64,000 bases of DNA from assembly GCA_963514005.1 (NCBI GenBank), contig OY740794.1:60884001-60948000 (forward strand), given 5' to 3'. The stretch comes from Raja brachyura. Its lineage: Eukaryota. This document shows positions 1-64,000 of this stretch, piece after piece (position 1 is the stretch's first letter; every line of letters starts with the position of its first letter). Position numbers and translations under genes: made by a program. The notes beneath the pieces were generated by a model. That model did not search any database and was not told the origin of the DNA. It saw only the letters and a program-made list of their open reading frames with translations.

Positions 1-1130
1 ATTCTCCGTAATATTCTCAGGAAGCAGAGGCGCTGATGTGCTTTCTTCATAATTGCATCAGTGTTGTGGGACCAGGAAAGATCTTCGGAAATATGCACGC
101 CCAGGAATTTGAAGCTATTGACCCTTTCCACCATCGACCCATTGATATAAATGGGACTGTGGGCCCCCATCCTACCCCTTCCAAAGTCCACAATCAGTTC
201 CTTGGTTTTGCTGGTGTTGAGAGCCAGGTTATTATGTTGGCACCATTCGGTCGATCTCACTTCTATACTCTGACTCGTCTCTATCAGTGATACGTCCCAC
301 AACAGTGGTGTCGTCGGCGAACTTGATGATGAAGTTTGCAATATGACCGGCTACGCAGTCATGAGTATGGCAGGGGGCTGAGCACGCAACCTTGAGGTGC
401 TCCCGTGTTGATTGTTATCGAGGCTGACACATTTCCACCAGTACGAACAGACTGTGGTCTGCGAATGAGGAAGTCGAGGATCCAATTGCAGAGGGATGTG
501 CAGAGACCCAGGTCTGAGAGCTTAATAACCAGTTTGGAGGGGATGATTGCAGTAAATGCCGAGCTGTACTCAATGAATAACAGCTTGACATATGAGTGTT
601 TGTTGTCCAAGTGGTCCAGAGCGAAGTGGAGTGCCAGCGAGATCGCATCCACCGTTGATCTGTTGTGGCGGTAAGCGAACTGCAGTGGGTCCAGGTTTTT
701 GTCGAGGTATGAGTTGATTTGTGCCATGATCAGCCTCTCAAAGCACTTCATCACCACAGACGTTAGTGCCACTGGTCGATAGTCATTGAGGCACATCCCC
801 TTGCTGTTCTTGGGCACCGATATTATTGATGCCCCTTTAAAACAGGTGGGTACCTCAGACGTCAGAAGTGAGAAGTTGAAAATGTCCATAAAAACTCCAG
901 CCAGTTGGTCCACACAGGTTTTCAGAACACGACCGGGTATACCATCAGGTCCAGGCGCTTTCCGACCGTTCACCCCTCTGAGGGATTTTTTGATGTCGAC
1001 CTCTGTGACTGTGACTGTGACCGAAATACCATCACGGCGAATGGGGGCTCGGGAAGGCACATCAGTATTCTCCCTATCAAAGCGTGCGTAGAACACATAG
1101 AGCTTGTCAGGGAATGATGCTTCGCTGACA
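1..1130 (-). mobile_element. Rex1/Babar-type non-LTR retrotransposon fragment (reverse transcriptase, disrupted)
   Basis: ORF 359..1096(-) has RT motifs KAPGPDGIPGRVLK, CLNDYRPVALTSVVMKCFERL, LDPLQFAYRHNRS, GAPQGCVLSP. RT similarity continues past the stop (ANFIIKFADDTTVVG) to the window edge. Confidence 0.9.
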
Positions 1131-1359
1131 TTTTTTCCTGATTTCGCCCTTCTTTCATGTTCTCCAGAGATGCTGTCGGACCCGCTGAGTTACTCCAGCA
1201 CTTTGTCTCCATGCATGTATAGATGCTCCTGTTTTTTAATAAATCACCAAAAAGGAGAACCCAAAAAGAAATCAGTATCCTTTGGAATTTTATAACAAGC
1301 CTATGTTTTTTCTTTAAGTGAATCACACTGCACGCAAAATACAACATTTTTAGGCAGAT

Positions 1360-1685
1360 TAAAACATAGAGCAGAGAACCATACAGCACAGGAACAGATC
1401 CTTCAGCCCACAATGTCTGTCTATCGTGTCTACGCCTCTCATAATGTTATATACTTTTATTAGGGCTCCACTCAATCTCCAACACGCCAGAGAAAATAAT
1501 ATAAGTTTGTCCAATCTCTCCTTATAGTTAATACTCTCTAATTCAGACCACACTCTGATAAACTTCTTCTGCACCCTCTCTACATCCTTTATGTAACGGA
1601 GGGAACAGAGCTGCACGCAGTGCTGCAAATGTGGTCTAACCAAAGCCCGATAAAGCTGCAACATGACTTCCTGAATGATGAAGGC
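1360..1685 (-). mobile_element. Old CR1 LINE 3' fragment
   Basis: ORF 1359..1664(-) LQLYRALVRPHLQHCVQL...ERVQKKF...YKERLDKL is a degenerate CR1 ORF2 C-terminus. Confidence 0.8.
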
Positions 1686-1937
1686 AAATGTATATTCCTA
1701 GAATTAACTGTGGATTAAATTTACAGTGTACTTCTCCTCACGATGTGAACTTGGCAAAAGGTGTTGGAATGTATGTCATGGTTTAAGGGAAGAATCCACA
1801 TGCTAAGTTATTTAAGAATAGATCTGAAAGTCTAAATTCTGGCATTATGTTTGAATACCTGAATCCACACAATGTATAGCCACCGCATGTACACATATAA
1901 TTTAATGTAATATCATGGCTACTAGACAATCTATCTA

Positions 1938-2690
1938 TCTATATATTACNNNNNNNNNNNNNNNNNNNNNNNNNNNNNNNNNNNNNNNNNNNNNNNNNNN
2001 NNNNNNNNNNNNNNNNNNNNNNNNNNNNNNNNNNNNNNNNNNNNNNNNNNNNNNNNNNNNNNNNNNNNNNNNNNNNNNNNNNNNNNNNNNNNNNNNNNNN
2101 NNNNNNNNTCCTGAAATTATGCCAAATGATACACGATAGCACTACACAATTTGCACCACCCTACTCATCATTGTCCTGTGATGGTCTGTGTAAAGGTTTG
2201 TTCAGATTGATGTTATATTTCACAAGTAATTTCAATGTTTTTAATTTAAAAAGTCTAGATTTGACAAAAAAAATCTTCACTCTGCAGCTATATCTGCAGC
2301 TATGACTTCACAATGCTACAATGTTGCAATTTCGGCACACTCAGTCCTGCCAGGCTGCCAGCACTACAATATTGCTATCCCTTTTTTTATATTCCTGGCA
2401 GCAAGTATATTCCTGGCAGCATGGAGGGAGGGTGCATTTAAAAAATATATTTTAAAGTCACAGTACACTGAATTTTGAATACAGTGAAATGAGCACCTCC
2501 TGCACAGTTGGGGGCCATGAGTGAGTGCTGGAATATAGGGGACGGGTGAGTACTGGAATATTGCATTGGGGAACGGGTTGCATTGGGGGACCAGGCCTGT
2601 GAGTGGTGGAATATTGCGTTGGGGAACGGGTTGCGTTGGGCGACGAGGTCTCCCATGTGAAAGGGACCCAACGGGTCACAGTTGGTCTAG
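1938..2690 (+). mobile_element. Non-autonomous Helitron, copy 1 of a head-to-tail pair
   Basis: Begins A|TCTATATATTAC. Ends with hairpin GGGACCCAACGGGTCAC then TTGGTCTAG. Internal minisatellite GGAATATTGCGTTGGGGGAACGGGTTG. Confidence 0.75.
1950..2108. other. Assembly gap (159 N)
   Basis: Run of N inside the first Helitron-like copy. Confidence 1.
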
Positions 2691-3408
2691 TATATATTAC
2701 TAAAACTCTCGTCTTGTTTGGATGTGTGCGTGCCTGCGTGCGTGTGAGTGATTGAGCTCCTGGAACTGCGCCAAAAAGGTACACAAAGCGCTGACATTTT
2801 TGCACCACCTTACCCTTGTCCCAAGGTTGTCTGTGCCAAGTTTCGTTCAGATTGATGTTATATTTCACAAATTATTAACATTTTTAGATTAACAAAACCA
2901 AAATTTGAGATAAATGTCTTCCCTGTCCTTACAGCTATGACATCATAATGGGATTGTAGCCCTGCTCGTAACATTGTTGTTATCCAAGTACACTGAGTCC
3001 TGCTAGCCCTAGCAGGTGTAAATGCATTTTTCTTAGTCACAGTACACTGAATTTTGTTAAAAGATTAAAATGAGGGAGGATGAATAAGGCAAAATGAGCA
3101 GCCACTGCGCAGTTGGGGGCTATGGGTGAATGGTGGAATATTGTGTTGGGGGAAAGGGTTGCGTTGGGGAAACGGGTGAGTGGTGAAATATTGCCTTGGG
3201 GAACGGGTTGCGTTGGGGGGGCCAGGCCTTCCGTGGGGGCTATGGATGATTGCTATAATATTGCGTTGGGGGAACGGGTTGTGGTGAGGGACCAGGCCTC
3301 CCATGGGGGTTATGGGTGAGTGGTGGAATATTGTGTTGGGGGAACGTGTTGCGTTGGTGGACCTGGCCTCCCGTGTGACAGTGACCCAATGAGTCCCACT
3401 TGGTCTAG
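2691..3408 (+). mobile_element. Non-autonomous Helitron, copy 2
   Basis: Starts TATATATTACTAAAACTCTC directly after the CTAG of copy 1, followed by a (GTGC)n microsatellite and the same minisatellite. Ends GTGACCCAATGAGTCCCACTTGGTCTAG|T. Confidence 0.75.
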
Positions 3409-4929
3409 TCAATACTAAAATTAAAAACAAATCATTCATAGATAAAATTAATAATTCATCATTTATTTTAGACTGAGCACGTTACACTAACTTGCATTTC
3501 TTTCATCAGAAAATGTTCAACTATTTCAATAAAAATTGCAGTCCTCGACATTTTCAAGCTGAAAATTGTCGATTTCAATTAACTTTGAATGTTATTCAAT
3601 GGACCTACTTCAAAATATTCTTGAAATAATCTTTTAAAGGCAGGTACCATGAACATTCTGGAAACGCTGATGACAAAACCATCACTGAAGCATGTTCATT
3701 TTGTTGTTTCAGACAGATAACCCTTAACCAGGTATTTTCGTAAGAAAAACATTCTGTACTGTTAGATTTAAATTGATGTCCATTATAAACATTGCTTGTA
3801 ACCTCCAGTAACTACAGATAGGTAAAATTACTTGTCAATTGAAGTCAAGGCTGTAATCCACATAAGCAGCTAACTATTATTAAAGGATTCGAGTGCTGCC
3901 AATAGTCTACTTGAAATAATATGCTGAAGTAACATCAAGTTGCAGCGTGTGTTGACATTTTGACAAGTGACCAGTTTATGTAAGTTCTCTTATACGGAAG
4001 CTTGCAATAATCTACGTCAGTGGGTGCAGGGGTCAAGATACTGTATCAATCTCATTTGGAAATCTCTATTGGAAAATTCATGTGTTCCGGCTGCAGCTTC
4101 TCTCTGAATTTTAACATCAAGCGGTATTCCTAGATTGTGTTGTTTGCATTTTATTTTGATAAATTAGTGTAAAAGGATTTTTTCAAGGTGCGCATGTGCT
4201 ACAAAACACAAAAAATCCCTCTTTTCCAATTAAGCCAACATAATATCAAATGGCATAATTTAAACTAACATGTTCTTTGCTTGACTTTTAATTTTGACAC
4301 ATTTTTATTTTGACACATTTTTATTTGGCCACTGGCCTTTTTCCACAGATTCTCTCCTCTTTCTTTTACAGTTTGGATAAGATTATTCACAAGCTGTGCG
4401 TCGTTCTTCCTGTACCTGAAACATCTGCTCCCTAAAGATCATCCACTCTTCCACTGCAGCTTTTCCTGTCAATCCTTTTGTTCCCATTCTCCCCTTGACT
4501 TGATTGTCTCTCATCCCATTGCCTCTTTGAATTTAGAAGTTCTATTTTAAATACACTTTTTCATTACTAATTTAAATTGTTATGGTGCAATTATCACTTT
4601 CATCCAAGTGTTCTCACATTGACACTTGAGCCACTTGACTTATCTCATTTTCATCACCAGATTTAGTTCTGACTATATTACATATATTAATGCTAAACTT
4701 ATTTTTGTATTGTAATTGTTCTAGGTCTTCCCTGATCTACAATTCCCAGTACTATCCAACACTTCAAACATTTATGCGACTTGTTCCCCTTTCCTGTTCC
4801 CTTGTGCTGAAGTTTGTTTTGCCGCCAAGTTAGAATTAACTCTCTGTAACGATATTGGTGGAAGACATTTGAGGTGCAGCACAACTTTATTGAGTGGTGT
4901 TTATTTCCCCAGACTGGCCATTGGTTCTC

Positions 4930-5065
4930 CTTATGTGCAGGAAAGAACTGCAGATGCTGCTTTCAACCGAAGATACAAAAAGCTGGAGTAACTCAGTGCG
5001 TCAGACAGCATCTCTGGAGTAAAGGAATAGGTGATGTTTTGGGTCGAGACCCTTCTTCAGACCTG
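4930..5065 (-). repeat. Penelope-derived terminal-repeat fragment
   Basis: GGAAAGAACTGCAGATGCTG...GCTGGAGTAACTCAG...GGGTCGAGACCCTTCTTCAGAC, shared with the ends of the Penelope elements at 18.1 and 38.1 kb. Confidence 0.7.
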
Positions 5066-5074
5066 AAATACACC

Positions 5075-5420
5075 TTTAGTTTATGAGTGGTCCATTCAAA
5101 AGTCTGATTATAGCAGGGAAGAATCCTTTCTTCACCCTGGTGGTCCATCCTTTCAGGCATTTGTATCTTCTGCCCATTGGGGTGTGAGTGGTCATTGATA
5201 ATGTTTTCCGAGGCAGTGTGGCGTAGGTGGATTTGATGGGGGGGAAAGGCTGGTTTGCATGCTTTACTGGATGTATCAAAACTCTGCAGTATCTTGCGGT
5301 ATTGGACAGAGCAGTTGCCATACAAAGCTGTGATGCATCCAATAGAACGTTTATATGGTGCATCTGTGGAAATTCATAACAATTATTGGAGACTTGCTGA
5401 ATTTCCTTAGTCTTCAGAGG
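5075..5420 (-). mobile_element. Rex1/Babar-like LINE 3' fragment
   Basis: Minus-strand translation ...PMGRRYKCLKGWTTRVKKGFFPAIIRLLN is the typical Rex1/Babar ORF C-terminus. Confidence 0.7.
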
Positions 5421-6353
5421 AATATATATTTAGTTTTAATTATTGGTCATGTTTTCATGACCAAATAATGGAGGCAAAATATAAAAATCTATTATAGATT
5501 TTCAATTACATGCTTAATTTAATAGAAATTTGGTACTAGTTGAGGAAAATAATTTATTGAACTTATAGGTATTACAATAAAGTGGAATTAATCATAATCT
5601 GCTTTCGAGGCATAAACTAGATAATTACACTTTCATTTGTTTGTTGATTTGCTGGCACCGACAGCGAGGGAGGTTTCAACGTTCTGTCAATCTTGAGAAT
5701 TGAAAGATAATAGACAACTAATATTATGATTGAATGGTAAAAATAAACCTGATTTCTTTGAAGTTGGAAAATCAATAGCCTATTAGACTCATCAAAAGGA
5801 AAATGCTGTCCTGCTAGTACCAGGCCATGCTAATTAACCAGCCACGGAGATGGAAGAGGGCCTGGAGAATTGAAATGCTAATGAGAATTCAGCTCTGATA
5901 AACAAAGTCCTTGCCACATAAGGCATACTGACAGACAATTACATTTTTTTTATCGATGCTTCATTCCTAAGACTACATTTTTATGTACCAGCTATAAAAT
6001 GCAAGGGTATGTTGCAATATATCTGTGCATCTCTGGTCTTGGATATCTATTCCTCTTAGGTAGTTGAACAGCAAATAATTTTAACACAAATATTAAGATA
6101 TCACAAAAGGATTCATCAATAGCAGAACAAGAGTGAAAATTAGTTTCATCCCAGTTTTAATCATTTTGATAACATTGCTTATTTTTAACAAAGATAACTT
6201 TGTAATAGGAATGTTTCACTTTTTATTTTAAGGAGTATATTTATTATACTGTATAGTGTGGTGCAGTATAACGTAGAAATAAATTGGCCAACAGTAAATG
6301 CTTGTCTTTGCTGATTTGTCAGTTAAATGTCAGTATTCATGCAGAGGGTTTTT

Positions 6354-6690
6354 AAGAAGGAACTGCAGATGATGGAAAAATCAAAGGTAGACAAAAATGC
6401 TGGAGAAACTCAGCGGGTGAGGCAGCATCTATGGAGCGAAGGAATGGGTGACGTTTCGGGTCGAGGCCCTTCTTCAAACTGATGTGGGGTTGAGGGGGCG
6501 GGAAGAAGAAAGGAAGAGGCGGAGACAGTGGGCTGTGGGAGAGCTGGGAAGGAGAGGGGAAAGAGGGAGAAAACAAGGACTACCTGAAATTGGAGAAGTC
6601 TATGTTCATCGGCAGGTTGGGCCGATGTATGAACATTGACTTCTCCTCTACCTTTCACCCGCTGAGTTTCTCCAGCATTTTTGTCTACTT
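6354..6690 (-). mobile_element. Penelope-like element 3' end with inverted terminal segment
   Basis: Terminal repeat GTAGACAAAAATGCTGGAGAAACTCAGCGGGTGA (~6388) and its reverse complement (~6655-6689) enclose the end of the PLE ORF. Confidence 0.75.
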
Positions 6691-7197
6691 TAATGCAGAG
6701 GGTGGTGGGAGCTTCCAGATGAGGTAGTTGAGGCAGGTACTGTAACAACATTTTGAAAATATTTAGACAGTTATATGGATAGGAAAGGTTTATGGGCCAA
6801 ATTAGCGCAGATGGAGCATCTTGGTAAGCATGGGCAGGTTGGGCCAATGGTCTGTTTCCATGTTGTACGACTGACTTTCTGTAACTATCATGTTTTTTGG
6901 ATCATTTCTGGAATGTGGCCATTCCTAATATATTTTGCCTATTCCTAATTGCCCTCAAAATGATGGTACCTTCTTGAATTGCCAGCATATGATGATGCTT
7001 CCTGCTAATTCGAAAATTCCAGATTTTTTTTAGTGACAACGAAGAAAATATGGTCGATGAACAAGTCAAGATAACAAACTAAAAACATAAAGTGCTGGAA
7101 AGAGCCAACAGGCCAGGCACCATCTGTTCAAAGGGAAGAAAAATAATATTTCAGATCAAAGACACTTCTGACAAAGATCCTTCTGATGAAGGATATT

Positions 7198-7735
7198 AAA
7201 CATAGAAACATAGAAATTAGGTGCAGGAATAGGCCATTCGGCCCTTCGAGCCTGCACCGCCATTCAATATGATCATGGCTGATCATCCAACTCAGTATCC
7301 CGTACCTGCCTTCTCTCCATACCCTCTAATCCCCTTAGCCACAAGGGCCACATCTAACTCCCTCTTAAATATATCCAATGAACTGGCCTCAACTACCCTC
7401 TGTGGCAGAGAGTTCCAGAGACCCACCACTCTCTGTGTGAAAAAATTCCTTCTCATCTCGGTCCTAAAGGATTTCCCCCTTATCCTTAAGCTGTGACCCC
7501 TTGTCCTGGACCTCCCGAACATCGGGAACAATCTTCCTGCATCTAGCCTGTCCAACCCCTTAAGAATCTTGTAAGTTTCTATAAGATCCCCTCTCAATCT
7601 CCTAAATTCTAGAGAGTATAAACCGAGTCTATGCAGTCTTTGTTCATAAGACAGTCCTGACATCCCAGGAATCAGTCTGGTGAACCTTCGCTGCACTCCC
7701 TCTATGGCAATAATGTCCTTCCTCAGATTTGGACC
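7198..7735 (-). mobile_element. CR1 (HER1-type) LINE 3' end
   Basis: PNLRKDIIAIEGVQRRFTRLIPG...GYGEKAGTGY followed by the 3' UTR and a (CTATGTTT)n tail. Confidence 0.92.
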
Positions 7736-8038
7736 TGAAACATTAGATGTTCTCTTTCTCCAGATGTTACCACTCATGCTGAGCCTGTTCCTTCTGACCA
7801 GGTGCTTTTTGGTGTTAAAGGGCATTAGATTGAGAATTGCAGTGGTGCATCTTGTGGATGTTAAAGGGAATGAATGTTTAAGTTGTTGGATTGGTTGAGG
7901 TTTTGGTTCAGGTTTATTATTGTCATTTGTCGAGGTGCAGTGAGAAGCTTTGTTTTGCATGCAGTCCAAACAGATCAGATGTTAAGTGTTAAGATGTTCA
8001 GATGTTAATACTATTAAGTCAAACTCAAGTACAATAGA

Positions 8039-9073
8039 TAGCAATGTTACAAAATTTTGAGATTTTAAAAATCAAGTCTGCAATTTATCCCATCAGATAA
8101 AGCATAAAAAGAAGTTTAATTTGACACCTAATTTACTTTCATATCTTCAGTATTAAGAAAGTTATGGCCATTTTCATACTCGGAAATGAGCATCTTGCTT
8201 CCCATTTGCTTTCAATTGACTTAACTCAAAAGCTGTGATCTGGAAAAGTTAAAAGTCCATAACATTCTTAAAAATTAAGAGAACTCAACGAAATTTTCAG
8301 TTATTATAGATTGAAGCATTCTGAAACAAATATTAAACAATCTTACTTGGATTACCTGAAATTAAAGCATATAATTAGTTAGTTATCTAATTGTAGCTAA
8401 TTACAAAATTCAATGAGTAGATCTAAACATCTATCCATTTCTTAAGAAAAGATAAACTTTTTAAAAATTGCCTAAGTGTCCAAATAACATTCACACAATA
8501 ATCCACAATATAACATAATTTTTAAATCTAATTTTCATGAATTTCTGGGCCAAATGGAAGGAATTTAGTGTTTTATGCCTGTAAATTAATGGCCACTTAA
8601 ATCAACTAGCGAGTGGGTTTTAGTAGAATGCGGTGGATTTGAACGTTGCGGTTAGCAGTGAAGTCGGGGGGAAAAATACTGGGGGTTCATACATTTTTTG
8701 GGGACCCCATTTCGCAACATAAAAATATTATTAATGCCTCCCGAAAAACCAACTTTTAATATAAAAATAAAGTATTTACCTTTTTTTCTCCCCTACGCAA
8801 AATGCTTCCGGTTGTCTGCGCTCACGGCTTTTGAAGGTGATTTTTAAATTACTCTAGTTAATAAATAATCTAGAGTAATTTAAAAATACCACCATTCATT
8901 AAATGTCGGAGCGATTTTTCTTCAGCAACCAAATCGCCCGACATTCATCGATTATCCAGGCCTGTGGAAAAACGGCACTTTAAGCCCGCCCCCCTCTGCA
9001 AGGCGCGAAAGTCGCGCACACGGGGAGCGGCAGAAGTGCAGCGCCGCTAAAGGTAAGTTTTGTAACATACCTA
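8039..9073. mobile_element. Non-autonomous TIR DNA transposon, superfamily unassigned
   Basis: TIR TAGCAATGTTACAAAA / TTTTGTAACATACCTA (14 of 16 match). Flanking direct repeat TACAATAGATAG at 8030-8041 and 9072-9083 overlaps the ends. No ORF. Confidence 0.85.
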
Positions 9074-9294
9074 CAATAGATAGGGGGCTTTCAATTTGCC
9101 TGCTTTGTTTTCCATTTATGCTCATGCCTGCAAACAGTGGAAATATTTGCTAAACTTGGATTATTTTCATTTATGAATTCTTATAAATAGGGTTTATATA
9201 TGTAATGACTGTTGTTTTCATTTTAGGAATATTGTGAAATGTTGCCTATTCCACGTCAATTATCAAGATTTTTAGATCTGATTAGAATCCAATT

Positions 9295-9430
9295 CTTCTT
9301 CCTTCGTGAGGCGTGCACAGGCTAAAGTCGTAGGACAACTTGTTCTATTTGATCTTCTGTTTGTGCACGTCGAGTTGATTGCATTAGTCGAAACAGGGCT
9401 GACCACGTGAAGGTTGCAATCTTCCACCCC
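9295..9430 (-). mobile_element. ~135-bp HDV-ribozyme-headed retroposon, copy A
   Basis: (AAG)n tail at 9295. TSD AGAATCCAATT/AGAATCCCATT (9284-9294, 9431-9441). Homologous copies at 11768 and 32902. Confidence 0.88.
9377..9430 (-). ncRNA. Minimal HDV-like ribozyme (copy A)
   Basis: GGGGUGG(P1) AA GAUUGCA(P2) ACC(P3) UUCACGU(L3) GGU(P3') CAGCCCU(P1') G UUUCGA(short P4) CUAA(J4/2 with catalytic C) UGCAAUC(P2'). Confidence 0.82.
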
Positions 9431-9690
9431 AGAATCCCATTGAATCAGTAGAATTAGTTTTGAATTTGGCTGTTTCCTTCCATCCAGCAGGCCTTATGTG
9501 GTGAACATGTTTATCTAGAATGTTGGAGCAGGTTCTAGTAATCATGTTTAGACCCTGCACAGTCTGTTGTAGTTATAGTAGAAAGCCTCCTCTGAATATG
9601 CCATATTGTTGGGTGAACAGACATGTAACCAAAAATAAAGAAACTTTGAATTCCTGTTCATTTTATGGTCAGTGGTATTTTATCCTCTTA

Positions 9691-10164
9691 AGGGCCTGTC
9701 CCACTAGCGCGCGATTAGACGCGACAAGCGCGACAAATTCGGACGCGGGGGTCGCATGGGGGTCAGGCGATCCCGGTGCGAGTGAAGGGCCTGTCCCACT
9801 AGCGCGCGATTATACGCGCGACGTCCGAAGGAAGGACGTTATTTTTCATCACGTGACGATGCGCATGAGCATGCGCGTTGCACGACGTCGGGCAGTGACG
9901 TCATCACGCAACGCCACGCTGAAGACGCACAACGTCAAAACGTCATCACGTTAATCACGTTCTGCGCGACAGGATTTTGCCGCGCGTAATTTTTTAAGCA
10001 GTGTCGGTTTTTGGACACTACGCGCGATGTCGACACCAGCTACACACAACTCGACGAGACTCCGGCGATCGCAGTGGGACAGGGTCACGCGAGGCCGGGC
10101 GACTAAAGCGACCACGGTAGGTCGCGCTTGTCGCGTCTAATCGCGCGCTAGTGGGACAGGCCCT
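9691..10164. mobile_element. PIF/Harbinger-type MITE
   Basis: Perfect 44-bp TIR AGGGCCTGTCCCACTAGCGCGCGATTAGACGCGACAAGCGCGAC. TTA TSD at 9688-9690 and 10165-10167. CpG-rich. Confidence 0.93.
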
Positions 10165-11767
10165 TTACCTAACATAATCACTTAGCAATTGGCAATATTT
10201 CTCTTTTAGTTTCAAATCGTCCTCAGCTGCCCCAGCAGTCTCGGATATTCAGAATATATCAGCATTCCTGAAACGCACAGTACCTAAAGTGCTATGATGT
10301 TAACCTATAGGGCTAGCGAATGTAACGCACAAGGAAACGCACTATAACATGGAATTGAGCAGGTGACCGACATCAGTCCTGACAGTGGAACTCATTTTTG
10401 TTTGTGTGGTAAAATTGTTTGTTCTTGAGCTTGGTTGTGGACATTTACTCTTTGTTAATTTAACGAAATGTGTAATAAGTTTCAATTCACCAGTGTTAAG
10501 CCCTAACACGACAAGATCTCAGGTGTCTCAGGTGAGAATATAACCATCTGGCAAATATTACCACCTTTATTCCACCTCCATCTCTCTCACTATTCATTAG
10601 CTTCATATTGCTGCAGAGATATTGGATTTGTTGTATAGTCATTGACATTATTGCTGAACCTTCATGTTAAGCTTTATAAGCCATGTAATTCAGTTTCCGA
10701 AATTGTATCAATTCAATTCAATTTGGTAACATTGTACATGAAAACTTTATATTTCGTCATCAGCAATTCATTTGAAAACACCCACATCAATCTGGATTGG
10801 AACATTCAACATCTGTCATTTCTTGTGGCCAAGTGGAAGTGGTGATGAGAGACTGTGAAACAGCTCTTTGATATATTTTCTGTTTCCATTGTCACAAAGC
10901 TACAGAGATACAGTCTGTTAATCTTTGCTCTCTCTGGGCCTACGTTCAAAGCTTCAGCAATTTAAAAAAAAAGAAAACCAATAGCCAAAAAATACCTTGA
11001 TCCTTGGAATAGTATTTAATTTGGCAGGTCGATTTTTTTCAGTGCCGACACATTCAAACTTTCGACTGTGCACAAAGCCTGAGGTGCTCTGCACATGCTG
11101 TGTTGAAAAGCTTTTAATCTCCAATTCACCATTATAGATATTCGATTGGCTTCTTATTTGGAGTCAGTGTTTCCACTTTGAAGGAAATTACCAGAAATTT
11201 GGGAAATTTTGGTTGTCTTCGGGTAATTTTAGGGAAATTATATAATTTCCGGAAATTTCCCAACCCTGAATGCCTTCCCCAGCTGCGCATGTGCGACTGC
11301 CGCCCCAACTGAGCACGCATGGATACCCAGCCCACTGCACACGTGCGGAGATACACAAAGGGATTTGTGGGAAAAAAACAGTTGGTGGAACATATGAGGA
11401 ACATTTTTCCTGCATCTAGCCTGTCCAATCCCTTAAGAATTTTATATGTTTCTGTAAAATCCCCTCTCATCCTTCTAAATTCCAGTGAATATAAGCCCAG
11501 TCGATACATTCTTTCATCATAGGACAGTCCCGCCATCCCGGAAATTAACCTGGTGAACCTATGCTGCACTCCCTCAATAGGAAGAATGTCCTTCCTCAAA
11601 TTAGGAGACCAAAACCGCACACAATACTCCAGGTGTGGTCCCACCAGGCCCCCGTACAACTGCAGCAGGATCTTTGCTCCTACACTTAAATCCTCTCGCA
11701 ATGAAGGCCAACGTGCCATTTGCCTCATAGCATCCTCCTATCAGCTAACACTGCCGCCCAGCTTTGT

Positions 11768-11905
11768 CTTCTTCTTGTGTATGGCGTGCACAGCCTAAAG
11801 TTGTAGTACAACTTGTTCTATTTGATCTTATTTGATTGTGCACACCAGGTTGATTGCATTCATTGAAACAGGGCAGACCACGTGAAGGTTGCAATCTCCC
11901 ACCCC
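11768..11905 (-). mobile_element. ~135-bp HDV-ribozyme-headed retroposon, copy B
   Basis: (AAG)n tail. TSD CCAGCTTTGT (11758-11767, 11908-11917) duplicates the host CR1 sequence. Confidence 0.88.
11852..11905 (-). ncRNA. Minimal HDV-like ribozyme (copy B; catalytic C changed to U, probably inactive)
   Basis: GGGGUGG GA GAUUGCA ACC UUCACGU GGU CUGCCCU G UUUCAA UGAA UGCAAUC. Confidence 0.72.
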
Positions 11906-12649
11906 ATCCAGCTTTGTGTCATTCGCAAACGTGGATATGTTATATTTAATTCCTTCGTCTAAATAATTAATATATTTTGTAAATAATTGGGGTCCCAGCA
12001 CTGAGCCTTGCGGCACCCCACTAGTCAATGCCTGCCATCCTGAAAAGGTCCTGTTAATTCTTACCCTTTGCTTCCTGTCTGCCAACCAGTTCTCTATGCA
12101 TGTCAGTGGCAATTAGTTGGAGGAAAGAGATGTTATTGTGAAGAGAAGGGTCAAAATAGAAATGGTTAGTATATCAGTTGTTGGGGCAAGAGATGAATTG
12201 TAATCTTGAGGTTTGTTTGGAGAAGATGATGGTTAATTTGGGATCAGGGAAGGGGTTGATTTGGGTTTGTGCTGAGGTCAAATTCACAAGGAATTTGGAG
12301 GATAAGGGTTAGATGGAGGATCAACTATTGATGTCAAGGGGTGTTATGGGGTCCTGAAGAAGAGCTATAAAATGGGGTAAAGTGCATCTTTATGTGTATT
12401 TGAAATGTGTATTTAAAAATTTCAGAACAATGGCCCAGACATTGTGGTACATCATTAAAAATTCCAAATTTAATCCATCAGATACTTTATTTAACTGAAG
12501 TTTGATCATACAAATTTTATTATGTGTTGCACATGAATGTTGTATTAAGCAATAATTAACGTACTCAACAATTTAGAAACTTCCCTCACCACAGCAATTA
12601 ATCCTGACCTCAAACTGTTGATTAATTACAGTAATTTGGTAATACAAGT

Positions 12650-12852
12650 TGTAGATGGTTTTGCATGCAACCAATAACATAGTTACCTCAGTACCATTAA
12701 CCCCGCCTAGTTAACATCAATCATAATGCCTTCCCCTTCCTGGATACGGTTCACTAGAAGAATGTAGCCAGTATTTGAGGATGTATGTAATACCTTGTGC
12801 TATCATTAAAATGTGTTGAACACTTTTAGAGTTTGTAAATTGCTTATTTACA
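12650..12852 (+). repeat. 5' LTR (203 bp)
   Basis: TGTAGATGG...TTATTTACA. Identical to the 3' LTR except T12727 versus C17238. ATTAAA at 12805-12810 is a likely poly(A) signal. Confidence 0.98.
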
Positions 12853-12867
12853 TGGTGTCGGAGCTGG
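12853..12867 (+). promoter_or_regulatory. Primer-binding site (probably tRNA-Leu)
   Basis: TGGTGTCGGAGCTGG directly after the LTR. TGG complements the tRNA CCA end, and the site resembles the tRNA-Leu PBS TGGTGTCAG(G/A)AGTGG. Confidence 0.8.
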
Positions 12868-12946
12868 AAGATACTTGCGCCTACCTGTCCATCGGGTTTT
12901 ATTTCTTTTATTTGATTTGTGCCTTTTGTGCTTTATCTCTCTGACC

Positions 12947-15900
12947 ATGGCATCCTCGTGCAGAAAGCCCGCGCAGCTTGTCTTTGATGCTGATATTTCT
13001 GAGCGCTGGGCTACGTTTGAAATTGATTTCACCCACTTTGTCAACGTCGCTCACCGCAATGATCCTGACTCCCTCAAAGCCTCCCTCCTACTTAACCTTG
13101 TCGGACCTGATGCCATGAAGAGAGCCAGAACTTTCGTCTATGCTCCAGCGGTCCTGAACGACAACAACGTGGTGGTTACCCCTGCAGAATCTGCCAGTGA
13201 CCCTGCTTGCCTGCTACGTAAGTTCAGGGAGATTTGTGACTTGCCCTCGAACCGCATTCTAGAGAGGGCACGGTTCTTTACAAGGAGACAGCTGCCGGAG
13301 GAACCTGTTGAATGTTTTATTGCCGATTTGCGTTATCTCGCCCAGCGGTGCCGTTTCGGTGACATGACAGACCAGCTCACTAGAGACATTTTAGTAACTG
13401 GCATGCGTGACCAGAAGCTGCGATGTGAGCTTCTTAGGGATCCGGATCTAACGTTAGAAATAGCCATGCATGCCTGCAGATTGTCTGAGGTCGTTGTATT
13501 GCCAGATGATCACCGGGACTTGGGAGATAAGTCTGTTCACCAGGCTGGATTTAGTAGAGCCCTGCCTCAGAGGGGAAACAATGCTTTTCTGCCGCGTGCC
13601 AACCCTGGTCCTGCTGATGTGCCCCCAAAAAGGTGCCCTAACTGTAACTACATGCACCACAGACGGTCGACGTGCCCTGCCTATGGCAAGGCTTGTAATT
13701 TTTGTAACAAACTGAATCATTTCGTTTCTGCCTGCCGCTTATTCCGTTCTCGTGGGAGACAGGTACAGATTTCCAGACCCAGTCTAAACATGCTTAAACA
13801 ATCTGATAGCTGTTCCAACCCACAGCCCGATGTTGCTGAATCCTATGATGCAGATCCAATTAATTCTCCCGAGGATTCGAATGTGTTTACCCTCCTCCAG
13901 GCACCTGGCCAACGTCTTGATCCCTCCGTGTCTGTGACTGTCAACAATGTAACCTTCCTTGCGAAGTTAGATACTGGGGCAAAGGTCAATGTTTTGTCAA
14001 TAAATCTTTTCAACAAGATAAGGACTAATGAGGCCTTGGTCGCTGACAATGCTACTCTACACGCCTATGGTGGAGAAATTCTCAGGCCTGTGGGGAGGGC
14101 CACTTTAACTTGCAGGCTACAGAAGGCCACGAGAAACTTGATTTTTTATGTTTTGAACTCTGACTGTGTTACCCTGCTGGGAAACCGTGCGTGCCAAGAT
14201 CTTGGCCTGGTGTCCTTCGACCACACGGTCCACAAAGTGCAACTGTCATTTAACCCGATTGCAGAATACCAGGACCTGTTCAACGATGACCTGGGAAAGT
14301 TACCACTGACATACCATATTTCCATTGACCCAAATGTACAACCCGTGGTCCGCGCACCTCACAGGGTGTCCCACGCCATGAAAGACAGGGTCGAGGCGAT
14401 GCTTAACAACATGGTCGACAAGGGGGTGCTAGAAGCGGTCAGCGAGCCCACCGATTGGGTCTCCACCATGGTTGCCACGATAAAGAAAGACAAGAATGAA
14501 ATACGTGTGTGTATCAACCCCAAGGACTTAAACCTTGTCATCAGGCAACCACACTACCCCATGCGGTCTGTTGAGGACGTGGCGGCTCAGGTCGGGCAAG
14601 CCACCGTCTTTTCGGTCCTAGACGCTAAGAACTCGTTCTGGCAGATCCCGTTGGACAAAGCATCTTCCGACCTGACAACCTTCGCCACACCATTCGGCAG
14701 ATTCAAATTCCTGCGAATGCCATTCGGCATCAATTCCGCTAGTGAGGTGTTCCAGCGAACGATGGAGCAGATATTCTCGGGCCTGCCATGTGCCATCATC
14801 GTGGATGACATCTTAGTCTATGGAAAGGACATTGCCGAACATGACCGGAACCTCCGCCGCGTCCTGGATCGGGCGCGAAAGGCCAACCTGAAGCTGAACC
14901 CAAAGAAGTGCCGGTTTCGTGTCTCAGAAGTCACGTATGTTGGACACGTTTTCACCTCTAACGGACTAAAACCCGACCCTTTGAAGGCAGCGGCCATCTC
15001 TGAGATGGCAGCCCCCACCGACGTGCCAGGTCTACAACGTTTCTTGGGCATGGTGAACTACCTTGGGAAGTTTGTACCACATCTCAGTGAGCTGAGTGCT
15101 CCCCTGCGGCAGCTGACAAAAAAGGATATCGCCTGGGTCTGGCTCCCACAGCACCAGCAGGCGTTTGACTGTCTCAAGTCGAAACTGATTAACACTCTGA
15201 CGTTGCGATTTTTTGATGCGAGTCGCCCCATCACCGTCACATGTGACGCTTCTAAGTTCGGCCTGGGCGCGGCATGCCTCCAATCTGTCGATGGATCGTT
15301 ACATCCTGTCTCCTATGCCTCCCGCACCATGACGGACACCGAGCAGCGGTACGCTCAGATCGAGAAGGAGCTGCTTGCGGTGGTGTTTGCCTGCTCCAAG
15401 TTCAGAGACTTCCTGTTTGGCAGCAGATTTACAGTCGAAACCGACCACCAGCCACTGGTGACAATCCTGAACAAGCCGATTCATGCTGCCCCTGCCAGGC
15501 TGCAGCGTATGATGCTGCAGCTCCAGCGCTTTGATTTCGACATCGTCTACAAGAAAGGCACCGAGATGCACATCGCGGACACGTTATCGCGCGCCCCGCG
15601 GGCCTCCTGTGCTCGCCACCCCTACGAAACAGAGGACTTGCTCGTACTGGGCGTCAATTTTATTCCCACCAAGCAGCTGCAGCTTTTGGCCGAGCACACC
15701 GCTGCCGATCCAGTTTTGCAACGGCTTGCGTCTGTGATTAAATCAGGGTGGCCAACAAAGCGCTCCGCTGCACCGCCTGAAACACAGCCCTTCTTCCTGG
15801 TCCGTGACGAACTGGTGCTCCAGAATGGCGTTATCGTTAAGGGACATAAAGTGGTGGTCCCGTCCTCCCTGTTCGATTCTTACTACTGCGCAGCCCACAG

Positions 15901-17098
15901 CGGACACCCCGGGGTCGATGCAACACTCGCCCACGCTCAGTGCCAATTCTACTGGCCTGGAATGGCCAAATATATTCGAGACCGTGTTTCTGCCTGCTCC
16001 ACGTGCAACAGTCTTGCTCCACATCAGCAGCGACAGCCCCTGCTGCAACAGCCCGCTCCTGCCTTGGCCTGGTCCTCGCTGGCTGCCGACATCTTCGAGT
16101 GGCGTGGTAACCACTACCTTGTCCTGGTCGACTCGTACTCAAACTGGTTCGAGGTGGATTTGCTGACATCCCTCACGTCGGAGATGGTGATCCGGAAGCT
16201 GCGGAAACACTTCTCCACGTTTGGGTCCCCTGTCAGGCTGCAGACTGACAATGGCAGGCAGTTTACCAGCCGTGAGTTCAAAAGTTTTGCTGACAAATGG
16301 AATTTTGTGCATTTCACCAGCAGCCCGGAGTACCCACAGAGCAACGGCCTTGCTGAACGGGCCGTCCGCAGCGCCAAGCTTCTGATGGAACAAGCGAGAC
16401 TGTCTAACTCTGATTTGTATTTGGATCTCCTGAACCTCAGGAATGTTTCCAGAGATCCGGCCATGGGGTCCCCTGCTCAGCGTCTGATGTCCAGAACAAC
16501 CAGATCTACCATCCCGATTGCCCAGCGCCAGCTGAAACCTCGGGTGCTGGAGCCTGCCTCTGTGCAGAGGCGCATTCAAGAGAAACATGACAGCCAGCGG
16601 CGTTCCCACGATCGGTCGTGCAGACCGCTCGATCCTCTGTTGCCTGGACAGGTTGTTCGATTGCAAACCGCCAGTGGTCACTCCCGTCTGGCTACTGTGG
16701 TTGGGGTGGCCGACTCACCTCGTTCGTATCTGGTCGACTATGAGGGAACCATCTACCGTAGAAGCCGACAACACCTGCTTGCGGTTAATAAGCCGAAGCC
16801 GCAGGCCCCGGGCCCCTATGCCCCGCCGCTCTCATACCAGCCGCCGGCTCCTGTCCCAGCCAGCGTTCCCTGCATGCCTCGGTCCCCATTTCGAGCGCCC
16901 GGTTCCCCTCTGCGCGGGTCACCTGTTGGCGGTCGCGGTTCTCCCTCTCCTGTTCCTCCAACCCCACCGCCCTTCCCTGGTTCCCCTGCTGTCTCAGGTC
17001 CCCCTGTTTTTTCTGCTCCTCCGGGGGAAGGGGGAGGCATCCGTACGCGCTCGGGCCGGATCAGCAAGCCACCTGTTCGTTATGGCGATTCTGTTTAA
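12947..17098 (+). CDS. Gag-Pol polyprotein (Gag with 2 zinc knuckles, PR, RT, RNase H, integrase), 1383 aa
   Basis: Kozak ACCATGG at 12947. Knuckles CPNCNYMH...C and CNFCNKLNHFVSAC; protease LDTGA; RT LDAKNSFWQ, RMPFG, IIVDDIL; RNase H CDASKFGLGA, EKELLA, TDHQPL; integrase H-H-C-C plus ADIF, TDNG, SNGLAER. The PR-RT-RH-IN order is Gypsy. Confidence 0.97.
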   Translation: MASSCRKPAQLVFDADISERWATFEIDFTHFVNVAHRNDPDSLKASLLLNLVGPDAMKRARTFVYAPAVLNDNNVVVTPAESASDPACLLRKFREICDLPSNRILERARFFTRRQLPEEPVECFIADLRYLAQRCRFGDMTDQLTRDILVTGMRDQKLRCELLRDPDLTLEIAMHACRLSEVVVLPDDHRDLGDKSVHQAGFSRALPQRGNNAFLPRANPGPADVPPKRCPNCNYMHHRRSTCPAYGKACNFCNKLNHFVSACRLFRSRGRQVQISRPSLNMLKQSDSCSNPQPDVAESYDADPINSPEDSNVFTLLQAPGQRLDPSVSVTVNNVTFLAKLDTGAKVNVLSINLFNKIRTNEALVADNATLHAYGGEILRPVGRATLTCRLQKATRNLIFYVLNSDCVTLLGNRACQDLGLVSFDHTVHKVQLSFNPIAEYQDLFNDDLGKLPLTYHISIDPNVQPVVRAPHRVSHAMKDRVEAMLNNMVDKGVLEAVSEPTDWVSTMVATIKKDKNEIRVCINPKDLNLVIRQPHYPMRSVEDVAAQVGQATVFSVLDAKNSFWQIPLDKASSDLTTFATPFGRFKFLRMPFGINSASEVFQRTMEQIFSGLPCAIIVDDILVYGKDIAEHDRNLRRVLDRARKANLKLNPKKCRFRVSEVTYVGHVFTSNGLKPDPLKAAAISEMAAPTDVPGLQRFLGMVNYLGKFVPHLSELSAPLRQLTKKDIAWVWLPQHQQAFDCLKSKLINTLTLRFFDASRPITVTCDASKFGLGAACLQSVDGSLHPVSYASRTMTDTEQRYAQIEKELLAVVFACSKFRDFLFGSRFTVETDHQPLVTILNKPIHAAPARLQRMMLQLQRFDFDIVYKKGTEMHIADTLSRAPRASCARHPYETEDLLVLGVNFIPTKQLQLLAEHTAADPVLQRLASVIKSGWPTKRSAAPPETQPFFLVRDELVLQNGVIVKGHKVVVPSSLFDSYYCAAHSGHPGVDATLAHAQCQFYWPGMAKYIRDRVSACSTCNSLAPHQQRQPLLQQPAPALAWSSLAADIFEWRGNHYLVLVDSYSNWFEVDLLTSLTSEMVIRKLRKHFSTFGSPVRLQTDNGRQFTSREFKSFADKWNFVHFTSSPEYPQSNGLAERAVRSAKLLMEQARLSNSDLYLDLLNLRNVSRDPAMGSPAQRLMSRTTRSTIPIAQRQLKPRVLEPASVQRRIQEKHDSQRRSHDRSCRPLDPLLPGQVVRLQTASGHSRLATVVGVADSPRSYLVDYEGTIYRRSRQHLLAVNKPKPQAPGPYAPPLSYQPPAPVPASVPCMPRSPFRAPGSPLRGSPVGGRGSPSPVPPTPPPFPGSPAVSGPPVFSAPPGEGGGIRTRSGRISKPPVRYGDSV

Positions 17099-17149
17099 TT
17101 CTGTTTAATTCTGTTGTAGTGACAACGGTCTGTTTCTTTTAAATTTTCT

Positions 17150-17160
17150 AAGGGGAAGGA
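17150..17160 (+). promoter_or_regulatory. Polypurine tract
   Basis: AAGGGGAAGGA abuts the 3' LTR. Confidence 0.93.
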
Positions 17161-17363
17161 TGTAGATGGTTTTGCATGCAACCAATAACATAGTTACCTC
17201 AGTACCATTAACCCCGCCTAGTTAACATCAATCATAACGCCTTCCCCTTCCTGGATACGGTTCACTAGAAGAATGTAGCCAGTATTTGAGGATGTATGTA
17301 ATACCTTGTGCTATCATTAAAATGTGTTGAACACTTTTAGAGTTTGTAAATTGCTTATTTACA
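17161..17363 (+). repeat. 3' LTR (203 bp)
   Basis: Direct repeat of 12650-12852, followed by the TSD CAAGT. Confidence 0.98.
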
Positions 17364-18122
17364 CAAGTTTTTATATTATTTTAGATTTATGCACATATTG
17401 CAAAGAAGTGAATGGAAATTGACATTCTTCTCAGTTTTTATCCGTACCATTTTATACTACCCAATCTCCCTCCAGCTGGATGGCTCATATTGCATTCCGC
17501 TTTGGTGAACTGCCGGGGAGAAACGCTCCGTCTGGTATTGTCCAGAGAAAGCAGCCAAGTTCAAGAGTTTAACGCGCTCAAAGTGCAGACTGGAACAAAT
17601 GTGCCAAACAAAGATGCCTACATTCAGATTGTCAAGAGCGATAATTCTGATTTATAACATTGCCTTATTAAGCCACTCATCAACACATGGAATGATGTTT
17701 ATTTCTGAAACATACTTCATAATGCCACAAATCAAAACGAGTGTGAGAGTCCCAATGAGGGAATATGATAAATCTGATACTGATGTACAATGGCACATTG
17801 CCACTTAATTTTAACTTCAATTTGAGATGCAATCTTTATTGAATTACTGTATATCAGCAAAGTAAGAAGTTTATTGTCAAGGTTTGCTAATCAAATGTTC
17901 TTCTGTTTAAGGATGTAGCTTTTTGTTTTATGTCAGGGCTATTGGGGAAATTTGATCCTCGGAACAGATAGGCTTTCAAATATTAGGTCCCTGAAAATGA
18001 ATACAAATCCTTGCCTGGATGAAATCTATTCCAGGTTGTTCAAAATGCAAGAGAGGAAATTTTAGAGGCCCTAACATCAACAGGGGTTGTACCAGAGGAT
18101 GAAACGACTGCTAATATTGCAT

Positions 18123-19330
18123 GGGGGTTACACAAAAAGCTGGAGAAACTCAGCAGCTGCAGCAACATCTAAGGAGCGAAGGAGAGAGGCGACGTTTCGG
18201 GTCGAGACCCTTCTTCAGACTAGTCAGAGATCAGGGAAACGAGAGATATAGACGGTGATGTGGAGAGATAAAGAACAATGAATGAAAGATATGCAAAAAA
18301 GTATTGATGATAAAGGAAACAGGCCATTGTAAGCTGTTTGAAGTGTGAAAATGAGAAGCTAGTGCGACTTGGGTGGGGGAGAGATAGAGAGAGAAGGAAT
18401 GCCAGGGCCCGAGGGCTGAGGGAGAGGTGGGAAGGGGAGAAGGCAGCCTGGGTTAACAGAATTGAGAAAATTCAATGTTTAAGCCCAGAGGATGCAGACT
18501 CCCCAAGCGGAATGTGAGGTGCTGTTCCTCCAACTTGCGTTGCTCACTCTGGCCGTGGAGGAGGCCCAGGACCGAGAGGTCGGATACGGAATGGGAGGGG
18601 GATTGAAGTGCTGAGCCACCGGGAGGTCAGGTTGGTTATTGCGGACCGAGCGGAGGTGTTCGGCGAATCGATCGCCCAGCCTCCGCTTGGTCTCACCGAT
18701 GTAGATCAGCTGGCATCTGGAGCAACGGATGCAGTAGATGAGGTTGGAGGAGGTGCAGGTGAACCTCTGTCGGACATGGAAGGACTGCTTGGGTCCCTGA
18801 AAGGAGTGGATGGGGGAGATGAAGGGACAAGTGTAGCATCTCTTGCGGTTGCAAGGGAAAGTGCCCGGGGAAGGGGTGGAGCGGGAGGGAAGGGAAGAAC
18901 TGACAAGGGAGTTACGGAGGGAGCGGTCTTTGCGGAAGGCAGACGGGGGGGAGATGGAAAGATGTGGCGAGTGAAGGGGTCACGTTGGAGGTGGCGAAAC
19001 TGGCGTAAGATTATCTGTTGTATGCGCCGGCTGGTGGGGTGAAAGGTGAGGACCAGGGGGACTCTACTTGTTGTGAGTGGGGGAATGAGGAGAGAGGGCA
19101 GTGTTGCGGGGTATGGAGGAGACCCTGGTGCGAGCCTCATCTATAGTGGGGGAGGGGAATCTCCGTTCTCTGAAGAACGAGGACATTTGTGATGACCTGG
19201 TGTGGAACACCTCATCCTGGGAGCAGATGCGCCGTAGACGGAGGAATTGGGAATAGGGGATGGAGTCCTTACAGGAACCAGGGTGGGAGGAAGAGTAATC
19301 CAGGTAGCTGTGGGAGCCAGTTGGTTTGTA
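18123..19330 (-). mobile_element. Penelope-like element (Neptune-type), 5'-truncated
   Basis: Minus strand encodes KPTGSHSYLDY (RT thumb), PGTFPCNRKRCYTCP (Cys linker) and NLIYCIRCSRCQLIYIGETKRRLGDRFAEH (GIY-YIG endonuclease), with frameshifts. Terminal repeat at ~18123-18220. Confidence 0.9.
18191..18218 (-). ncRNA. Hammerhead ribozyme core motif in Penelope terminal repeat
   Basis: CUGAAGA-A-GGGUC UC GACCC-GAAA-CGUC, i.e. CUGANGA, stem II, GAAA and a GUC site. Stems I and III are very short. Confidence 0.55.
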
Positions 19331-19935
19331 GTGGAGAATGCTATGCTAATATTGCATTGTTGTTTGAAAACGGGGGAAGAGATCAATCAAGTAATTACAA
19401 ACCTATTATTTTAAGTTCAATGGTGGGCAGATTATTGGAATCTATTCTGTAGGATGTGTACTTTCATCTAGAAAGGCACACATTTGTCAGTGAACATGAA
19501 TATGTAAAGCAATGCCATGTCTGATTTAGTCACAAATGCAAATATTTTCATGTTTTAAATTTGTCACAGTGGCACTTTCTCTGCAGTCACTTGCCTGTCA
19601 CTTTGTGTGCTGGGTTAAATGAAATCCAGTTAAAATTACAATTTTGATATACAGCAATACAATGCAGATTTTTACTTTCGAAACTAGAAGTTGATTGGTC
19701 TATATTGCCAAGGTAAAACACTTGGTTAAAAAGCTCACAAGAGAGCATTTCTCTTAAGGTCTTCTGCTGATTATAATAGCTATGAAAATCCAGGTCTAGC
19801 ACAAACCATTCAACTAATATTGATTTGAAGAAACCAACTAAGGTAAACAGGTCACAGGCTTCCATTTAAACATTGCTCGCTTGAGAGCTCAACTTATAAT
19901 GTGAGAATGCCCTCTAGACATCAATATTGCCAGTG

Positions 19936-20150
19936 GACACAAAATGCTGGAGTAACTCAGCAGGTAGGAAGCATCTCTGGAGAGAAGGAATGAGTGACGT
20001 TTTCAGTCGAGACCTTTCGGGTCTGAAGAAGCGTCTCGACCCGAAACGTCACCCGTCATTCTCTCTCTGCAGAGATGCTTCCTGACCTGCTGAGTTACTC
20101 CAACATTTTGTGTCTGCTTTTGATTTAAACCTGCATCTGCAATTCTTTCC
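19936..20150. repeat. Penelope-derived ~180-bp palindromic hairpin element
   Basis: GACACAAAATGCTGGAGTAACTCAG...CTGAGTTACTCCAACATTTTGTGTC inverted arms. Hammerhead-like core CTGAAGAAGCGTCTCGACCCGAAACGTC at 20023-20050. Confidence 0.8.
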
Positions 20151-21427
20151 TATACATCAATGTTGCCTGCAGTGATTTCCATGATATTTGAATTGAACTC
20201 TGGTCAGTAGGATAGTTTGCATTGCTGGAAAGCAAATTAAACCTTTTTCAAGTGGTTGAAGATTGGAATTATGGGCACAACTAACTGAAGTGTTTACATG
20301 GGAGAATTCATTATGAAATATACTGTGATTCATGTTAGGTAATTACTTGCAGCTGTAGATTCAATGGGGTATATTGGAGATGATTAGATTCACAATTATT
20401 ACATTTACTTGAAGGGTTAAAGCAACTTTTTGATATTCTTATTAGAATTGTAAATTATTCTTATTGTTATATTTAGTATTGAGAAGTTCATGATTAATGA
20501 TGCAAATATTATTGGTTACAAATTTATCTCCAAATGTTGAACCAACAGCTTGAGAACTCCATACAGAAACACATTGCATGACGTAGAAATATATAGCAAT
20601 AAATGCTGGAGATAAAGAAATAAATCTGCAATGGGCTCTTCAACAACTGGCTTTCGAGGAATACCTCAATAGAACTGAGTAAACAGAGATGTGGAGGGAT
20701 TTATAAACTGGTAGAATCAGGGGAGGATGCAATGTAGGCCATATTTGGAGAAAGGGAGCTTCTGAGAGATGTTCGAACCAGAAAGAGGTTTTGAGAGAGT
20801 GACTTCATCCTTAACAATATTAAAAGTTGAGAATTGTGGTTCTTGTGACAATATGCAAGCCGTCTGATACCTAAAAGACACATGAAAGTTGCGGCAAGGC
20901 ATTCAGTGTACATGCAGAAACTAACATTTTGTCTGCAGATGATGGCACTAAAGGAAGTCTGTGGATTATAAAGAGAAAATGGACATGAATATATCTTTGG
21001 GCAACTCCACAAGTGCAATGTGGGAACAGCAAGAGAATTAGTTGCTGGAGATACCTTGCCACAAGCAAATGGATAAGATTGGAAGTAATTAGCTAGACAG
21101 TGGAGGAGAGGCAGTACAGAGGGAAGGTGTGATTCATCTTGTGAAGGGCTTGTGAATTTCAGCCCGTAATACATTCCATACAATTGCCAATCTACTGAAA
21201 GGATTTCATCCTGTGATTTAGACTTGATTTACAGGTTCTGCAGATGTGCAGCCATGTTGTTTGACCAGTTGTCAGTAAGCGTCATTAGGTCCAGAGGAAT
21301 CTCTTATTCAAGAAACCAGTAAGAAATGAGACTTTGTGCTACTCAGTGAACTTGGAACAAGATCATTGAATTGATAGTTTACAAATACGATGTCTTGTGG
21401 TCAAAAATGATTTTTTTTTGTTGATGC

Positions 21428-22318
21428 AACTGGGGGACAGTGTTAGCTGTGAGGAGGATGCTACGAGGCTGCAAGGTGACTTGGATAGGCTGGGTGAGTG
21501 GGCAAATGCATGGCAGATGCAGTATAATGTGGATTAATGTGAGGTTATCCACTTTGGTGGCAAAAACAGGAAAGTAGACTATTATCTGAATGGTGGCCAA
21601 TTAGGAAAAGGGGAGATGCAACGAGACCTGGGTGTCATGGTACACCAGTCATTGAAAGTAGGCATGTTGGTGCAGCAGGCGGTGAAGAAAGCGAATTGTA
21701 TGTTAGCATCCATAGCAAAATGATTCGAGTATAGGAGCAGGGAGGTTCTACTGCAGTTGTACAGGGTCTTGGTGAGACCACACCTGGAGTATTGCGTACA
21801 GTTTTGGTCTCCAAATCTGAGGAAAGACATTCTTGCCATAGACAAAGATAAGAGAAGGTTCACCAGACTGATTCCTGGGATGTCAGGACTTTCATATGAA
21901 GACTGGATAGACTCGCTAGAATTTAGAAGATTGAGGGGGGATCTTATAGAAACGTACAAAATTCTTAAGGGGTTGGACAGGCTAGATGCAGGAAGATTGT
22001 TTCCGATGTTGGGGAAGTCCAGAACAAGGGGTCACAGTTTAAGGATAAGGGGGAAATCTTTTAGGACCGAGATGAGAAAAACATTTTTCACACAGAGAGT
22101 GGTGAATCTCTGGAATTCTCTGCCACAGAAGGTAGTTGAGGCCAGTTCATTGGCTATATTTAAGAGGGAGTTAGATGTGGCCCTTGTGGCTAAAGGGATC
22201 GGGGGTATGGAGAGAAGGCAGGTACAGGATACTGAGTTGGATGATCAGCCATGATCATATTGAATGGCGGTGCAGGCTCGGAGGGCCGAATGGCCTACTC
22301 CTGCACATGTTTCATGTA
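21428..22318 (+). mobile_element. CR1 (HER1-type) LINE, 5'-truncated
   Basis: ORF 21757..22254 LVRPHLEYCVQFWSPNLRKD...TRGHSLRI...FFTQRVVNLWNSLP, followed by the 3' UTR. Confidence 0.93.
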
Positions 22319-23024
22319 CACATTGGTATAAATCTATTTGCACATGTAAAGTCACAAAGTGAAAATTTGAGAATAAGAAAACAAACTGCCATAATAATTG
22401 CAGTTTGGACCGTTGCTTTCAGGGTTGAATGTGCTGATCACTAAATATTTTGGCACTAATATTTTTCTGTCTTCAGGTTCCAATGCCAACTTCCACCTGT
22501 TTCCACCTCTCTCATCTGTTAACTTTTTCCTTCACTACTGAATGTGACCTCCCTTCAGACATTGTTCTGCCACCTCTTGATTCTGTATTTCCCCTTGAGT
22601 TAGCACCAAATTGTGCATCACATACAATAGTGGCAGCAGTACAAATTGCTCCTGCTATTTGAGAACGGTCCCCATTAAACTCCTTTCTGCATGGGAAGTA
22701 TCATAAGTCAATCAGTCAATTTTATTTGTATTGCACATTTAAAATCAACTCGCGTTGTCTAAAGTGCTGTGCATCAGTGCAGGGACCAACGTGCTACATA
22801 CAATGGTACACAGATCTAACAATACATACATAAACTGTTTACAGCGCTCCCTCAGAGGACCTAAGGAATAAGACAGAGGAAATCAATAAAATAATTAAGA
22901 AATAGTTAGCAAAAATTATTTGACCAAGGAACAGAAAGGTACTGTAACAGAGAAAGCATATGCAGATGAAATTATGTAGCAAAAAATAAATAAATGCTAT
23001 GGACAAAAAGATGAAGGAAACAAA

Positions 23025-23420
23025 TGATTGATTTGATTTGATTGATTGATTTGATTTGATTTTATTACTTGCCATTCGACCTCAGAGAGGCTCGAACGAA
23101 ACTCCGTTTCTACAAGTCATATAAACAGAACAATTCATAAAACAGCACACAAACAATTCAATTCACACAAACATCCATCACAGTGAATCTCCTCCTCACT
23201 GTGATGGAAGGCAAAGTCTTCTCTCTCCCCCACACCATTTCACTCCCGAGTTCGAAGCCCCAGGCGGGCGGTGTTAAGTCCCACGGCCATTGAGGCCACG
23301 CCGGGCCGGGCGATGTACGGCCCCGCTCTAAGCCCAAAAAACTCACAACGTTGGAGCCCCCGGCGGGTGCTGGAATGTCCCGCTGGAATGTCCCGCGGCC
23401 ATGAAAGCCGCGCCGGCTTA
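23025..23420 (-). mobile_element. Non-LTR retroposon 3' end with GC-rich UTR and simple-repeat tail
   Basis: (TTGAT)n tail, then hairpin CCATCACAGTGA-ATCTCCTCC-TCACTGTGATGG. Related copy at 61995-62410. Confidence 0.6.
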
Positions 23421-25599
23421 TAAAATTGCAAGTTAACAAACTGAAGTAAGGAATAGCATGGTCAATGAAAAGATAAACATGACATAAGAAAATGAAGTAA
23501 GAAACAAAGATAAAAAGCATATGAAAGGAAAAGAGAAAACTTAAAAAGTAAGGATCTAAGCAGGCTCATGCAATTAAATACATCCGTCTTTCTCCAATTC
23601 TTATTACATTCTTGCCATGAGTCACAGTGTAAATATCAAATTGAACTATATTTGGCATGTTTTGCTCCTCAGTTCAAAATCAAATACGAATACGAAGTAT
23701 TCTTTGGGAAGCACACAAATGAATATATTGGACCCAGCGATCACCGCTTATTTTCTGACAGTTATAACCACAACACACATTTCTTGGCAAACCCTCAGTA
23801 ACCCTGCAGAGTGCAGCAATCCATCACATTGGTGTATCCTGCAAGGCACAGACATCGTCAAACTGTGCAGAAGACCACATGGCTGATCTTCATGTGTCTG
23901 CTGATGTACTGTTGATGATTAAAATTGTGAAATTCTCTCTTCCATTGGCTAAAAAGATTTTACATGAAATGGAAGTGGACAGGCTGGAATAATTAGGCAT
24001 TTATCAAGCATGGCAAAAAACTTAAGTCAATTATGTGTTATAATTCACCACAGGTCAGGACAAAAATATAATAATTGAGGTCTTCAGGCTATATCAGTCC
24101 CTGTACAAGCTAAACTCATATCAACACCATGCAAATATATAAATCTTAGTTTTAACACATTTATTTTTAACTGATTTCTGTGTACTATCTTTAATAATTG
24201 TTTTTATTTCCCAGTCAGAAGCGCAATGTGAAAACAGTTGTAAAACTAAAAAATCTTTCTAAATATATGACAGATTTTGATATATTCATTGAATAATTGA
24301 CCCATTGAGCATGAAACTGAAAACCTGTATGTTGTTGCCAATTAGCTTGATACAGCTTGATTCCATAAACTATCCACTTGAACCTGGAGTTGAAAACCAT
24401 CGAATGAACACTGGCAAAGAATGGACCATGAAACATAAATGGAAGCATTAACAATTAATATTTTGACAGCAGCATAAGCAAAGTACAGTAGATAGAAATG
24501 AGCTGATTGACCACTTAGACTTTTTATTAAATGTTGTGATTGATGATACGTTTTTCTAGTGCAACCAGAACAAGATCTCTATCATTGTTCACTTAGGGCA
24601 AAACATTCATCATATAATGCTGGCAGTGTTAAACTCCATGCCAAAAATAATCTATCATTTTACTAATTATATTTTATATGAGGATATAAGAAGGCCATAA
24701 GAAGGAAAATATGTTTTAAAATTCAGTAATGTTGGTAGTTGTCATTGACAACCATTTATACACAAATACTCCAAACAACTGCTCCCACCATCTCTCAGCA
24801 AAAACAATCTTAAGTCCTAGACTAAGCCAGAGATCCTGTTGCTCTCTGGAGCCCTGCACAACCATGACCCTTCTGCTATTCAGGCGGAAACCTCTTGCTT
24901 ACACAAAACCTATCTCCCAGAAACACAGCCTGAGTATGGTTTGATTGGCACTCAAGAAAGGTCAGAGCTTTAGTGATTGTGGCATGACTTCATCTGCCTT
25001 AAGACCTGAAAAGCTAGTAAGTGTCAGCGGAAAGAGAAATTAGAGATGATAAAATTGAAATCTCAGTGAGAACTTGATATCTACTTTCTGATACAGAAGC
25101 TTTAGATTTGCAATAGACACACAGAAAATACCATTGTATAACAAAACATAACAAATATTAAATCATAGTGAGATGCTTAGTTCTTCCCTATAATATCTGT
25201 TTTAGATTTTAAAAAGCTTTAAAGTGCAAACTTCCTTGTGCATCTGAAAAAACAATGTTGCATATTTTCCAGTGATGCTTTAAAGGGAAGTTGAGGGATG
25301 TAAGTAAGAATTTAAATCTGTTTAATTAGTTGCATCTTGGGATTATTGCCAACCTACTTAGAGTTACATTTTAATATGGAAATACCATTGTATTCTTTAC
25401 AGTTCAATTGTTCTAAAAAAAATGATAACTGAACTGTTGGTTACCATAGAAACTGAAATACTTCATTACAGTGTGAGCAGTGGTGACAATTACAGACGTT
25501 TCACAAGAGGTAGCAATTTTACCTCAACCCAAGAGATTATTCTATATTTAACTGATGAATACAAATTTGCTCTACAAATAGAATAAAATGGGAAAAAAA

Positions 25600-25900
25600 A
25601 CATTTATACAACACATTTTTCATCCTCGGGGCATTTACAGCAATAAGTAATTTTTTGAGTATAGGATTGTTTTAATATAAGCGAATGAGGCAATCAATTT
25701 GCGTATAGCTCCGTCCTAAACAACAGAAACAAGAAACATAACAATTCATCATCATGCCATTTGAGGGTTAAGTGTTGGCCAGGACATCAAGACAACTCTA
25801 TTAATTTTCTTTAAATTGTGTAAAGAACCTTTTACCTGAGCTGGTTTTATGTAAAAGACTGTGTCAAGATTACCACAGAAAATGCTGGTCACATTTCTAA
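25600..25900 (-). mobile_element. Old Deu-domain SINE (SacSINE1-like) remnant
   Basis: Degenerate reverse-complement similarity to the 50615-50835 copy (GAGGGTTAAGTGTTGGCCAGGACA; CAATTTGCG). Confidence 0.45.
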
Positions 25901-27746
25901 ATAAAGGTGACGCTGAGCAGGCAACAATAGTGATCATTTTAATAGATATAACAGTGACTCAAATTCTATTCAAAACCATTAAATATAATACAAAGGGCTT
26001 AATTCATTGTTGAACCCCTTTCTGTTTCCAAGAGTCCATTTCATAATTTCTTCCCAGTAATACTGCTTTTCATAGAACAACAGTTTTCCATCTGTTTCTG
26101 GTTGTGTACCAATGTCTTCCAAAGGGTTTATTTCTTTTCATTTCTTACATTTGTATCAACTCTCCATTTTTTAAAAAAGAACAACCAACTCCTTCGTATG
26201 TTTTCTTGGCCTTACATCTACATAAAAGTAAAAGCTGAAAGAAGCTAAAGATGTAAGATTAAAATGCAGACTGCTTCTCTTCTCAGCCAACAATATTCGA
26301 ATCCTGACATTACAGATGAAAGGACACAAACTGATTCTGCACACTCATGTTTCTTTAAATTTTATCAAAAAGAAGAAAATAACAAATTCCAACATCAATT
26401 GTGAGCAACTAAATTATGATTTACAACTTAAAAATCTAAAAATAATTTTGGTTAATTAAGAGCATCTTGGGAATATAATTAACCTGATTAGAGTTTTGGA
26501 TACAGAAGTACTATATACATCTGAAATAAATATTATTCCCAAAATAGACATCCCATGCTTGCAAACGTTTGTGAAATTATAAATGAACGTTTCAATCTCT
26601 AAAGGGTCTATGTTTTAATTTCTACATTTGGTTTTAAAACTCATTGGTTGTGACAGAGACCATTTTGAGGGATGGACCATATTTAGATATAGCGAGTGAG
26701 CAAATATTGGAAACCTTGTTTTTGTTTGTATGGCCATTTAAAAGTCCAGTCCTATATTAAGCAAGCTGTTTTAACCAAATGTGTGCACTGATTATAGATT
26801 GTGGATCATGGGTCAAAGCAATATCAGCTAATTTAAACCCCACATGGCAAAAGAGTTTGTGATTCTGGAGCAGGTGGAAGGGTGAGAAATGTGAAACGGG
26901 TGGGGCAGAGACCAAGATTATGTTTGTTGTACCAATAAAAAGAATTCTTATCCTCAGTTCTCAATTATTATATATTTGAGGACTGAAATGGAAAATTAGA
27001 AGGACATTGAAACATTGAAAAATCTCTCTTCAGGAGATAAGCCAGTTGAATGAATCCATAAGAAAGCTGGTTGTGTACAATTTGCATAAATTATCTTAGT
27101 TGAGGTGATTTCATTTGAATGTTTTCGAAAGCAAATTATACTGTATTTGGTTAGGTTGTGCCTTTGGATAAATTTCATCTTTTTCACCCCTTGAATTTCT
27201 TCCTATTTATATTTGTTCTCAATATCTTTAATGTATCTAATCTCAAAGTACGACATGTCATGACATTTTCAATATCAGTTATATTTATCCACAGATTTAG
27301 TCTTGCTATTTTTTAGGAAGCTCTCATGGGTAATATTTCTATGAACTATATTTACCAGTACAAAACATATTTTACTAATGATATGATAGAACTTTACATA
27401 ATTTCTACCTTTATCCAGGGCTGCCAACTCTCACGCTTTGAGCGTGAGAATCACGCATGTTAACAAATTCTCACGCTGATCAGAAATTTCTCACGCTCAA
27501 AGTGGTGAGAAATTGTGTGATCAACGAAAATTTCAAAACTTAGATAAACTGCATGGTCCGCGGGTGTTGTAGAGCCGGGGCTGAGGGAGGGATGGAAGCA
27601 CAAGCAGCAGCGGAGACAAATGCGGACGGGGATCCGGGGCTGGCAAGTGTTTGCCGGGGTTGGCGAGTGTTTGCCAGGGATAGATGCCGGGAGCGGGGCT
27701 GGCGAGTGTTTGCCGGGCTGGCGAGTCGCTCACTGCAGCTCCGGCC

Positions 27747-27884
27747 ATGGAGCAGCCTCAGTGCAAGGCGTCGGAAGCATTGCACCGCTGCCGTGAGAGT
27801 CTCTATGCCAAATTCGCCCAGGTGACCGGTATGGATCAGGCTGCGGCTCGGTGCATCCTGGAAGACAACCAGTGGCTGCTGGAA
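27747..27884 (+). pseudogene. TDP2: Orphan exon 1 of a TDP2-like gene (N-terminal UBA-like domain, 46 codons)
   Basis: GCCATGG start. RESLYAKFAQVTGMDQAAARCILEDNQWLLE resembles, from memory, human TDP2 RRLLCVEFASVASCDAAVAQCFLAENDWEME. Ends at a phase-0 donor GAA|GTAAGT. No downstream TDP2 exons were recognised. Confidence 0.72.
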
Positions 27885-27994
27885 GTAAGTACCAAGCACT
27901 GGGTAGAAACAGTGGAAGATAGTGGACTTCAAATGGGGATGGTTGGAGAAAGCATCCTGCTTGCCTGCTCGATTTTCACTTACTGTAACTGCAG

Positions 27995-28327
27995 GAAAAA
28001 AGTTCCCGATGTTGGGGGAGTTCTGAACCAGGGGTCACAGTTTAGGAATAAAGGGGGGCCAGTTAGGAATGAGATGAGGACAAACTTTCTTCACGCAGAG
28101 AGTTGTGAATCTGTGGAATTCTCTGCCACAGAAGGCAGTGCAGACCAATTCACTGGATGTTTTCAAGAGAGAGTTACATTTAGTTTTTGGGGCTAACGAA
28201 AAGGGATATGGGGAAAAAACAGGAAAGAGGTACTGATTTTGGATGAATAGCCATGATCATATTGAATGGCAGTGCTGGCTCGAAGGGCCAATGGCCTATT
28301 CCTGCACCTATTTTCTATGTTTCTATG
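27995..28327 (+). mobile_element. CR1 (HER1-type) 3' fragment inside the composite element
   Basis: TTCCCGATGTTGGGGGAG...CTGTGGAATTCTCTGCCACAGAAGG...(TTTCTATG)n tail. Confidence 0.85.
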
Positions 28328-29917
28328 CTTGAGTATACGGCAATAAAACTCGATCACTTGATTTTGAAGCATCCATGCATGGTGGAGATATAATGTAGTC
28401 ATAGAGTGATACAGTGTGAAAACAGGCCCACACCCGCCAGCATCTTTTGGTTCATACCTCCAAACCTGTCCTATCCATGTATCAGTTTAACTGTTTCTTA
28501 AATGTTGGGATGGTCCCTGCCTCAACTACCTCCTCTGGCAGCTTGTTCCTTGTGGATAAAGTTACCCCTTAAAAAGTTACCTCTTAGAAATACTTCATAC
28601 AAAAAACATTGAAATCTTACTTCTACAATGCACTGAAAAATGATTTTAATACATCAAATTTCAAAAAGTTCCCACCCTGGGAGGGGGGACACCCTTCCTC
28701 CACACCCTCTCCCCACTTGGTTGCTCCACTCCCTCACCGGGTACCCCAAAGGCCAGTGATCAGTGATCGCTCAGCCTTCCCACTTTTGAAAACGCTCCGC
28801 AGCCTCTGGTTCAGACGGAGAACACTGCCAGATGTGAGCGGGGAACTGAGGCCAGTTGTCCGTGATGTCTGGATCCCAATGCTCAGCGCTTCATGTTTCG
28901 GAGTTGTTATTGATTTGTAATTACCCTAATTTGTACTTAGTTGACAAAACCTTAATTTATTAATCCGGAATATCCAGGGGGATGGGATAAGTGTAATATT
29001 AAATGACATGCAAGGTGTCAGGCTGTCTGTCACAACATACAGCCCTGATAATCCATTATTTCCTTCAGTTAAATATTGGGAAGGTAGCACTATTGTCATT
29101 TGCCACTGAATTATTATGTTTGTTTACCTCACTATTTCAAACCCACCCCAATTCCTTTGGCAGGTTGAATAGAAATGTCCCCAATCTCGTTGTTTAATTA
29201 ATTGAACACGTAGATGAACATCCTCAAGGAGTGTAGTCAGATGGAAACTGATTCAGATGCGATATTTAAGAGCTTGTTCAAAGAAAGGACATATTTTAAA
29301 GGAATGACAGAGATACTTGCAGGGGAATGTGTGAGCAGATTATTATTTGTCTTTAGTTTTAGCTTGAACCAGGTCATCTGAAGATTCAAAGTTTAATATA
29401 TTAATTGTGCTGATACTGACCCCAACAAACCATGTAATGAATATCATCCATTCTGGAGATTTTACTTTTATGATGCCATTTAAACTTCACTTGGATTTCA
29501 ATCACTTCAATGTAAAAGTAATTGGGAATGGGGAGCATTGGAACAAAAATTTGCCCTCGGTACATATTAACTGTAATGTAATAATTTATGCATGTTGGTA
29601 CGTGCAATCAAAACAAAGATCTTTTTATCATTGTTGTGTTATGAATACCACAGAAAATATTATGTACTTTCAAGATCACAGTTAATAGAATAATATTGCT
29701 TAAATATATAGTTATTGGACTTTGCATTTCAGAAAAGACCCAGCTGAGAGGAAGACAGCAAAATACTGAAAATATTGGGGGTGAAAATGACTTCAGGACA
29801 GTTTGTTATGAAAATGAAAGAAATTGTATCAGAATACCTATACAGTTGAGCGAGTTCAATTTTATGGATGGAAATTGTGTTCAACCAATTGATTACTTCT
29901 TTGACAAAGTAACTAGC

Positions 29918-30090
29918 ATGTTAGAGAGAGTTAGATAGAGCTCTAGGGGCTTGTGGAGTCAAGGGATATGGGGAGAAGGCAGGCACGGGTTATTGATAGT
30001 GGACGATCAGCCATGATCAAAATGAATGGCAGTGCTGGCTCGAAGGGCCGAATGGCCTCCTCCTGCACCTATTTTCTATGTTTCTATGTT
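29918..30090 (+). mobile_element. CR1 3' UTR fragment
   Basis: GAGAGTTAGATAGAGCTC...CCTGCACCTATTTTCTATGTTTCTATG. Confidence 0.85.
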
Positions 30091-30902
30091 AGATAACAAG
30101 GAAGTCAATTAATGTAGCAAATTTTGTTATCCATAATTTGGTCTGTGAAGTGCCCCAAAATGGATTACTGCATTAGATAAGCACCTGTGGACTTGAACGT
30201 AATAGGTTAAGTCCAGGGGGTCAGATAAGGGGCTTTATGTGTGGGCCAGATATATTGTCAGTGCAAAGGGGCTAGGAGCAAGACCAAGTTTGTATCCAGA
30301 GTCAAGGTCTGGAATAGTACTATGTGTGCAGTCAAAGATGGGACCAGGGGTGTGTTCAGCACTGGGAACCTAAGCAGGTAAGCAGCTATGATCAGCGTAG
30401 AATAGGGGGCCAGGTGTAAGGCTGGACTCAGGGACAGGAATGAGAGAAGGTATGCAACTGGAGTCAGGGCCAGGAGTAGTACCAGGTGTGCAGTGAGACC
30501 CAGGTTGGTCAACATGGGCCAAGTGCTTGATTATATTCTGATTTCCACACATGAACACACTAACATCATTCATGTGCTGCACCTGTTGATTAGAGCCTGG
30601 GCTCTACTGTGGAATGTAATTAGGAATGTAATTTACTCTAATTCATAGCTAATCCAATTTAAAGCATATATATTGCATTCAAGTGCAAGTTAAAAGACTC
30701 GCTACAGTATGCACCATATTTCAAGCTGAAAAATGCAAAAGTTCCGTACCAATGGGAGGGGGGACACCCTCCTCTGCCTTCATCGTCCTTCTCCCTCACC
30801 TGGATCCATATCTTCCCCCTCCACCCCCAGTCCCATTGCAGGGGGTGGAGGGGGAAATATGTACAATTTATTTCCCCCAACAGATGCTACTTGATCCTCT
30901 GA

Positions 30903-31252
30903 GGTAGACAAAAGTGCTGGAGAAACTCAGCGGGTGAGGCAGCATCTATGGAGCGAAGGAAATGGGCAATATTTCGGGCCGAAACCCTTCTTCAGACTGA
31001 TGTAGGGTGGGGGGAACAGGAAGAAGAAATGAAGAGGAGGAGCCAGGGGGCAAAGGGAGAGCTGAGAAGGGGAGGAGACAGCAAGGGCTACCGGAAATTG
31101 GAAAAGTCAATGTTCAAGCCGATGGGGTGTAGACTGCCCAAGCGGAATATGAGGTGCTGCTCCTCCAATTTCCGGTGGTGCTCACTCTGGCCATGGAGGA
31201 GGCCCGCGACAGAAAGGTCAGATTCGGAATGGGAGGGGGAGTTGAAGTGCTC
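30903..31252 (-). mobile_element. Penelope-like element 3' fragment
   Basis: EHFNSPSHSESDLSVAGLL...KLEEQHLIFRLGSLHPIGLNIDFSNF (GIY-YIG C-terminus) plus terminal repeat. Confidence 0.85.
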
Positions 31253-31607
31253 TGAGTTTGAACACCAGTTTGAATTTTTGGTCCAGATTCGAGCATCTTT
31301 AATCTCTTGTGCCCCCTCCAATTTATATTCTTGACTGAGAATGGATTATTTTGGTGCTGATCAAGTTGGCTATCGCACACTATCGCACAGTTGATGCGAG
31401 ACGCAGGTGTAAAATGCTACCAATTACCTCATTCATCTCACTTGCAACATGTTCTGGATTAATATGAATGTGGGTTGTTTTTTAACGAGATACAAATGGG
31501 AACAACTTCACATTTCCATCCAACCTATGAGATACAGTACAATCCATTTGATTCCTAGATTATAGACATTCAGTTGGTCTTGGATAAGTTGTGTATATTT
31601 TAAAGAA

Positions 31608-31902
31608 AATGTTGGGCGGGTCCAGAACCAGGGACCACAGTCTTAGAATAAAGGGGGGGTCATTTAAGACTGAGTTGTGAATTTATGGAATTCCCTGCCA
31701 CAGAGGGCAGTGGAGGCCAAGTCATTGGATGGATTTAAGAGAGAGTTAGATAGAGCTCCAATGGTTAGTGGAGTCAAGGGAGTTGGGGAGAAGGTAGGCA
31801 CGGGTTATTGATTGGGGAAGATCAGCCATGATCACAATGAATGGCGGTGCTGGCTCAAAGGGCCGAATGGTCTCCTCCTACCCCTATTTTCTATGTTTCT
31901 AT
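31608..31902 (+). mobile_element. CR1 3' fragment
   Basis: TCCAGAACCAGGGACCACAG...GGAATTCCCTGCCACAGAGG...TTTCTATGTTTCTATG. Confidence 0.85.
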
Positions 31903-32901
31903 GTAAGTGGAATGTCATCTTTAATCCCAAGGGACTGCCTAAGGAGAAGAATTGTATTGAGATATATTTTACATGCTGGTGCATTTCAGTGGAGCCTGAC
32001 TCAAAACCAGACTGCTGACCTGAATTGTGACAGTTACTCACAGAGCTGAGTTTGGCATGCCATGAAAGCATAAACATGTTTTTTTGTTTTTCCCAGTAAC
32101 TTTTCCTTATCATAGGAGATTGTAGAAAATTCACAATGGTGATCATGTGAAATCCTATCCACTCTGAAGGTAATTTCATTTATGTCTGCCGTCTTACTTA
32201 CTGGATAAACTGTGCTGGTGTGGTCATATTGTGAACAGCTGTGAAAAGAACAGTAATCTGTCTCTGAAGTTTAACCATTTAAGTAATTGATTATTTGAAT
32301 TCCGCACTGCAAGGGGGAGAATTTAAACCTTTTTGCATTCATGTTGCAGTGTAAAATGAGTGCAATTAGCATCAGTGAGGAGGACAGGTATCTTTTGGCC
32401 AAAGTATTTCTTTGAGACATTTTTCAGACATCTGTGAAAAAGCCCTTTGCATATGGAAATGGGAATTAACATTTTACTTAGATCCAGGAGCACAGATTTG
32501 AAGTGTAAGGATATGTGTGAATGGACCTGGCTCCAAATCTACTCCTTTGACACTTTTAAACAGGTGCTAAAACATTTCCTGTGGAGCCAGGAGGAGCAGA
32601 TGTGACCCCACCTTCTACAAGACCTCCTCATAACCCCTTACCTCAGCTACCCATGTTTCAATATAGGCTGTACAAAATACATTCATGGGTCTCGAATAGA
32701 GGCTTTGCACACTGAAGCAGAATTGAACTGGAAGGCTGAGCCCTGCATGGATGGTGTTTAGACCTCACCTGAACTGCTACCAGGAAGTCAAGAACTCTTG
32801 AGTTTCTTCTTCAACATTTTCAGAGAATCATAAAATGAGCACAGTACAGTAATGGGTCATTTTGGCCCATCTTCCTTTGATGCCTATCTAAACATTCCAC
32901 T

Positions 32902-33042
32902 TCTTCGTCTTCCTGTGTATGGCATGCACAGCATAAAGCTGAAGGCAAACTTGTTCTATTTGATCTTAGTTGATTGTGCACACCAGGTTGATTGCATTTG
33001 TCGAAACTGAGCGGACCACGTGAAGGTTGCAATCTCCCACCC
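32902..33042 (-). mobile_element. ~135-bp HDV-ribozyme-headed retroposon, copy C
   Basis: Degenerate (AAG)n tail. TSD ACATTCCACT (32892-32901, 33045-33054). Confidence 0.85.
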
Positions 33043-33043
33043 A
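32990..33043 (-). ncRNA. Minimal HDV-like ribozyme (copy C, diverged)
   Basis: (U)GGGUGG GA GAUUGCA ACC UUCACGU GGU CCGCUCA G UUUCGA CAAA UGCAAUC. Confidence 0.7.
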
Positions 33044-35979
33044 TACATTCCACTCATTGCCAATGATGAGTTCCAAGCTCAATTTATCTATGAGGTGCAG
33101 GGTTAGTGTAAATGGTGCTTGATATTCAAGGTCTGTTTTATTGCACATGGTGCATTGGCCCTAATTACCTCAAATGAGTCTAATGCTGTCACCGCCAACC
33201 CACACTTCGCCCACCCCGCCTTTGTGCAATTACACTTTTACCACAGTATAATTTCTAGGCTGTTGTCTAAATCAGAATTTATAATTGCAGAACCATTCAT
33301 GAGCTTCAGTGGTGCAGACCTTGCACACTAAAGTAGCCGTTAGTTGGAGGATTGGGGTGGGCAATCGAAGATCACAGTGATGTGCAAGCCAGAGACTTCT
33401 GCGAAGGAGCAATGTCGATAATCTTGTTGGATCTGCAGCAAAATAATCTTTCTCTTGGCCGTGCTTTATGTCTACTGGACTCATGCACATTCCATTTTTT
33501 TGGCTGAGATCCCAAACCTTTGGTTAAGGATAAAATTGTTAAATAGAGACATGCAGGCTCCTTAAATAAGATCATTGACAGATCTGTCACCTGAAAGCAT
33601 GCCCATTAGAATAGAAGGTAGACAGATTGAAAGTAGACAAATCTTTGTAATTTCACCTTTGAAAATTAGCTATAAAGCTTCACCCTAAAATGATGATACA
33701 TCCTTCTCTGATACTTCATAATTTATTTTGTATTTCCAGCATTAGGTTTTATTGAACACTTATAAAACAACTTTTTAGTTATATTTTGGATTTAGAATTT
33801 TAAAGCAGAATTAAGCTAAGCGATTAGGATATAGATTTTCTATTGTTGTCTCAAAGAATTTTTGAAAGGTATTTCACTGCAGCAAACCCTACTATAATCA
33901 ATTGAAAGCTGTTGAAAGCACTTCCTTGTTATTTTTCACTATCGTGATTGAAGTAGGTATGTGAAGGTCAATGAATTTTTGAACATGTTAATATAACATT
34001 CTCGTAATGATCACAAGTTCCATTGCCTCCAGGCCCAGACAGGTGATAATGCTTGAGAAATATTGATAAATCATCGCTCAAGGCATTGAAGGGAAGTAAT
34101 TCCAAACATATGTTGTAATCTTTGAAGGATGAATGATTTAAAGTAATTAAAAGCATCCAACTATAGTTGTCCAGGGAAAAGTCATTGCAACCTAACTCCC
34201 AAAGGTAGATAATTCTTTCTTTGTTGTTGATTTGTACAGAGTGCAATTTGAATGGCATACGAATAGTATTAAAATCCCCCTGTATTGGATAAGGCTATAG
34301 TCAAAATAGTGTTCATGAAAGCCTTACCTAAATTGTGATATTACAAAAATTGTGATTCTACAGCATTAGGTCCATCACAAATCTACTGAATACTGACACA
34401 CTCTTTTTTTCTGTCCCTTTTTACACTCCACAAAGATAAGAAAGGAATGATTAAAGAGATTAACGTGTGTGGGTCTCTTTCAGAGAATAGGTGAAATGGT
34501 GACCTCGTTGGACTGTTAACAGAGGCTTTGGTTATTCAGGCTCTGAATTGCAGTGAGGGCAGTTGGCTCTGGATGGTATCAGGGGACCTTTAGCTCATGT
34601 TGGGGAGGAAGTATCATCAGTGCCAAATTCTGCCCCATATTCATGGCCCTTGCTGAAAAATGATGGTTGACAACTAAGAAGACCAGCAGCTAGTTTCAAC
34701 AGGGTATCACAAGGCAGCACCATTTCTATCAGGAATACAATATTTTTCAGTAGTACACCTCCCCACTGAGAACTGAAGATTTTGATTGACTTTTTGACAA
34801 TTATTGCTAAACTAAGTAATTATTACTGCTTTGCAATTCACCCACAATTTTTGAAGTTCATCCTGCAGTTTAGGTTGGACTTTTGTGCCTATGTCTTAAG
34901 TGGGTAAGATTCACATTACATAAAGTAAACTCCAGAAGTAGTTGGCCATTGCTGGAAATTTTGATGAGGAGGTTATTACTGAGATTTCAAGTAGGAATTT
35001 CCAATTAATGAACTTGTTGATGATGTTCCAAGAGTGTTGTACTGAGCTGCATTTTAATGCAAAGAATTGCAAGGTGAGGGGAAACAAGATTCCCCAAGCA
35101 ATCTACATCTTGATTGCATGTCACAATAGCTGAAATATAATTTATATGGCAGTGGAGAATTATTATTTATTGAAGTAGAATTTTTCAGTTTAACAAGCAT
35201 TAACGTAAGGGGAATATTTTCCTCAGTGAGTATTTAAAATATTTTCAGAAGGAAATCTGTACGTTTCTTGACTGGCTATTTCTGTAGCCTTGGGAATCCT
35301 CCGTCCCACTTGATTTGATTTAACAATGGAATGTTTTAGTCCCGATTACTTTCAGGTTGCAATTGCAATTGCAAATACAATCTACTGGACTTTCATCCAT
35401 TTTCATACTATTTCGGGTGTCATGTTGTAAGAGTTTGCAGAGGTTTAAGTTTTCTGCTGTTCATGCATTAAAAGTAGGAGGAACAAATTGGCGTGATTTC
35501 AGCAACATATTTTCCTGTATCATCTACATTGTGCTGCATTTATGCCTGTTACAGGCACAACATTCATGATTTGTCTTGGGAAATCTCCCGGAAACCGAAG
35601 TGAGACAGGACCCGGGATGATGGCTACCTGCTGCCTTTGCATCTTCACTTCTTTCAAGGATCACTGATTTGTTAAGTACATTGAGAAGTCACATTTACCC
35701 TCACGGTTCACAGATGACTTATGCAACAATTGAAGTTCATAATTAACAATCTTCTGCCACAGAGAATAAGCATCAGGACTCAAATCTCAGTACTCCTGGG
35801 CACTTTTGATTATTAACCAGCCATTTTCACTTATTGATGCCACTTGCAGTGATGGTGAAGAGGTATTCTTTCAACTTGACTTGATCTTACTCTGCAAACC
35901 TATGTGTGAAAAATGTGTTTCTTTCAGCTGTATAGGCAGCCAGAAGATGATTTATATCCTGTACCAAAAAATGATTACA

Positions 35980-36043
35980 TTCATAGAAACATAGAAAATA
36001 GGTGCAGGAGTAGGCCATTCGGCCCTTCGAGCCTGCACCGCCA
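35980..36043 (-). mobile_element. CR1 extreme 3' tail
   Basis: CATAGAAACATAGAAAATAGGTGCAGGAGTAGGCCATTCGGCCCTTCGAGCC. Confidence 0.8.
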
Positions 36044-37491
36044 ATTCCAGTGTAAAGACAATCCATTTATGTAAATGCTGGGATATTCCGCAAATGAAGG
36101 AAGAGAATAATGCAGGCGCTTGTGTTTATTGTGTTCAAGTAAGACTACCACAAATGGAAACCACAAATGGAAACCACAAATATAAACTCGCACACTCACC
36201 CTTACTCTCAGGATTCTTGCAGCCTGTCTGTGTTGAGATGTGAATATGTGCAGCTCACTGCTGCATTGCAAAAGTCAAGAATTGCTCTTCACATAAAGTG
36301 GGAAACCTTTCATTTGGGTTGATACAGCCTTTTTTATTCACAAGTAAAAAGACCATTTGGCTATGCAGGAAGCTTTCTAAAAGTGCACGTTATCACACAG
36401 ACACCTGTCTGCCTGTCTTCTTCCTGCCCTTTGTACAAGAAAGCTGCCTTGTGCACACATTATCCATCAGAAGGCTGTACAGTTTCTCTGCCCTCACCTT
36501 CCACCCCTTCATTCCAGCCTCCCGCCAGCAGGACTCTTCAAGTCCCGCCTCATCATTCTGACACGCACTCAATCCTTGCTAACATTTTACCAGTAGCTGT
36601 AAGAATGCTAGTTGTATTGCAGTATGTTCCTTTCAGAGCTGCTTCTTGAAATCTAAGATTCAATGATAGGGTGAGCAGGTTTTAGATTTCCTTCTCCAGT
36701 TTAGTTTTGTACATTTCTAATCTGAAGAACATGTGACCTCTACCTTCTAGCTGTTCCAGACATTAAATATTGAGAAGGAACCTGCTCCATCCCAGTGACT
36801 GGCATTCCAATTGAGTCAGCCTCCCCAAATTTTGTTTTCAGAAAGTGAGCTGCACTCTGCCATGACTATAAGCGAAATGATTCTGAAATTAACGAATAGT
36901 CAATTTGGAACCTATGGCATTATTAAAGGCTGTGGGTTTTTTTGTGAATGAACAATTGTGATTCATACAACATGGTGGAAAATCCCTCAGTGGATGGATT
37001 TTGGGGATTACACTACTTTTGGCTTTATTTGAGCAAGTTGGATTTCAGAAGATAGTATTAAGGTGCACAAAATTATTGTAGCAAAATGTTCACATCTTAT
37101 TAATAACTGGCAAGAAATGTAGACAAAATTGATCAATGGTGTGGAAACAGATCTTTGTCGTGTTGATAAAAGGTGTTGTGCAATCATATTTCGAGGTCAC
37201 TGTCTTTCAGGTGAAATCCTGTATCTTCTTCCAAACAGGGGTAAACGATTTTATGGCACCATTGAAGAAGAACATGCATCAGTCTCCATCTGGTCCAATA
37301 TTTATCTCTTTAAGTACACTGGTGATTCCATAAGGTATTTCATCCGTGTTTATGAGATCACAGCGTGTCAATTTTTCTGGCTACTTCCTATATTGCAACA
37401 CCAACCATAATTCAGATATTCTGTTTTGGTTGTAAAGTTCTTTGGTTTATAGAATCAGAATCATAGAACTCTTGCAGAATCATATAATTCT

Positions 37492-39378
37492 TGGGGAGGA
37501 TGCTATGAAGATGCAGGGTGACTTGGACAGGTTGGGTCAATGGGCAGATGCATGGCAGATGCAGTTTAATGTGGATAAATGTGAGGTTATCCATTTTGGT
37601 GTCAAAAACAGGAAGGCAGATTATTATCTGAATGGTGTCAATTTGGAAAAGGGAAAGTACAAAGAGATCTGGGGGTCCTTGTTCATCAGTCACTGAAAGT
37701 AAGCATGCAGGTACAGCATAAAGTGAAGAAAGCTAATGGCATGTTGACTTTCATAACAAGAGGAGTTGAGTATAGGAGCAAAGAGGTCCTTCTGCAGTTG
37801 TACAGGGCCCTAGTGAGAACACACCTGGAGTATTGTGTGCAGTTCTGCTCTCCAAATTTGAGGAAGGTCATTTTTGCTATCGAGAGAGCGCAGCGTAGGT
37901 TCACAAGATTAATTCCCGGGATGGCGGGACTGTCATATGTTGATAGAATGGAACGGCTGGGCTTGTGTACTCTGGAATTTAGAAGGATGAGAGGGGATCT
38001 TATTGAAACATATACAATTATTAAGGGATTGGACACGCTAGAAGCAGGAAACATGTTCCCAATGTTGGAGGAATCCAGAACCAGGGGCCACAAAAGGCTG
38101 GAGAAACTCAGCGGGTGCAGCAGCATCTAAGGAGCGAAGGAGATAGGCAACGTTTCGGGCCAAAACCCTTCTTCAGACTGATGGGAGGTGTGTGGGGCGG
38201 GGAGAAGAAAGGAAAAAGGGAGGAGGAGGAGCTCGAGGGCTGGGGGAGAGGTGGGAAGGGGAGGAGACAGCAAGGGTTAACAGAATTGAGAAAATTCAAT
38301 GTTCAAGCCCAGAGGATGCAGACTCCCCAAGCGGAATATGAGGTGCTGTTCCTCCAATTTGCGGTGTTGCTCACTCTGGCCTTGGAGGAGGCCCAGGACA
38401 GAGAGGTCGGATACGGAATGAGAGGGGGAGTTGAAGTGCTGAGCCACCGGGAGGTCGGGTTGGTTATTGTGGACCGAGCGGAGGTGTTCGGCGAAACGAT
38501 CGCCAAGCCTCCGCTTGGCCTCACCGATATAGATCACCTGGCATCTAGAGCAGTGGATGCAGTAGATGAGGTTGTAGGAGGTGCAGGTGAATCTCTGTCG
38601 GACCTGGAAGGACTGCTTGGGTCCCTGAAGGGAGTGGAGGGGGGAGGTAAAGGGACAAGTGTAGCATCTCTTGCGGTTGCAAGGGAAAGTGCCCAGGGAA
38701 GGGGTGGAGCGGTAGGGAAGGGTAGAATTGACAGGGGGGGAGATGGGAAGATGTGGCGAGTGGTGGGGTCACGTTGGAGGTGGCGAAACTGTGTGTATGT
38801 GTCGGCTGGTGGGGTGAAAGGTGAGGACCAGGGGGACTCTGCCCTTGTTGCGAGTGGGGGGATGGGGAGAGAGGGCAGTGTTGCGGGGTATGGAGGAGAC
38901 CCTGGTGCGAGCCTCATCTATAGTGGTGGAGGGGAATCCACGTTCTCTGAAGAATGAAGACATTTGTCACGACCTAGTGTGGAACACCTCATCCTGGGAG
39001 CAGATGCGGCGTAGACGGAGGAATTGGGAATAGGAGATGGAGTCCTTACAGGAAGCAGGGTGGGAGGAAGAGTAGTCCAGGTAGCTGTGGGAGTCAGTTG
39101 GTTTGAGAATAAGGGTTAGGCCATTTAGAATGGAGATGAGGAAATACCTTTTCACCCAGAGAGTTGTGAATCTGTGGAATTCTCTTCCTCAGAAGGCAGT
39201 GGAAGCCAATTCTCTGGATGCTTTCAAGAGAATTAGATAGAGCTCTTAAAGATAGCAGAGTCAGGGTATATGGTGAGAAGGCAGGAACGAGGTACTGAAT
39301 GTGGATGATCAGCCATGATCACACTGGCTTGAAGGGCCGAATGGCCTACTCCTGCACCTATTGTCTATTGTCTATTGA
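37492..39378 (+). mobile_element. CR1 (HER1-type) LINE split by a Penelope insertion
   Basis: ORFs 37442..37696 and 37705..38130 (QMQFNVDKCEVIHFG; HLEYCVQF; SRTRGH). CR1 resumes at ~39101 and ends in a (TATTGTC)n tail. Confidence 0.9.
38089..39104 (-). mobile_element. Penelope-like element (Neptune-type), 5'-truncated, nested in CR1
   Basis: ORF 38277..38537(-) IYIGEAKRRLGDRFAEH (GIY-YIG) and ORF 38967..39155(-) KPTDSHSYLDY...FLRLRRICS. Confidence 0.9.
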
Positions 39379-40719
39379 GGCTATTTTGTCCATCAACTCT
39401 ATGTTGGTTCATGTCAAAACAATCTTGTCAGTCCTAGACCACCAATCTTTCCCCAGCATTGCTGTAAGTTATTCTCTTTCAAGTGCTGATCCAATTCCCT
39501 TTTGAAAACCCTGATAAACTCTATTTCCATCATTCCACCTCCCCAGGTACTGAGTTCCAGATCACAACCGCTTGCTGCATAAAAAAAGTTTGTTCTCACG
39601 TTCTGCTTGTATCTTTTCCCCAAGTTTGAAAATTATTAATCTTTGGTAATGGAAACAATTTTCCCCAACTTACTCAATCTAAACTAATCATTGATTATTA
39701 ATGGAAACAGTTTCCCCCTATTTACTACATCTAAGGTTCCTAGGATGAGGGATTTCAGCTTCATTAGATTGGAGAATCAAACACCTATCAGATCTTCATT
39801 CAACCTTTGCTTCTTCAAACTAATCCTCGGAGTATCTCAAGTAAAACCTTTCTGTAGCCTCTCTGTGAAAAGTTTTGCTGTGAATTTGCTTATATTTTAT
39901 AACTTCACTGCTTTTGTACTCCATGCCACTATTAATGAATCCTGGAATTTCATATGTTTTTGCTAACCATTCTCTCAACATGACTTCAACTTTTGAAGAT
40001 GTTTACTTTGAGATTGAGAAAAGTATAATGTAAATGCAGGTTACTTTTTTTATTGGAAACAGCTATGGGAGATTTAATTCAACAAGATAGAATAATTTGT
40101 TATATGGAATAAAAATAATGATATTGTTCAATATCTGGCACTTCAGCACTGAAACTAAATCAATGTTGATTATTTTCTAAACAAGAATTATTTTCTAAAC
40201 TAAGAAAGAATTCTAAAGCTTGTTGCCAGCCTATTTTTTAAATGTGGAGGTTGAGATTAATTTCTCAATAATGTGCAAAATTGAGAACTATATATGACTA
40301 TGATATTTCAAATATACTTATGGCATTAAAAACAGGTGCCACAACGCTTTATTGGTTGGGGCCATCAACATGAATTTTAACTGTGCATATTTTATTGTGC
40401 AATGTAGAGTGCCTTGCCAAAATAAGTAATCCCAGCTGACAGTGATTGATAGGTTGGCTGCCATTTGCGTTTTTTGATGGGATTCTTGCATTATTCAGAT
40501 TTGTGCAAAAACAGCACTACATACAAGGAACTTTGACTTTGGAAAGCAGACTTTTATACGTCAAAGAAAAAAAGAGAGCATTATCAAGTTGAATCTGGAG
40601 AGTAATGGTGGTTGTGGAACGTTGAAAACATTTCAGATTAATGATTTGTTACATGCAGGGGAACATTCCTCTGGCTTTTCCATCAACAGAACTGCCAGCA
40701 ACCCTGTCAGAATAAATCA

Positions 40720-41390
40720 ACAGAACTGCAGATTCTGGAAAGCTGAAATAAAAACAGAGAATGCTGTAAATATGCAGCAGGTCAGGCCGCATTTGTGGGA
40801 AGAGAAACAGATTTAACTTTTCAGTTGGAGAACTCTTTGTCGGAACTGGGAAGGAGAGAAAGAAGAACGTTAAGTTGCATTGAGGTTGGGAGATGGAGTA
40901 TATCGGTGGTATGGCAAAACTGGGATGACTATAAAACTGGGATAGGCTATAAATATGGTTATCTGGTCCAGTACCAAATAGCCTCCTGCACTGTTGCAAT
41001 GGTGGCTATTGCAAGCTTAAGGAGCAGCACCTTATCTTCCTTCTGGGCACAGTGCTGCTTTCTAGGTCTAATATTGAATTCTACAACGTAAGGTAATTGG
41101 ATTTCTGCTTTTGTCAGTTGTACAGCTGTGATATTGGCTCAGCTTGCAATTGTTATTTTTCTCTGTAACTGGATGACATGCCCAGGCTGGCACATCATTA
41201 CGCTTTTCATTTTACAACTCCTATATTCTTTTGTCTATGTTCTCACTCTCTTCCTCTCACCCACCCTCCCTGCAGCTTAACAAGCTTCTTTTATCTCCTC
41301 CCTGTGGTCTTCAACCTGAAATGTTAGCTCCGTTTCTTCCCTACCATAGATGCGGCCTGACATGTGTATTTCCAGCAGTTTCTATTTTGT
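40720..41390. repeat. Highly degraded Penelope-derived element with inverted ends
   Basis: Degenerate terminal repeat at ~40720-40830, GGAGCAGCACCTTATCTTCC (EQHLIF remnant) at ~41021, and an inverted terminal repeat at ~41310-41390. Confidence 0.45.
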
Positions 41391-43231
41391 ATTGTGTCGG
41401 GATATCTGATGCCAGGGGCAGATTTCCTCATTTAGATAGGAGTGGCACATGCTTGGCACGCACCGGTACTGGAGCAGCAACAGTAAAAGGAACAGTCTTC
41501 AGGCACTCGTGGCCTGTTGCGTTGCATCAGCTGGTAGGATTTATTTTATGTACTTAGCACTTTGAGTAGCAGTACTTTAAATAGTGCTTCAGGTTTCGAC
41601 CCTTCACTTCTGTTGCTGAGTAAACCTTGATTCATTCCAGCATCCAAATCACTTGGCTTTACGATTACTGAAATTGACAAAATCCATTCTGTATGAGCAC
41701 TGTCTTAACCATCCCCTGCCAAAAATACATCCATACTTCAATAAGTGGAGGTTCAGGGGTCAAGTAGTCTCTGATGAAGACCCATAACCTGGTTTATTTA
41801 TGAAATCAACTCAATTTTAGCCCCCAGAAATTGACTGGAAAATAAGAAACTTGTACCAGTTAAAAAATAATAATTTCATGTGAACTAAACAAATGAAGAG
41901 CAATCCGTATTTCTTAATCAAGTTCAATAGCTTTTTGTGCACTCCCAAATGTTGCTGATGCAAGGAGTAATATCAACGGCAGATTTTATCTTGAGCTGAA
42001 GTTTGAACCAATATTTTACTGGGAACAATTAAGGTATTGTCGAATTTTGAACTGAAAGAACAGTACAAACAAGATAGCGGAGAGATAGAGCAATATATTC
42101 TGCAGGTTGAGATATGATCCTTTCACTTGTGCAATGTAGATTTATGTCTACGCTACACTAGTGGTGGGAAATAACACTTGATTTTTCTGATAATTGTAAT
42201 GAGTGAAAGGCATTGCTAACCCTGGTCCATCAGGTGTGGGCTGCAGCATAGCACTGTCCATAATTTAGTACTAATTGGTATTCAGTTCATTCTAAGACAC
42301 ACTACAGGACAGCTTGGTATGATTAATGTAACATGTTAAACTAGTTCACCATGAATGTTTTCCAAGGTTAGGGGTTCAGGAATAATGCTGTGTGACAGCA
42401 TTTGACTTGTACTGCTGTGATTTGATATATGCAAAATTTAATTGATTCAAAGAATAGAAATGATTCATTCCCTAACAGTAGACTTTCTCAGTAAAATTCA
42501 TCAATTTCATCAAAAGAATCAGTTTTAATCTCCCACAAATGTGGATTGGTTGTAGTTTATTCTAAAGACTTTTTAAAAGTATATATGTTTGTCTTGTCAA
42601 TAAGTCAGTATTGTGGAAAAGAACTAGACACAGCCTTGTCTCTGCTGATGTTTCATTAGATGTACATTTCCTTCAAACCTTCATCTACTTTGGTCTTTTC
42701 ATCACTATTTCATAAGATTGCGAACATTTGAGTCTTACGAAGACAAAAGAGATTGCAGATGAAAGAATCACAAACCAAACACAGATTGTTGGAAGAATTC
42801 AGAAGAGATAAATGCTGAGGCAAAAGTTATACTTCGCTGTTTTGGAACTATATTTTGCATCAGGACAGAGAGGGAAGATGAAAGATAATATAGAGCAGTA
42901 TGAGGGAGAGTTGGGACAGAAGCTGGTAGGTATAGGTGAACCAGATGGGGAGTGGATAATGGGCAGATAGAACTAGGGTAAGGGTTTGAGTGGATGAGAA
43001 AAATAGACAAAGGGAACAAAAACTGAATGGACGTGAGTGTGTGTGCGGAAGAAGAACACCAGGGGTGTGGGTTACTTGAAATTTGAAAATTCCGTGTTCA
43101 CATACTCATGTGTCAAGAGTCAGATCAGTTTAGTTTATTGTCAAGTGTACCGAGGTACAGTGAAAAGCTTCGTCAAGAGAGTCAAGAGTGTTTTATTGTC
43201 ATATGTCAGAGATAGAACAATGAAATTCTTA

Positions 43232-43550
43232 AGGGCCCGTCCCACTTTCCCGAGTTACTCACAAATTCTCCCCAGTTTTCCCCTTGATTCAAACTTGGAG
43301 AATTACGGTAAATGCCAGCCATAGATACTCGGGGCTATTATTTTCACTCGTGGACATTTTTCAACATGCTGAAAAAAAGTCCCGACTTACCTGATGCCCC
43401 GAGTACCTACGGCTGGCATTATGAGCCGCTACGAAATATCTACGGACTCCTACGGCCTCCTATGGACTCGCTACGGACATTCTCCGAGTTTGAATCAAGG
43501 GGAAAACTCGGGAGAATTCGTGAGTAACTCAGGAAAGTGGGACAGGGCCT
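43232..43550. mobile_element. PIF/Harbinger-type MITE
   Basis: Long imperfect TIR AGGGCCCGTCCCACTTTCCCGAGTTACTCAC... / ...GTGAGTAACTCAGGAAAGTGGGACAGGGCCT. TTA on the left and TTG (decayed TSD) on the right. Confidence 0.88.
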
Positions 43551-43672
43551 TTGCTTGATATGAATATGTAAACATAGTACACTGTAAACAATATAATAAA
43601 TGAGAAAATAAATTCAGTGTGTATATGAACACATACCCACAAATTCATATATATATATCTATGTCTATCTAG

Positions 43673-44443
43673 CTATCTACCAAGTCTGGACCCGTTGGGC
43701 CCGCTCCTCCAACGCAATATTTCACCAAACTGCGCATGCGCGGCTGCCGCGTTAAAAGTTGTGCCGTTATCGGCTGATATTAAGTTAAAGTTAATAAATT
43801 GAAGAGAGGACCCGTGGATGCATTTGTAAAATAGAAGGAAACTTACCCATGGAGCCGTTGTGTCCCCGTTGTGAGGCCAGGCAAGTACAGGCAAAAGGGA
43901 GAAAAGGTGGCGATCTGAAAATCTGGAAAGGGCCCAACTGCACTGGCGCGGTTGAGGGAGTCCCATTGTGATGCCAGAGATCACCTTTGTGAGGTGCAGG
44001 GGTACCCTCCCCCAACTGGGCATGCGAGGATGGGGGCACTGCTTTAAGTTATTTTAAGTTTTAAATACCCATGGAGCCATTGGGTCCCCGTTGTGAGGCC
44101 AGGCAAGTACACGCAAAAAAAAATGCCGATTTAAAAAAAAAGAAATTTGGGGTCCCATTGTGACGTCATTGTGATGTCGAATGCGGCTGATGGCAGCAAA
44201 TCTGCTGATGGCAGATGAAAAAGTGGTTTGAAAAGTGTTTTCTGTAAAGTTTAAAATGTCAATAACTTGTAAAATATAACATCAATCTGAACGAAACTTG
44301 GTACTGCACATCACAGGACAATGATGAGTAAGGTGGGCCTATCATGTAGCGCTATCATGTACCATTTTGGTGGAGTTTCCGGAACTCACCACACGCAGGC
44401 ATATATACTGACAAACAAACAAGATGAAAGTTTTAGTAATAGA
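43673..44443 (-). mobile_element. Non-autonomous Helitron, related to the 1938-3408 copies
   Basis: Minus-strand start TCTATTACTAAAACTTTCATCTTGTTTG. Terminal hairpin GGACCCGTTGGGCCC near 43690, with the CTAG end degraded. Confidence 0.68.
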
Positions 44444-45567
44444 TTAATATTACTACAATACTAACATGCACATATACGTACACATAAAAAATACTAATAA
44501 TGAATAACAATAATTATGTAGTTCAGAGCTTATTTGGAGGTTGTACTGTTTAATAGCCTAACGGCTGTAGGGAAGGAACCTGTACCTGAACCTGAACATT
44601 GCAGTTTTCAGGCTGGGTACCTTCTACCCAATGGCAGGGGTGAAATGACTGTGAGGCCAGGGTGATGTGGGTCTCTGATGTGGGCAGTGTTCACAACGTT
44701 TTGCAGTCTTCTTTGCTCCTGGGCATTCAAGTTGTCGAACTAGGCTGTAATGCAACCAGTCAATATGTTCTCTGTAGACGTTCAAGAGAATCCTCTCTGA
44801 CGTACCAAATCTACGTAATCTTCTCAGGAAATAGGGCATTGATGGGCTTTCTTTCCAATTGCATCAGTGTGCTTAGTCCAAGAAAGATCTTCAGATATAT
44901 GCACACCCAGGATTTTAAGCTATTGACTCTCTCCACCATTGACATAGACAGGTTTGTGGGTCCTCATCCTTTCCCTTTATTGCACTGCATTCTGACCTAT
45001 ATGGGACTGACTTCAATCTGCAAGCCAATACAGCACATTTACTAGTAATGCCAGCCCCATGCTGCACTGCCCCATAATGAATCACTCCTGAGACCCATAT
45101 TTGAACCAGACTCCTTCGGTGAAGTGCAGCTACCTGATGATAGGAGAAAGGCTATCCTTACTTGTTATCTGTTCTCTGCAAGCAACAGGATGGTAATGAG
45201 TGGGCGCGACAGTTGTTTTCTGTTCAGTAGCTCTGAGGCATTCGTGCCATCTTTACTAAAATCAGTCAAACCAGTTGGAGGCTCCAAATGATCTAGAAAT
45301 ATTCCTTGTCTATGGCACTCATCTACTCAACTTTTAACCAAGTGAACCTTCAGGGAGTTCTGCAAATGTATTTTCATGCACAGTAGAAAATATTCATTTT
45401 TTAGCACTTTGGGAAGACTGAAAAATTGCATGTTATCAAAAAATGTCAGCATTATAAATTATCTGAACTCTGTTTCTGCTCCTTTGATAAATATTAACAG
45501 AGGTAGGTTTTTAATTGAATTTAAAGAGGAAAAATCAGATACCTGTAATGGGAGGGAGAAATGCCGT

Positions 45568-45868
45568 TTAGTTTAGTTTAAAGATACAGCATGCAAACTG
45601 GCCTTCAGCCCACCGGGGCTACGCCAACCAGCGATCCCCGCACATTAACACTATCCTACACCCATCAGGGATCATTTTTACATTTACCAAGTCAATTAAC
45701 CTGCACACCTGGATATCTTTGGAGTGTGGGAGGAAACCGAAGATCTCGGAGAAAACTCACACAGGTCACCGGGTGAACGTACAAACTTCATACAGACAGC
45801 ACCCGTAATCGGGATCGAACCTGGGTCTCCAGCGCAGCAACTCTACCGCTGCGCCACCGTGACTGCCC
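45568..45868 (-). mobile_element. tRNA-derived V-SINE (HE1-like)
   Basis: Minus-strand head GGCAGTCACGGTGGCGCAGCGGTAGAG (A box), GGTTCGATCCC (B box), V-domain GGTTTCCTCCCACACTCCAAAGA and (TAAAC)n tail. Confidence 0.85.
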
Positions 45869-46189
45869 ATTGTATTTGTTGTCGAAGGCAAGTGAAGAGT
45901 TATATCAGTAAGTCCTATTTTGTCAACTGTTCACTCCAAACCAATACCTGCTGCCAATGTCATTCAGAGCCATAATCGATAATCCGATACCCTCAAAATC
46001 TAATCACCTGTTTGGCTCTTGATGTCCTCACCCTTTAACATTGATATGTTTATCACAATGTCCCTTTTCTCAGTATTCCTTCCATTCACTACTTTCTCTT
46101 CCTTTGATGCATTCGAAACTGTCCTCCTCTCTCCAGCTACAGGTCCAACTATCCTCACTCTCCTCCATCTATTTCAAATGCATGGAGGC

Positions 46190-46430
46190 AGAAAAAACTA
46201 CAGATGCTGGAATCTTGTGCAAAACTTAAAGTGCTGGTGGATCTCAGTGTGTGAGGCAGCATTTGTTGAGGGAATGGACAGATGGCATTTTGAGTCAGGA
46301 TCCTTCTTCAGCCTGCTATAATTCACCATATGCCATTCAGTCTGAAGAATGGTTCTGGCCTGACCTGTCAGCTGTCCATTCCCTCCACAGATGTTGCCTG
46401 ATGTTGGGTACCTCCAACACTTTGTTTTTT
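46190..46430. repeat. Degenerate Penelope-derived hairpin element
   Basis: Inverted arms ...CCTTCTTCAG / CAGTCTGAAGAA... with flanking terminal-repeat sequence. Confidence 0.6.
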
Positions 46431-46799
46431 TCTCTCAAACCTATTCCTGGCTTAACTGATTCTGACGTAGTCAATGATGGTGATAGTTACTTAAGTAACT
46501 GATTCAGTCGCATAAGATTTTGTTGATTTTGATTGTGGTAGATACACTGCTCTTTTGGGCCTCTCAACAGTAACCAGCTTACACTACTTTTTAGCCTGAA
46601 GATTGTTTTACCATAGTGTGGAAACTTCAAATTATGCATTTGGTTAAAATGGCTAAAAAATACATTTAAGACATTTTAATCTTTCAGATTTGATTTTAAA
46701 AAAATACACCTTTCCAGATTCTTTCAGTACGTTTATGTTTTGATGATTCTAATGTTGCTCTGTCTTAAAAGATATCATTAAACCTTAGAATAAAGGGAA

Positions 46800-47862
46800 G
46801 ATAGACCCAAAAAGCTGGAGTAACACAGCGGGACAGGCAGCATCTCTGGAGACAAGGAGTGGGTGACATTTTGGGTCGAGCCCCTTTTTCGGGGCGCTGT
46901 CCAGTTGCGTATGGCTGCCCTGCCTGTAGCTGTCCGTCCTTTCATTCCTTTTTAAATTTTAGTATGTAAAATGTTTTGTTTGGAGGTCTAATCTTTATTA
47001 TGTGGAGGGTGGGGGGGAGGGGCAAACTGTATTTCTCAGTCCCTACCTGGTCGGAGAGGCGGCTTTTCTCCGAGCCGCATCTTCGCCCCGTCCTCGCGGC
47101 TTACCATCAGGACTGGAGCGGCGTTTCCTGTCGGGTCCGGCCAGAACCTCGGCTTCGGCGGCGGTACAGCGCTGGAGCGCCATCGCGAAGCGTACGATGC
47201 CTTGCCCGGGTCGCCGTGCTGGAGCTCCGGAGTCCGCTGATTGAAGCATCGTGGAGCTGCGGGGTCTGTGGAGCGGCCAGCCGCAGGCGGCAGTGCTGAC
47301 TTTAACACCGCAGAGCCTGGGATCTCTCGCCGACATCGCCAGTGTTGGAGCTCCGACCAGCGCGGCCTGTGGACTTTGGGAGCCGCGCTCTCCGGTAAGG
47401 AAGCGGCCGTCCCGGGTATTCCAAGCCGCTGAGAGGGTTCTCCCAACGCCGGAGCACCATCATCTGGCGAGTGGGCCTGAAACATCGGGCCACCATAGCA
47501 ACGACTGCGGAGGCCTCAATAGGCCCCGACCATAGGTGAACAAGAGGAAGAGGATTGGACTTTGTGCCTACCCCCACAGTGGGAACCATTGTGGGGGGAT
47601 ATTTTTATGTTTAATGTTAAATTCTTCTTTAATGTTGTGTTGTATTCTTATTAGTGTGCTGCAATGGCAACTCGAATTTCACTACATCAATTGGTGTATG
47701 TGACAATAAATGAACCTTGAACCTTTGAATTTTTGAACCTTTCAGACACCCAAAACGTCACCCCTTCCTACTCTCCAGAGATGCTGCTTGTCCCGCTGAG
47801 TTACTCCAGCTTTTTATGTCTATCTTTGGTTTAAACCAACATATGCAGTTCCTTCTTACACA
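46800..47862. repeat. Penelope-derived hairpin element interrupted by a GC-rich retroposon
   Basis: Arms AAAGCTGGAGTAACACAGCGGGACAGGCAGCATCTCTGGAG (~46811) and its inverse (~47775-47815). Confidence 0.7.
46891..47735 (+). mobile_element. GC/CpG-rich non-LTR retroposon (non-coding) with AATAAA and (GAACCTT)n tail
   Basis: Ends GTGACAATAAATGAACCTTGAACCTT. Inserted in the centre of a hairpin element. Several overlapping ORFs without recognisable motifs. Confidence 0.6.
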
Positions 47863-48431
47863 TTAGAATAAAGGGAAGTCTTCAGAGGTTTTTATTATTT
47901 TTTTGTATCTATAAATCATGTTTTGTGGATTCCTTGTGCATCTTATCAATTTAGTGGCAAATACCAAAAATAATCATTTAATTCTACCACAATTGTGGCA
48001 CCTTTAGTGTAATGTCAGATGAAGGCAAAACATTTACATTTGCACAATAATGGTTGATTCATTTGATATGTTCTGCTTGTGTATATTTTGGATACATGTG
48101 AAATAATTCCCACCTTCTATGTCATCCATAATCTTTTTCCCCCAACTGAACATAATAGATATTAAACGCTTTAAAAAGTCAAACACAGTAGTTTTATAAT
48201 TATTTGTAATTGGAGAATCCAGCAGTTACTAGTATCAGATCAGCAGAGGGTAAGAGAACAATGGTTTTCATTAGAGATTGAGGTGTTAGAATCATGTACA
48301 CAAAGCTCTCATGAGGACACTAATGAGATACAATGAGCTGCTTTGATACTATTAAAATAGGACTTATTGCAGTTTCTAATCTCCAAGGTGATCTACAATC
48401 TCCTTAACCATGTTCTGGTGCTCTTAGTGTT

Positions 48432-48560
48432 AAAGAAGGAACTGCAGATGCTGGAGAATCGAGGGTTACACAAAAAGCTGGAGAAACTCAGCGGGTGCAG
48501 CAGCATCTAAGGACCGAAGGAGATAGGCGACGTTTCGGGTCGAGACCCTTCTTCAGACTG
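48432..48560 (-). repeat. Solo Penelope terminal repeat with intact hammerhead core (48529-48556)
   Basis: GACGTTTCGGGTCGAGACCCTTCTTCAG is the reverse complement of CUGAAGAAGGGUCUCGACCCGAAACGUC. Confidence 0.7.
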
Positions 48561-48694
48561 GACTTTTAGCCAGCTGCAAGAAGGTGTTCTCTTAGTTAAA
48601 ACTATATCCATTACCTTAGATTCTGATCAGACACTCATTATCATCCTCTACCAATAAACATACCTTGATCTGACTGCAATCCTTTGTCTCACCT

Positions 48695-48825
48695 CGGAAG
48701 TCAGGGGTTATGGGGAGAAGGAAGGAGAATGGGGTGAGGGAGGGGAGATAGGGCAGCCATGATTGAATAGCGGGGTAGACTTGATGGGCTGAATGGCCTA
48801 ATTCTGCTCCTATCACTTGTGACCT
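48695..48825 (+). mobile_element. CR1 3' UTR fragment (different subfamily)
   Basis: GTCAGGGGTTATGGGGAGAAGG...GAATGGCCTAATTCTGCTCCTATCACTT. Confidence 0.7.
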
Positions 48826-49039
48826 AACAGCTCTATAAGATCAAGACCCTGACACCTCCACTCAGAAGCCAAGCATAATTTATGTGTAATCCTGACCTAA
48901 ACCTTGAGATCCCAATGCACATTCAGCCAATGTCCCAACTCTCCAATGCTGCCTCTTTCTGAACAATGTACAATCCATAACCTTGAGTCAATCTCATTTC
49001 CCCCAATTTCAATGCAGTAGGAAAGGCGTTGTGTGTGCT

Positions 49040-49195
49040 AGTTCTGCAAAGACTGCTTTTTTTTCCTTTTCTCACGCGTTTATCATATTATTTACAGTGT
49101 ACTATGTTTACATATTCTGTTGTGCTGCAGCAAGTAAGAATTGCATTTTTCTATCTGGGACATATGACAATAAAAACACTCTTGACTCTTGACTC
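49040..49195 (+). mobile_element. Rex1/Babar-like LINE tail (empty-site paralog of 43170-43590)
   Basis: TTTACAGTGTACTATGTTTACATATTCTG...ACAATAAAAACACTCTTGACTCTTGAC. Confidence 0.7.
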
Positions 49196-49419
49196 AGGAG
49201 TCACAAGTCTCATATTCACTTGAATTTTATGTGGCATACCCTTGCACAAAACGCGTTGTCCTGCTCTGCATTCCCAATTTATCTCACCCTGCTATGTAGG
49301 AGCAATTCTGACTAAATGTTTTGCCAGGCTCTTCAAGGGAAGAGTAATGTGAATCTTTAGTCTGTCCTCCTTTAAAGTGAGGAGCAGCAAAAATGAAAGG
49401 TGACTTATTTCTGCTTTTT

Positions 49420-50165
49420 ATAGGGGGGAGTTGCATGTAAGGTCATCAGGTCAAGGGGTGTGACGCACGGAGTAGCTCAATCCTTCTGGGGTACGGCAGC
49501 TTCCGGCTTACACTAGTAACACACAAAACACGCACGTTCTTACCTGTTAGAAACCGCCAAAATAGTCAATTTTTGCGCTGTAAATTATTGTGGAAATAGG
49601 GATAACCGTGAGAGAAAATCGCCAAAATCACTGTTGCTCACTGACTTGCGAAAGAGCAGCGTGCCATCGGATTGAGGGCAAGTCCCGGCCCAAGACCGCC
49701 CGGGGCTGGAGTCACCCTCCAGTCTGAACCCGAGCTCCAAGGTGCAATCGCCGAAGGAGCGGATCCCTCGGGACAGCCTCCACTCTCGCCCCGGGGTCAG
49801 TGATGTCCAACCACGGCCGTCCTCCGTCTGCCCCTATGCGGCCGCACTGTGACGGGCTGTGGGTCGGCAGCGCCCACACACACGGGGCTGGGTGGAGCGG
49901 GGTCGCTGCTCTGGGCAGCGGACACACGGGGCTATAGTCCTAGCAACGTCGCCGTCAGCTGCAGCAGAGTTGTGGACAGTCTGGTCCCTCCGCCCACCCA
50001 GAGTCACTGACCATACTGCGCCGGCACTGGTACCGGACCCCGACCCCGACCCCCACACCAGGGTGACTCACCACCCCCCCCCCCCCCCCCTGATTCGCCC
50101 CCCGACCCCCAGACCTCCACCACCACATGGGGTGATTCCCTCCTCCCCTCCCGACCATGGAGCTG
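49420..50165. mobile_element. GC/CpG-rich repeat, probably a partial non-autonomous DNA transposon
   Basis: Abrupt switch to CpG-rich sequence at TAGGGGGGAGTTGCATG, with C-rich low complexity at the distal end. No matching second TIR seen. Confidence 0.4.
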
Positions 50166-50194
50166 ATATGACAATGTTTGACACTGTGCAGCCA

Positions 50195-50480
50195 ACAAGG
50201 TGCTTTGGAATTGCTTTCATCATCGCAGCGAAGGGAGCACAGTGGCTAATTTGCATGCAGTACAATCCTACAGTCAGCAGTGATTATAAATGACCAGATA
50301 ATCTGTTTCATTCATATTGATTGAGGGATAAATCTTAACTGGAATATTGGAAGGTCCTCCCTGTTCTTCAAGTAGTGCAAATGTTTAAAATCTCTGAAAA
50401 AAAGCAGTCTTTCAGCAGTACAATCTCTAGAGTGGGGTTGCCCTTTCAATATTCTGACTCCAAAGTGAAAGTGCTGCTGG
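50195..50480 (-). mobile_element. Deu-domain SINE (SacSINE1-like), degraded
   Basis: AATGACCAGATAATCTGTTT...TGAGGGATAAAT matches the reverse complement of the Deu core as recalled. Confidence 0.6.
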
Positions 50481-50614
50481 CTGAGCAAAGGCAGGCACCA
50501 TTTTATTATCAATATCAAACAATGTTATCGACAGTTCTAGCTGGGATTAAGTACTTGCACTGATCCATTTCTAACAAGCTATTGACAGAAACATTCATAT
50601 CAGGGTGACTTTAT

Positions 50615-50835
50615 CAAGAGCAGTGGAGTTATCCCTGGTGCCTAAACCAGTATTTACGCTTCAATCAAATATCACCAAAGGTTAACTGGTAATTTTCATA
50701 TTGCTGTTTGTGTACAAATTGGTTGCTGTGTTTCTCACATAACATGAGGGACTACACTTCTAAAGCGCTTCATTGATTGTAAAGTGATTTGGAATGGTTT
50801 GAGATCATGAAAGGTGCTGCAGAAATGCAAATCAT
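50615..50835 (+). mobile_element. Deu-domain SINE (SacSINE1-like), degraded, with L2-type tail
   Basis: GAGTTATCCCTGGTG...ATTGCTGTTTGTG...CAAATTGGTTGCTG...ACTACACTTC...GAAAGGTGCTGCAGAAATGCAA. Confidence 0.65.
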
Positions 50836-51387
50836 TTTGCAAAAAAACAAAGATTACCCTCTCCTTGAACCTTTATTTATTACCTAAAACTTGTTGGCCT
50901 AGTTTTGAATATTTAAAAAGCATTGTTCGTGTTTGTCTGTGTTGTGATCTCCTCACTCATTGTCAATCATGGCCGCATATGCATTTGGGCTCTTCTGTTC
51001 TGGTAACTGAGACAGTAGTGAAACATGATTTTCTTATTGTCCACAAAATTGATGGAATGATTTTTCTACTTTCACATTAAATTGATTAAATAGATGTGAA
51101 AAATCAGGCACTACTGTTTATTGCGCGGTATTAAAAATCAGAATGAACGATCCAGCAGATTAATTCACTGAATCTGATGCTGTTGATTAATAACATTCAC
51201 CTGATTGTATAACTTAACAAGATGACAATTGGCCTGTTCAGCACTAGTGGTTAATTCATTATCACTTCTTCATTGAAATGGATCAACACCAAAATGCATA
51301 CTCCACGGAACAGTAGCTGCCATGTATGCTGATAAAATGAAATCATTATTATAAACTTTACTGTTCAATCATTCACTGAAATATATT

Positions 51388-51832
51388 CATAGAAACATAG
51401 AAACATAGAAAAATAGGTGCAGGAGTAGGCCATTCGGCCCTTCGAGCCTGCACCGCCATTCAATGTGATCATGGCTGATCATCCAACTCAGTATCCCGTA
51501 CCTGCCTTCTCTCCATACCCCCTGATCCCTTTAGCCACAAGTGCCACATCTAACGCCCTCTTAAATATAGCCAATGAACTGGCCTCAACTACCTTCTGTG
51601 GCAGAGAATTCCAGAGACTCACCACTCTCTGTGTAAAGAATGTTTTCCTCATCTCGGTCCTAAAGGAATTCCCCCTTATCCTTAGACTGTGACCCCTTGT
51701 TCTGGACTCCCCCAACATCGGGAACAATCTTCCAGCATCTAGCTTGTCCAACCCCTTAAGAATTTTGTAAGTTTCTATAAGATCCCCCCTCAATCTTCTA
51801 AATTCCAGCGAGTACAAGCCGAGTCTATCCAA
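51388..51832 (-). mobile_element. CR1 (HER1-type) LINE 3' end
   Basis: ORF 51488..51832(-) DRLGLYSLEFRRLRGDLIETYKIL...GYGEKAGTGY with a (CATAGAAA)3 tail. Confidence 0.93.
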
Positions 51833-54059
51833 TCTTTCAAATTCAAATTCAAATTAATTGGAAGTAGACTCCATTTTAAAAAAACAGATTTGACGAGGTA
51901 AAAATTGTTTCCTCTAACTGCTCAAGTAAAAATACCCGACAAGCATTTGAAAACTGAAAAATGAGGATGCAGACTAATATGAAAGTGTACTTCACTAGGG
52001 ACAAAGCTGAAATGGTGAGACATCTTAAATGATACATTGAAATCATATTGTAACACAGCAAAGCTTCAAGTGGCTTTACACAAAGGACAGGTTGTTGCTT
52101 AAGTCCCTGTGTCCTGCCTGTGATATTATATATTGATTTAACACATGAATCTCGCAAGGCTGACAGCAGGATCAAGAGAAACCTAACAGCTTTTAAAAGT
52201 TGAACCGGGGATGGTGTATTTTTAGTTGATTTCCATTCTACCAGTTCTTTAACTGGCTGCATAAACACAGTGCTGCAGTGATAGTGTGTCCGCGAGTCGC
52301 GATGTCAGCCCACACGTCCTGTAATATATTTATCTCGCTATTATATGCATCATATTGCCACTTGTTAGTGATGTCATGACCTCGTATTTCACACATGAAC
52401 AATAACCAAATTACCACCACCAATCAGTACAAGCATTAAATATCAGGAGCCATTTAACAACCAGTTCTCATGCGGATGAGCCACACGCAAATTGGATGCA
52501 GTAAATTCAGATGATTGGTGCAATTAGTTCACCCTTGCAAGACCTAGACTGTACTGTAAAACAATCTAGACTAAATGTAGACATCATGTACTCTTGGCTG
52601 GCAGAGCCTCTATAATATTTGAGAAATTCCTCTGTGTGGTTGATGCTGAGATCTTCATCTTCCTTGCTGAACTTTGCCAATTTAGCCAGTCTGGCCTTGT
52701 TCATAATAGCATTAGACTTCAAGCAGAGTGTGATACTCATACCATCACATCGAAGAAACAGGTTTGATGAATAGGATTCTGGCAGATATCCTGGCCAAAG
52801 TTTATCCTCACTAGCTTTGAATATTTTGTTATATTGCTATCAATGAGATCTCGCTGTCCACAGCTTGTTGCTGGGCTTCCAGGGTGTTCTAGACCTGTTT
52901 CTAGTTGAACTAAGGTTGAAAATGGAGAGTAGATTGGAAAAAAAACACTTTGGCCAAGGTTACAAGCAGTGTTGTTTAGTTTTGGAGAGTTGTCAATGGG
53001 ATTAAGACACCAGAATGTAGATTGTGACGTAGACCAAAGATGGAGGCTTTCCACTTACTCTCCTCTTTTGGAAAATCCAGTATTAGATGAGCAGAGGTGT
53101 GACCAAGTACAGATAATGGAGAACTTGACTAATCTGGCAATGTAGGAGCCATTTGTAAAATCAGTTTAGTGCCAGCGTATTGGGAATGTGACCAATGACC
53201 AATTCATGCATACACCTGTACTGAATCTCCCCATGGCTCCATCTTAGGCTGCAATCAGAATGGCTTGATCCTCTTTGTAAGATAAAAGGCCTTATGTGAA
53301 AGTGCTATCAATTTGATCAACGGGAATGGATTTCATTCACTGACAGCAGATTGTGAATAATGTCAGCCACCTCATTCTACATGTCAATGCCTGCTACCCA
53401 GGGAATAGCCATGATTTACTTATTCTCAGGCAATTTAAGGTACTTGCACTGCTCAGCCTAGTCCTATGTTAGGAATACTGATTTGAGACCAGTGGCATCC
53501 ACTTTAACCAAGGCTGATAACTTCTTTCTGCACTCTGAAAACAAAGGTCAAACACAAGAATAATGAAGAAATGAGTGCTGGAAGAATATTAGTCAAAGTG
53601 GGTTAAAGATTTCCGCCCAGTTTCAGTTGTGTGAGAAGCTGGGGGTACTCTTTCAGCATCATTATGGCTTGCTGAATCACCTATAATTTGGTTATTATTA
53701 CAAATTAGGTGTTCCAGATTTGAAAGAGGAGTTATACATAACTGATCTCTTTGATCATGGGGAAGATCCCTGGAGAGAGAGATTGCAGCCTGCTCCCAGT
53801 GACTCATGTTATCAGCTAACAAATCAATGCCGGTTTGTGCCTTTATCGAGTGTACTGTCCGTTTCCACAAAATACCCTTTCATTATCTCTTGCCTTGTTC
53901 TTATTCCTCCAGTGTAATGTAAATCTTGCATTCCAAGCGTGAATGCCTCTGAGTATCATGACAACAGAACATTAACAGGAATTTAACAAATGATTAATAT
54001 AATAAAATGACCCAGAGTCTAGAAAACAGGTTTCTGCCACCTTCTTGGCAAATATATTT

Positions 54060-54325
54060 TCGGACAGCACAGTTGTGCTGCAAGTAGACTTGCTGCCGCA
54101 CAGCTCCAGCGACTCGGGTTGCATCTTGTCCCCCGGTGTTGCCTCCAAGGAGCTCGCACGTTCTCCCAGTGAATTCATGGCTTTCTTCTCATCTGAGTGG
54201 AGGAATCTGGGGAGAGCTAATGGGGAGAATATGGGGAATATTTAAATGGGTTAAGGTAGGATTAGCGTATAAATGTCCGCTTGATGGTCAACAAAGAACT
54301 CGGTCGGCTGAAGAGTCATCATAAC
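54060..54325 (+). mobile_element. Degraded V-SINE
   Basis: GCACAGTTGTGCTGCAAGTAGACTTGCTGCCGCACAGCTCCAGCGACTCGGGTTGCATC is a tRNA-like head similar to the HE1-like copies. Confidence 0.55.
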
Positions 54326-54666
54326 TATGACAGTACAACAGTGAATGCAGCACCCAGCCATTCAATTACTTTTTGACCACTTGAATTTGGATGATGCTTA
54401 CCCAATTAATTTAATTTGTAAGGTTTATTGAATTTTTTGGGGCTTATAGACAATGATATAGTTCAGTCAAAGATCAGCACATTACAGTTATAACATTCCG
54501 TAGCATTAATAAGGAAATGATGCCTAGAATGTACAGGATTCTTAAGAACATGATCCGGTGTCAAATTATTTTGTGAAATCAGACTACATTAAAAACCGGA
54601 ACTCTAAACAACTAAACGTTGACTAAAGAAACGTTGCATAATGTGATAAAACTAACATTTCACTCT

Positions 54667-55198
54667 AGTTTAGTTTAGAGATACAGAGATATAGTGCAGA
54701 AACAGGCCCTTCGGCCCACCGATTCCGCGCCAAACCAGCGATCACCACACATTAATGCTATCTACACCCACCAGGGACAATTTACAATTATACCAAGCCA
54801 CAAATTAACCTACAAACCGTACGTCTTTGAAGTGAGGGAGGAAACCGGTGATCCCGGAAAAAAACGAAGATAGACACAAAATGCTGGAGTATCTCAGTGG
54901 GACAGGCAGCATCTCTGGATATGCTCACACCTTACACTTCCTTATCTCTGTATCTCCCTCTACCCTGACTCAGTCTGAAGAAGGGTCTCAACCTGAAATG
55001 TCACGTATCCCTTCAATCCAGAGATGCTGCCTGTCCCGCTGAGTTACTCCAGCATTTTGTGTCCATCTTCAGTTTAAACCAGCATCTGCAGTTCCTATTA
55101 GCTGGAAAAAACCCACGCAGGTCACGGGAAGAATGTACAAACTCCGTACAACACCCATAATCAGGATTGAACCCGGGTCTCTGCTGCGCCACCGTGCC
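54667..55198 (-). mobile_element. HE1-like V-SINE interrupted by a Penelope hairpin element (~54866-55097)
   Basis: Same SINE as 45568-45868. Inverted arms GACACAAAATGCTGGAGTA / TACTCCAGCATTTTGTGTC lie in the middle. Confidence 0.8.
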
Positions 55199-55858
55199 GC
55201 GTGTAACTATGATAGTATAACAGTGAGGGCATTTTTTCAGATGTAGAAAGGACATTTCCCATTCCTTGATTAGAAATATTGAAACACAAGTAATTGAAAT
55301 ATTAAAATAAAGCACGCAAGTCTGCTCTGATTTGGTAACTCCATTCAGATCAGGGTGATGACCATTCTTGCAGCTCAATGCAGTTCGTTGAAGTCAGTGA
55401 AACCAGATCTTGAAAATTACTGCTTCACAGAAACGAGTATGTTGCCCATTTAACATCACTGATTCAAGGATAAATTTCGTTAGATATTGGCTTGAGTGAT
55501 CATCAATGGTCAGAACGTTTAGCAAACCTCCCCTTTCCATATTCCTCCTCATATAATTTGTTTTTTTATATACCCACCCAGAATGTAGATTCAGCAATAG
55601 ATTATGATCTCAACCAAGTCCAATGAAACCACATTCTGTAGCACTGCACAGGTGTGGATGGTGGATTCGAGTCTCTGCAAGGTTTGTACCAAAAATGACT
55701 GGGTTCACAATGCGGCCAGTTAGCCACAGTTGACATCTTTTTAAAGAATGCTCAGAGCATAGTGCATGCAAATCTGAGTTGTTGACCTTTTATGGAAGAC
55801 TAGCCTATAATAATGCAAGAATGTTGCATTTATGGAATATTTTATTACATGGGCAAGT

Positions 55859-55967
55859 TAAGGGGCATTGTATATGGTTATTTTGTAAGACTAATAACCC
55901 ACAGAGAAATGCCACTACAACAGTAGAGAATTTTAAATGACTTACAATAAAATCTAGGCATAAATAA
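55859..55967 (+). repeat. ~109-bp direct repeat, copy 1 (left flank of MITE)
   Basis: TAAGGGGCATTGTATATGG...GGCATAAATAA, repeated at 56681-56789. Confidence 0.92.
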
Positions 55968-56680
55968 ATGCCCCTGTCCCACTTAGGAAACCTGAACGGA
56001 AACCTCTGGTGACCTTGCGCCCCACCCAAGGTTTCCATGAGGTTCCCGGAGGTTTTGGTCACTCTCCCTAATGGTCGAAAGTGGTTTCCGCGTGGTCGAG
56101 GCTTCTTCTATGTTCCTTTGATTATTTCAACAAAATCAAAACCGGTCTCGACTAAAAATAGGTTCCTGTTTGGTCGAAGCCAGTGGAGTGGGGTCGCTAA
56201 TTACTTACAGACAGTCGAAGGCAATCTCCTTTGCTGATCGGCCATTTTGATTGGCTCATTGGAGTTTCACGACCTAAAAGGACCCACCGGAAGGTAAAAT
56301 GGCTGCTAAACTTCATTAAACTTCTTAAAACTGTCTCCACTCCTTCTCCCCCCCCCTCTCTCCCCTTCTCCCCCCTTCTCCCCACTTCTCTCCCCCTTCT
56401 CTCTCCCCTTCTCTCCCTCCCTCCCGCGCTCTCTAAAGGACTTACCATGCTCTGTGGCAACCGTTTACCTTCCCCTTCATTCGCACAGACAGCGCTCCTC
56501 CGCTGTCCCTGGCCCCCACCTTCGCGATGTGTGTGTGCGGTCGGAGGTAGATGCAGCTCACGCTTCAGTCAAGGCTTTCCAGGCGAGTGACCAAAACCTC
56601 TGCCGACTCATGGAAACCTTGGGTGGGGTGCAAGGTCACCAGAGGTTTCCGTTCAGGTTTCCTAAGTGGGACAGGGGCAT
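55968..56680. mobile_element. PIF/Harbinger-type MITE
   Basis: ~73-bp TIR ATGCCCCTGTCCCACTTAGGAAACCTGAACGG... with 1 mismatch. TAA TSD at 55965-55967 and 56681-56683. Confidence 0.93.
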
Positions 56681-56789
56681 TAAGGGGCATTGTACATGGT
56701 TATTTTGTAAGACTAATAACCCACACAACAATACCACTACAACAGTAGAGAATTTAAAATGACTAACAATAAAATCTGGGCATAAATAG
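56681..56789 (+). repeat. ~109-bp direct repeat, copy 2 (right flank of MITE)
   Basis: About 9 differences from copy 1 by manual alignment. Confidence 0.92.
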
Positions 56790-57509
56790 TTGCTCCCATT
56801 TTTTTTTTAATGGCTTTAAAACATGAAATTTTCTTTACATAAATTAGGTTAACTAATATTATTTAGATAAGGAAACTTATCATTCATCCGTAAAAAAAAG
56901 CCTGAATTTTCATCTAATGCATATTGATGTTCCAAAATGTTTGACTAGTAAGCCTTAGAGAGATTTGAAACTGTCTTCTATTAACATTTGGCTATAATGT
57001 TGAATTTAATTCTTAAGGGAATTATTCCAATAACACACACTGTTTCTTGGAATGTGGATTGGATCCAGTTGAAGCATCTGTGCAGGATTGTGTTTGTTGC
57101 ACAATGTATCAGTTTGAATAAATGGGAATGATTAAGACATTCCACTGACATTCATGTGCAATGTATTAAATTGTTTAATGTATGTGAGCCTAATGGTAGG
57201 TGGCTATGAAAATGTATCATAGCTTCAATGTTGTGACTATTTTATAAAATGTAATATTTTATCATAAATCTTACTTTTTAATTTAAATGCATTGTGAATT
57301 GAGTAGAACTGTTTGTGATTTCAGGAGAATAGGGCAGAGAGAAGAATATATATTTGTCATATGCACTGGATATGAACCAGAATAGTGAAATCCTTTCTTG
57401 CTGCAACTTTACAGGCACACCACCCCTCGGCCCCCTGCATCCAAGCAATAAAGCCTGGTCCTGCCCAACTTTTCCCTATTGCTCAGGACCACAATCCACA
57501 ACTCACACA

Positions 57510-57733
57510 ATGTCTGTGGAATTCTCTGCCTCAGAGGGCGGTGGAGGCCGGTTCCCCGAATACTTTCAAGATAGAGCTAGATAGGGCTCTTAAAGATAGC
57601 GGAGTCAGGGGATATGGGGAGAAGGCAGGAACGGGGTACTGATTGTGGATGATCAGCCATGATCACATTAAATGGCGGTGCTGGCTCGAAGGGCCGAGTG
57701 GCCTACTCCTGCACCTATTGTCTATTGTCTATT
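57510..57733 (+). mobile_element. CR1 3' fragment
   Basis: LWNSLPQRAVEAGS...GYGEKAGTGY with a (TATTGTC)n tail. Confidence 0.88.
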
Positions 57734-58448
57734 GCCCGCAAATCCTCGCAACAATCTAGTAAATCTTCTCAGAACACTTTCCAGCTTAAAAATGAAAGTT
57801 CTCTTTCATTAAATATTGGTGACCCTGTCTTGTCATCTTATCCTTTTCCAAATGCATAGCTCTTCTTCCTTAAAAAATGAGTCCAACCTTCTCCTGACAA
57901 CTGATATTACACTGACTGACCTATAGTTCCTCGATTTCCCAGTCAAATACAAAATATTTGTTTAACGTTTCTGCCATTTTTATTCCCGTCCTGTCTCAAC
58001 CTTTATTATACTTTTGGTATTCATTAGTTTGCCTTTATATGTCTTGCTTTGTATTCTAACGTCCACTTTATCACTTGGTAATGACTTTATGACAATTTTA
58101 TGATTTTCCAGCAGATTTCTCATGACACTAATTATTTATTTGAATGCTTGTCTCCCTAATCATATGAATCTTTAAGTGCCTATACATATTCCAAAACGTT
58201 CCTTCCAAAATAAATTGTTTGACACCTAGCAACATTAAATACCCAATCTGCTGGACTTTCTATCATTTTCAAGTATTATATCATGTCACCATATTGTTTG
58301 CAGTACCTTCCATATCTGTATTAATAGCAAACATAAAAGCACGTTTATTTTTTACTGTTTCTTGTTCGCCAACCACTTTGATCTACAATATGTTGGTTCC
58401 CTTTTAGCATAGCCTGCCTTTTACCAAAACGTTTTTTGAGACCGGAAT

Positions 58449-58938
58449 CACCAGACTGATTCCTGGGATGGCAGGACTTCCATATGAAGAAAGACTGGAT
58501 AGACTCGGCTTGTACTCGCTGGAATTTAGGAGATTGAGGGGGGATCTTATAGAAACTTACAAAATTCTTAAGGGGTTGGACAGGCTAGATGCAGGAAGAT
58601 TGTTCCTGATGTTGGGGAAGTCCAGAACAAGGGGTCACAGTTTAAGGATAAGGGGGAAGTCTTTTAGGACTGAGATGAGAAGATCTTTTTTCACACAGAA
58701 AGTGGTGTGTCTGTGGAATTCTCTGCCACAGAAGGTAGTTGAGGCCAGTTCATTGGCTATATTTAAGAGGGAGCTAGATGTGGCCCTTGTGGCTAAAGGG
58801 ATCAGGAGGTATGGAGAAAAGGCAGGTACAGGATACTGAGTTGGATGATCAGCCATGATCATATTGAATGGCGGTGCAGGCTCGAAGGGCCGAATGGCCT
58901 ACTCCTGCACCTATTTTCTATGATTCTATGATTCTATG
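58449..58938 (+). mobile_element. CR1 (HER1-type) LINE 3' end
   Basis: ORF 58468..58839 MAGLPYEERLDRLGLYSLEFRR... with a (TTCTATGA)n tail. Confidence 0.93.
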
Positions 58939-59034
58939 AGATATTGTATCAAATGTCTTTTGAATAGATGTCCACATCACATTTGCTGCAATTGGTCACG
59001 TCTTAACTTGCGTTAAGTTCAGCAATGGAGCCAC

Positions 59035-59368
59035 AAGGAACTGCAGTTGCTGGAATCTTGAGCAAAAAAACACAAAGTGCTAGAGGAAATCTGCAGGTTA
59101 GCCAGCATCTGTGGAGGAAATGGGTGGGTGACGTTTTGGGTAAAGACCCTTCTTCAGACTGATGGAGTAGTAGGAGGGAAAGCTGGAAAAGAAATTTGAG
59201 GGCAGGATAAAGCCCGGCCAGTGATAGGTGAATTCAGATGAGGGGGGTTTGATTACTATCAATCTGAAGGTCAGTCTAACGAAGGGTTCCAACCCGAAAT
59301 GTTACCTACCTATTCCCTCCACAGATGCTGCCTGACCAACTGAATTACTTTAGCATTTTGTGTTTTAC
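59035..59368. repeat. Penelope-derived hairpin element
   Basis: Terminal-repeat arm at 59035-59160 and inverted arm at ~59275-59365. Confidence 0.65.
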
Positions 59369-59882
59369 TTTTAATTCATCAATCATGGCTTGACTTTAGC
59401 ATATCCAAGCTGGCTTGCATGTCTTAAACTAATTCAATGATTTGTCTCTGGTTCTAAGTTTATCTCAATATGGATACTCAGGTCTTTAAAAATATGACTT
59501 TAAACCTTTGAAGAGGTATGTGGGAATCCTTTGTTTTTATCTAAAGAAGGTCAAGAAGATAATGTAAAGAAGTGGCTCTATCATAATGAGAATAATTGTC
59601 TGGGTTTTGGATAAATAATGAAGGTGAAGCAAACACCAAATTTTGCTGTTAGCCTCACCATGAACAATAACAACACTTGTTAAAAAATGATTTTGACAGC
59701 TGATTCTGGGGTGTACACATGCTTATTTAAGAACCGGAATCAGTAATACCCAAATAGCAGACCAACATTTAGACTATTAGATTGGTTTTACATAGAAATG
59801 GGCCCATCAGCCCACCATCTTAATGCTGACAATTTTGCCCATCTACACTAATCACATCTCACCACATTAAGACCATATCTAT

Positions 59883-60300
59883 CTTCTTCTTCTTGCGAAT
59901 AAACCAAAGGAATAGTTAGATCTCAAGCCGGGTGTTGAGCAGCCAGGTTGTTGTCTCCGCGTCAATGTCTGCCAGACCCTGAGCTCCATTTGGTGGGTGG
60001 GAGAGCGGGTACCCAGCGTGGTTGGCTGTCTGTTGTTCTGCTCTGCATTCACAGGCTGGGCTCTGGCGGAGTCCCCATCTCCACACGCTGGCATTGAAGC
60101 GCCCAACTCCAGTACCAAGTCTGTTGAGCTTCACCCATGCTCCTGTGGGGAGGTCAGACCCTGGAGAGCTTTTATCTGGTGAAGAGATGTAGCTGTGTAA
60201 TGGAGATGAGGTTGCCTTCCACTCCTGTGACCACTTGGTGGCTATCCAGTGTGCATTTGTCTCAGATGGCTGGATGGATGCTCAGAGTTGTTTTCCATCT
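59883..60300 (-). mobile_element. RTEX/RTE-group LINE 3' fragment with C-terminal zinc-knuckle region and (AAG)n tail
   Basis: ORF 59916..60134(-) KLNRLGTGVGRFNASVWRWGLRQSPACEC...QTANH. 3' end ...TATTCGCAAGAAGAAGAAG. Confidence 0.78.
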
Positions 60301-60574
60301 ATTAGGTCTTGCCTATTTCAGTTTATCTTTAATTTCTTGTCAAACTATTTGATACCACCACCTCCCCTGGCAGCATGTTCCTGATACCTGTGGGAAACAA
60401 AAATGTTAGCCCTTAGATCCCCTTAAAACTCCTTGCTCTCACCATAAGCCTACACCGTCTTGTTTTTGATACACACTATAGAAAAAGAATTAGACTACTT
60501 ATCCATCTATTCCTCCCACAATCTTTTGCACTTCTATCAGGTCCCATACAAGAGATTGGTATGCAAAATTAGAG

Positions 60575-61299
60575 AACATGGTATTGGGGTAAGGTATTGA
60601 CATGGATAGATAACTGTTTGGCAGACAGGAAGCAAAGAGTAGGTATTAACGGGTCCTTTTCAGAATGGCAGGCAGTGACTAGTGGGGTGCCGCAAGGCTC
60701 AGTGCAGGGATCCCAGTTATTTACAATATATATTAATGAGTTAGACGAAGCAATTAAATGTAACATCTCCAAGTTTGCAGATGACATAAAGCTGGGTGGC
60801 AGTGTGTGCTGCGAGGAGGATGCTATGAGGCAGCAGGGTGACTTGGATAGGTTGGGTGAGTGGGCAGATGCATAGCAGATGCAGTATTATGTGGATAAAT
60901 GTGAGGTTGTCCACTTTGGTGGCAAGAACAAGAAGGCAGATTATTATCTGAATGGTGTCAGATTAGGAAAAGGGGGGGGGGGGGGGAGGGTGCACCAAGA
61001 CCTTGGTGTCCTTGTACATCAGTTACTGAAAGTATGCATGCAGGTCCAGCAGGCAGTGAAAAAAGCTAATGGCATGTTGGCCTTCATAGGGAGAGGATTT
61101 GAGTATAGGTGCAAGGAAGTCCTACTGCAGTTGTACAGGGCCCTGGTATTGTGTGCAGTTTCGGTCTCATAATTTGAGGTAAGATATTCTTGCAATTGAG
61201 GGAGTGCAGTGTAGGTTCACCAAGTTAATTCCCAGGATGTCGGGGCTGACATATGATGAAAGAATGGATTGACTGGGCTTATATTCACTGAAATTTAGG
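60575..61299 (+). mobile_element. CR1 LINE RT fragment
   Basis: LADRKQRVGING...SGVPQGSV...SKFADDIKL; VDKCEVVHFG. Confidence 0.9.
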
Positions 61300-61673
61300 A
61301 TACATAGATACATAGACAATCCTACTCCTACAGGTGCAGGAGTAGGCCATTCGGCCCTTTGAGCCAGCACCACCATTCAATGTGATCATGGCTGATCATT
61401 GACAATCAGTGCCCCGTTCCTGCCTTCTCCCCATACCCCTTGATTCCACTAGCCCTAAGAGCTCTATCTAACCCTCTCTTGAATGCATCCAGTGAATCAG
61501 CCTCTACTGCCTTCTGAGGCAGAGAATTCCACAAATTCACAACCGTCTGTGTGAAAAAGATTTTCCTCATCTAAATGGCCTACACCTTATTCTTAAACTG
61601 TGACCCCTGGTTCTGGGCTCCCCCAACATCGCGAACATGCTTCCTGCATCTAGCATGTCCAATCCCTTAATAA
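61300..61673 (-). mobile_element. CR1 LINE 3' segment in opposite orientation
   Basis: Tail (CATAGATA)n at 61300, then the 3' UTR and ORF end on the minus strand. Confidence 0.88.
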
Positions 61674-61739
61674 CCCCTTGCTAATGGACTGATCTTGATG
61701 TGAGATGCATTGGCATGAACCTAGGTACTTTCGCATTTA

Positions 61740-61940
61740 TAGACACAAAGTGCTGGAGTAACTCAGCGGGTCATTCAGCATCTCTGGAGAAGAAGGATGG
61801 GTGAAATTTTAGGTTGTAACCCTTCTTCAGACTGTTCTGATCCGAAACGTCACCCATCCTTTTCTCCAGAGATCTTGCCTGAGCCGCTGAGTTACTCCAG
61901 CACTTTGTGTCTATCTTCGGTATCTGCAGTTCTTTCCTAC
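61740..61940. repeat. Penelope-derived hairpin element
   Basis: AGACACAAAGTGCTGGAGTAACTCAGCGG / CCGCTGAGTTACTCCAGCACTTTGTGTCT inverted arms. Confidence 0.8.
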
Positions 61941-61994
61941 ATACATTTCTATTTGTTGCCCATGTTCATTACAAGCACACAAAATATGATATAT

Positions 61995-62410
61995 TTACAA
62001 TACAATACAATTTATTTGTTGTCATTTGAACCTCATTGAGGTTCAAAACAAAATTTGGTTTCTGCAGTCATACAAACAAGAACCAAGACACAACATAATT
62101 TACACAAACATCCATCACAGTGAATCTCCTCCTCACTGCGATGGAAGGCAAAGTCTTATCTCTCCCCTGCATTCCCCATTCTCCCGATGTCTAAGCCCCT
62201 GGCGGGCGATGGTAAATAGGTCCTGCGGCCATTAAGGCCGTGCTGGGCGATGCAAGGCCGCTCTACGGGTCTTGATGATGGAGCCCCCGGCGGGCGCTAG
62301 CAGGTCCCGCGGCCATTAAAGCCGCGGCGGGCGATGTAAGACCCCGCTCCATGTAATTTTCAAGCCCGCGACTCGGGCGGCACAAGTTGCCGTTGCGGAA
62401 GCTCCGAAAA
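61995..62410 (-). mobile_element. Non-LTR retroposon 3' end, related to 23025-23420
   Basis: (TACAA)n tail, shared ACAAACATCCATCACAGTGAATCTCCTCCTCACTG hairpin and GC-rich internal repeats. Confidence 0.6.
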
Positions 62411-64000
62411 GTTATTTAGCAGATGTATTTAGGAGTAAGGACCGAGTTAGAATTTTTAGCAGTTTAGAAATTGATAATCACAAACAACCTCCCAGGCTCT
62501 TACAATTTTACACGGGTGAAATCACATTTCTTAATAATTTAATTACTGTTGAAGGTCTTAATTTATTAATCTGATAAGGACATAATAAATTAGGAACTAG
62601 GAAAGGTTATCTAACCCTTCAAGCCTGCTCCCCATTCATCAAGATCTTGGCTGATCTTCTACCTAGTGCCCAATACTCATGATTCATTTCTTGTCCAGAA
62701 ATCTATCATGTCCTTCGTTTATTCTCTTTTATTTTGGCCTTTTAAACCTGTTTGACTTCCTCCTTCTTTGTTTTGTTAAAAAAACGCCTGCTATATATAT
62801 TTACTGCTTTATATTTCAAGGTTGCTCCCAATCACTGGTATTAAATGCACAATGTAGTAGCAGCTGTAGTAGCGTAGTAAGTAGCTGCTAATGAAATGTG
62901 GTTCTATTCACTTCAGTCACATTGGATTTTCTAAGTACATAAAGTTGCTATTATATGTAAATTTAGCACAAATGAATACAACAATTTTCTACCGAGTATC
63001 TGAATTCATCAATCTGATTCCTCGCTGTATCTTGTCCTGCTGTGAAATACCACAGATGTTCTGTGAAGTGCATTGCATTGGATCAGACATCGGATAGAGC
63101 AAGCGTACACTTATAACACATCTCATCCCACCACCAATCTGCAAGAAGGATCAATGGTAATTGTCATTTCCGTGCTGACGGCCTCAAATTCCAGGCTGTC
63201 AATTTCAGCTTTCAGTGTCATTATTTTTAGGAGGATATCAGGGCTATGGAGAGGTGTAAGACTGACTGACTGAGATCATATCATCTTTTGGAGGAGACAC
63301 AAAAGCAAATGGAAATATTGGTATTCGAACAAGGAAGTTGAACTTGAGATTTGGGAAAATCACATCTGGGAAAATGCTTCTTTTGGAACATTAAATAGAG
63401 TGCGTAGATAAAACAAGCCAAAAAATGGAAAACACAGGAAATGCGTGATTCCAGCAGCTGGTTGTTTAGTTTCCCATTGGTGGAATCTGAAATGGATTTT
63501 TAAATGAAGTTACAAAATATTTGTAACATTGAAAATATTTGGAATTAGTAAGGTGTTGTGCTGGAGGAGATAGTTTTTTTTCCCAGAGTGAATGGCACAG
63601 CGATATGAATGCTGCAGAAGAATAATAGTTTTGTTCAAAGGTTTTTTTCATTTTTCATTTTATGAGAAATATATTATGAGATTGTTAAATCATCAGTCAA
63701 CATGACATGATATCAGATTGGAAATTCACTATCTCAGTAAATTTATTATCATTTGTTTAATTCATATTTTAGGTCATATTTTCATTTGTTTTTGGACTTT
63801 TCAGTATTCACCTTTAATTTATTTGTTTTCACAATTAAGTACTATCTTAAAACTTGGAGAACTACATTTCAGAAATAAATGTTTTATGTGGATTGTTTTC
63901 CACTGAAATGTGATAATCTTCTGTACACTTAACATTGTTGGAAAAGTTGTTTAATTATATTATATGTTTGTAACTTATAATGTCTGATTCACTTAATTTT

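Follow-up and report, generated by a model that had tools for sequence, protein, structure and literature searches.

In plants, fragments of host genes are multiplied by Pack-MULEs and other Pack-TYPE transposons, non-autonomous TIR elements whose cargo is often 5′ and GC-rich and which carry many different fragments at few copies each (PMC8277862). For animals, a survey of Pack-TIRs in 100 genomes counted 4 multicopy cases among 281–370 elements (Tan et al. 2021, PMC8277862); in the portion of that survey available to us the multicopy examples have 3–5 copies and the median cargo is 224 bp, and its supplements may list higher copy numbers. A far larger family is described from the bat Myotis lucifugus, in which the rolling-circle Helitron HelibatN3 bears NUBPL's promoter, 5′UTR, exon 1 and part of intron 1 at ~1,000 copies (Thomas et al. 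2014, PMC4224331). Among the hAT transposons, the hAT5 and hAT6 groups are defined by 5- and 6-bp target duplications and lie within the Blackjack-containing lineage (PMC12730594).

We analysed a stretch of 64,000 nucleotides of the skate Raja brachyura (the window), which holds one copy of a transposon family that carries the start of the TDP2 gene. Like the surveyed Pack-TIRs, for example Pack-hAT-N8_XT with its CAPSL 5′UTR, this family combines a TIR element with a GC-rich host fragment, a distant parent and distinct target duplications, but it differs from the survey's examples in having at least 509 copies, a cargo of ~1 kb with a coding exon and its donor, and two nested elements with different duplication lengths (PMC8277862). 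With HelibatN3 it shares a 5′ gene end with a splice donor, a copy number on the order of a thousand and a vertebrate host, 5′ pieces also being those that amplify most in the Helitron system; in contrast to that system, its elements are of the cut-and-paste type, with TIRs and target duplications, and a chimeric transcript is reported for HelibatN3, whereas those of the TDP2 family are hypothetical (PMC4224331). Unlike plant Pack-MULEs, it has a vertebrate host, non-Mutator ends and a single fragment at more than 1,000 copies rather than many fragments at few copies (PMC8277862).

By every feature tested, the TDP2 family is a Pack-TIR, of Helitron-like scale and with a nested history. Its host fragment is flanked by both TIRs (in a free inner copy, L337, and in complete outer copies; the window copy has lost two of the four ends), its parent is identifiable as the TDP2 gene and is not linked to the element, and it has transposed repeatedly, with exact and distinct duplications at 22 of 40 outer and 10 of 14 free inner copies. 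We consider it very probable that the window contains a truncated copy of a nested non-autonomous cut-and-paste element, in which the TDP2 5′ end is a neutrally decaying passenger and which was likely mobilised in trans by hAT5/hAT6-like transposases. Among the papers listed by a literature search, none dealt with TDP2 capture by a transposon or with TIR elements that capture genes in skates; the family may be catalogued in Repbase, Dfam or subscription journals, which lay outside the scope of that search.

The TDP2 segment and its parent gene

The initial annotation of the window had described an orphan TDP2 first exon within a transposon-like cassette. The ATG (in GGCCATGG), the 46 open codons and the GTAAGT donor were confirmed, with the ATG lying 331 bp inside an outer transposon end that carries subterminal repeats (Table 1). 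The resemblance of the encoded peptide to the N-terminus of TDP2, which the annotation had pointed out, was borne out by a Pfam match to UBA_4 (E 6e-5, above the cut-off), by a match to the solved TDP2 UBA chain 6q00_B, and by 39 identical residues out of 54 (72%) in the TDP2 protein of the little skate (Leucoraja; P0004), the closest proteins being Leucoraja and Rhinoraja entries. When the 64-kb window was searched with full TDP2 (tblastn), the exon 1 piece was the sole match, which agrees with the annotation's remark that no nuclease-domain exons were recognised in the following 36 kb.

The annotation had also proposed locating the true TDP2 gene, and this gene was found intact on a contig other than that of the window (G000:C2:140,267,827-140,287,557), where its seven exons have canonical splice sites and together form an open frame of 392 codons. 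A genome search with P0004 placed the nuclease exons there singly (at 140.27 Mb), each of the six non-first exons being found once in the genome, and the first 60 residues of P0004 gave 1,905 first-look candidates, 113 of which were scored. In 40 kb at the gene there was no exact outer TIR, and beside its exon 1 there was no likeness to the ends of either the inner or the outer element described below.

Exon 1 of the gene ends, in phase 0, at the residue equivalent to the end of the window exon, as the annotation had stated. Colinearity of the window segment with the gene begins ~117 bp ahead of the second in-frame ATG and reaches into intron 1, with 89% identity over ~204 bp of exon end and intron start; the exon of the segment has a 14-codon deletion relative to the gene and comprises UBA helices 1–2 only, and its GTAAGT donor arose as a change within the transposon family. 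Because the donor, the start of the intron and two intronic repeat remnants are all colinear with the gene, the window piece is a DNA-level copy of TDP2 exon 1 and the start of intron 1 and not a retrocopy, as the annotation had maintained on account of the retained donor.

The GC-rich sequence upstream of the ATG, which had been taken for a 5′UTR, is indeed present, but is probably not purely untranslated: since both the gene and the Rhinoraja model (P0005) have an in-frame ATG, the gene's likely start codon, 26 codons upstream of the second one, this sequence is likely to be partly coding in the gene. In the window, a further ATG, at 27684, is in frame with the exon.

At residue 33, the little-skate protein P0004 has a Q (in 'FAQVT'), as do the younger transposon copies, and the Raja gene, the older transposon copies and Rhinoraja have an L at this position. 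The Q in P0004 may have arisen in parallel, may have been passed to the gene from a transposon copy by gene conversion, or may stem from a gene model that was joined wrongly.

Table 1. Features of the TDP2-carrying transposon copy, in coordinates of the window
Feature	Position	Strand	Remarks
Left end of outer element: 13-bp TIR CAGGGCTGCCAAC and TCTCACGC subterminal repeats	27416..27498	+	non-autonomous
Relic of inner left TIR, fused to TDP2 5′ sequence by a family-wide deletion	27552..27563	+	
Segment captured from TDP2: 5′ region, exon 1 and the first part of intron 1 (~630 bp in gene coordinates)	27556..28569	+	colinear with G000:C2:140,267,789-140,268,717
Counterpart of the gene's likely first ATG	27592..27594	+	out of frame with the UBA exon; 77-codon frame, then stop
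Part of TDP2 exon 1 from second in-frame ATG	27747..27884	+	46 open codons
Predicted splice donor GTAAGT, phase 0	27885..27890	+	gene has GTAGGT
LINE 3′ tail (presumably CR1-like), at the same place in TDP2 intron 1 and captured along with the intron	27990..28327	+	
Second intronic repeat remnant common to TDP2 intron 1; captured segment ends here	28402..28569	+	
Right part of inner element, with right TIR (28796-28808)	28570..28808	+	5-bp target duplications when free
GTTCA, right copy of inner target duplication	28809..28813	+	uninterrupted site at two other loci
Internal non-coding cargo of outer element	28814..30774	+	90–93% identical to family majority
LINE 3′ tail, later insertion into the window copy	29926..30085	+	8-bp duplication ATGTTAGA at flanks

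Outer and inner elements and their copies

The left end of the outer element, which is common to two sister families with other cargo, is represented by 1,196 exact 21-mers in the genome. In a first genome search, nearly all of the 40 places scored (of 3,620 candidates) began at the base matching 27416. The majority sequence of 15 complete copies measures 3,371 bp, has CAGGGCTGCCAAC TIRs and contains no long coding frame; the window matches it over 27416-30774 at 90–93% identity, the final ~96 bp with the right TIR being gone, so that the window copy lacks both the inner left end and the outer right end. An apparent right TIR at 29047 was rejected as internal sequence. The initial annotation had paired the left end at 27416 with an end at 28808, a pairing that had to be abandoned, as 28808 is the right end of the inner element and the outer element reaches 30774.

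Target duplications of the outer element were scored in 40 complete copies, after 4 of the 44 loci with both ends had been dropped for showing only an internal second left end. They were exact in 22 copies (13 of 6 bp, 6 of 7 bp, 2 of 8 bp and 1 of 9 bp), had one mismatch in 9 more and were not seen in the other 9, chance matches amounting to 8 among 1,560 mismatched flank pairs. The dispersed copies with common ends and distinct target duplications that the annotation had envisaged were found in this way, but the duplications are mostly 6–7 bp long for the outer element and 5 bp for the inner element, and not 8 bp.

An exact 33-mer spanning the exon end and GT occurs 510 times in the genome (reversed control, 0), one occurrence being the gene itself, which leaves 509 copies. 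As this 33-mer is present in 22 of 73 end-sampled copies, we estimate ~1,700 copies (95% range 1,200–2,550), a rough figure since subfamilies differ. Thirty consecutive outer left ends on one contig comprised 13 with TDP2, 10 of the second family, 6 of the third, and 1 that was interrupted. Most of the spreading was due to the outer element, which took the composite to at least 509 and an estimated ~1,700 places. With the parent gene found, the intron retained and hundreds of dispersed copies, the Pack-type capture by a TIR element that had been suspected from the window alone is well supported.

The second family with outer ends (L124:127-2293 on the minus strand; L183-L202) is ~2.2 kb long, non-autonomous and flanked by 6–8-bp duplications, and its cargo is a different GC-rich sequence with SINE/LINE remnants, which may be another captured gene start. 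The third family (L245, L248, L259, L266, L268, L272) joins the outer left end to yet other GC-rich cargo, often behind two tandem left ends. Two tandem outer left ends also occur in a younger TDP2-carrying subfamily (L051, L077, L082, L113, L128, L139 and others), with a truncated exon and a GA-rich tract between them; the outermost end is the one with which the target duplications pair. The window copy clusters with this subfamily and looks like a collapse of the two ends. Other public data sets contain transposon-type read-through frames (P0002, P0003), and public runs X1, X2, X5 and X20 contain sequence that spans the entire element. The transposon family is likely shared with related species.

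An older subfamily (40 places scored of 883 candidates) has ~345 bp more at the left, including a full inner left end, CATGGGCCGCGGA, which is the inverted match of the end at window position 28808, and 50 more bases of TDP2 upstream sequence than the window subfamily. The inner right end was found with a different flank at 46 places in a pattern search of the genome, and exact 5-bp duplications flank 10 of the 14 free inner copies with both ends in view (8 of 12, plus L337 and L343). One of these, L337, is a free inner copy of 1,965 bp with the TDP2 piece and both TIRs, and other free copies have up to ~90 bp more intron and the gene's longer exon. The inner TIR element has transposed independently with its TDP2 piece. 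In a tree of 32 rows, from which L289, L296 and L334 were left out for their short matches, the topology was star-like, with the window copy in a younger group and with 4 of 5 free inner copies placed beside the gene at weak support (93/74).

Within the outer element, the inner copy occupies a GTTCA site, the left GTTCA copy of which overlaps the inner terminal CA, so that 2 bp are missing there. Because neither of the two loci at which this site was found empty has outer ends, it is more likely that the outer element took up a segment already holding the inner copy than that it received an inner insertion. The flanking segment of the inner element is also found, without interruption, in other repeats (L373, L374; also L375, L376), which indicates that the cargo of the outer element is itself borrowed. 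In the order of events that the copies indicate, the inner element captured the 5′ region, exon 1 and the start of intron 1 of TDP2, probably through template switching or gap repair at the GC-rich gene start, and then transposed by itself. The composite, with the inner copy at the GTTCA site, was subsequently amplified inside the outer element; among later subfamilies, there was loss of the left end of the inner element or addition of another left end to the outer one.

Candidate transposase families

Judged by their ends and duplication lengths only, both elements appear to be hAT5/hAT6-like, the fit of the duplication lengths being good for the inner element and partial for the outer one. 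They resemble these groups in their short CA...TG TIRs, their subterminal repeats, and their 5-bp inner (10 of 10 exact cases) and mostly 6-bp outer (13 of 22, the rest 7–9 bp) duplications, and in this comparison of ends and duplications the outer element differs from hAT6 in that its duplications range from 6 to 9 bp, many of them being 7 bp long (PMC12730594). The subterminal repeats that the annotation had called hAT-like are present. The canonical 8-bp duplication class of hAT is not seen, as only 2 of 22 exact outer duplications are 8 bp long and those of the inner element are 5 bp.

Potential autonomous partners were examined at 52 hAT and 12 P loci by matching of ends and by scans for TIRs with adjoining duplications. 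None with matching ends was present among the 52 loci examined following a search for the hAT dimerisation domain (PF05699; 150 scored, 1,667 candidates), nor among the 12 loci examined of 29 found with the P-type RNase H domain (PF21787). The complete hAT and P elements among the examined loci, including the one complete P element, had 8-bp duplications and other TIRs. Nothing at these 12 loci of 29 supports a P element as the mobiliser. Two P elements contain a short copy of the outer left end and a third has a sister-family copy next to it, which we read as insertions rather than as traces of the mobiliser.

Two further observations concern these loci. At L227:3363-8073 there is a complete P-type element (17-bp TIR, 8-bp duplication) within which 19 bp of the outer left end are repeated ahead of a GA-rich tract, as also seen at L231. 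A hAT family of ~3 kb (L237:2122-5213, L238:2127-5219, L364:2243-5202) has intact-looking frames of 740–790 codons, TIRs and 8-bp duplications, and was likely active recently.

Fate of the captured exon

Selection on the exon was assessed in 89 copies that had not been picked by protein likeness, with the expectation derived from the mutational spectrum of the intron and upstream sequence. Among non-CpG changes, 245 were nonsynonymous, where 257.5 were expected, and 93 were synonymous, where 103.1 were expected (ratio 1.05, p 0.72), and the corrected ratio over all sites was 1.04. The ATG was damaged 8 times (9.1 expected) and the GT 10 times (6.0 expected). The exon copies decay neutrally, with a corrected dN/dS of about 1.0 and with the frame, ATG and donor not spared. 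An uncorrected pN/pS of 0.57 was rejected as a sign of selection once the CpG bias, 5 linker codons rich in indels, 16 variants shared by subfamilies and the 16 copies picked by protein likeness had been removed; taken together with stop codons that are fewer than expected (16 observed, 26 expected), it leaves room for weak constraint on some copies. The ATG, frame and GT are all kept in 51 of 105 copies, a sample that includes both the window copy and the 16 protein-picked ones.

The annotation had further suggested that the exon could act as a portable ubiquitin/SUMO-binding module. A study of the TDP2 UBA reports that helices 1 and 3 contact ubiquitin, that human F62 in helix 3 is needed, and that this domain does not bind SUMO (PMC5137425). 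Within the 45-aa UBA chain, the match to the window exon extends over positions 3-34 and that to full TDP2 over 3-43, and helix 3 (ALNSYF; the INSYF segment) lies in TDP2 exon 2. As helix 3 is missing, no folded ubiquitin-binding UBA is expected from the exon, which, with the lack of SUMO binding by TDP2 and the neutral decay of the copies, speaks against such a module.

RNA reads (one raw poly(A) run and three contig sets, at 85% likeness) covered the exon to a depth of ~5–15 per strand, on both strands and no higher than the rest of the element; only 289 of 30,022 were 99% alike to the window copy, the runs mostly differing from it by over 5%. No joint at the donor was present among the 15 read joints listed of 337, the joint and loose-end tables being filled by LINE reads. 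A search for a host gene in the window yielded nothing from 24 splice-site candidates, and Pfam found no domain in 149 of its 162 non-repeat frames, a comparison that short or non-Pfam exons would escape. Elsewhere in the window, at 12650-17363, lies a complete LTR retrotransposon, a recent insertion, which has 203-bp LTRs (99.5% identical) and encodes RT, RNase H and integrase domains in one open frame of ~1,400 codons. As part of the explanation that we favour, the exon in the window copy very probably has no function.

A wider scenario would have a relay of gene-capturing cut-and-paste transposons seed ~1,700 start exons with donors in skates, of which some would by now initiate chimeric transcripts or have returned variants to TDP2 by gene conversion, the latter part being raised by the Q in little-skate TDP2 that marks the younger transposon copies; we regard this as unlikely. 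Alternatively, some of the ~1,700 copies, possibly including the window copy, could act as alternative first exons or promoters that splice into host genes and give rise to a partial TDP2 N-terminus or to chimeric transcripts. In many copies the frame is still open and the GT intact (counted from the second ATG in 15 of 41, from the first in 8 of 41), the region has remained rich in CpG (o/e 0.76 in the window copy, 0.92 in the gene), stop codons are in deficit, and there is precedent in that at least 30% of Pack-TIRs are transcribed as chimeras (PMC8277862) and that the NUBPL piece of the bat Helitron supplies a splice site to SGSM3 (PMC4224331). This alternative is nevertheless distinctly unlikely in view of the family-wide neutral decay, the missing helix 3 and a promoter that is likely incomplete (~220 bp upstream of the second ATG were captured, ~120 bp of which are kept in the window subfamily). 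In addition, searches for longer proteins with this N-terminus yielded nothing beyond TDP2 and two read-through frames (3 of 3 hits; 2 of 17 candidates), which is weak evidence.

Helitrons by definition have no TIRs and produce no target duplication. Spread of the TDP2 piece by a Helitron, for which the high-copy capture of 5′ gene ends in bats is a known vertebrate precedent (PMC4224331), or by retrotransposition, to which the LINE tail inside the element might point, is highly improbable, as both elements end sharply at common positions with TIRs and 5–9-bp target duplications, the copy still has its intron, and the LINE tail was inherited from the gene's own intron. From its strong ATG context, open frame and donor, the locus might be taken for TDP2 itself or for a segmental duplicate of the gene. 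This is scarcely credible, given that the six other exons occur once each on another contig and never in the window, and that on either side the resemblance to the gene gives way to transposon sequence.

The copies of the TDP2 piece are no evidence for a new protein module, and they can confuse TDP2 annotation and read mapping in skates. The family shows that cut-and-paste transposons in a vertebrate can multiply a captured coding exon to more than 1,000 copies. Such a scale has so far been reported for Helitrons of bats and for elements of plants; the 100-genome survey of animal Pack-TIRs does not report it in the portion available to us (PMC8277862). The nested history of the family, of which dated subfamilies, empty sites and free inner copies have all survived, is a good natural test of how capture and relay proceed and of whether GC-rich 5′ gene ends favour amplification.
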